DNA from: Eledone cirrhosa
Lineage: Eukaryota
NCBI GenBank assembly: GCA_964016885.1
Contig: OZ024753.1
Span: 46,252,001-46,316,000, forward strand
Direction of reading: 5' to 3'
Length of the DNA: 64,000 nt
Shown piece after piece: positions 1 through 64,000 of the stretch (the first letter of the stretch is position 1; every line of letters begins with the position of its first letter). A model generated the notes under the pieces. The model made no database searches. It was not told the DNA's origin and was given only the letters and a program-made list of their open reading frames with translations. The position numbers and the translations under genes were made by a program.

Positions 1-400
1 GGCATAATTTAGCTTATCCTAAGTCTTTGCAATGTCGAGATATATTATCCACATTTGAACTATTTAGTAACTTCTTCCTGGTGACTCAGGGACATGATCA
101 GTTTCTTTTTAATAACTAGTTCCATGACTTTGCTGTTATGTAACATCAGAGAGACGAATCTGTAATTTTTAGCATCTGTTCCGTCTCCTTCTTTCCAGGG
201 AGCTTACTGCAGAAGAAGATCCACAAAGCATGTTTTTAGGAGGATTGCTGGGAATGCATCAGAGCTGGTACCTGAATTTAGGCTCATTTCATCTATGACT
301 AATATTACATCTTTCTACTTTAACTCAATGGTTGTCATTTCTGTGTGTAAATTGATGACTTCAGAGAACTCATCTAGCTTATTTATTTACATGTTCTCTA
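1..400 (-). mobile_element. Decayed non-LTR retrotransposon (CR1/L2/Jockey-like) reverse transcriptase fragment, running off the window edge
   Basis: Manual minus-strand translation gives KDVILVIDEMSLNSGTSSDAFPAILLKTC, DAKNYRFVSLMLHNSKVMELVIKKKL and IIYLDIAKT*DKL. These match the LINE RT motifs GPDG.P..LLK, NYRPISL...KV.E and YLDF.KAFDKV in the correct order, with stops and a deletion. Confidence 0.8.
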
Positions 401-1017
401 TAGGACATGTGGAAACACTTTGTACTCCTCTTTTAGTATTTCATTTAACGTCTCAGTGATCCGTTTAGATCAAACAGTAGCTATATCTTGTAATGTACTG
501 AAGCAGACTCCTTTGCAAATGTAAAGGTATTACTGTTTGTATTTATATTTTCTATAAACCTCGCTTCTCTTACTTCTCTCTCCTGATGTTAAGTTCATCT
601 TCAATTTAAAGCAGTATTCGTCTTAAATGAGATTCTTTGCTAACTTTTAATTATGTAATTTAATTGCTAATTCTGAGATGGAGCAATCCGTGGTCACTTT
701 CTTTCTCATTGTAATTTACATTTTCTTATAGTTGTATTTGGATGATAGGAAGAATGAAAAGGGAAATAAAAGAGGGAAACGAAAGGAAGAAGAAATAAAG
801 AGATAAAAACGAAGGAAAGAAGGTAAAAGAAAAGAAGGGAGGAAAATAATGTAAAAAGATAAACCCCTCTTAGATTCACACATTGGTCAGATCTTGAACA
901 GAAAACTTAATCAAGCGTATGGAAATGTTGTATGGTTTATACTCCATCATCCTTAATCCTGAAATTGATGGGTTATATTAGCTTAGCACCTAAACAACAA
1001 TGCACAAACTATTCTTC

Positions 1018-1148
1018 GTGTGTCAGTGTATGTGTATGTGTTTGTATTTATACATATATATGTGTGTGTATGTGAGTTTGTGTTTATATATAAGTGTGTG
1101 TGTGTGTATATATATATGTGTGTGTGTGTATGTATATATATGTGTGTG

Positions 1149-1181
<33 letters not shown>

Positions 1182-1215
1182 TTATATATATATATGTGTG
1201 TGTGTGTGTATGTGT
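1018..1215. repeat. Compound (TG)n/(TA)n microsatellite
   Basis: Directly visible; explains ORFs 1000-1371 and 1020-1286. Confidence 0.95.
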
Positions 1216-1677
1216 ACCCGTGTGGTTGCTATGCGACAAGTAAATCGAATCCTTCCATTCCTGGTACTATTTTCTCCTTTTTATAAGAGTATTTTTACGA
1301 ATTATTCAATACCAGCTGAATCTTTTGTCATTTTTCAACATAGCTCTTTCGTTCGACGATTCCTAACGTAATTGAATATGTTGGCAATTTAACCCTGAAA
1401 TTGAGAGGAGGAAACTTGTATAATAATATCCATGTCAGGAAGATTTAGAGTTTACAAATGACTAGCTTTTTTGTATACTATACTTCTTGTTTTCATTTCG
1501 ATGGTTGTTGAGATAGATATATGAGTTATATCACCGAATTCTTGCCTCCTATTGACAGATATATAAGGTTTTGTGACTCCCCAGACAAATATGGATTTAC
1601 TTCTACTACGATCCAATGATTTTTTATGGACAGCTTACAGAATGAACTTTAGAAAAGCCTAATAACTTCTACAATGA

Positions 1678-1682
1678 ATATA

Positions 1683-1763
<81 letters not shown>
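1678..1763. repeat. (TA)n microsatellite
   Basis: Directly visible. Confidence 0.97.
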
Positions 1764-1766
<3 letters not shown>

Positions 1767-1866
1767 GGAGGTGAGTTTTATTGTAGTACAATAAAGCAAT
1801 GCAGGTATCGGATAAGTAGCACTCTACAGTTTGTAGGACTGGAGTATAAATAATATATAAGATCAA

Positions 1867-1933
1867 TTTTATTATGCGCATTTCAAAAACAAATATCATC
1901 ATGCTATAACATTTGCGTTTTCGTCAGATAAAA
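1867..1933 (-). ncRNA. Type I hammerhead ribozyme motif (left arm)
   Basis: Minus strand reads TTTTAT-CTGACGA-AAACGCAAATGTTATAGCATGATGATATTTGTTTTT-GAA-ATGCGCAT-A-ATAAAA: intact CUGANGA and GAAA core, 6-bp stem I, long stem II, palindromic stem III and an AUA cleavage triplet. Confidence 0.75.
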
Positions 1934-2486
1934 AAGGGACATGATATGAAGGTTAAAACAAATTTGTGAATAGTGCAGTTTTAAATTAACATATGAAAAG
2001 TAGTTTTAGATTGATGTGTGATATTGGGAAAAAAATTGAGGGGGGGAGGGGTGAAAAAGAGGAGGAGATGAGAGTAAAAAGTGAAGGTGGGGGGAGTATA
2101 ATGAGGAAGGATGAGATAGGAGGAGAGATGGGTGATAGAGAGAGATTTTATTCTAAAATTTTTCTCTTCGTTAATTTTCAAATTCTTTTAATTTATATAT
2201 TATCTTCAAACGGTTTTTCAACCTCTCTATGTAAAACAATATATTTTTCTCAGTTATAAAAGCTATCTCTCTCTCTCTATCACCCATCTCTCCTCCTATC
2301 TCATCCTTCCTCATTATACTCCTCCCCCTCCACTTTTTTACTCTCATCTCCTCCTCTTTTTCATCCTTTCCAACCTCCCCCCTCAATTTTTTTCCCAATA
2401 TCACATCAATCTAAAACTACTTTTCATATGTTGATTTAAAACTGTACTATTCACAAGTGTGTTTTAACCTTCATATCATGTCTCCC

Positions 2487-2557
2487 TATTTTATCTGACG
2501 AAAACGCAAATGTTATTGCATGATGATATTTGTTTTTGAAATGCGCATAATAAAATA
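2487..2557 (+). ncRNA. Type I hammerhead ribozyme motif (right arm)
   Basis: TATTTTAT (2487-2494), CTGACGA (2495-2501), stem II 2502-2537 (15 of 16 positions pair counting G-U, loop GCAT), GAAA (2538-2541), palindrome ATGCGCAT (2541-2548), A2549, then ATAAAATA (2550-2557) closing a perfect 8-bp stem I. Predicted cleavage after A2549. Confidence 0.82.
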
Positions 2558-2587
2558 CATGGAACTCTTTTAACCATCTTTTGATCT

Positions 2588-2637
<50 letters not shown>

Positions 2638-2819
2638 TATTTATGTTGTATGGTTTACCAGTGGGTAGATCTGGTCATTCAAGTTAGCAAATCATGATGT
2701 AAGAACTAAAGCACTCGATTTGTTATACAAATCATTATTCGTAGATGTGGTATCTTGTGGCTGGTACAGACAAGAGAAAGCATTAAAAGAATATTTCAAA
2801 TCTGGCCTGTTGCCTTTTA

Positions 2820-2852
<33 letters not shown>

Positions 2853-4044
2853 GGGGTGTGCGTATATATATATATATATATATAAGTATGTGTGGATAGG
2901 GGTGTATGTATGTATGTCCTCATAGAGTTCTGTTCCTAATAATCGACAATAACACTTCAAAAGATCTTTAGTTCTCACTTAGGTCAGAAATCTGTTAGAG
3001 TAAGTTAAACGTATAATTTTTAATTAGACTGCCGTAATATTTTCAGTTAACGAACTTAGAAAATACTTCTATTTAATGCAATACTTTTACAAAGTTCTAT
3101 ATGCCTTTGAGGTTCTGTGTAGCATAGCTTTATCAAATTACATCACACTGTAATGCATATCAATCACAGAGATCTCGACTTCCAGACATCATTTATATAA
3201 CGTGATTTCTCTAACATACTACATAAAATCCCTCGGTCGGATATTATCGAATTTATTTATTCAGTCCCAAACATTATATTATTAGAGATACACCAGGAAT
3301 ACGTGATCAAAACAATATTTAAATAACAGTTGAAGATTGAACTAGTTATCTTAGCCGCGAAGATTACCACCTTAGTAACAAATCGATTCCCACTACTCCA
3401 TATAATACATATTTTATAGCAAATCTACTGTAAAAATTATCGCCAAAAATGTTATAATGTAATTACGGTGTTGATGGAGCTAATTTCTCTTATCACAATA
3501 CAGGTCAAAAGCAATTACACAAAACAGCAGAGAATTGGCTCGTGAACAACATCATAAGTTGGCACCGTTTTGCTATCATTGCTTTAATGTGATCATCTCC
3601 GAGATTTGCTGAAGGCTATTGTTCTTATTAATGCTCTTATTTATTCATTCCGTATTGTTCACATGCAGTAAACCTATGGAATTAGACTTCATTTCTTTTA
3701 GATAAACGAAAACAAATTGATATTTTCTACGCATGCGTAGTAATAATTACGATCAGTATTTCATTTTCGAAAGGAAACGATACAAGGCTTGAGTCTTCTC
3801 GCTGTTTTAGAAAATAAATCTTTAATTTTATTCGTTTTTTTTTCCCAGTTGTTAATGGAAGATAATATATTAATTTTAATAATGAACCCCTTTTTTTTTT
3901 ACGAATCGTTTAATGAAGTTTTGTGTCTGAAACTCGTGAAAAAAACGTGTTTCTCTGGTCTCCGTCTTTTAGCTGCGGGCCGCCAGTCTGCAACCACAGA
4001 CACTACCCTGACCGCGCCAACATATTAGGAAGACATTAGATAAA

Positions 4045-4051
4045 ATGCAAT
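4045..4051 (+). CDS. Candidate first coding exon segment (ATG CAA T) of a small 3-exon gene; this exon may begin at 3973
   Basis: Pyrimidine-rich acceptor gtttctctggtctccgtcttttag before 3973, AAAATG start context, and donor GTACGT at 4052. Phase 1 matches the next exon. Confidence 0.35.
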
Positions 4052-4246
4052 GTACGTTTGTGACGGATCTAGAGAGACTACTATAAGAGATTGACTTCAG
4101 TTTCTTTGCACATAGCTGAGCTGTTTCTGTACTGAGCTTCTTGAGAGTAGGGCTCATTGTTATCCAAGCCTTTCATTTCTGTAGTCTCGCTTATCCTGAT
4201 TAATTTCAATATAATATAATTAATCTGTTTGCCTTAAATCTAAAAG

Positions 4247-4428
4247 GTGTGTGCAAGCATCGCTACTCCAATTATGCGGTCCCGGATGTTGTTGTGGAGC
4301 ATGGATATCACCAGGCGCTGGCCGCCTGGTGGTTCCAGCGGACAGAAAGGAGAAAGCGTTTTCCGGGAGGAATTTCTTATATAAATGAAAGCTACTACAC
4401 CTATCAACCAGTAATTAATACAGAGAAG
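4247..4428 (+). CDS. Candidate coding exon, unassigned protein: (C)VCKHRYSNYAVPDVVVEHGYHQALAAWWFQRTERRKRFPGGISYINESYYTYQPVINTEK
   Basis: GC/CpG-richer non-repetitive island bounded by AG (4245-4246) and a strong AG|GTATGT donor (4429), with an open frame of protein-like composition. No family confidently recognised. Confidence 0.6.
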
Positions 4429-4489
4429 GTATGTGATTTATTAAGAACAACATCTCACTGAGTGCAGACTCATTAGTGTATTTTTGTAG

Positions 4490-4510
4490 CTCTTCAATTG
4501 CGTAAGATAA
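4490..4510 (+). CDS. Candidate terminal coding segment LFNCVR*
   Basis: Acceptor tatttttgtag ending at 4489 after a 61-nt intron; phase 0 is compatible with the previous exon; TAA at 4508-4510. Confidence 0.3.
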   Translation, partial: LFNCVR

Positions 4511-6046
4511 AATTGTTAATTACTAGAATGTACTCCACTCTCCAAACACATCAAGTTCTTCTTCACTTGAAAATTCACTAATCATGGGTATTTGAAGGGG
4601 ATAAAGAGGGAGAGATAGGGGAGAGAGAGAAAGAAATACACATACACACACACACACAAATACATTCACACAGTCACACGCACCTACGCAGACACAGACG
4701 CAAATATACATTTATACAAAGACACACATACACACACGTATATATATATTTATTTATACCCACATAAACATATACGTATGTGTGAGTGTGTGTGAACGTC
4801 TGTATGTGAAAATATATGTATGTATACATGTAAGTAAGTTGTTATGTATGTGAGTAATAATGCAGGTGTATAGAGAAGCAGTGTTGCTGAATATGAAATG
4901 AATTAAAAGATATAAAAGTCAGTGAAATATGATGTTTGCCTTTATCTTTTCACACCTTTTCATATCGTTATTTCCCTGTAAAGGTGTGTGAGATAAGAGC
5001 AATGTAAAGCGATAATTTATTATAGATAACCATTAAGTAATAGAGATAAAACTATACTGGGTACCAGTGGAACGATACATAAGGAGTTTTATCAATATGT
5101 TTGAAATAAAACTGCTTTAAACATAAATACTCTGCATGATATCTCTCCTCTCTGTTAGTTGTGTTCTTTGTTGGGTGTAGATAATAACGATGATGATGAT
5201 GATGATGATGACAAGAAGAAGACGAAGAAGATGATCTTTGAAAATAGTACATTTAAATATATATGAAGTAGTCCAGAGACATTCGTGTCTCAACAGCAAA
5301 GGTAATAATAATAGATATAATAATATTGATAGTAATATGTGGATTGTAACTATCTTAGCTGGAGCACAGTTTACACTGAAACGCGAAATAGTAGTTCTTC
5401 AAACCACAAAACGAATGATATATATATATGTATATATATATATAGCGGGGAGGGGTAATGAGTGAGGTAATCACAGCTTTTAAATTTCAAAGAGAAGCTA
5501 CAATGATGTTTATTATACGTGAACATTTCGTATATGATTCAATACACAACACAACACGATCACACACACAAACATATATATATATATATATACATATACA
5601 TGTATGTATGTGTGTATATACATATATAAAATGTAATAACAGGCAATAATTGCTGAGTAAAAGTAGCCTCCATACACATTTGAATAAATGAAGAAAACGA
5701 AGAGATATTCAAGGCCCTCTGAGAATACAGTGTTAGGAAATTGAGAATTGGCAATGTTTAAGCTGCCTTATTATGCCCTAAATATAATATTATTCTCAGA
5801 AGTAATGCTGAATGTCCTTCACTAATTCATACTTATATGACTATGTCACAGGCAGCAAAATTGAATTGCCAATGTTAAAATGCAATAATATTCTGTAGGT
5901 ACTAGAAAATTGTTTGCTAAAATCTAATAGAATTACCTACTGCTGGTCTATTTCTTCACACTGACCAACCTATCTGCTATCAATTCCTTTCTCTTTTCTC
6001 TATTTCATATATATATGTACGCATGTATGTATATATAAATGTATAC

Positions 6047-6089
<43 letters not shown>

Positions 6090-6179
6090 TACATACACAA
6101 ACGCATATATATATATATATATATGCATACATACACAAACGCAAATATATATATATATATATATTCAACCCGGAATAAC

Positions 6180-6239
<60 letters not shown>

Positions 6240-6753
6240 TAATATGATATAATATAATATACAGTAGGCTGTTTATCTATTCAATGATAACGTTGCTTCT
6301 CTCCATCAGATATTTCCACCATACTTCTCGTGAACGTGGAAGCCTGCAATGTTCTAATATGCTACATGTAGAGAATATTCACAACCCACTACGACTCCTA
6401 TATTTCCATTAGGTAAATGCCACAATTTGTAAATTTAATTTGTGGTCAGCTATACCTCTTGAGTACAACCCATCCCTCATTCGATCGTGAGTGTTACCGT
6501 CAACTGCCTTACGAAAGTTAAACGTTATTTCTCTTTATGCTCGCTAACCAGAAGCTCTTGAGCCGCACAGATCAAGTCAGTCATGCCATTTGTCTAAAAA
6601 CCACGTATATTTGACATGTCTGAATTTCTACCTACTAGAATGGGTAAAATTATAAACTCATTCACGCAGCCACTGTAATTTTTATTCCATATAAATATAG
6701 GTATAAATTTATTCTATAGTTCGATTGCTTAGCCACGACATCATGTGTGTATG

Positions 6754-6813
<60 letters not shown>

Positions 6814-8049
6814 GGTATATATATATATATAGAGATATATATATATATATATACCTTCACACCTTAGGTAGTGCATTTTGTTCCATGTATATATATATAT
6901 ATATATATATATATGAATGTATACAGAAACACAAGTTTATATTTAAATGAATCTCTTTCACTAACGTATTATCTATTCACATATAAAGAGGAAGTGATAT
7001 CTCTCACCCTCCCTCTCCTTCTCTACCTCATCCATATATCTACATATTTACATATCGATCCATCGATTCGTCTATCGTATTCTTCCAATTTCCCTAAATG
7101 CTTTCTTTAAATCCTTCCTTTATGTAACGCTAACATTCACCTCCTGCTATCCTGCTTTTAAATTATTATGTGAGACGAAACAGATGCACTTGTAAAGGAA
7201 GTACTGCACATATTAGAAAAGAATAGCTGATGCATTAATGCAAAATGCATTATCAATATCTGAAGATGATATGAAATTCAAATCATAAACTACAACGGTG
7301 GATGGTTTTACAATTGTTATTCCTTATTCACAATAATTTATGCACGAGGCCACATGCTTTGGCTGTCTAGAAAACCTCCACAACACAATATTGGCATTAA
7401 GTATTTCAAATCTTTCCAAGGGGCAAATTTTTCCACTTAGTTGAATCCATTGTAGAAATATTCAATATGGCGACTGTTATTTTCCTATTCAAACATTTCA
7501 ATTTTCCTTATCTTCTTCAAATTGTTTAACAGTTTTTTTTTTTATTCTCCTTATTCAGCACATTCCTTTCATGTGGTTATTTCATTATTTGTTAGATAGA
7601 CACAAGGCCTCCTCATATATACACTGGCAAGTGGGATCAGCTGCTATAAATTCCATCCCTGCACTCGTCCTTAGCGGAATAATTGTTTGAAAAGGAATTT
7701 AAACCAATCCTTTCCTCAAAACAATGTCTACACTTTATAGGTTGTTCCAACATTTACTAAGATTTCCATATAAATTTATGTTGTTGTAGTTGTTGTTTTT
7801 ATGGCTCACACCTGCATAAGTTTAACTGGCCTCCTATCGATGAGGTTGAATCGCTTGGGAGATTTCTTATTATTGACTACCTAGACATAATATTGTGTTG
7901 TATTTGCAGCGTCGTTATTTCTTCCTTATTTCTTCTGTTCTTAAAACCTTTCTTCTACATTTCTATCTAAAATTACTTACTAAACACATTGAGCTTGAAA
8001 ATATTACTACTTGCCAGTATCAACCCTCCTTGGTTAACTCCAATGGTCT

Positions 8050-8540
<491 letters not shown>

Positions 8541-9559
8541 ACGTCTGTGTGAGTGTTAATTTGTCTATGTTTATATTTATATTTTTTATCTTTGTCTTTC
8601 TTTTCTCACTTTGTTTATTAAAATCGAAGACAACACTTTGGATAATTTGATTAGTAAAACCTGACAAACGCCATGATTTTTCACAGCTCACTTTTTCTGT
8701 TTTACACAAGTCTTTGTCGTTTTATTTCTTTATTAGTTTTTTTATTTTGCTTATTACCTTTTATTTTATTTTATTAACATTTCTTTTTAATTTTAAGTTT
8801 ATACTAATGTTCCTCTATTTAGTTATCGTCTGCGAATGATGAAAGTTTTATAGAAAAGACGATTGATTCTTATGAGAAATTAATTAATGCTGCAAGGATA
8901 GAGTAAAGTGACGGGTTCGATATAATGGACTTTCTCCCTACACCCACTCAAATCACAAACCCTATGTCTATGTTAAAGACCCCTATAATCTATTCCATGC
9001 AATAGTTCAACATTTGTACTGGTTTTCTTCGAGAAATATCGACGAATTACAAACATAATCTTCCTTATATATTTCATCCTCGAGAATTAAGCGTTACTGG
9101 TTACTCAAATTTTTATTGTCAAAATACGTAAATGTACTTAACCATATTTTTACTATTCAATATTTAGTCTAAGAAAAAGGAAAGTGTTTTTAATTTTACG
9201 AAAATACGGCTTTTAATACATTTTTGCAATGTGCTCTTTGTTGAGTGAAACAAGAATATTTTTTCTCAAATTATATCAAATAAATGTATTCACTTTTATT
9301 CTGTACTGAATACTAATTTGAGATATTTCTCCATTACATTTGTAGTAAGAAGAACAAAAATGTATATATGTACACACAAGCACACACACGCAACCAGATA
9401 CACACAGACACGCACATATATAGATGATATTCATATGTCAGGCGTGTATTTGATATATAAATCATATCAAATATATGTATATATAAATATATATTATATT
9501 TATAAATTAATATGTAGACATATACAAATATATAAACCAATAATTATATACAGTATGCG

Positions 9560-9645
9560 TGCTAGGGTGATTGTGTGTCTTTTCTTGATATATATATATA
9601 TATGTATATATATATATCAAGAAAAGACACACAATCACCCTAGCA
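9560..9645. repeat. Inverted repeat with perfect 28-bp unique arms centred on a (TA)n tract
   Basis: tgctagggtgattgtgtgtcttttcttg-(TA)n-caagaaaagacacacaatcaccctagca. Confidence 0.95.
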
Positions 9646-9936
9646 GTCACACAACGTACATAGACAAACACCCGTATATACAAACAAACAGATACACAGT
9701 GAAACACACACATATACAAACTAAAGTAGACACACAATGTCAATCACTGTCACCCCCTGTGATATATACGTCTTTTGGTGAATGTATGTATATCTATGTG
9801 TATATTATTGAAACTTTATCATATTTAGCAAAGCTTAAAAGGATTCTGTTGAATTGGGGATTTGATAGCTGTCAAAATTTGACGTCTTAGTAAATTACAC
9901 AGAATTCCTAATTCGAATAGCCTATTGCTTCCTATT

Positions 9937-11910
<1,974 letters not shown>

Positions 11911-12540
11911 TGTGTGTGTACTACTACTACAACTACTAATACTACTATTACGTGATAATGTAGATGACCTTAAACATGCTAGCCAGTGCAACTTTGGTTC
12001 ATCTAAGCGAGTTATTTAATCACTGAGAGTGCACCACGACAATGCTAAGTCGCTGTTATGATTTTAATTCTTTTCCCTAACTTATTTACAAAGACGTCTG
12101 TTTATATATACGTGAAAATTCCTGTGTTTCCCGCTACCTTGTACGTATTTTGAACTATATTTAGTTAGACTGTAAGTCATTGCTCCATTCTAATTACGTT
12201 AGCAGTAAATTGTATCTTGTTTATTGTTTATAGTTTATCAGTTAATGAATTCAGTCTGAGCGCCTGACAACATTCCAGATGCCAGGCGCCTAGTCTCGGT
12301 CTTCGTTTGATCCACGACTGCAAAATATTTCAACCAAAGAGATGAGCTGTAGAAAGACATGGCTCAGAAAAGTGACCACTCCTAAAATATACGATACAAA
12401 CGTGTAGTTATTTCATACTTGTGTTATATATATATACTCTGCTCTGCGCGAGCATCGAGTGCTCAAACGGCATACCGCCTTCGGACGCATTTAATTGCAA
12501 CCATACAACGACTATATATATGTGTCTGTGTGTGTGTCTG

Positions 12541-12576
<36 letters not shown>

Positions 12577-12641
12577 CGTTATATATATATAACTAGGAAT
12601 ATATGCACACACACATACATGCATAGGGTCTTTTTACGACC

Positions 12642-12727
12642 CGAGTTCATCCTTACGGGGTCGATAAAATAAAGTACCAGTAATGCACTGGGTAATTGCT
12701 GGCCTTGTGCCTAAAGTAGAAACAATT
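12642..12727 (+). mobile_element. SINE family A, 3' fragment
   Basis: tcatccttacggggtcgataaaataaagtaccagtaatgcactgggtaattgctggccttgtgcctaaagtagaaacaatt is near-identical to the copies at 44.3 kb, 50.8 kb (minus) and 52.3 kb. Confidence 0.85.
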
Positions 12728-12900
12728 AATGTAATCAACTTTTCAAGAAACCTATATTACTATCCGTTGCTACCTGTATCGGTGAAATACCAGTGTTTTT
12801 AAAGTAACAGATAACATATCTGATGTTATTCGCTCCGAATCTGTGTACACGGAGTTCAAATCCCTCAACTCTCAGTTTGCTTTTCATTCTTTCGAGATCT

Positions 12901-13796
12901 ATTATATAATGTGGTACTCTATGGCTAATCACCCGACCACATCTGATTATGAAAGTATTATATAATGTGGTACTCTATGGCTAATCACCCGACCACATCT
13001 GATTATGAAAGTATTATATAATGTGGTACTATATGGCTAATCACCCGACCACATCTGATTATGAAAGTATTATATAATGTGGTACTCTATAGCTAATCAC
13101 CCGACCACATCTGATTATGAAAGTATTATATAATGTGGTACTATATGGCTAATCACCCGACCACATCTGATTATGAAAGTATTATATAATGTGGTACTCT
13201 ATGGCTAATCACCCGACCACATCTGATTATGAAAGTATTATATAATGTGGCACTCTATGGCTAATCACCCGACCACATCTGATTATGAAAGTATTATATA
13301 ATGTGGTACTATATGGCTAATCACCCGACCACATCTGATTATGAAAGTATTATATAATGTGGTACTCTATGGCTAATCACCCGACCACATCTGATTATGA
13401 AAGTGTTATACAATGTGGTACTATATGGCTAATCACCCGACCACATCTGATTATGAAAGTGTTATACAATGTGGTACTCTATGGCTAATCACCCGACAAC
13501 ATCTGATTATGAAAGTGTTATACAATGTGGTACTCTATGGCTAATCACCCGACAACATCTGATTATGAAAGTGTTATACAATGTGGTACTCTATGGCTAA
13601 TCACCCGACAACATCTGATTATGAAAGTATTATATAATGTGGTACTCTATGGCTAATCACCCGACCACATCTGATTATGAAAGTATTATATAATGTGGTA
13701 CTCTATGGCTAATCACCCGACCACATCTGATTATGAAAGTGTTATATAATGTGGTACTCTATGGCTAATCACCCGACAACATCTGATTATGAAAGT
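12901..13796. repeat. Minisatellite, 16 x 56-bp unit
   Basis: Unit attatataatgtggtactctatggctaatcacccgaccacatctgattatgaaagt; 896 bp = 16 full copies with a few recurrent variants. Confidence 0.97.
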
Positions 13797-14539
13797 TTCA
13801 ACGTGTTATGGAATATGATGAGCATCTTCTAATACAGTAGAAAGATGATGACTATGAGTATGGCGATGTTGATAATGAAAATGATAACGAAAATGATGAA
13901 ATTGATGGTGGTAAACCGTGACATCAATTTGATCTTATGCTGTGTCCTCTGAAAGTAAATTCCTTCTATAATCTAACAGAATATCGTCATACTCATTTTT
14001 GGTTCCACAACAAAATTCGGATTTATTATCAAAAATAAATACCTTCACTAGACTTTTCATCCAATAAATTATCTTTATTTTAATTATTATACTTCGTTGA
14101 ATAAATGATAATGTTTAGATTTCTCCCTAAGTTCTTTCATTGTTTGGCGCCCGTCTCTACTTTTTATTCGTGTCAATGAGAGGGAAATTGTCCATTTATG
14201 TACGAAAAAATTGAATGTAATTATTAAGATTTATGCTTTTTTTTATTGCGAGGAAAATTTATTAACGTAAATTTTATAAGAAATGAAATAAAAATTAAAA
14301 TAATTTCGACTGTTAAAAGTAAGATGTCAATAAAAGCAACGAAATTATTTTAAATTTGATTTTTTTTAAATATTTTACATACTGAAATAGATATTATTAG
14401 ATTGTAAAATATTTATTGGAATATATTTATCAATACTGCGAGTTGAACTGAATACTTTTTATTGTTTTAGAAATTTGTATTCACAGATACTTTTAACCTT
14501 AGTTATTATCTTTCCTCCAGTCCAATATTTTTTTTATAG

Positions 14540-14594
<55 letters not shown>

Positions 14595-14599
<5 letters not shown>

Positions 14600-15760
14600 A
14601 TTTTAAGATATTAAATAAATGGAAACTATATTTATAAAACCATATTTATTCTATTATATATATTTCAGGGGTACCAAAACTTTGGTACGCTCTCATCAGA
14701 TAAAATACAAAGTTTGTTTTATAAATGTTGACATAACCAAGAAAAGATACCTTAACGGTTCAAGTTTTTCTTGGATAGTGAAGGAAAAGAGAAGAAAAGT
14801 CAGATATTTCAAATTATTAAGATGAATATGCAAATGAGGTTGAGGTATAGGGCTAAAAAAAACGTTATTTTTAGACGCTATGCAGAATTTAAATAATTAG
14901 AATATATGTATGTATAAGTAGGAAGAAGAAAAAAGAAAGAAGAGCTTGTATTTACGTTAATTTAAAAGGATTTAACAATTTGCGTGAATGGTGGAATATG
15001 ATTCCAGAATTTAAATTTATTTAGCTATATTATGAGTTATAATATTGTATATATAATCAATTAGATTATATGAAGAATTATGGTTGTAACTAGATTTTAT
15101 CTTATTACATTACAACAGGTTGTAAGTATATAAATATCTATATAGATTAATAATTGTGCATGTATAAGTATTATAGAAATAGAAATAAGTTACAATTATT
15201 AGTTGTTTACATTTCTCATATGAGTTACGAAGGATATTGATTCTGCATCTTACATAAAGAACACGTAGTTCAAATTGTAAGAGGAGAACAATTTGTAGAT
15301 TTAAATATGTTGTTCCAACATTGAAAATGTTTTCAGAATATTGTTAATTTAGCGAAGTTATATAGTTTATCATACATATATTATAATATAATGTTTATGT
15401 TTGCCTGATTGAAAAGGAAAAGATAACTCCAATCTTGTATGCTAACCGTTAAATTTGATGAATGATTTACTCAGAGGATATATAGAGAAAATTATATATT
15501 ATTTTGTGAGAGATTAATTTTAATTATATATTATTTTAGATTTGTGAAAGTTTGAAGAACAAAGAAGAGGAAAAAAGTAATGTGCATTTCGAAGAACTAT
15601 CGTAAAGAGGATAAACTTACAGAATGTCAATTAAAGATTATCAATCTACATCTAAAAAAATATATTTCGAGGGGTATCATTAAGAAAATAATGTCAAATG
15701 GTAAAAATAGTAAAAATATTACAAAAATATTACAAAATTAAGAAGGAAGATCATTTAAAA
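14595..15760 (+). mobile_element. Decayed Penelope-like retroelement: RT C-terminal/thumb remnants on plus, hammerhead-bearing terminus inverted at the left end
   Basis: Plus-strand translation with stops and frameshifts gives FRRYAEF (~14868), WNMIPEFKFI (14992), YNQLDY, HKEHVVQIVRGE (15253-15288), CSNIENVFRILLI*RSY (15311) and LLRGY (~15470). These resemble the PLE motifs RY.DD, N..HP.IKFT, FLD and H.K..I..GE..R..RICS...F...L..RGY. Hammerhead at 14647-14707. Right boundary approximate. Confidence 0.55.
14647..14707 (-). ncRNA. Type I hammerhead ribozyme motif
   Basis: Minus strand reads TATTTTAT-CTGATGA-GAGCGTACCAAAGTTTTGGTACCCCT-GAA-ATATATAT-A-ATAGAATA: 8-bp stem I (one G-U), stem II core GTACCAA/TTGGTAC, palindromic stem III and an AUA triplet. 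Confidence 0.8.
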
Positions 15761-16125
15761 AATTTAAATTTAATTTTTTAAAGAAAGTACTCAGTAAATA
15801 ATAGGATCATTTTAAATGTGTGTGTATCTAGAGAGAACGAGACAGACAGGTGAGTAAGTAGGTAGGCAGACAACCAGAAAAATAGACAGCAGTATAAGCA
15901 TACAATTAGATGTTTACATGTAATGGAGAGTTAGCGTGAAATATAGAGATACAGATATAATAAAGTTATGAAGAAATCATATATTAAATAAATATGTTAA
16001 ATATAGTGATGGGTATATGAATGAACGGTTAGTTAAAGAGGCACATTGTGCCATTGTACAGAGAACAAAGCCAGTTATATTCTTCATTTGATCAACGCAC
16101 ATATATATATATATATATATATGGA

Positions 16126-16164
<39 letters not shown>

Positions 16165-16721
16165 AAATGTATATTCAGTGAGAGTAATATCGGAGTGGTT
16201 AAATGAGATTACTTCATCACTCAGGTAATTCCGGGTAATTCCAGGTAATATATCGTAATATATCTAACTATCTTGGTGCAACAATAGACACGGCCACAAT
16301 TCCTGACCTCCATCAACGAGTTGAGTGCGATTTATGAATAGATCCCGGTGAAATTTAATTTTGTCCATTTCTACGTAAGTTTCCTTCCCGTTGTAATGAT
16401 GTTTGAACTGGAAGAGAGGTCAAATCTCTTAGCATGGAAATGCAGCACGGAAGGAATCAAATTAAGTAGAGAATACTTATAACATATCTATTTCCAAATA
16501 TCGATTTAAACCAGCCACAAATGTTCGGTTTACAAGGATCGGCGTGCCTGGAAATCACACAGAATAAATACACATACAGACACACACACGCATACATACA
16601 TACATACATACATACATACATACATACACACACGGACACACATAGATATATGCATAACACAAGTATGAAATAACTATACGTTCGTATCGAATATCTTAGA
16701 CACACAGGTATTTAGATTTAA

Positions 16722-16756
<35 letters not shown>

Positions 16757-16758
16757 CG

Positions 16759-16806
<48 letters not shown>

Positions 16807-16807
16807 C

Positions 16808-16847
<40 letters not shown>

Positions 16848-16861
16848 AACTATTCAATGTT

Positions 16862-16990
16862 GCCAGCTGAGTGGACTGGAGCAACGTGAATTAATGTGTT
16901 TTATTCAAGGAGAGAACGTGCTGCCGGGGATTGAACATTCGATATTACGATCATGACACTCACACACACCGTAACTACTAAGCCAACCAC
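16862..16990 (-). mobile_element. tRNA-derived SINE (family B), 5' region, diverged
   Basis: Minus strand has the A-box-like tggcttagtagtt and the B-box-like gttcaatcc, followed by a SINE body (plus strand ctgagtggactggagcaacgtgaa). Confidence 0.65.
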
Positions 16991-17807
16991 CATTATACAC
17001 AAAACTGTTAATCTATTTAAAGTAAAAGAGAATGTAGCTAACCTAATTCAACCTTACAACTTAAATATGTTGATCGATTTGGCGACGCCGTTCTTCAACT
17101 AGAGCGATTTTTATTGCTCGGATTTTTGCTTCTTTTAAAAGATTAATTCTATAAGATCAAAGATGTTTTAACGAAATATGACTGAGGGGTAAAAATGAGA
17201 ATTTCTTCTCTAATCTTTCCGATCTGTTTTGGCGGGCAAAAATATTAAAAGACATCGTTTTCTCTTACTGCAGATCATCTATTTCTCTTTGTTTTATCTT
17301 TCATATGCTTGGTAAAGCGGGAATGAATCTATTCAGCGTTGAGAATAAAACGAAAGTTATTTAGAAGGAAATATAAAAGACGTAAACAGGAAAAGACATT
17401 AAGAGATATAGAAACAGAAAAAATATCAAAGGCCAATTTATGGATGTCTCTTAAATAACGCTACTAAGCATCAGAAATATCAATAATCTTTAGCTGATAT
17501 CTCGTACCCTGTATAACTCCTGTATGCCACCTAGGATATATAGAAGGCCGGGTACTATACCATGCATAAATAGATATTATTTATGTATTATTTATGTATT
17601 ATTTCTATATCAAATCTCTTACACACACATGTACAGACATATACACATCACACATATACATATATAGATATTGTGGCCTCTACAACCAGTATTGAGTACA
17701 TTATGACGTAGCATATTTTTAGTGTACTCAAATATACAGATTTATAAAAGAAGTGATTACCTCTATCTATCTCTCTCTCTCCTCTCTCACACTCCCGAGA
17801 GAGAGAG

Positions 17808-17862
<55 letters not shown>

Positions 17863-17943
17863 ATTTACGATGCTCGGGGAAACTGAAGATTAGCTGAATA
17901 TATCGAATATAAAAAAGCTAGAGGCGGAAACGTGGGCATAGAA

Positions 17944-18004
17944 ATTTGACATAGAACCGGTCCATGGTTAGGTTTCCTAACCATGGACCGGTTCTATGTC
18001 AAAT
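17944..18004. repeat. Perfect 29-bp inverted repeat with a 3-nt loop
   Basis: atttgacatagaaccggtccatggttagg-ttt-cctaaccatggaccggttctatgtcaaat. Confidence 0.97.
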
Positions 18005-19190
18005 GGCTGCGATACCATTACAAGAAACCACCTCTAGTCACTCTGCCAGGTTTGACCTCGGTGTCACGAAAGACGGAATTAAGACCGCACAACATTTTAT
18101 CCGTCGTTCTAATGACTCTTTTTACTTCATAATCTCCTCCAGATCTATCAAATACGAAATATACATTGTCTGCGATAGACTTTACAGATAAGAATTGTCC
18201 AAACGTTATCATTTATTCTTATTTTGGAGGTGATTTAAAACAGATCTTCTAGATATTTCTAGCAAATCAAGAGACTGTCCATGTAGACGTTCCCTGCTAT
18301 AATACTGTTGTACGCATGAGAATATTTTTCATGAATCCGCTTATCACCAGCTAGAAAACGTTTGAAATATTCACTGAGAAATCAATGAAAATAAATAGGA
18401 AAACTTAATACTGTATAGAAGCTATTGTCCTTGTTAATGGTTATTTTGCTACAGACGTGTACAACATTAATCTCACATTAATAATCCAAATACAATTGTC
18501 TAGAACAATCTATACATTTTGGGGAAGAAAAGGAAGAGAAAAGCAACAACAGAAACAAGAAAATACTAATTAAAATGTCAACTCTCAAGAATAAGATACA
18601 CAACTAACAAAAATAAGAGCTGAATCAAAACAGGAATTGTTTCATTTGAAAACCCATTTCTTAGAACACATATACGTCTTGAACACACAATAGTCTTGAA
18701 CGCACATACGTCTTAATCCACCAGTAAATGACACCAACAAGATTGTAACTTGAACAAAACTTACAGCAACAACATCTTGTGTGAAAGACATAGCGGCAAC
18801 TTGACCCACGCTCCGGTTAAAGTGTCTGGGTCTGATTTGGATCAGATCTTCAGCGAGACAAGTAATGGGAAGAGATAATAAAGAGTCTATATACAATCTC
18901 ACGCAGAAATGAGGAAACAGAAACGGTCATTGAAAGTTTGAGTTGAAGTGGTGAACACTTATATCACCTAACTATCATGCCAGAGGCTCCCTAAACCTCA
19001 GATGCCTGAGCAGAACGGAGCGCCTGCTATTTTCCTTCGTGTTGAAGGGACAAATCTCACTAGTTAGAAAATCTATTTGATATCTACACCTACAGAGTTT
19101 CCTGGGCGGGTGTGATGATGATCGCAACAGAAGTGAAAACTAAGCAGTGTAGACACATTTCGTAAAACACAGTTTCAACAGCTCGGCCCC

Positions 19191-19497
19191 TTGAGTAGGT
19201 TTATAATTATCAATTTTCAATAAACTTTTGTACTTGTCTCGGCGGCCTAGCTGGACGAATCATAGATGGTGCTGATCCTGGTCTGAAGTTCGATCCTTGT
19301 CGGCAGTAGGGTTCCCGGTAAACCTTTTCAGTTTTTTTCTATGGAATGTAAAATAAAAACTGAAAAAATGTTACATGTACTCTCGCTCAGGATTGAACCC
19401 AAGGACAGGATCTCCACCGTCTCTAGTATCTACCGCTAGGACACTGAGACAACTACGAAAAACTTATGAAAATTCATATTTATAAACCTACTTTCAA
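19191..19497. mobile_element. Palindromic element of two convergent tRNA-like (A box, B box, oligo-T) cassettes
   Basis: Outer arms agtaggtttataattatcaattttca / tgaaaattcatatttataaacctact. Plus strand: gtctcggcggcctagctgg...agttcgatcc...ttttcagttttttt. Minus strand: gtctcagtgtcctagcgg...ggttcaatcc...ttttttcagttttt. Confidence 0.7.
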
Positions 19498-19744
19498 CAT
19501 TTTCCATACAAAATCATGTGGCGTCGTTCAATGTCTTTCTTAATGTTATTGCTCCTACTTAAGGTCGACTTCTAAATCATTTGGGTGTTCCATAAACTAC
19601 ATCCTCGTTTTGTTTCTCATCTATCTAGACTATATTTTAACATGTAATCAATGTTTCATTTCTGTTGCACCTCATTTCCTTCCCGCCCCCCCCCCCCCCC
19701 TCTCTATTTTTTTAAAGCAAAGCATTGACCCCTAAAATACTACA

Positions 19745-19825
19745 GTGGGCCCTGCAATGCCACCGTGGGCCCCCTGGGGCCCACTTGCTACTGGCCAACC
19801 TGGCAACCGCACCAGTCCGCCACTG
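19745..19825. mobile_element. Probable hAT-type MITE terminal remnant ending ...cagtccgccactg
   Basis: GC-rich gggccc motifs ending in ccgccactg (reverse complement CAGTGGCGG). A similar end occurs at 44677-44731. The partner TIR was not found. Confidence 0.4.
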
Positions 19826-20659
19826 CCAGGGCGCCTAATTTAGAAATAAACAATATAGAAAATCCTGATAAATAAATTTTTTTTTCCAAAGTCTGTTCGG
19901 CAACATAAACTTTTCTTAAATTATTAATATTTAATTATTAATATTTAATTCTTAATACACTTGCTTTTTCTCCGAGTAGCTTTAATAACTCTACAGCCAA
20001 CTTTTATAGCAATGCTGAATGTAGTTTGACTGTGTGTTAGCTACAGCAAATTTGTATTCACCTTTCGTATAAAGAATCTAGATTAGGAGTTTATTTGTTA
20101 TATCTGGTTTAAAGTAATTTGGTTGTATATTCATTAATTCTGGAATAGTTAAAAAGTTTGTTTGGCAACCACGTTGTTCTAGTTTAGGTCTCACCACACG
20201 GTACCTTGTACAATAGATTTGGAATCCTGATATATATATGTCAGACTTTGGAACAGACCATGACAAAGCTTTGGACAATGAGGAATACGGCACTCTCTCC
20301 TTAACCAAATCTCCTTTGAGAGGAAAATAAACTAAAGAAGAGATACAACGCATTGAAACTTACACGGTTTCTATCTATATTATATTACCATATTTGGTTA
20401 TAAGTTCATACAATGTATTATAATTAACGATATTCACATCACCGAACTAAATAACAGGATAGAGTGTGATATATATATTACTGACATAAACACAGCGTCT
20501 CTGTCTAAATTACTGAACATATTTTACTTTCTCAGCTATTTATCTAAGAATAACCAACCTCGCTGATTCACAAGTCAGATTTTTTTTTCAAGTATTGAAG
20601 TAATATATAAATGTGTATGTGTGTATATCTGAATATATATATTATGTGTGTATAAGTAA

Positions 20660-20706
<47 letters not shown>

Positions 20707-21139
20707 GTGTATATATATATGTATATGCGTATACATATATAATGTGTGTATATGTATATACGTATATATATATATATATATTGTGTGTGTATATGTATAT
20801 ACGTATACATATATATATAGCGAGAGAGAGGGGGTAGAGAAGGAGAGGGAGAGAGATTTATATATGAAAACATAAATACACATGATGCATGGATATATAC
20901 ATGAATATATATGGCCATAAAGGAACACATATAAGATAACACATTAATAATTCAAATGATATAGCCGCAAAAATTTCTCAAAGCATTTTATCATTTTGAA
21001 ACCATAAATATATTAACAAGGAAAAACAATACGAAGCAAATGACAAAATACATATTTTCATTTTAGAAACTGCGATCGTCTGTCGAATTCTCTTCCTGTT
21101 AATTCATTAATGCTTTTCTTCATATATAAACACACACAC

Positions 21140-22177
<1,038 letters not shown>

Positions 22178-22432
22178 ATTATAGAGACGAGCAAACTAAG
22201 TAGAAAATGGCATATATATATACATATACATACGTAGTATATATATATATATATATATATGTGCCATTCTTTACTAAGTCTGTTTATCTATCCATATATT
22301 TCGCTAGAATCATTCTTATTCTTTTCTTATATTCTTTCAATTATTTATATACCTTTTCCTCCTCTGTCAACTCATATTGTTTACTTCCATTTGTTCAGTA
22401 AATGTCTCCCGTTTCATTCTACACACACACAC

Positions 22433-22482
<50 letters not shown>

Positions 22483-22920
22483 TAAAAGTGTAAGCAACTC
22501 AGGCGCAGATATAGCTGTATAACACCCGACTACTGTGATGATCATAGCAAAGGATTGGGTTGAACCGACCCCTTTAGGAACTAAAATGTGACCTGAGAAG
22601 AATGAGAGAGGGAGAAGAAAAGAGGGAACGAAATAGATTTATCACATAGTGTTGATGTGGACCACCAAGACCAGAACAATACCAGAGAAAAGTAAGATTG
22701 AATAACATGCAGTAATGAAAGCGAGATGGCATCAGTATTACCTCGTCATCTTTCTACCCAGCCACATTATTTCGCGCAGTAGGGAAGTATCATTTCTGTT
22801 GGTACGACGCGTGTAGTTCGACAACAAGACAATAATATTTAACAAGGCCTCTCAATCATCCTCCTTTTTCAGAAAGAACAGTCTGCTTTCCTCTGTCTAG
22901 TAGGTGTTACAAAAGAAGTT

Positions 22921-23409
22921 TATCATCACCATCACAACAACCTTTATCATCGTCATCACCATCACCATCACCACAACCATCACCACCACTACCACCACCG
23001 TCATCACCACAACCACCATCATCATCACCACAGCAACCATCATCATCACAACCATCACCACCACTACCACCACCACCACCACCACCATCATCACAACCAT
23101 CACCATCATCATCACCACCACTACTACCACCACCACCACCACCACTACCACCACCACCACCACCACCATCACCACCATCGCCATCATCATCACCACAACT
23201 ACCACCACCACCATCACCATCATCATCACCACCACTACAACCACCACCACCACCACCATCATCATTACTATCATCATTATTATTATTGATGTTGTCATTA
23301 TTCTGTTTTGTTGTCATTGATTTTTCCTTCTTCCTCTACGATGAATATTACATTTTTTTGTGGACATATATTTACTTCCTTATATTAAAACAGTACACAC
23401 GACGTGAGG

Positions 23410-23476
<67 letters not shown>

Positions 23477-23515
23477 TGTTGTAGTGGTAGTGATGGTGGT
23501 AGTGATGGTGGTGAT

Positions 23516-23576
<61 letters not shown>

Positions 23577-23600
23577 CAGCAGTAACAACAACAACAGTAG
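22921..23600. repeat. Cryptic (CAC/CAT)n tract (22921-23290) and (TAG)n tracts (23410-23600)
   Basis: Directly visible; explains the poly-T/V/G/H ORFs. Confidence 0.93.
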
Positions 23601-24112
23601 TTTTTGTTGTTTTTTCCTAATTGTCCTTCTTCCTAGAAGTTCCCTCTGTAATGGTCGTCTTCTCATTATGGTCTTTCTTACTCTTTTTTTTTTTTTTTTT
23701 TTTTTTTCATATTTTGTGCTTCCATTTTTTATTGTTGCTAATAATTTTGTTATTATTGTTGTTGTTATTATTGTCCAAGGTTGTTGTTACTCACCGCCAT
23801 ATTTTGTTTTTGTGGCTGCTCATTTTTTTTTGTTCTTGTTGTTGTATCTTTCAGTTTGTGGGGGGGGGAGATTTATTGTTATTATTATTGTTATTCTTTT
23901 TTCTTTTTTTCTTGTTTTTTTCTTTCTTTCTTTTTTCTTTTGGCCATTATAATCTGCATTGCAGATTAATCCTTCGTTGCCCAAGGACGGAATTAGTTCT
24001 GTTGACTGCAAAATGGCACCACACAAATTTACTGCATCTGCTACCATATATGTATAGCATTCATATACAGACTCCTGTATGCATACACATAGAAACGTGT
24101 GTGTATTTGTGC

Positions 24113-24203
<91 letters not shown>

Positions 24204-24339
24204 ATGCATATATGTATAAATAAGTATGTATATGTACATATATAATACACATAAATGTATATATATATGTGTGCGTATGTGTGTGTTTGTGTGTGAGAGA
24301 GAGAGAGAGATAGTGTGTGTGTGTATATATGTATATATA

Positions 24340-24415
<76 letters not shown>

Positions 24416-26149
24416 AATACACAGGCACATGCGCGCACGTATAAATGTGATATGTTTGCGCATATTTTGTGAGCCAAAAATGCACACGTTAAAATTACAG
24501 CAAGAATTGCAGATACACGTGTTGGTACTCACAAACACTCACACGTGTATATATAACATTGAAGCTGTGCATTAATGTATAGTTAAGTGTAAGCTACTCT
24601 ACATGACGTGCTAAGGCGAAAGTAATTGTTAATCAATTGAAATTTTATCCGTAATATCGAAAGAAATTCATTAGCATTAATGAATTTTAATATGCAAGGA
24701 AGAGAACGCCCTAGAAGCATAAAGATATATATGTGTATGTATACATATATATATGTGTATGTATATATATATGGGTGTGTGTGTGTATTTGTTTGTATAT
24801 ATATATATATTTGTTTGTGTCTGTGTGAGTTTGTGTTTGTTTGAGTATACCAAAGTTTCTCATGATGGAAACGTTTAGGAGAGAGTAGAAGACAAACAGG
24901 TCTGTCTCAGAGCAAGGTGATGACAGAACGATATGCTGGAAATCACTGGCTAGTAGTGCAAGAGTCTACAAGAGGAGACAGAGAGAGTAAGAGGGAGAGA
25001 AGGGATCCGCGGGAGAAAAACTGAGATTTCTCTTTCTTGGTAGCCGTTTATTGTTTCGTTTTTGAATATCACACTTTATTATACTAATTAATATTTCACC
25101 AACAATAATAAATTGCTTCGTTCCTTGATCATTTGGTTTGGCTAAAATTCTCTCTATGACCATGTCCTCTCTTTATAATGCCTGCTGTGATTTGAGAGAC
25201 ATCTGTGTTTGTTATTACTAAAGAGTGAAATGACCATAGAAAATAACTCTCGTGCCATTTCACCTTTTGATGTTTGTTTTTAATCCGTTCAATTATATAT
25301 CATCAGAATATAAGTGTATTCTCTTTAGATTATTGTGTGGAAAACTATCAGTCTTTCGTACATGCATGTCACCCCTACCCCACAATGTTTTCCAAATCGA
25401 AAGCATACTTGAGTGTAAACAGAGCAGAGATTTAATGACTTTAATAAAATGCTTTCCTATCATCAGCATCCAACCGTTGTTTATTTTTAAAGATGCTAGG
25501 TTGTTATTTGAGGTGGTTTAGCTACTTTATTTAGCAGGTTGAGCAACTGCATAGAAGCTACTATATTGTCTCACTGCATTATTTGTTGAAATTATTTCAC
25601 TCCACTTCCCCTGTTAAAGTATGTTGGGAGATATGGAATGTTTATACATCACATTTCCTACATCCACCTTACACAAATATACCTCCATTCTACCTCGACA
25701 ATAGAAAATCAATATCTGTATCTCTTTCTCCTTTCCCAATTTTTATTTTATTCATTCATTTATTATTATTTTTGCCTTAAATATGTCTGCATTAGAAATT
25801 CCAATTAATATTATATCACCTTTTTCATTAGAATGTATTGATTGATTTAATCACGAGGCAAATAACCGAACTAAACTGGGGTTAAATGAACTAATACTAA
25901 GTAGACAAGCCTGAACTTTATCGATAATACCGTATTCATTCAAACGGATAAAATTTAAATGCAGAAATTAAGAAACAGAAATATGCGCCAAGCTCCTACA
26001 CGCAGACATACCATTAAGGCGGACATTTTTTTAGTCTTTGTAACGTATGAATATGGAAGATTTAAATATTGCTTGAGAGCTGTAGTTAGTAGCTAATTTT
26101 ATAATATTGTGGAGTAACAGACAGAGATTCTACATTCAGTGTTTTGTCA

Positions 26150-26630
26150 TGAGTACTTTAACAAGTATATTAATATCAAAGTCACACACAGATGATGTTA
26201 ATAGCGAAACCGAGAAATTGATTAAACGTGTTCTGGTGACCCGCTCTAATATATGAAGCTGAAACATAGGCATTAACAAAAGTATTGTCAAATAGAATAG
26301 AAGCCTTTGAGACTTGGTTTCAAGAGAAGACTTCTGAGAATAGTGTGGACAGAACAGAAAAGCAATTATGAAGAACTAAAATGGTGAAAACTAAGACGAT
26401 TTTGTTAGACACAATCAAAGAGAGAAAAGTAAAATATGTTGGACATTTAATTAGAAAGATAGTTTAGAGAGATTGTTAAAAGAGAGTAGAATAAAGGGGA
26501 AGAACTGAAGAGAAAATCAATAGTTATGTTGATGGATAACATCAAGGAGTTGATAGACTTAAAATAAGGTGAATATATATAAGAAGAGAAGAAAGACGGC
26601 CCGCGGTCTTCAAGCTGAACATGATGATGT
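26150..26630 (+). mobile_element. Decayed RTE-clade (BovB-like) LINE, 3' part of ORF
   Basis: Translation with stops and frameshifts: LIYEAET*ALTKVLSNRIEAFETW / RRLLRIVWTEQKSNYEEL / LLDTIKERKVKYVGHLIRK / SLERLLKESRIKGK / MDNIKE. This matches the RTE pattern LYG.E.W.L....RIEAFE.W..RR.LRI.W....N..VL...Y.GH..R...EG.I.GKR..GR....W.D.IK. Confidence 0.85.
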
Positions 26631-28857
26631 CATTAGCACTGTATTTTGCCCTTGACAAAGTTACATGTCTCTCGACATTCTGATATTTATTAGATTAATA
26701 CACTGAGCCATTAATCTATATTTAAAGTTACAATTGTTTAGCTGAAAGAAGTTTCCCTACTTTGACATAATACACGAGAATGAGGTTGCCTTATAGTGCT
26801 AAAATTAGTCAAGTAGACGCTATATTAAGAAGTGTTGTGTTCCACTAGTTTTATAAGAATACTCAGCTCCATTTCTCGTGATCTCACATTTTAACTTTAT
26901 CTTACATTTCAAATTTTCTTCTCACTTTCTAACACCCGCCGCCATTCTTAATCGACATCCCCCTCCCCCAAAAATATTGTTGGCTTTGTGCCTAAATCAG
27001 AAACAATTATTGCATAACAACTATAGCTGTTGCCTTTAAATAACAGTGAGAAACATTTGAAAGGAGTAGTCGTTAGGACTATACAAATATTTATTTAAAA
27101 GTGAATATTTAAATAAATATTAGCTACAGATTTCTAAACGTTTGGCTTGGGAAACGAATTAATTTGGTCGATAGAAGTAAATATATATGTCTGGTTTATA
27201 GAAACATATGAGCTAGTTCCGGGAATGTGAATTTCCGAATAATGCTAGACAATGTCATGGAATTACTTGCTGATATCAAGATTAAGGCATTGCTTTAGCT
27301 GCAACCACAAAGCCGTATAATATTTGTACGTCGAGTATGGAATAGGTCAACAGTTACATATACAAACTTACATCACATAATGTAAATTTGGCTTACAATT
27401 CTCTCCCTTTTCTCTCTCTCCATACATACCTATATATGTGTGTGTTCATACACACACTTACACACACACACATCAACATACACAGATGCGCACACACATA
27501 TATATATAATATTTATGTAATAAACAACATAAGATGATTATTTCATTTACCAGTGGTTTCTTGAAAGCAAATAAATCTGCTTTCAGTCGTCAGAACGACT
27601 ATATATATGTATATATATATATTTATTTATTTATTTATGTGTGTGTGCCTGTGTTAAAGAACACATGAACCCATATAAATATAGATGTAGGTAATTTTGG
27701 TAGTTTTGTTAATATCCCTGTAAAATCATTCGATTATCCATTCAGGATGATCTGATCGGAATTATCCTATTTCTACCATTTTTTCTCAACGTTCCACTCC
27801 ATTCAACCAATTTTATTGTACTCGTGATGTTCAATATAAACTGTCCATTTGCCAGGAATGTCTCGTTAAATTCCACCATTAAACAATAAACGTGCTCAGA
27901 TTTGCCAAAGCTTTAATCCTATCTATAATACCTTTTAAAATGAATGGTGATCTTCTTTAGTGTTTTTCTGGTGTTAGTCAGTTAAGGAAATTCTACAAAG
28001 TTACATTCAGTACATTAGCCTTTATGCTGTCTCATTAGTCTCCGCCTTTAATCTGCTTTCCTTTTCTCCTTCCTAGCAAAATGCTAATTTCTTCTGTTAC
28101 TCTTTCTCATGATTTAACCCAATCACATACACATATACACACATACATATATATTCATATATACATATGCATACATCTATACAAACGCTAGTCATATATA
28201 TATATATATATATATATACGCATGTAAAAAAAACGAGCGTGCGTAGAATACTGCAGACATAAGAAGCATAGCACGTGAATAGTTCTCGGCATTGAAAGAG
28301 CTACACAGATCATTTACACACACAAACATACACACACACGTTCACGCAGATACATATACAAAGGAACAAATCCGCGCGCACACACATATATATATATAAA
28401 GGCACGCACACGAACGCATAGACACACGCACACATGTACATATATATATATGTATATATATATGTACATAGATATATACATACAGATGAGGGAGAGAAAG
28501 AGACCTCTCTAGAGAGAGACATGGGTACAGCTAAACAAATATATATTATGAGCCGTGCACCATTGTACATGACTGCATATTAATAGCGGTTTTAACGAGG
28601 TTTACCTCCATTCTTCTAGCAACTTGTAGTGATATCGGATTGGCTTTTGTCAATAAATCAACAACACTATGTAGCAATCCTCGTTATAAGCTCAGACGTG
28701 AAGTCCTCGTCGCAATAAAGTGTCAAGAGAAAGTAGCTGAAAATAGACTCTATATAGATTCATTGTCGGCCAAGGGGACATGACACGCATACAGAAAATG
28801 AGGGGAAACGGGGAAAGAGAGAATTAACACTACATATTTTTACACATACACACTCCT

Positions 28858-30568
<1,711 letters not shown>

Positions 30569-31245
30569 CGCGGGTGCTATAAAGGATTACTTCATGCTTA
30601 TAGCAAATGTTCCGAATTCCACCCTGGTAAACAACAGAGAAAGAAAAAATATTTCATAAAAGAAACTACAAAAAAAAAATAATCAAGAAATATAAATATA
30701 AATATAAAGATGGCAAAGGGAAGGCACCACGTATATAGACGGCGCATATATTGAATACGTGCAGTTACTTTCATAAATGTCTAACAAACATGGTTCCAGC
30801 AGATGGTGTAATGATGTTAAACATCAATGAAAAGAAATATAATATTGCTAGGAAGCAGCAACAGAAGAAAATACGAAAAAAAAAAATAGATCCAAAGCCT
30901 GCTTTAACGCTTTTTTCATTGTTGCTCATATTCGATCTGCAGATAGGGAGCTGAATGAAGGTTATAGCAAATATAGGGATAGAGGGGTAACTTTAGGGGT
31001 TTGGGTTGTGATTAGGTAAGAGTTTAGGGAGTGTTATGGATTGGCTAGGGATTTATTTGTGATTGGTTTTCTGTTTGTGTTTAGGGTTAGGATGTTTGGA
31101 GTTCCGAGACAAAAGATATCGTTTGGCCCTTAGATAAACGCCGATATCTCCACAGCTTTAATCTCAACACAGGTTGAAAGTTTTTTTATCTTCCCCGTCT
31201 CCCTCTTATTTTTCCTCTATAAAACACACACACATATAAACATAT

Positions 31246-31313
<68 letters not shown>

Positions 31314-31472
31314 CGATATATGATACACTATCACATAAATACACAACACACACGTGTATGTGTATTTATGTGTACACTCACACAGACATATATATATGTA
31401 TATAAACATACAAACATGCAGGTGGCCAACCGAGAGTCACTCGCACATTCCACCACTTCTCTACTCCACCCG

Positions 31473-31541
<69 letters not shown>

Positions 31542-31622
31542 GCCCTTCTAATGTTTAGTCTATGGAATATTCTAGATGCTAGATCCGAAATATGAGTAAA
31601 AACAAACAAAAAGTGAACCAAA

Positions 31623-31679
<57 letters not shown>

Positions 31680-31886
31680 TAATAACAATATAAAGAAAAA
31701 AGAAGTAAAACAAAAACATCCACATAACCACAAAAAATAGTAACAAATAAAACCGCGTATAAGACCCCGGCCCTAAATACTGACAAGACTCAAATTTCTA
31801 TAATCTATGGATGATTATTATATCAGAGCTATGTTCTTATTAGTATTGTTGTTGTTGTTATTTGTTTTTTGTTTTGTTTTTGTTAT

Positions 31887-33197
31887 TGGTGGTGGTGGCG
31901 GCGGAGGTGGTGGAAGTGGTAGGAGTAGTAGTGTTGGTGGTAGTGGTGGTGGTAGAGGGGTGGTGGTGGTGTGATGTGATGGTTGTAGTGGTGGTGGTGG
32001 TGGTGTGGCGGGGGTATTGGAGGTGTTGATGGTAGTGGTGGTGTAGAAGTGGTGGTGTGTGGTGGTGGAGGTGTTGGTGTTGTAAATGATAGTGGTGGTG
32101 TCGAAGTGGTGGTGGTGGTGGTGGTGTTGGTGTTGTTGATGATAGTGGTGGTGTAGAAGTGGTGGTGGTGGTGGTGGTGGTGGAGGTGTTGGTGTTGTTG
32201 TTGTTGATGATAGTGGTGGTGTAGAAGTGGTGGTGGTGGTGGTGGTGTTGGCGGCAGTGGTGTTGGTGGTGGTGGTATTGGAGGAGGTGTGTTGGTGGTG
32301 GTGTAGAGGTTGTGATGTTGTTTGAGGTGTTGTTGGTGTTAATGGTGTTGGTGGTGGTGTTATTGTTGGTGGTAATGGTCGTGGTGGTGTAGAGGTGGTG
32401 GTGGTGTTGTTGTGTAATGGTCGTGGTGTTGGAGGTGGTGGTGGTGGTGGTGTAGACGTGGTGGTGGTGTACGTGGTGGTGGTGTTGTTGGTGTTAATGG
32501 TCGTGGTGTTGGAGGTGGTGGTGGTGTTGGAGGCAGTGGTGTTGGTGGTGGTGTAGAGGTGGTGGTGATGTTGTTGGTGTTAATGGTCGTGGTGTTGGAG
32601 GTGGTGGTGGTGTTGGAGGCAGTGGTGTTGGTGGTGGTGTAGAGGTGATGGTGTAGAGGTGATGGTGTAGAGGTGGAGGTGTTGGTGTTGGTGTAGAGGT
32701 GGAGGTGTTGGTGTGGTGTTAATGGTCGTGGTGTTGGAGGCAGTGGTGCTGGTGATGGTGTAGAGGTGATGGTGTAGAGGTGGTGGTGGTGTAGAGGTGG
32801 AGGTGTTGGTGTTGGTGGTGGTGTTGGAGGTGGAGGTGGTGGTGTTGTTGGTGTTATTGTTTGTTACGTTACAGAGTTCTTTTGAAATGTTCAATTTAAA
32901 ATACATCAATATGGGATTGGAAAACTGAAAGAGACAAAAAACAAAAAATAGCTGTTTAACAATATTGCTGTTGTTATTGACGACAACTGACTGATGTAAC
33001 ACATGATGATGGAGGTGGTGGTGATGGCGGTGGTGGTGGTGGTGATGGCGGTGGTGGCCGTGGTGGTGATGTTAGTGGTGGTGGTGGTGATGGTGGTGGT
33101 GGTGGTGGTGGTGATGGCGGTGGTGGTGATGGTGGTGGTGGTGATGGCGGTGATGGTGGTGGTGGTCGTGGTGGTTGTGATGTTAGTGGTGGTGGTG
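31887..33197. repeat. Cryptic (GGT)n tracts with recurring higher-order motifs (gttaatggtcgtggtgttggagg; ggtgtagagg)
   Basis: Directly visible. Confidence 0.9.
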
Positions 33198-33389
33198 TTT
33201 ATGAAAGGAGGTCACCATGGTTATGATTGTGAATGTTGAGGTGTTTGTGTAGGTGGGAGATGAGGTTCAAATATCAGTTGACCCGCTCCATACAGAAGTA
33301 GTTTTAAGTGTGTGCCGCTTGTCACAGATGACAGAGTCTCGCTGGTCTATGAAGGAGATGGTCATTGTTATTATTATTATTACTACAAC

Positions 33390-33441
<52 letters not shown>

Positions 33442-33530
33442 CTAATGTTTGCGATTATTGTAATGACACTACAGATGCTTGTCATAGCTTCATATATATA
33501 CTTGAATGGTATGTATACATACATACACAC

Positions 33531-33598
<68 letters not shown>

Positions 33599-33621
33599 CG
33601 CAGATTAAAATGTCTCAAATG

Positions 33622-33653
<32 letters not shown>

Positions 33654-34844
33654 TATTATTATTATTATTATTATTATTATAATAAGTAAGGTAAATATTT
33701 GATAAGTAAGGTGTAATGGTTTTGCTATTATTTGTCATACATAGTTCTGTTATTACACTACGTTGAGTTTTCCGATAATCTTTGGTTATTAGATCGAATA
33801 GCAATCGTTGGTTAAAAATATCTCACTAAAGGTTTCCCCTATATCAACTAACGTGTACATTTTCACTGATCATTCCACACATTATAATGAAGTTGTGCCT
33901 CCGAGTAGATTACTAGATAAGGTAGAAAACATTAATAATAAACTTAAAATTGGGGAAATAAAACGAGACCTATTATATGGTTTACTCCATTAATTAGGAA
34001 GAATTTTCCCCTACACAAGATATTCAAAAGAAACACTATTGATATATTATACTATACAATAGCTAAACTCGCACATAACATTATTGCATCTAGTTTAGCC
34101 AAATTATTTAACCATAGAAATATTAAGAATCGGTGACATAGTTCTTGTCGTAATTGCAACAAGATGAAGAGATGCCCTTTAGCTGGGAAATATTTCTCTA
34201 GTATTGTAGTTTACAAAAGCTTATATGGGATTAACAGCCATTAGATTCAAACTACGTTTACATATGCACACTCATTCATTTCGCATCGTATAAGAGGAAA
34301 TATGCCTTTACATTCGGCCTAGATTTTGAAACACAGAGATATCCGATATAGGTTAGATATTACAACAGAAATAAGTTAGATATTACTACGGCAGTAAAAA
34401 AAAAACCTTGTGATCTTTGTGCTGCTGAAGCCCTGGAAATCCGCTACGTGAGCCTGCGTGGGAAAAGAACTGGCGAAAGAGCGGACATAGATATACATAT
34501 GATGAAATATGGAAGGAATAAATTAATAAAAAATAGATAGAGAAGGGTAGAGGAAGAAAGAAGCAATAGTAGTAAGTGATAGAATTGTCGCTGGACTTGA
34601 ATAACAGCGGATATAATTAGCGTTATGGAGAGTAGGTATATTGATTAAAGACGTGTGTAGAGGCGAATAATAAAGTGTAGGTTATATGATTATGTAAATA
34701 AGTGATTGTATAATGAGAGAAATTGGAAGAGGAGCAGGATGTGTTAGAGTTTACATGATTGGACGAAGAAAGACAAGTAAAGAAATTTAATTATACAGAA
34801 GAAGCTAGAGAGGGATTTGAGAAAATTAGTGAAGCGTGGGGATA

Positions 34845-34970
34845 AATATTATTGTGGTTCTTTTCCTGGCTTTTTACATTCTGCGTTCAAATCACACCGG
34901 GGTCAACTTTGCTATTCGTCCTTCCGGAGTCGATAAAATAAAATATCAGTAATGTACTGGGAGTTGATTT
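34845..34970 (+). mobile_element. SINE family A, diverged copy
   Basis: ttctgcgttcaaatcacaccggggtcaactttgctattcgtccttccggagtcgataaaataaa aligns to the family A core. Confidence 0.75.
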
Positions 34971-35072
34971 AAGCAGGTTTTTCCGTTCCCCAAATTTGCT
35001 GACGTTCTAACTCTAGTGGTAGTAGTATTAGTATTACTATTAGTACTAGAAGGAGGAGCAGGAGCAGTAACT

Positions 35073-35141
<69 letters not shown>

Positions 35142-35342
35142 TTGGTAATAACATGGTACAGTATGTGACACAAACACCATACTACACCACTAGCTAAGTG
35201 CCAGTGTGCCCCTGTGCCACTTAGCTAGTGGTGTCAATATTAAGGACTACTAATACATCACTTGATCAATAGATAATCCAGGTTTCAAATCCCAGTGGAG
35301 TCAGCCATTGCCTTTCAACTCTCCGGCGTCGTCAATAAATTA

Positions 35343-35615
35343 CCTTCTAGCAATATTACAAGGGAGGCGACCATTTTATATTATAGCCACCGCTTACACA
35401 CACATAGACACACACACATACGCACACCTATCAATATGATAGGGGTGGGGACATTTTACAACACTATAACCAACCCCTACTACACACATATGCAACTTCT
35501 GGCAATATTATAGGGGTGGGGTCATTTTAACACACTACAGAGACCACACACACCTTCTAGCTGTATTAAGGTGGTGGCGCTTACTTTAACACACTATAAT
35601 GACCACACACACACA
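35343..35615. repeat. Diverged tandem repeat, about 4 units of ~60-90 bp
   Basis: Recurring cttct(a/g)gc..tatta..gg.gg...ttt(t)a.cacta...cacacac motifs. Confidence 0.55.
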
Positions 35616-36600
35616 CACACACATATCCATATATATACACATACACACACAAATATTGTCCTCGATAATAATTCATTTTGTATATCATAGACAGAAATAT
35701 CTTTCAGTGTTGCAGGCGTTGATATGGATAATGGCGGTAGTGCCGATGTTGGTGGTTGGGGCGGTGGTTTTGATGGTATTGATGGTAATTATGGGAGGTG
35801 GTGGTTGTGGTGATGACGGTGGTGGTGGTGGTGGTGGTGGTTACGGTGATGGGGATGGTAATGTTTCTAGTGGTAGTGCTGTCATTGTTGCTAGTGGTAC
35901 TGGTGTTGTTGTTGTTGGTGGTGGTGATGATGGCGGTGGTAATTGTCGCAGTGGTACTGTTGTTGCTATTATTGTTGTTGTTGTTGTTGTTTGTTGTCGG
36001 TGGTGTTGCTGGTGGTACTGGTGTTGTTCTTGATGTTGTTGACGTCGTGCCAATTTTGTATAGCGGGAAGATTAAAGATTCTAAATGTGTTACACTACTC
36101 TACTAAATAACTAAATATAGGGGCCGATTTCTTCATTCGCTGACCCCATACCCTTACATTCATTCTAAAACAAAAACTGGAACCATCCGCCTTTACTAAA
36201 TCAATTTCCCAGATCCAATTCACTGACCACATATCACCCATCTATTTCTACATGGTCCCGCCTCTTAAAACTCATTAATATTTTTTTCTTTTTAACCCTC
36301 TACAGACGATATAACAGTTAGCTCCCTTTATTTTATCAGGGATTATTTTTTAACTACCAAATTACCTCCCTTATCTTTCTTTTAGCACTCTGTATATCTC
36401 AAACACCAATCACGTCATATATATTACCAATTCTATTTCTTTTTTTTTTCGGAAATCTTTTACACTCGATGGAAACGAACCGTTATAACGTCATGTATTA
36501 TTAACAAAAGCTCGATACATGTGTGTTTGTGTCATACACAGTTCACTTTCCTGACATCTGTACATTATTCTATACATGCACATTCGATGAGTTGTAGTGC

Positions 36601-36638
36601 ACCTGAGCACTGTATATATATATATACAGTGCTCAGGT
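36601..36638. repeat. Perfect 38-bp palindrome centred on (TA)n
   Basis: acctgagcactgtatatatatatatacagtgctcaggt equals its own reverse complement. Confidence 0.97.
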
Positions 36639-36877
36639 ATATATATATACCATGAACGTACATTCCGTGTTTGGCTACGCTGGTAATTATATTAAAACTC
36701 ACCCTACGGAATTCAGTTGTTCTATACCTTGTTTAATTCTACCATGTTACTGCCACTTCGACTCATACCCAATATCATATATAAACATATATATATATAC
36801 ATACATATATCATCATCATCGTTGGACGTTAAACGATGATGATGATGATTATATATATATATATATATTATATATAT

Positions 36878-36909
<32 letters not shown>

Positions 36910-37066
36910 TGTAGTTGGTGGTTATGGCGATGTTTATTATGATTGTGGTGTTGACAGTGGTGTTAGTGGCGGGGGGGTGAGAGCATTGTCATTATTACAG
37001 TAAGTCAACATCAAAGGATATTTACCGTCGTGTGTATGATTCGTGAAACATAGTGGTGGTAATGGC

Positions 37067-37138
<72 letters not shown>

Positions 37139-37514
37139 TAGGAAGGGGAGCAGGTTTGTGAGAGGCGGAGGGGGGGGGGGGGGGGGGGGGGGTGAAAGAG
37201 AGAATGAGGGAGGTGAAGTAGCAGAGAGGTGTGGTAAGAGAGAGGGAATATGGTTGACGGTCGACTGGATAGGTTCATGCATGCATGCAATAATGGTGGC
37301 TTTAGTAGTAGTAGTGGTGGTGGTGGTGGTGGTGGTGGTGCTTGCTATGCTGGTTGATTTCGTGGTGGAGTAAAAGCAGTAGGGATACCATTCTCGAGTG
37401 AGTTTGTATGTGTGTATATGTGTGTGTGTGTGCATATATGTGTATGTATATATATATATGTATGTGTGTGTATATATATATGTGTGTGTGTGTGTGTGCA
37501 TATATGTGGGTGTG

Positions 37515-37545
<31 letters not shown>

Positions 37546-37689
37546 ATATATATATGTATGTGTATGTATATATATGTGTGTGTGCATATATATATGTGTG
37601 TGTGTAGACGTAAGTGCGGGTGTTTTCATGTGTTATATAGAGTGGATGTGTTCTGATTTGTTTTGTTGTTTGGAGCGAGTGGCAAATAG

Positions 37690-38020
37690 TGTTGGCGGTG
37701 GTGGTGGTGTTAGCTGGTGGTGGTGGTGGTGTTGGTGGTGGTGTTGGTGGTGTGGTTGTATTGGCTGGTGGTGGTGGTGGTGGTGGTGTTGATAGTGGTG
37801 TTAGCTGGTGGTGGTGGTGGGGAATTGATAGTGGTGGTGGTGGTGGGGAATTGATAGTGGTGTTGGTGGTGGTGTTCATAGTAGTGTTGGGTGGTGGTGT
37901 TGGTGGGGAATTGATAGTGGTGGTGGTGGTGTTCATAGTAGTGTTGGGTGGTGGTGTTGGTGGTGGCGTTGATAGTGGTGGTGGTGGTGGTGGTGGTGTT
38001 CATAGTAGTGTTGGGTGGTG
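37690..38020. repeat. (GGT)n-derived minisatellite with gttcatagtagtgttgggtggtgg and ggggaattgatagtggtg units
   Basis: Directly visible. Confidence 0.88.
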
Positions 38021-38544
38021 GGTTTTATGTAAAACATGGATTCTGGAGAGAGCAGAGGTGATACAGATGAGGCTCCGCGTTATATGAGGACGGAGGTGGT
38101 GGTGGTGGTGCGGGTGGGGTGGGATGGCAATGATTGAGATGATATGGTCTGGGGGTGTATGGGGGGGGGGGGGGTTAGTGATATTGATAATAACAGTGGT
38201 GTTAATGCTGTGATGCTAGTGTTCCTGCAAAATTAAGATATGGTGAATGATGTGTGGGGTGGGTTGAGGGTGTTTTATATTTGATACTATTAATGGGTGA
38301 TGTTTGTGGTGGAGGGTAGTGGTGATATTGTGTTTGAAGTGGCAGTGTTTTGTTGTTGTTGCAGTAATTGTAGTAGTGGTGGTGGTGTTATTGCAAGGGA
38401 GTGTGTTAACAATATATAACAGTAGTCTTTTGAGGCAGTTTTGCTGCTATCTTCAGCAGTTCCAGTTAAGTCCAACTTCTCTCCTCGTCCTACAGAGTAG
38501 CAACTTCCGACGTATTTACTAAGGTATTATAATAGCAATCTCCC

Positions 38545-38722
38545 TAGTGGAGCGATGCAGCGAATTATATCGATCCAGTACTTCATTGGTACTTTGTTTT
38601 ACCGATACCATATCAACGGAAGTTAAACGTTGAATTCGGTAGAATTTGAAGGTAAAGAAACGGTAGAAATATTGGAACACATTTTGGCGGACATTCTCAC
38701 GATTCCATAAATCAATCGTCTT
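38545..38722 (-). mobile_element. SINE family A, old diverged copy
   Basis: cattggtactttgttttaccga...gaatttgaa...cggacattctcacgattc resembles the reverse complement of family A. Confidence 0.55.
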
Positions 38723-38724
38723 GC

Positions 38725-39097
38725 AAGAAATAACTGTTATTTATTAGTAATCGATAATTATAAGAAATAACTGTTTATTTATTAATAATCGATAATTATA
38801 AGAAATAACTGTTATTTATTAATAATCGATAACTGTTATTTATATATGTTATTTATTAATAATCGATAACTGTTATTTATATCTGTTATTTATTAATAAT
38901 CGATACTTATGAGAAATAACTGTTATTTATTAATAATCGATAATTATAAGAAATATCTGTAATTTTTTAATGATCGATAACTGTTATTTATTAATAATCG
39001 ATCATTATAAGAAATATTGTTATTTATTAATAATCGATAACTGTTATTTATAACTGTTATTTATTAATAATCGATAATTATGAGAAATAACTTATTT
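38725..39097. repeat. AT-rich minisatellite, ~37-bp unit aagaaataactgttatttattaataatcgataattat, with internally deleted variants
   Basis: Directly visible. Confidence 0.92.
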
Positions 39098-39303
39098 ATC
39101 GTGAATGAGATGCAGCCATACCACATTGTTCTTCACGCAGGATAATAAACTGATTTCGACCCTGAAGTCCACAGAAAAAACTTAACCAACTCGTGAAGAT
39201 ACTCGTTAGTTTAACTATAACATAATACCAAATGTTCAACTTAATACGTTGGATAACATTGGTAATAGCAAGAAACGTATGAGATGGAGCTGTAACAGGC
39301 GTC

Positions 39304-39406
<103 letters not shown>

Positions 39407-40933
39407 AGACATCCAGAAGTGAAGGAAAGAAAGATAAAAGGCAGAAAGAAAGTTGAAAGGTGAAGAAGAAATCAGTAAGTGGGTTAAGAAGGAACAAACA
39501 AAAAAGAATGATTCAATAATGAAAAGGCAGGAATGAAAAAAAGATGGACGAAAAGTGAGAGAGAGAAAGAGATAGAGAGAGAGGGGGGAGAGGCAACGGG
39601 AGATAGACGGACAATAAAAGAGACAAAGAGACAATGAGAGAGACAGTGGGGAGAGAGAGAGAAATAGAAGACGGGTAAAGAGTGAGGGAAATGAAAGTAA
39701 ATGAAGCGATAAAAACGAAATTAAAAAAGATAAAGAGAGAGAAAATGGTTTGAAATGAAAGAATTGGAAGAAGAAATAATTGAAGAAAGAAAAAGTAAAG
39801 AAGCTGAGCAAGAAAGAAGTCGAGATTAGGATAATAATGGCGTCTTTTTACATGGAAACGAGGTTTAGTTTCTTTGTAAAGATACGGCATAGTTTCTTTG
39901 TCAGTCTGTATAGATGAAGAGTAGTTGATGGAATGGGAGTCCGATTTCTAACTGTAATTATGTTATATGAAAAGGTATAGAGGTTTTATTGAGAACAACC
40001 AGCATTTAACCAGATAGTATTTGTGAATGGTTTGATAATGGTTAATACGATGAAACAGAAGAATGTATAGACTTGTGATCATCTATATTGGCAACATTAC
40101 CGATTTCAATGATTTTAATTAAAACTGACGTCGTATCTATGTTGTTCTGTTATGAGAGATAAAAGAAAATAACGTTTCGAATATAATTACTTTTCCTTTT
40201 TAGAACGAAAGCTAACCGATATGTTAGTTCTTGTTTTTCATTACAAAACAACATGCAAGACTTAAAAACGAAACAAAACAGACATCAAGGAAGTATATAT
40301 GCGGTCGGTCGACCTTGTAACAGCCTACACTGAATTATATCTCAAGGTTTTAAATAATTTTACAATAATTGCTTTGTTATGACACATGGTCTATTTGTAA
40401 AACCATTAGAACCTATGGAATGCAGAGATATGCAGGAGACGCCGCCCTCCCTGAAATATTAGAATTCATCGCTACTCATGATACACACAAACTTATCTTA
40501 TTCCTCACATTTTGTAACAACAGTATGTTTATTTGCATTGGCTTATTTGTATTGACCAACGATCGAACAATGAAGAGAGACTGCTGCATGGAATGAAGCG
40601 ACCTTTGTATCTGTGAGGAAGTCACAGGAATATAATAGACATTGACTATAGCTTGAATAACGTGACATGGCAAATTCGTAACAAACTAATAAAATTCTTC
40701 TCCATGTTTGAAGTAATCGATCCGTTCGCTTTTGTTCATATATTTTTTTTTTGTTTGTGTATGTGTTGATATTTTTGTGTTCCCTCATAATCAAAGATAT
40801 ATGCAAATATCTGATTACACACAAGCAAACAAACATATTAAGACTCACACGCGAAACTACACGTCTATTAACACCCCCACACGTTCCTGCTTACACACAC
40901 GCATGTATGTGTATATATGCCTCTCTCTCTCTG

Positions 40934-40977
<44 letters not shown>

Positions 40978-41204
40978 TGACTTAATTCACACGTGCTTTT
41001 TTTCATTTTTTTTTCCGTTTCTTCCTCTTCTAACTGTCTATCTTTCTATTTCATTTTTTATTTCCTATTCTCTCTTCTAATGAAGAACTACTGTCCGAAG
41101 CGTGAAGACGCTTTTTATACTATATCAAGCATTAAACTAATATATTTCATTGTACTGTGTTGTTTGCTTTGAAGATTCCGTTTATTTTGTGCATACATAA
41201 TATA

Positions 41205-41275
<71 letters not shown>

Positions 41276-41592
41276 ATACGATCATCTTTTTTTCCGGTAT
41301 GTATATCATATTTTGCTCTGCTTTCATTGATATTCTCCTCTATAGTATGTTATATTTTATGTTATATTTTTAATCTCATATATTTGTTGTTTTATTTCTT
41401 CATTTGATTTGTTCTTGTTCCACAAATCTATCGATCTCATTTATTATTTATGTTTTCATTTATTTATTTTATTAACCTAATTTTTATTCTTTTCCTTCTT
41501 TTTTCTTTCTATTTTCTTTTTTATTACATTTTTTTCTTTCTTTTTCTCATTTTTCTTCATTTCTTTCTTCGTCTTTTCCCCATCATATTCAG

Positions 41593-41651
41593 TAGAAAAG
41601 ACAAGGAATTTCATGAAGACATAATACCAGAAATCAAAGACCAAGAATTAG
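41593..41651 (+). CDS. Candidate internal exon RKDKEFHEDIIPEIKDQEL(G), unassigned
   Basis: Long polypyrimidine tract, CAG/TAG tandem acceptor, purine-rich island, AG|GTTAGT donor; only one frame is open. Confidence 0.45.
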
Positions 41652-42044
41652 GTTAGTTCCGTTATAGGAATTTCCTTGGAATTCCTTATTCGCATCTATA
41701 ACTACATTTGTTGTTGTTGTTATATTTATTATTTACTTCTAAGGATTCCCTCCCCTGGCAGACACCCCCACCCCTCCCCACACTATATTATATTTATTTA
41801 TTTAATTATTTCTTCGATCTATTATTTTGTTATCTTCTCCACTCTATATTACAGTTCTTCTATTACGTCCTTTCTTTAATCGATTCTTTCCCTCTTTCTC
41901 TCCGTGCTTTTAACACTTCCTTTCATTCTTTCTTTTCTTTTCCTTTCATCTTTCATTCTCTTTCATTCTCTTTCTCTCTTTCATCATTTTTTATTCACTC
42001 GGTCTTACCTTAATTTATTTTCCATATTCATTGTGTGTGTGTAA

Positions 42045-42090
<46 letters not shown>

Positions 42091-42095
42091 ACACT

Positions 42096-42148
<53 letters not shown>

Positions 42149-43392
42149 TCATATATATATATATATTCATCTTTTTCACGTCCATATTATTTCTTTCTTC
42201 ATCACTTTCCCTCTTTCTCTAAGTTTCATTCGTTGAGTCTTATCTTAATGTTTTATTCTTTGTTTCTCTCGTTTTTTCATTCACCCATTTATTATTCTAG
42301 CAAACATTCAGATTTCTTTCTTTAGTTTTTATTTTCTCCGCCTTCCCGCCTTTTTTCCTATTTAATTTTCTTGTTATTTTTGCCACATAATTAAATTAGA
42401 TATTATTTAAAAGAACATAATAAACTTTGATGCTTTCCATTGCAATACATTCTTCGTCTTCTTACATACACCACATACATGTATTGGTGTGTATGTGTCT
42501 GTTCGGTGGGGGGGGGGGTCTGTGTGTGTTTGGGGTGTGTGTCTGTGTGTGTGTGTGTTAGGGGTGTCTGTGTGTGTGTGTGTTGCCTGTAATATAAACT
42601 TCATGTGAGTTTTAGCTGAGATCTCACAATGTTTCTCCTTCAACAAATAATAATCTTATCAATAGAGTTTGTTATCAACTTTATTATATATATAGTTTAA
42701 CTAAAGTTATAGGAAGGTATTATAAATAGGGATTTGAACACACATCGCCAGATTTTATCACGGGAAGCAGTCTGTCTGATGTTCTGACGAGAACATGCTA
42801 GATACACCGAGTAACTGGAAACATTGGATGTTTTGTAATTCAAACCATGTTAAACTATATTAAGCAATAGTTGCCACTTCGAACTATATATAAAACAAAT
42901 GAGTAGAGGAATGTGTGCGTGCGTATGTATCTATGTATATACATATGTAAGTATGTATACATGAAAGTAAGTATGCATGTGTGTATGTAAATGTATATGT
43001 ATGTTTGTACATATGTTTGTATGTTCATATGTATGTATGTATATAAGGTGTGTGTATGCGTGTTGTGTGAAAGTAAAGAGAAAGAACCAGTGCACGCCAG
43101 CGATGTATATGTAAATAAGTGCGAAACTGTGTGTCTATACATATATTTCATTCCATTTATGTTTTCCCCATTAAAAACATGAACATTACACATTCTTATG
43201 TTGCACTGGTGCAGACTTCACATGTTTCCTTTCAATAACAAGAACCGTAGATCATTAGAGAAAAAAATTATACAACTCAGACACGGAAAGATTCTACACA
43301 GAAGAAATTAAACGCTGACATACTCACACGTACACACTCTCGCCTAATCAAGCATCGATACACACATATGTGTGTATATATGTGTATATATA

Positions 43393-43501
<109 letters not shown>

Positions 43502-43728
43502 CTAGGGTACTCAATACTGAATTGTGGCGTCAAATGCAACTCAATATATATAGAGAGAATTCAAGATGGCTACAAAGTGTTTCCGGTAAATATATTTACA
43601 CTCTACATTACACAATTGTCACGTCACATGGATATTGGAGGTGGAAAGTAATTTAGAACTATGGCGTAATTTAACGACATAATTTGTAGACACCTTACAC
43701 CCGAGCTATCTAATTCTCTCTCTCTCTC

Positions 43729-43793
<65 letters not shown>

Positions 43794-44204
43794 GCACACA
43801 CAAGCACATGTACAGACAAATAACCCTATACAGAATGAATAATTAAAGATATATATGGCTTTCTAAATTATCAAATGTATACTGTACTTCAGATACAATA
43901 CTAATTTAAATATACGAACCATCACCATATTTATTACACACACACACGCATATATATACTCACTTTTCTTCAGATAACCCATAACACATTTAATCAGTAG
44001 AATAGCGGGAAGTCTTTTAGCCGGAAACATATGTACATATGTCTTGTTTATACAAACAATAAATATATAAACAACATAAAAGAATGTGAAATACACACCA
44101 CTACCTGTGTATGTATATATGTGTGTGCATGCATCTATATATGTGTGTGTGTGCATGCATCTATATATGAGTGTGTGTACATAAGTACATAAATTGATAA
44201 AGAG

Positions 44205-44513
44205 TGAATTAGCAGTATTGGTAGAGGATCAGACACGCTTTCCAGCGTAGTTACGTCCCTTTACAATCTGAGTTCAAATCCCGCCAAGGTTAACTTTGCC
44301 TTTCATCCTTACGGGGTCGATAAAATAAAGTACCAGTAATGTAATTGTGATTGCCTCGCCTTGTGCCAAAAGTAGAAACAATTATTTGATAAAGAGTTAC
44401 GGCCCTTTATAGTCTGAGTTCAAATCCCGCCGAGGTTAACTTTGCCTTTCATCCTTACAGGTTCGATATGCACTGGGATAATTGCTGGCCTTGTGCCAAA
44501 AATAGAAACAATT
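44205..44513 (+). mobile_element. Two tandem SINE family A copies (near full-length, then 5'-truncated)
   Basis: ctgagttcaaatcccgcc(a/g)aggttaactttgcctttcatccttac occurs twice (~44268 and ~44414), each followed by ccttgtgccaaaa.tagaaacaatt. Confidence 0.88.
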
Positions 44514-45029
44514 GTTGAAAGTCTCTGGATTTCGCAAAATACATAATATTTTTTATTGGGGAAGGTAAGATATTTTTCCGCAAAAATTTGATTGCACTGT
44601 TTTGTTTCCACTTATGTATTTTTTTTTTAATGTTATTTATTCTTTATAAAAATTAAATGATAGCATTCTATATGTAGGTGGGCCCCTTTCATCTCCTGGC
44701 AACCAATATTTTTAGACCCAATCCGCCACTGCTAATGGATGTATGTATGTGTTTGTGTATATGTGTAGGTATGGTTGTTATTTCATGTGTTGATCTGTTT
44801 GTTTTAAGTTATATGTATACACATGCATATGGTTCTGTATCTATACATGTGTATATCCTTCCTTCTCTGTCCCATATCACTATATATGATATGCTCACGA
44901 TTCGTCGATCGGTAAGGCCACAAATCAGAGAAGTTCTCCATACACGATTAGTTGCAGAGTAAATGAAGGTATACGAATATACCCTCTCTCCCTTGTCTTT
45001 CTCTCTCTCTCCCCCTTTCTCTACATATA

Positions 45030-45102
<73 letters not shown>

Positions 45103-46271
45103 GGATGTATGGATCTGCTTGAGCTTTCTCTTCTAATTGCATTACATCATTTAGTCTATATTGTTAAATGAGACAAATTTAACAACTACATCAAAGTGAA
45201 AGAGAGGGTGAAGAAGTTTAATCTTTAAGTTTAAAATCACCTAAACATGATGGGGAAAGAAATAATATTGCTTGAAAAAGCAAAGCCTCGTTGCATGTGA
45301 TGTCAACGTGACAATCTGATGAATTCAAAATCTAAATTCTGTCTTCAAAAGTTATTTCCAAGTTAAACACTTTGTCAGAAATCAAATCAAGAAATTAAGC
45401 TATTTAAAATAAGATAAGCACCTGTTTGAAGAGGCATTATGAAGATGTAAATAAAACATACAAACATACAAAAGTAAAATACAATAAATCGTGTTTATGG
45501 ATCCATGAGGGAAATGAGAAGCAATAGATTCACACGTTCGTTTCTTGGATTGGATTCCGTAGACAATTGAAATATATTTATGCTATAATTTTAAGTAAAA
45601 ATCGTGTCCTGCATGTTTTGTGATATATCCGTAGCCACTGTGTTGTGCTGAGATCAAATCTCTATTGGGTTCATACTATTGATATATATTTATTCCTCTA
45701 GAGCTGAAATCGAGAAAAATCAATGATGTTTTCTTATCACCTCATATCATTATCACATATTCTAGATCTAAATATTTCCAAACTTGTTGTGCAATATATT
45801 TCAAAGAAAATCATGATGTATACATACACGTACAAATGTATACGAGGTCTACATACACGTACAAACATACGTACAACATACATGATGGCTGAAACTCGAT
45901 TTCGAGTAATGGCTTCGCTAGATACTTACGCATGAGCATCACGGACGTGGCTTTTTAGTCCTGCTAGGGACTTGACTATGGCCAGCAATACCATATTAAG
46001 TCATATCAAGCGATGCCTGTGCTTGAAGCTTTTTTAAGTGAGGAAAGACTTTGCACGGGACGAATCCCACTCTCTGAACATCGAATACATTTACCTAAAA
46101 AGATGAACTGGTCTACATAATTACACACACACATAAACTAGGTTACTGGATACGAATATTATTAAAATACATGATTTGAATTCTGGAACAAACAACACAA
46201 GGCATCTCGTACGACACTAAAGTGATTTCGGCAGATCACCCTCAACTGCTGATTTCCTAACGAACATTGAA

Positions 46272-46464
46272 AGGGTGAGATGGTGAAGTTACCCAGGGTG
46301 AGATGGTGAAGTTACCCAGGGTGAGATGGTGAAGTTACCCAGAGTGAGATGGTGAAGTTACCCAGGGTGAGATGGTGAAGTTACCCAGGGTGAGATGGTG
46401 AAGTTACCCAGAGTGAGATGGTGAAGTTACCCAGAGTGAGATGGTGAAGTTACCCAGGGTGAGA
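46272..46464. repeat. Minisatellite, ~8.4 x 23-bp unit agggtgagatggtgaagttaccc
   Basis: Directly visible; the agag variant occurs in units 4, 7 and 8. Confidence 0.97.
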
Positions 46465-47733
46465 CTTGATCTATAAACACAAACACCTGAAATATATACT
46501 TCAGTGTATGTACTTTCAGCACTCTAACGACACCACAACATCGCTGCACTGAAAGAAAGTTTAAACAACAAAATATAAACGACGTTCTTTGTCTCTCACT
46601 TTTTCTCTCTTTCTAACTATATATCTCACTCCCCTTCTCTCTCTCTCCAATTATTCTATGTATTCCTTTACCTATCTTCTTTTCTTTCTCCGGAAACTTC
46701 AGGAGCCAAACAAAACTAACCATAATGAACTAGGTCGCAGTCATATACCTACACAAACATACAATATATTCAATACACGTGTGTTTAGAACACAATACAC
46801 TTTTATATTATGCATAATTAATTCATTTGATATACTATATATACACACACACATATACACATATATATATAATTATTAATATATATATATATAATGAGAA
46901 GCAAACAGAATTCTCTGCAGCAAAAAAGCGAGAATGAAACTAAACATAATTAAATATTTAGAACTTCAAGATGAATCAGACATAGTATGAGGGCAGCTGC
47001 TTAAAGAAGACATAGCGACAAAAATATTATACTTATATAAATATATTACATATATATATATATATATATATATTAATACTTATATATATATATATGTGTG
47101 TGTATATATACATACATATTCATATACATGTGATCGGAGCTAGAGTGAGATTATGTATATATATATATATATATATATATAACAGCATTTTAAATATTTT
47201 TTACTGGTTGACTCGATTATTGATTGATAAATGGTAGCTGTATTAATTTGTTGCTGATGACCATAATTAATTTGAGAGATATATCAATAATATTGATGTC
47301 TTATTGAATGATTTGATGATCGTTATGTCACTGATCATATTAATCTTTTGGTGATAATCCTAAGAATCTGTTCAATGTTACCATTACATTACTGATTCGG
47401 TAGATAAATACTCTACACCTGTTAACCCCAGTTAGCATTGAGTATGACAGTCTGTGGCCCGGTGTTGTACTAACTAACATGCATGTGTGCATCACCTCGA
47501 GGTGTTGTGATTTAGTGAATCAATTTGTATATATATATACAAAGGACTTTGACGAATGAATGCATAACGAGCAATAAAGATAAAGTGAAAGTCCTATGAT
47601 GCGTGAGTTTATCTTTATTGGCAATACTGGCAACATGGCCGTTCCCAAATATAACAATATATAATAAAATGTTGCAGTTTGCTTGAAGCATTGTATATAA
47701 TATATAACGTTGAAAGAGATAGAAGGTTAACAA

Positions 47734-47862
47734 ACAAACAAACCAAAGACAAGACAGTACCTCTGGTCCAGACGAGGTCACAGCGACTGACAAACAAACC
47801 AAAGACAAGACAGTACCTCTGGTCGAGCCGAGGTCACAGCGTCTGACAAACAAGACAAAGTA
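47734..47862. repeat. 56-bp direct duplication plus a partial third copy
   Basis: acaaacaaaccaaagacaagacagtacctctggtc...gaggtcacagcg.ctg at 47734 and 47790. Confidence 0.9.
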
Positions 47863-48034
47863 CTGTCCGTGGAGTAAAAGATGAGACAAAACCAATAACT
47901 TATAAGCAATTGAGACACAACAGTTACACCTGAGATTACATTTGATGACTAGGAGAAGGTATTGTGCTTTTCATAGCAACTATAGTCTCGTGAGACTAAA
48001 GGGAAATGAGGTGAAACGAGAAGTGGGGAGAGCG

Positions 48035-48089
<55 letters not shown>

Positions 48090-48231
48090 ATTCTTGGAGG
48101 AATTTCATTCTCTAGTCACATTGACTACGACTGGAGTATTAAACAAATAAATAGAAATGTATGTACGTATATGTTGAGCTATGTATGTATATATATATAT
48201 ATATGTATATGTGTGTATGCGTGTGTATATA

Positions 48232-48330
48232 AAGGGTGTCCCCCAAAAATGTATACACACTTCAAAAACATTCTAATATATATTGCCTGTACAGGTAATC
48301 AAAGTGTGTATACATTTTGGGGACACCCTA
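48232..48330. mobile_element. Tc1/mariner-type MITE (~100 bp) with TA flanks
   Basis: TIRs agggtgtcccccaaaaatgtatacacactt / aagtgtgtatacattttggggacaccct, with TA on both sides. Confidence 0.8.
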
Positions 48331-48579
48331 TATATGTAAATGTAATATAATGTATGCGTATTCCTAAAATACGTCAGTGTATAGATAACATCAGTTGCAG
48401 TTGAATATGTAATAATACTTCAACATACATGGCACGTATATATATACACATTACACATACATGGCACGTATATATACACATTATATCTCACCTGAATTTC
48501 CACTAAAGTGCAAACCTATTTATGCAATAGAATATTCGAAGCAAATATTAGTATTTGCTAAAGCTTTGGAAATTATGTG

Positions 48580-48835
48580 GCGATGGTGATGGTGCTGGTG
48601 GCGGTGGTGGCGGTGGTGGTGGTGGTGGCGGCGGCGGTGGTGGCGGTGGCGGTGGTGGCGATGGTGGCGGTGGTGGTGGTGGCGGCGGCGGTGGTGGTGG
48701 TGGTGGTGGTGGTGGTGGTGATGGTGGTGGTGGTGGTGGTGGTGTTGGTGGTGGTTGTGATGGTGGTGGCGGTGGTGGTGGCGATGGTGGTGGTGGCGGT
48801 GGTGGTGGTGGTGGCGGTGGCGGTGGCGGTGGTGA
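48580..48835. repeat. (GGT/GGC)n trinucleotide tract
   Basis: Directly visible; explains the poly-G and poly-P ORFs. Confidence 0.95.
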
Positions 48836-49818
48836 GGCGGGGGAGAGAGGCAAAGTGAAAGTGATAGAGAGGAAGAGAAAATATACTGACATAGAGACCT
48901 GTAGAAAGAGAGAGAGTGAGAGAATGAGAGAGAGAGTGAGAGATAGAGAGATAGAGAGAATGAGAGAGAGAGTATGAGAGAGAGAGAGAGAATTATACAG
49001 GCATAAAGTCATGTAGAGAGAAAGAGAGAGAAAGAGAAAAAGTGAAGAATATAATAATCAACGAGAGAAAGTGTATGTTTGTGTGAGAGAGAGTATGAGT
49101 ATCTGTCTGTGAGAGAGAGAGTGGTGTGCGTGTGTGGGGGGGGGGGGGGACACTCTGAAGATTAAAGAAAGAAAATAACAAAAAATAATTTAGTTTCCAA
49201 CCATATAAGGGTATTTTTCCATGAGAAGCTACCTGAAAGTGCTCAATATTTTGGGCAAGTCAGTTGAGTCAGGTTGACATGCAGATAAACAAGACAGTTT
49301 AGTAGTGGAATCTTTCATTTAAATTTTTTACAACATTTTTTCAAATTGTACACTAACCAATTTTAAAAGTTAGATCTAGAAATGTTGCATCTAAAAATAA
49401 AACAAAAAAGATTATAGGATGGTCATCGCATGAAAACGTTGGAAGAGGTCTCAGGCTAAATGTCCCCATTAAGAAACTAAGTGTAAAATTCGATTAGAAA
49501 ATATTTCAGTTTTACGCCCACCCGACACCAATGACCCATTGGTTTAAGGAATTTACTAGAAGACAATTTCTGTACTACATTAGATTATCTTGTGTCATTT
49601 GCAGAGAATTAAATTTATTTCCGTTTCTCACGTTGCTTTGTTTTCTTTTTGGAACGCCATTTTTATTATCTGTCATTCGTATTTGACTAATGCTTGACAA
49701 AGTGTTTTTAGGTTTCCAACTCGTTTAACTCTACTGTCAACCGAATTAATTGTGTTAAGATACTCAGAAGTAAGGAATTCCTTAAACCAAACATCTCTCT
49801 GATCTTTACACAAGAGGC

Positions 49819-50010
49819 ATGTGAAGATACGCACACAAAAGATATGTGAACACACATATACATATACAAGAGTTATGTGAAGATACACACACAAAAGCTA
49901 TGTGAAGATACACACACAAAAGCTATGTGAAGACACACACACAGGTATATACATACACAAGGGCTATGTGAAAATACATACACACACAAAAAGCTCTGTG
50001 AGGACACCCA
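49819..50010. repeat. Diverged 25-bp tandem repeat tatgtgaagatacacacacaaaagc
   Basis: Directly visible. Confidence 0.8.
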
Positions 50011-50802
50011 AACTCTGTACAAGAATATACACAAACACCCACGACATGATGGTTCAAATATACAACCCCAAACACACAAAGGTGCCACACGTAAACAGAC
50101 ATATACATGAGTAAACAAAATAATGTTTCAAACACGAAATGTCATTTAAAGTTTAGTATTTGTGACAGCAGAATCTCAATTCAACTACATCTAATTATTA
50201 GATGCTTCAGTTGTAAAGAAATGCTTCTCTATTTTACTAAGTTTGTTTATGTTGGTTGTCTGTTCTGATAGGATTTCTCAATTCTTTAAAGGTTAATTCA
50301 ATTTACACAGTAGTAAGACTCAGACTGCCGAACGACGTATTTCCAACAGCTATGACATTCATTCACACTTAAAACTACTTATTTTGACACGAAATCTTTT
50401 GCTAGTCACAAGTTAACCAAAGTACATAGTAAACGCTGCGAGATTTGCACTATTAATGTACACAGAATCGGCAATCTTTAGATAACTTATGGCACCAGAC
50501 TAAGATAATTCGACAGACAAAGGTGCTTTGAAATTTGTATGACAGGGTAGACACAATCTTTGTATTATTTGTAAATCTCCTGGATAAATACTTTATAAAG
50601 ACGTTCAGGGTTACATTGTTGACATTTATGTAGAATATATATATATATTATTGTGACTCTTAATATTTGTAAAACTTTAAAATCTGAAATTAAGATTGTT
50701 ATACCAACTTTATTATTAATTGGACATTTTAGAATCAACAACTCCATATAGTGTCAACATCATGCTTACAGCTACGTCCCTCTTTTTCTTCTTCTAATAA
50801 TA

Positions 50803-51125
50803 ATAATTGTTTCTACTTTAGGCACAAGGCCAGCAATTACCCAGTACATTACTGGTACTTTATTTTATCGACCCCGTAAGGATGAAAGGCAAAGTTAACC
50901 TCGGTGGGATTTAATAATAATGATGGTTTCTGGTTTAGACGCAATGCCAACAGTGTTACGAGAGGGGGAAGTCGATTATATCGACCCCAGTACGTTACTG
51001 GTACTTTATTTTATGAAGAAAAGCAAAGCTAACTTCGATTAAATTTGAACTCAGGACGTAAAGGGTCGTAGTTATATGCTACAAAGTATGTTGTCGGGCA
51101 CTCTACCGACTCTGCCAATCTACCA
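50803..51125 (-). mobile_element. Two adjacent SINE family A copies
   Basis: aattgtttctactttaggcacaaggccagcaattacccag...ccccgtaaggatgaaaggcaaagttaacctcgg is the reverse complement of family A. A second, older copy ends ctctaccgactctgccaatc. Confidence 0.85.
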
Positions 51126-52171
51126 TCCAATGCTCTACCAGTTGGTAAAAATTAAAAAAATATGATAAAAATATGAAAGCAGAAAATAAAGACATCATCA
51201 TAAATTGTTTATTCCAAAGTCTTTTGACGGGATTAAAAGTGTTAGCATCATTCAGTGTTGATTATCTTGAAGATATGTTTAACATCCATGAATTTCGTGT
51301 TAATTAGAGGCCTGTATCATCTAACTGAAGAGAATTGTTGTAAAGGAGAGCAAAAGATATTCACATCACATAAACAATACTTCGACACAGAAATTGAGTG
51401 TTAAGTCTTCGCGTCAAGAATAATTCTACCTTAATTAAGTAAAAATCTGTCAGAATCTATTTTAGACTGAATATGTATTAAGTCGACTCATTACTTCAAA
51501 TACCAAGACTCTGATATGAAGGTGACGTTTAATATTTTGTACGTGCACACTAATATACACATACATACACGCACACATACACATACATACGCATACAGAG
51601 ACACAGACACACCAACAAATATATACACACAGACATACAAACACTTACACAGAGATACAAACACATACATACATACAGAGACACAAACATATGCAGACAC
51701 ACACACACACACAATCACATACAGACACACAAGAAAAACACACGCAGACACACACAATAACATACAGACACACAAGAAAACACACAGAGACACACACACA
51801 ATCACATACATACACACAAGAAAAACACACACACAGACATACACTCACACAAAGAAACAAATGTTAAAGCTAACAAATGTTGACATTGCTCCATCGTCCG
51901 TATACACACACATACATACACACATATTCATTCATACATATAAACAAACATAAACAAACACACACATACATAGTAAAGTATCAACCACAATTATATATAC
52001 ACACAAACACAGTGGTAAGAAACTCCTGGGGGGGGGGGGGGGGGCTGGATAACAGAAGATCTTCAGAGGGGTCCCCCACCTCAAGCAAGTTTGGTCCTTA
52101 ACAAATATATATAAGGTCAGAATAATTGCGGTAATTTCGATATCTTTAATATCGTATTATTATTAAGTGGT

Positions 52172-52360
52172 GGTGGATTGGCAGTATCGGTAGAGGGTCG
52201 GACGCCATGCTTTGCAGCACAGAGTTACGGCTCTTGCCATTCTGAGTTCAAATCCCGCCAAGGTTAACTTTGCCTTTCATCCTTACGGGGTCGATAAAAT
52301 AAAGTTCCAGTAATGCACTGGGTAATTGCTGGCCTTGTGCCAAAAGTAGAAACAATTATT
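52172..52360 (+). mobile_element. Full-length SINE family A copy with an apparent target-site duplication
   Basis: A-box-like tggcagtatcgg, B-box gagttcaaatc, core and tail; attattattaagt(g/a)gtggtg is present on both sides. Confidence 0.88.
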
Positions 52361-54191
52361 ATTAAGTAGTGGTGCTGGTGATAGTAGTAGTAGTAGTAGT
52401 TCTTATATATAACCTTGTAGCTACTAATTACTTTCTGTGGAGTTTTACTGTCTTTCCTTCATTTAAGATTCTATCAAACGTCCGACATTTTCAGTGATTG
52501 TTGTTTTTGTTTTGGTTGTTGGAATTCTTTGCCATATTTTTTCTCCGAGTTCCTTTCTGTACTTGATTAACGCTGGGATTTATTTCTGTAGTATGTGTGT
52601 GTGTCTATGTATGTGTGTGTGAGTACGTTTGTATGTGTATGTGTGTATAAGGAGTGTATGTGTGTCTGTATAAGTGTATGTGCGTGTGTATGTGTAAGTG
52701 CATGTGGGTATGTATATGTGTGAGTGCTTGTGTCTATGTGCCTATTTGTGTAAGTGTGTGTGTGTGTATCTGTGCGGGTATATGTGCATTTGTGTGTGAC
52801 TGAGTCCATGCAAGTGTGTAGCTGTATGTGCTAGTATTGCAAGTGTGTGTCTGTGTAAGCATTTGTATGTCTGTACGTGAATATGTACATGTGTATGTAT
52901 GTGTGTATAAGCGTATGTATGTGTACGCGTATGTGTATATGTGAGTGTGTACATCCATGACTTTGTATATGTGTGTAAACATTGTTTTGGCTGGTTGTAT
53001 TGCAAGTCTGTCTCTGGTTTACATCAAGTCCACTGTCTGATTCAGTCATATACTGAGGAAGTAGGATGGGGAGTAATAGAGGTGGGGGATGAGGGGACGA
53101 GTGGGGGGAGGGAGAGGAAGAGAAGAAGAATCCGTTTTATGTAATTTAGAGGAAGTATATTGTTTTTGTATATCTTGGCAAGATTGTTCTTCAATCTGGA
53201 ATGACCTGCAGTACTAACAAACATTTCAATAAATACACACACGTGTATATGTGTATATATAGTTATATATATACACACACATATTTATATATATATGTGT
53301 GTGCGTACGTGTGTGTGTGGCTGTTTGTATATGTGTGCGTGTGTGTGTAACTGTTTAAATGCACTTGCTGTCTTTAGGAAGATATATTTACTTTAACTTA
53401 ACCGGTTTCACAATTTAGGGATTTTCAAAGTAGAAGCGACTTAGTGGAGTGCAAGAATTGGAAAGTGATTAAAAGAGATAAGAAATATACACAAATATTT
53501 GAATGGTAATATATCGAACCGGATGTAAGGAAAAGTACACAAAATTCAGTGATAACTGAATGCTTTCGTTATATAAATACAATTCTGTGTCTTTGTGTTT
53601 GTGTATGTGTGTGAATTTGTTTATTTGTGTATGAATGCGTGTGTGTGTGTGAGTCTGTGCATGTTTCTATGTATATACGTATTTATTGGTATGCTGAAAA
53701 TAGATGACAAGGTAGATAGAGAAATATATGTTTCCTTCTAATTATATTGATTATAGATAAAATAATTTCATTTCTTAATAAAATAATAATTAATGAATTC
53801 GAGTTATCGATAGAACTCGGAATTTTACAAGTTTTTCTATGGAATATTAAGATGAATATTCCCAATTACTACATCTGACGCCAGAAAAACTTCACTAACT
53901 TTGATTTTAAAGAATAGTTGAGAAACATTGGTGAGATAACTAACATTCAGTAACGACATCTAGTGTTGGAAATTAGAGAAGCAGTTTTTTTTTTAATCAT
54001 AATCAAACAAGGTATTGATGAATTGGCAGAATCGATAGAAATCAGGGAAACAAAACTCTGACTTCCAGACACATATCCACACAAACATACATACTTACTT
54101 ACACGCCACACACCCACATATATAGATATATATACCTTCATTAGTTCATATAGTGTTGTAGAGTGTGTTGTAGAGTGCAAGCAAGCATGCT

Positions 54192-54245
<54 letters not shown>

Positions 54246-54264
54246 TAGATAGATAGATAGATAG

Positions 54265-54300
<36 letters not shown>

Positions 54301-54916
54301 GCATTATATGCGATAAAATCTTTCTATCCGGTATGTTTAACACAATATATAAACCTTTCTCTAGTCGTTGAAGTGTGAAGAATCTATTGGAAAATGCAGC
54401 TCAGTCAAGGATATGAAGAAGTCATTGGATGGTCGCGTTACTATAATCCTGGCCCATCAAAGCTAACTCTGTAAATAACCACACCAACAACAACAACAAC
54501 AAATACAATAATGACGACACCAGCAAAATCAACGATATCACCAAAACAAAACAAAAACAACAGCGACAACAAAATCAACCATATTACAATATATATCACT
54601 AGGGCCAAGGATTAATTCTGGTTTATGTAGATTTTACAAAGATATATGATAAATCCTTTATTGAATGAAGGAAAATAAATCTTTGTGAGAGAATTCTCCC
54701 GAAAAAAACCAAGTTAGTATCTCTAGTCAGTTTCTGATCTTAATTAAAACTTCCCTTCATAGAAATTGTTCCGAGTTTTATCGATAATTATGTGTGAGTT
54801 ACTTTTTCTTTAAGCAGAAAAAATTTGATATTTTGTTTCGTTATTTCAGCAAACTTTTGCTTTCTCACTGCTACAACCATCTATTACATGATATAAATAT
54901 ATTAATACTTATATAG

Positions 54917-54991
<75 letters not shown>

Positions 54992-55152
54992 GGGGGGGGA
55001 GCTTGTGTGATTACAAATCTACTTTCATTTTTTTTAAAATTCACAATTGCTATTCTTTTCCGCATTCTTTCCATTCGTATGTATATATATATATATATAC
55101 ATATATGTATATATATAAACAAATATACACATACACACACACAAACATGTCT

Positions 55153-55188
<36 letters not shown>

Positions 55189-55306
55189 GATTTCTATGCT
55201 ACAAATGTTCACGAATTTATCTCTATACATCTCTGATGGTTCTTTCTCTTTCTATCGCTTTTCTTAACAAGCCCCTGTCTCCTCTTTAACACACTCTCTC
55301 TCCCTT

Positions 55307-55350
<44 letters not shown>

Positions 55351-56265
55351 GTACACATCACCTCACACCCCACCAACGCCACATTATATAAGTCTCCACA
55401 TTTGTATGCATATGACGGTTTTAAACGGGAAATAAATCTATGGAAGTTGTTGCATGTTAAATACACAACAGATTCCAACTATAGAAAATTAATTTCTCTG
55501 TAATTGCATACATGTGTCTACATACATAAACCTAAACACACATGTGTATATACACATATTTTAGTATGCAGGTATGGATATATTTGTATCTCTCTATCAA
55601 TCTATATATATATATATTTATTTTTCTATCTATCTATTTATCTATGTATGTATGTTTACATATATATATATATTTATATTGTAAATAGTTACTGCCCACC
55701 GGCCGAGATCATGCCGTGTATGTGTTCTCAGCAGAGCTGGTCTGCTAGAGTACGGGTTGCAGGTGGCAGAGAGCGATACGACCGCCAGATATGATGGATA
55801 GTTGTGATATAAGCAAAACATATACTGCAGTCTCCACAAAACCTCGCATAATCTGACTAATTTTTGTTAATGAGATCCTGGCTAGAGGGGAAAGCTCTTA
55901 AGCAGTCTCGACGATTGGCACTTCCATTCTTAGAGAGCTTTTTTTGAACATGTATTCCTTCCAGTAGCATTTCCAAACCAAGGACGTTTTGAAATAATTC
56001 ATGAACCCCAAACAGAGCGTCTTCCAGAACTATATATTGAGACTACCCTCTATAGAATATGATCATTGTTTTCTTCTGGTCGTTGATTGGCTAGTCGGGT
56101 TAAATAGAATGGTGGGAGTGCCTGGCAGCGTTATAGATACCAAACTCCCATCATTGGTTTCAGTTTGATCCAGGACTGCGGCTTCACTAAGGGGATGAGA
56201 TGCATAACACAGGACGCTCCATCGGTTTGTCAACGCCATAATTATGATGATGATCATGATAACAG

Positions 56266-56477
56266 TAATTGTTTCTACTTTAGGCACAAGGCCAGCAATT
56301 TGAAGTGGGAATCGATTAAATCAAACTCATTGTATTACTAGTACTTTATTTTATCAACCCCGTAAGGATGAAAGGCAAAGCTAACCTCGGAGGGATTTGA
56401 ACTCAAAACGAAAAGAGACCTAACTCTGCTGCAAAGCAAGGTGTCCGACGCTCTACCGATTCTACCAATCCACTGCC
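56266..56477 (-). mobile_element. Near full-length SINE family A copy
   Basis: Reverse complement of family A from the tail (aattgtttctactttaggcacaagg) to the head (ctctaccgattctaccaatccac). Confidence 0.85.
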
Positions 56478-56860
56478 CTGATAATGATAATAATAATAAT
56501 AATAATAATAATATCAACGTAGGAAACAAAACGTATTTTTAAAGGATTCCCGACGTTTCTAATTTCAGATACTTGTGTTCTTTCTGCTATTTCCTCTTGA
56601 AGCTTCTTTCTAAGATTCTCCATTGTCTCCGTCTGTTTATAGCTAATTCCTTTACCATTAATACTCACTTCGTGATACTTCTCTGCTTATTGAAATTCTT
56701 TACACATCGCCTTCTCACCATTGTCTTCGGCTTCCACTTTTAGATATTTTCAAGTTTCGGTTGCAGAAAAAAACCCCATTATATATATATATATATATGT
56801 AGAGGAAGATAGAAAGAAAGAGAGAGCGATATATACATACATACATGTACACACACACAA

Positions 56861-56910
<50 letters not shown>

Positions 56911-56934
56911 GCAGACACACAAATATATATATAT

Positions 56935-56965
<31 letters not shown>

Positions 56966-57018
56966 TATATATTATATATATATATTATATATATATATTA
57001 TATATTATATATATATAT

Positions 57019-57087
<69 letters not shown>

Positions 57088-57204
57088 TGTTACTGCGGCG
57101 TTCTTGTTCGTGATGCTATTTTCACCGTTGAGGAGGAGAAGGAAGAGGAGGAGGGTACGAGGAAGATAATGGTTGTTATGATAATGGTTGTTATTCCCTA
57201 CGCC

Positions 57205-57305
57205 TAGTTATGTTCTGAGTTCAAATCCAACAGAGGTTAACTTTGCAATTCGATCTCCCGAAGCCGATAGAATAAACTGCCAATCAAGTACTGCAATCGA
57301 TTTAA
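57205..57305 (+). mobile_element. SINE family A, diverged fragment
   Basis: ttctgagttcaaatccaacagaggttaactttgc. Confidence 0.7.
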
Positions 57306-57321
57306 TGTACGTATGTGTGTC

Positions 57322-57790
57322 GGTAGGTAGGTAGGTAGGTAGGTAGGTAGGTAGGTAGGTAGGTAGGTAGGTAGGTAGGTAGGTAGATAGGTGGGTAGGT
57401 AGGTAGGTAGGTAGGTAGGTAGGTAGGTAGGTAGGTAGATAGGTGGGTAGGTAGGTAGGTAGGTAGGTAGGTAGATAGGTGGGTAGGTAGGTAGGTAGGT
57501 AGGTAGGTAGGTAGGTAGGTAGGTAGGTAGGTAGGTAGGTAGGTAGGTAGATAGGTGGGTAGGTAGGTAGGTAGGTAGGTAGGTAGGTAGGTAGGTAGGT
57601 AGGTAGGTAGGTAGGTAGGTAGGTAGATAGGTGGGTAGGTAGGTAGGTAGGTAGGTAGGTAGGTAGGTAGGTAGGTAGATAGGTGGGTAGGTAGGTAGGT
57701 AGGTAGGTAGGTAGGTAGGTAGGTAGGTAGGTAGGTAGGTAGGTAGATAGGTGGGTAGGTAGGTAGGTAGGTAGGTAGGTAGGTAGGTAG
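57322..57790. repeat. (GGTA)n tetranucleotide array with a recurrent gatag-gtgg variant
   Basis: Directly visible; explains the PTYL-repeat ORF. Confidence 0.97.
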
Positions 57791-57928
57791 AAAGGAAGGC
57801 ACCGAGATAAGTAAGGAAGGTAGATAGGTGGATTCAGGGATGGTCGTGTTGTTCAGAATTTTGTTTCACAGCGGTGGCCCAAATACTTGTTACCCAGTAG
57901 AATCCTCTAAATCTCACAAGAACCAGTC

Positions 57929-58066
57929 GATGGCTTACATGCGTCTCCAGGACCTTGATGGGTTACATGTGTCTCTAGGACCTTGATGGCTTACATGCGT
58001 CTCCAGGACCTTGATGGCTTACTGGCGTCGCCAGGACCTTGATGGCTTACATCCGTCTCCAGGACC
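57929..58066. repeat. Minisatellite, ~5 x 28-bp unit gatggcttacatgcgtctccaggacctt
   Basis: Directly visible. Confidence 0.95.
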
Positions 58067-58074
58067 GATCTTGC

Positions 58075-58218
58075 TCCCGTCAAAATTCCGTCAATAAAAT
58101 CTTACTTACAAGGCTTTTATAAGCCCAAGTTTATAGCAGAAAATTATCTTGCAAGGTGCCATGTGGTGGTATGGAACACGAAACCACATAAATGCAAAAC
58201 AATCTTCTTAACCACAGA
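58075..58218 (-). mobile_element. tRNA-derived SINE (family C), diverged
   Basis: Minus strand ctgtggttaagaagattg...gtggtttcgtgttccataccaccacatggcaccttgcaag...ctataaacttgggc...gccttgtaagtaagatttt has a tRNA-like head followed by a SINE body. Confidence 0.7.
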
Positions 58219-58848
58219 TCTATGTATTTTGAGAAAAAATATTACGAGTTCAAAGTCTTGTTTGAACTTTTATTATTCATTCAAATCGAAATTCGGTTCA
58301 ACTTGCCCTAATTTTAAGTTACAATGGTAGAGATATCCACACTCCCTGTCAGCTTCGTTTTCACTTCTTTAAAGATAATGAACAGCTTAACTTCTCATTG
58401 AATACCGTTAATATCCATATTAGTGACTGTTAGAAACCTTCAATGTTATGTTATTTATAAAAGACTTCAATATAACGACTTCAGGAAGAAGTCTTAACCT
58501 GGCTTAGTTTTAACTAGGTTTTCCAAGACTGCAATTTCCGCTCTCTTCTGTTACGACATTTTAGTTATATATTTTTGTTTTGTTGGGTTTTTTAGTTGGT
58601 AGGAGGGGGGGGGGGGGGGGGGGTTATCTATTTACTTTACCAATGCTTCTGAATTTGACATTTTTTTCTTTCTTAGATTGCTTTAGAATAATAATCTCCT
58701 GTACTTTGCTCTCGCAGACTTTTAATTATTCTGCCAATATTTGAGGGATTAATTCGATTAGCTCTATATAAATTGATTCGAATCTCTGTCTCCTCTCTCT
58801 CACTTCTCCCCTTCTCACTCTTCCCTCTCTCCCGCTCTCTCTCCATCT

Positions 58849-58889
<41 letters not shown>

Positions 58890-59019
58890 ACACAGACACA
58901 CACTCACTCAGACAACGTCTTCCTTCAGAGCGTAGTATTTCTCAAAGCAGAACGATACAGTTTGAATGTGTAAGTTATATTGTAAACATGTCAAATAATC
59001 GTTACTTTCCAATTTCTCA

Positions 59020-59425
59020 TCCTCATTGACCTGGGGCGCCATCGTGACATACGGCGTGTTGAGGCATTTTATAAATCGGATAGAGCCCTTCTTTCCAGAT
59101 CTAAACAGAACCGAATTCTTCCAGATGTGAGACGTTGATATAGAGAAATAATCGACTCCACTCCTCTGATGTAAAACCTGATACTCGATGGTTGACAATG
59201 ATGTTGGCCTGTTATTCTTTTTGAATCCCTGTCACTGTTGTTCAGAGAGTGAGTTTGGTCCAATGCAAGGCCTTCCTTCAAGCACAGGCATCACCTAATC
59301 TAACCGACGTTCAAGTGTGTTGCGTGAACAAATCCTTTTCTTTTTTCTTTCAATGCAACGTATGCAGAAAGGAATCTAAATCCTTGACTGGACTAAAATG
59401 TCATGTTCATGCCACCCATGACAAC
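59020..59425 (+). mobile_element. Decayed RTE-clade LINE 3' end with C-terminal zinc finger
   Basis: RDIRRVEAFY (RTE ..I..LE.FH motif), then FQCNVCRKESKSLTGLKCHVHATH, matching the RTE C-terminal F.C..C.R...S..GL..H...H. Internal stops and a deletion. Confidence 0.6.
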
Positions 59426-60798
59426 TATTATATATGTATTTATTTGAAGACAACCAATTCTGTCGTTATTCTCCATACATGTAACCGCTCAAGCGACAAC
59501 ATTGCATTTATATATATTTACAATTAGGTCCACTTTAGCTGTTTAACACCATGAACATCAATGTTTCTCTATTTCAAACGATTAGTTGTTGTTGTATGTA
59601 CATGTTCTCATTTGATAACATTTGATAACAACAACCCCCTCTCCCTCCCCCACACCCACCCCCGATGTTCCTCTCTAAATGATGTGTCGAGCTTTCTCGT
59701 TCTTTCTTCTCTTCCGCTTATCCTATTATAAAAACCCAACAAATTTTCACCTTCAGATACATATATGTATTTTTTCATTAAGGTATAGAACGAATGGAGT
59801 ATATATATCTACGCAACCGAGAAGAAAATGTAGTGAAAAATCGGCAGTAAAAGTATAAAAATATGAGATTAAATGATACTGAAAAAAAAATAAGGAGAAA
59901 TGAAGGAAATATTTAGAGAAAGAGATGTTGTATGGAAGAAAATAGGAAAGATTCAGTGAGTGACAAACAAATAGCAAAGTAGAAGAAAAAAGGTTTAATA
60001 GCGTATGAAAACAGAAGAATAGAAAATTATGAATGAAATAAAATGAGAGTTAAAAAAAACTTGAAATAGACGAAAAACGAGAAAAAAAAGTGTTTGGAAA
60101 ATATATTCGGAAAAAGTAAAATAAAAAGAAGGAAAATAAAAATGATGTGAATGCAATATATTAAGAAAGAGTAAAAAAAAAAAAGAGAAAATAGAAGCGA
60201 AAAAATAATGAGTGAGTGTGTGGATAAATACATTGTGTTGTAAGAAATAGAATCTGGAATTGGAAATTTCTGATATGAAAAGAAGCTAACAATATGCTAG
60301 GGTGCTAGATACTTTTTCTGCTTCACTGATTGACACAGAGGACCTGTCAGAAGGGGTCAATACGTGTGTTGTAATAGAAACGTGACTGGATTGAAAACAG
60401 AAAATTAACAATTCACCAACACTCACGTTGATTGCATTGACACCTTTCAAAATAATGTGGAAGTTGCATCGGAAACTACAACAAAATAACAACAAAGAAC
60501 GTACAGAAGTTTTTGAAGATATGAAAGTATATTGATTTCCATTCTCAGACATTCAAGGAAACGAGAGAGAGAGAGAGAGAGAGAGAAGGGGAGAGAGAGA
60601 GAGACAGAAAAAATCTACTGATCTTGTAGAATTTACTATTGTATTGTGGGTAGGAAAGAGTTTTTGTAGTTTTTTGTTTATATTTTCATACGTTTTTTTT
60701 TCTTCTTTTTGGTTTTGTTCGGAATTTCCATCATCGTGTATCTAGCACTATAGTATACAATGTGTTAATACGGTGTAGTAGAAGTAGTTGTTGTTATT

Positions 60799-60854
<56 letters not shown>

Positions 60855-61456
60855 TGCTGTTGTTGTTATTTAATGCCAAATCAGCCCCGATTCAGCGGAT
60901 CTATGATCAAAGTCATTCCTGGTATTTTATAGGCTACGATTTGAGACAGATTCAGCTGCTATTATTAGTGGGTCACTCATTGTTTTCGGATCTCGTTGCT
61001 CCCAGCTTAAAACCATTTGAATCAAATTTGTTTTTCTTTTTTCTGGAGTTGATAAAATACCAATCATGTATTGAAATCGATTCCTCTCTCTCTCTCTCTC
61101 TCTCCATAACTCCTCTGTGTAGCTCCCCTCTCCCTCTCTCCCACCTCTGTTTTCCTCTCCCTCCTATATAAACCAGTTGTATTAATATATGAAGTAACAC
61201 CCAGTTTCTACAACAGACGGGTAGAGATAACCGTATTAAACATTAAACATTTAATATCCGGCATTTATCTTTTTAGAGTAATTCTTATTCGTTGCTTTTG
61301 TTGTTGGTTATGGGGGGAGGGGTCGTTTTATTTCCATCATCCTACATTATATTTTTCGTAATTTTTTAATCTAATATATTAATCCAGCATCTATTTCAAT
61401 TTTCGTTTATTTTATTTTATTTTATTTTATTTTATTTTATTTTATTTTATGTTTTG

Positions 61457-61560
61457 TTAATATCTAGTCGTGTACATCTATACATCTGTTAATATCTAGC
61501 CGTGTACATCTGCTCATCTGTTGATCTGTTAATATCTGGTCGTGGTTAATATCAGGTCAT
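61457..61560. repeat. Short diverged tandem repeat gttaatatctagtcgtg(tacatct)
   Basis: About 4 visible copies. Confidence 0.75.
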
Positions 61561-62359
61561 ATGCACCTTTACATGTAAATATGTTAATAGTTAGAGTATA
61601 TTAGTTATCATCCATTACTTTTGGTAGTGGTGGCGGTGATGGCGGTGATGGCGGTGTTGGTGGTGGTGGTGGTGAGGGGGATTGTGGTAACAAATAGACA
61701 CAAGACAAGACGATTGAGCTTTCGACTATTTACAAATAAGATGAAATATGCTACACACCAATGTGCCACAACTGAGAAGAAGAGATTAAGACAAAGACCA
61801 ACAAAGACCCAGAAGAGACAGAGAATATAGAAACATTTATAAAAGTTTTTCTTAGTTTGGATGTTAAGACCTAAATAGACCCACAACGAGGAAACGAACC
61901 CAGAATACTCTAGCCCGTTCCTTGTTTAACATTATTAATGGAGTTGATAGGGATAAGGTTTAAATCCCTGGCAGATTTCTTCAGTCTCCGTTGCTGTTGT
62001 TGTTGTTGTTATCCCAAGTGTCAAAACCGTCCATTTCGATTTCCTCTTGTCATACCTTAACATCCGCCCCACAACTTAATCTGTCTTGTAGATCTTCCCT
62101 TTAGCTTCTCGTAGCTTCACGTAGCTTCTCGTACATCTTATACGTCATCACTAGCTGTCCGTTCATCCTTACATCACTATCGGGAAAAATTATTTCCGCC
62201 TTAACTGATACACAGACAGAATAACCGACAGCATACATGATGTAGAAATGGCACACAAACACATCCACATACTCTTATACACAAGCGCGAACACAGAAAC
62301 ACACGCAACACACAAGGAGATATATCAGCACATAGATATAGACAAAAACCCACTTCTAC

Positions 62360-62426
<67 letters not shown>

Positions 62427-63439
62427 AGCACTCATACACACACATATGCACAAATATAAAACACCAAAATATTGTGATATATAAATATACGCACATAAAA
62501 ACGTACAAACACACAAGCAACAGTGGCACCAACACTCTCTATGTACTTCTCCCCTATCTCTCTCCCTTTATCGTCCTCTCGTTCTCTCTCGCTTTGTCTC
62601 TATGTGTATTCCTCTATGTTTATGTATATGTATCTGTATATGTTTGTGTATATGTATGTGTACATCATAAGTCTCAATATCTATCTTCCTGCTTAATTGA
62701 ACAACATGCCTACGGAAATCCATCCACCTATAGATAACTATATATATGTGTGTGTGTATATATATGTGGGCGGATATATATGTGTGTACGTGAGTGTGTA
62801 AATATATATATATATATATGTGCACAGCACTAATTACTGTATGTAATAGCTGCGTTTCTCCAATCATTATAACTGTGGTCTCATATTCGCCATAGAAACG
62901 AGTCAACAAGAATAGTAGTAAATCCTGTTGTTTTCTTTAGATTCAGTTTATATGATGCAAAGATCCATTTAATGGATGCAGATGCGAGAGTATAAAGCAA
63001 GAATGTAAAGATGGGAACAATATATATATATATACAAACATATATATATATAATGTTTGGTAAGAACTTGGTAGAAATATCCAAGGTAGAGAGCAACTCG
63101 AGTCCGGAGGGCGATTTTTAATATAATTATTAAAGTCAGTTACTACAATAGAGCCAAACCAAGAAGGTACGTTTCGTTGGTCTGAAAGTGAACAGGAAAT
63201 TATATATATATTTCATTTTTTATCTTTTTCTTTTGTTGTATTTTTGTTCATATATTTTATCCATTTTCCTTATTTTGATGTTAATAAGATTCTCTCAAAA
63301 ATATAGTAGATTGGCAGAATTAGTAGTCTCGTGTAAAATCCTACCTGGAGCTGTTCCTTGGAGGATGGCTTTGATCAATCCATCAGATCATAATCACGTA
63401 ACTATACTATCTTAATTTTATTTACCTTACAGTAATTAA

Positions 63440-63745
63440 CAGGTCTTTGTAGTTGCTCACGTGTCTAATTGCCGTGCGAATGCTTTCAGAAAGAAGGCTG
63501 CAAAGGAATCCCTGAATCTAGTAGAAGTGTGAAAGAATTTAGTACCAATCTTTACATTGGCAATAGAGGCATGCGTATATAGGGAAAGGGCTAGAGCCTT
63601 TTACATAACTGGTATGGATCAAGAAGCAGTGTCAATCTTGGTAGCCAATTAACAGAATTTGTAGAGTGAGAAGATTTAAAGATTGTGAAGAATTTAGATC
63701 AATATTTATATTTCTTCTGCCATTGCAGCACTCTTCCTGTTTCAT
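63440..63745 (-). mobile_element. Possible highly decayed LINE (CR1/L2-like) 3' end
   Basis: Minus-strand KFFHTSTRFRDSFAAFF loosely resembles SFF..T...WNSLP...F; weak. Confidence 0.3.
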
Positions 63746-64000
63746 ATTAACGAACGAATTTTATGATGAGATATATTTAATATTTAAAATATGTGTTAAA
63801 GAAATAGAAAAGATACAAAAGAATAGAAAAGTGACAAATAAGAAGAGGAACAAAGGTATAATATATTGCGAGATGAATTTCGCTGTTTATAAAATTGACA
63901 GCAAATATTTATCAAACATTCAGCCTTAGAGGATAAAATTAGTTTAACAAACATTTCTGTAGTAGGAATTCATCGGAAAAATAACATTTTATAATGAAAT

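Follow-up and report, generated by a model that had tools for sequence, protein, structure and literature searches.

Among C-terminal EN+ Penelope-like elements (PLEs), hammerhead ribozymes have already been published for the Hydra clade, including Hydra-1_Obim of Octopus bimaculoides (PMC8557442), and section 11 of that study (Craig et al. 2021) gives the Hydra-clade motifs that also occur in the ORF of the element family described here (family B). The same paper states that the role of the hammerhead in PLEs is unclear. In other sources, PLE hammerheads are described as weak ribozymes acting as dimers (PMC4209133; review PMC6765202), and a PLE origin has been proposed for the non-LTR retrozymes (PMC7229834; bioRxiv 10.64898/2026.07.22.740005). 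As for abundance, published figures are about 9,000 hammerheads in Xenopus tropicalis (PMC4209133), 126,247 in axolotl (PMC7229834), and 235 hammerhead 1 loci detected by Rfam models in giant squid (PMC6962438).

In the 64-kb stretch of DNA analysed here (the window), we have characterised a hammerhead motif, HH3, on the minus strand. The features of this locus are as follows.

14595..15821, minus strand: copy of PLE family B, 5'-truncated, 3' UTR only (by homology to other copies)
14544..14594, no strand: (TA)n run adjoining the family-B 3' end, putative insertion target
14647..14707, minus strand: HH3, type I hammerhead motif (descriptor match, strand-wise reading)
14707-14700, minus strand: 5' strand of stem I, TATTTTAT
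14699-14693, minus strand: core CUGAUGA
14692-14667, minus strand: stem II, 26 nt, GTACCAA/TTGGTAC enclosing a 4-nt loop
14666-14664, minus strand: GAA
14663-14656, minus strand: self-complementary stem III, ATATATAT
14655, minus strand: A17
14654-14647, minus strand: 3' strand of stem I, with one G-U

HH3, a hammerhead motif with predicted cleavage, lies close to the 3' end of a truncated copy of a Penelope-like retrotransposon and is made up of an 8-bp stem I, the CUGAUGA/GAAA core, a long stem II, an 8-nt palindromic stem III and an AUA triplet, and fits the type I core rule (CUGANGA, GAAA, UH). Its three helices, with helix I open, are backed by covariation, and the window copy has one extra mismatch. 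Stem II runs G-U, A-C, G-C, C-C, and then 7 pairs and the 4-nt loop; that is, the G-U and the two mismatches, A-C at pair 2 (14691/14668) and C-C at pair 4 (14689/14670), fall within the first four pairs. At the place of the canonical loop 2, this class has no loop beyond pair 4 and shows a conserved mismatch instead. The cut is predicted between 14655 and 14654 on the minus strand. The initial annotation had described a hammerhead on the minus transcript here, with this cut and with two mismatches at the base of stem II, and the strand-wise reading agrees with it on each point. Since it has no partner in cis and carries the extra A-C mismatch, the window copy is probably catalytically inactive, and is in itself an ordinary truncated relic.

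The element that carries HH3, a known kind of element, had been left unnamed. The window copy begins about 27 nt past the ORF stop of longer family-B copies, and we regard it as 5'-truncated because other copies extend further upstream. It has an 8-nt insertion and ends 60 nt beyond the predicted cut, where this distance is 52 nt in others of the family, and it is without the 94-nt tail, which is present in 20 of 44 distinct family-B ends; a TA run adjoins 35 of the 44. A similarity search with 181 nt around HH3 gave 1,782 first-look candidates, and 40 scored places were 97–100% identical, while the exact stem II pattern of family B has 3,008 genome matches (control: 0). In the window, no coding remnant of a PLE was found and tblastn was empty, and the flanks at 13900-14545 and 15822-16100 showed no other match among the fetched loci.

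Longer family-B copies have an upstream ORF of roughly 750 aa encoding RT and endonuclease, with the motifs RRLRW, DKT, YRDD, CxCX5C, YIG and CxxC..E..N..CxH. None of the copies examined has this ORF unbroken, and two Pfam scans, one with 5 proteins and one with 3, matched no RT, GIY-YIG or endonuclease family. The 17 homologues retrieved bore no names. One longer copy is a head-to-tail unit (L214), in which two same-strand hammerheads lie 3,640 nt apart around the RT-endonuclease ORF, in the order hammerhead, 52 nt, 94-nt tail, 43 nt, ATG, ORF, 3' UTR, hammerhead. Its ATG is 189 nt downstream of the predicted cut, and its direct repeat measures 349 nt at 98%. In tandem units, the hammerhead sits between the 3' UTR and the leader of the following unit.

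The traits of Penelope-like elements are present in copies of the family other than the window copy: by its motifs, the single ORF holds RT followed by a GIY-YIG-like endonuclease, and there are pseudo-LTRs, partial tandems and inverted 5'-truncated copies (L209 and L210 are inverted). There is also a sense-strand hammerhead within the pseudo-LTR. Regarding the traits of the Hydra clade, the RWK site reads RWR in family B, RWI/RWT in family A and RWK in L172; DKT replaces DKG in both families; the linker CxCX5C, with CxxC and CxH around E and N, is present, and CCHH is absent. The unit of 3,640 nt exceeds the "generally under 3 kb" of the clade, which is a general trait rather than a strict criterion. 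The family-B protein is, by eye, colinear with the Hydra-1_Obim protein in the supplement of PMC8557442. By these motifs and this comparison by eye, the carrier of HH3 is probably a Hydra-clade PLE.

In addition, families A and B have two fixed 3' ends each, about 50 and about 146 nt beyond the cut, and TA-like microhomology is present at both. An ACTCCAG...GAGTGCT motif and a further hairpin are common to the tails of the two families (L214, L215) and are possibly signals for the protein of the element.

Three other hammerheads are found in the window, two of which belong to family A.

1765..2590, no strand: inverted pair of family A 3' ends between TA runs, tail on one side only
1863..1937, minus strand: HH1, family A hammerhead, stem III ATGCGCAT, C-U mismatch at pair 4
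2485..2559, plus strand: HH2, family A hammerhead
27538..27603, minus strand: HH4, hammerhead of a different class, with 9-nt stem III ACCACTGGT and GUA triplet, in a short high-copy repeat

Family A is a sister of family B (proteins 36–59% identical) and has tandem units as well (L205, L206, L215). An unbroken 800-aa RT-endonuclease ORF of family A lies between inverted ends at L213:1492-3891, with no Pfam match. The likeness that had been proposed among the first three motifs needs correction, since HH1 (core at 1927) carries TTTTTTAT, not TATTTTAT, and the core of both HH1 and HH2 is CUGACGA; in addition, there is a fourth hammerhead at 27593 minus. Likewise, at least two subfamilies had been suggested within 13 kb. 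The families are indeed separate, but there are three of them within 26 kb rather than two. Stem II, which had been called unrelated, is not so: families A and B are homologous PLEs with a common stem II layout of 3 pairs, a C-pyrimidine mismatch and more pairs.

HH4 has its core at 27593 on the minus strand, and its stem I is degraded at the junction in the window copy. The repeat that carries it gave 1,066 first-look candidates, often close inverted pairs, and a Hydra-like ORF was seen in 0 of 20 HH4-type loci. The published Hydra hammerheads, in the 26 rows of PMC8557442, resemble HH4 (AC...GU stem III, GUH triplet) and not HH1–3. As for other parts of the window, a 56-nt tandem repeat (about 16 copies, about 96% alike) occupies 12900-13796, and a 56-nt array is likewise found at L217; a near-perfect inverted repeat with a TA-run centre lies at 9560-9645; and the segment 26150-26620 resembles, by eye, a decayed 3' LINE fragment, presumably of RTE type. 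The repeat search of the window was swamped by TA runs, and miRNA matches were rejected as TA-run artefacts.

It had been suggested that the two stem II mismatches may be decay. This holds for the A-C at pair 2, which, among 43 distinct copies of family B retrieved through DNA similarity, is seen in the window's own alone. It does not hold for the C-C at pair 4, which is found in 38 of the 43, with 3 copies paired, and is kept across families, so that decay is rejected as its cause. In 20 family representatives, stem I pairs 1–5 are paired in 20/20 and stem II pairs 1–3 and 5–6 in 18–20, with several pair types, while pair 4 is paired in none (16 C-C, 4 C-U). These representatives stand for 18 of 30 clusters, plus 2 from another search. 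The 12 omitted clusters have one or two members each and were taken, on inspection by eye, for mutated versions of included families. In 8 of them, pair 4 is without C, and 5 of these had been found by a search requesting non-C. The C-C is also kept in more remote families, whose stem I differs and whose proteins are 30–71% identical to A or B.

Across the genome, C occupies pair 4 in 95.4% of 55,848 strict matches. Of the other 2,595 matches, the 100 listed have the appearance of members of these families that have been damaged, and the 4.6% of non-C copies fit neutral decay. A pattern one base shorter finds a purine partner at pair 4 in 839 matches, and about 30 of the 100 listed form a small C-A subfamily, which means that the partner is not always a pyrimidine. 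Overall, as judged from aligned copies, the C mismatch at pair 4 is a conserved trait of the source elements and not decay, and it may serve tertiary docking or protein recognition.

In a 21-row alignment, two-sided changes were found in 14 of 17 pairs, where shuffling gave 7.1 on average and slid controls no more than 7, though the shared ancestry of the families makes the shuffle counts overstate independence. The catalytic core is invariant in all 21 motifs, partly by match selection, and the NUH triplet is kept. The claim of a conserved structure with covariation thus stands, on the 20 representatives and the two-sided pairs. The argument for selection that had been drawn from three motifs was insufficient, as only two of them are independent; it is the genome-wide set that shows selection.

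A further regularity concerns stem III, which is self-complementary in 100 of 105 distinct copies, with the centres ATAT, GCGC, ATGT, GATC and ACGT. For HH3, a monomer is predicted to form 2 bp and a tetraloop in stem III, and a dimer 8 bp. Since the central pair of stem III can form only between two motifs, the dimer model is supported. We assign a probability of roughly 0.75 to the reading that the hammerhead belongs to the terminal repeat of a Hydra-clade element, where it would cleave, as a dimer, tandem transcripts into unit-length RNA, with a truncated lone copy in the window. Judging from the motifs and their arrangement, cleavage as a dimer is likely in the tandem elements. A read-through transcript of a tandem element would carry two hammerheads, whose palindromic stem III strands would pair so that each core cuts the AUA of its partner, and the two cuts would free a unit-length RNA beginning 189 nt ahead of the ATG. 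This RNA, a ligated circle or an uncut longer transcript would then undergo reverse transcription at TA runs that the endonuclease has nicked. Because genomic copies run 52 or 146 nt beyond the cut, the template would have to be circular or uncut. The C-pyrimidine mismatch, placed where the canonical loop 2 would begin, may dock stem II on stem I.

Several observations count against the dimer. Besides the extension of genomic copies beyond the cut, the family-B partners are 3.6 kb apart in tandem, and their palindrome duplex is weak (predicted -3.2 kcal/mol). In addition, within 3-kb loci, same-family neighbours are always inverted and never on the same strand. The tally of these loci, which counts overlapping ones twice, gives 15 divergent, 3 convergent and 8 same-strand pairs (all of different families), and 63 single motifs; tandem units were found only by choosing likely places.

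The single motif in most loci and the pair-4 mismatch kept across families would suit cleavage by the monomer, in which a tertiary contact through the C-pyrimidine mismatch stabilises the 2-bp stem III fold and the palindrome is secondary. There are also precedents in PMC7229834, namely axolotl HHR_Amex2 and invertebrate hammerheads with a 2-bp stem III and tetraloop. We nevertheless consider this unlikely, for the centre of four bases has kept its self-complementarity in at least five different sequences, which is needless for a monomer loop, and the prediction for the 2-bp hairpin on its own is +4.7 kcal/mol.

Less probable still is that the motif is a recognition or primer-handling signal for the RT/endonuclease, or a passenger, and hardly cleaves in vivo, if at all. 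All examined copies end 52 or 146 nt beyond the cut, so their templates include that sequence, and the literature reports both poor cutting of PLE hammerheads in vitro (PMC4209133) and the spread of Naiads without canonical hammerheads (PMC8557442). Against this stand the invariance of the core in the 21 aligned motifs, which is partly due to match selection, and the retained NUH triplet.

We can practically dismiss that HH3 is a chance match in AT-rich DNA, despite the absent Rfam hammerhead and the weak folding z-score, since the shuffle tests, the strict genome matches (0 in the reversed control) and the fixed position of the motif within a retroelement all speak against it. In the window, the general descriptor gave 4 matches (cores at 1927, 2495, 14699 and 27593), while the shuffled mean was 0.023 and the maximum 1; there were 300 dinucleotide shuffles each of two kinds, whole-window and in 500-nt blocks. 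A tighter pattern gave 3 matches against 0 in 100 shuffles. The initial annotation was therefore right in arguing against chance, and a covariance model also bears it out: built from 11 other families, with A and B excluded, it scores HH3 at 64.6 bits (E about 1e-15, by rough calibration) and also recovers HH1 and HH2. An Rfam search of 14500-14850 found no hammerhead at E up to 10, and among 150 of 284 matches listed for the whole window there was none either. This reflects model coverage and is not a defining property of the hammerhead class. Minimum-free-energy folding of HH3 does not give the hammerhead shape (z -1.47), which is predicted at -3.0 kcal/mol against a minimum of -11.4 kcal/mol.

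The host genome measures 2,996 Mb and is rich in microsatellites, and its features may point to an octopus-like animal; the genome of axolotl is about tenfold larger. For the HH1–3 class, a looser pattern has 112,229 matches in the host genome (control: 132), one per 27 kb, all these genome counts being pattern matches rather than curated ribozymes. It predicts about 2.4 matches per 64 kb, with 3 observed, and the clustering in the window is therefore ordinary. The pattern of the second, HH4-like class has 19,799 matches (control: 1,930). In metagenome contigs, the strict pattern has 0 matches. In some families (L140, L024), a second CUGANGA within the stem II loop leads to nested pattern matches. 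Different hammerhead-bearing families often lie 0.3–1.5 kb apart (L023, L076, L087, L138, L140), a spacing that would fit successive insertions at shared TA runs. Set against the 235 Rfam loci of giant squid, the 112,229 matches suggest that most such ribozymes escape standard annotation.

Dozens of related families are available here, and their natural covariation is deep. They include young tandem units and at least one 800-aa ORF without a break (L213, of family A), and their palindromes range from weak, as in HH3, to strong, as in HH1. Owing to these, the dimer model and the role of the mismatch become directly testable. Only tentatively, and with more doubt than belief, we suggest that the AUA triplet, the 8-nt palindromic stem III and the C-pyrimidine mismatch at pair 4 define an undescribed subclass with a new tertiary contact between stems I and II. 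If true, a 3-Gb genome would hold more than 112,000 copies of a ribozyme that Rfam does not pick up at the HH3 locus, a load that would rank with the densest known for ribozymes, and some of the hammerheads may cut host transcripts.

Compared with known systems, the element agrees with the Hydra clade in its single RT-EN ORF with RW(K/R), DKT, CxCX5C, CxxC and CxH and no CCHH. It also shares with the clade a hammerhead on the sense strand close to the 3' end, insertion at TA runs, truncated copies in inverted orientation and a tail at one end. It differs in the unit of about 3.6 kb with a 3' UTR over 1.1 kb (the clade being generally under 3 kb), and in the tail of 94 nt, where PLE tails are described as 30–40 bp. 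In File S2, each of the 26 Hydra rows shows AC...GU in stem III and a GUH triplet, whereas AU...AU and AUA are found here, and the pair-4 C-pyrimidine mismatch was seen in none of these 26 rows. Family B is not the Hydra-1_Obim family. The metazoan PLE hammerheads of Cervera and de la Pena 2014 (PMC4209133) are likewise of type I with a long helix II and palindromic helix III; they also form many sequence families per genome, mostly as single motifs on truncated copies, and opposite-strand pairs 100–700 bp apart. Unlike in those, the unpaired base between A9 and 10.1 is absent here, the pair 10.1-11.1 is A-U, G-U or G-C instead of a conserved G-C, and the count is over 112,000 against that given for Xenopus tropicalis. 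Animal non-LTR retrozymes, as described in PMC7229834 and bioRxiv 10.64898/2026.07.22.740005, are similar in their very many type I hammerheads and dimer cleavage. They are, however, short non-coding tandem repeats of 150–450 bp, while HH3 belongs to a protein-coding element with no short array; a retrozyme tandem array was rejected for HH3, a lone copy of a coding 3.6-kb element. Neither the variant form nor the count of 112,229 was found in the literature searched, and published work beyond it, supplements included, may already show the variant. Overall, the element and its ribozyme are of a known kind, and what is new to the searched literature is the structural variant and its copy number.
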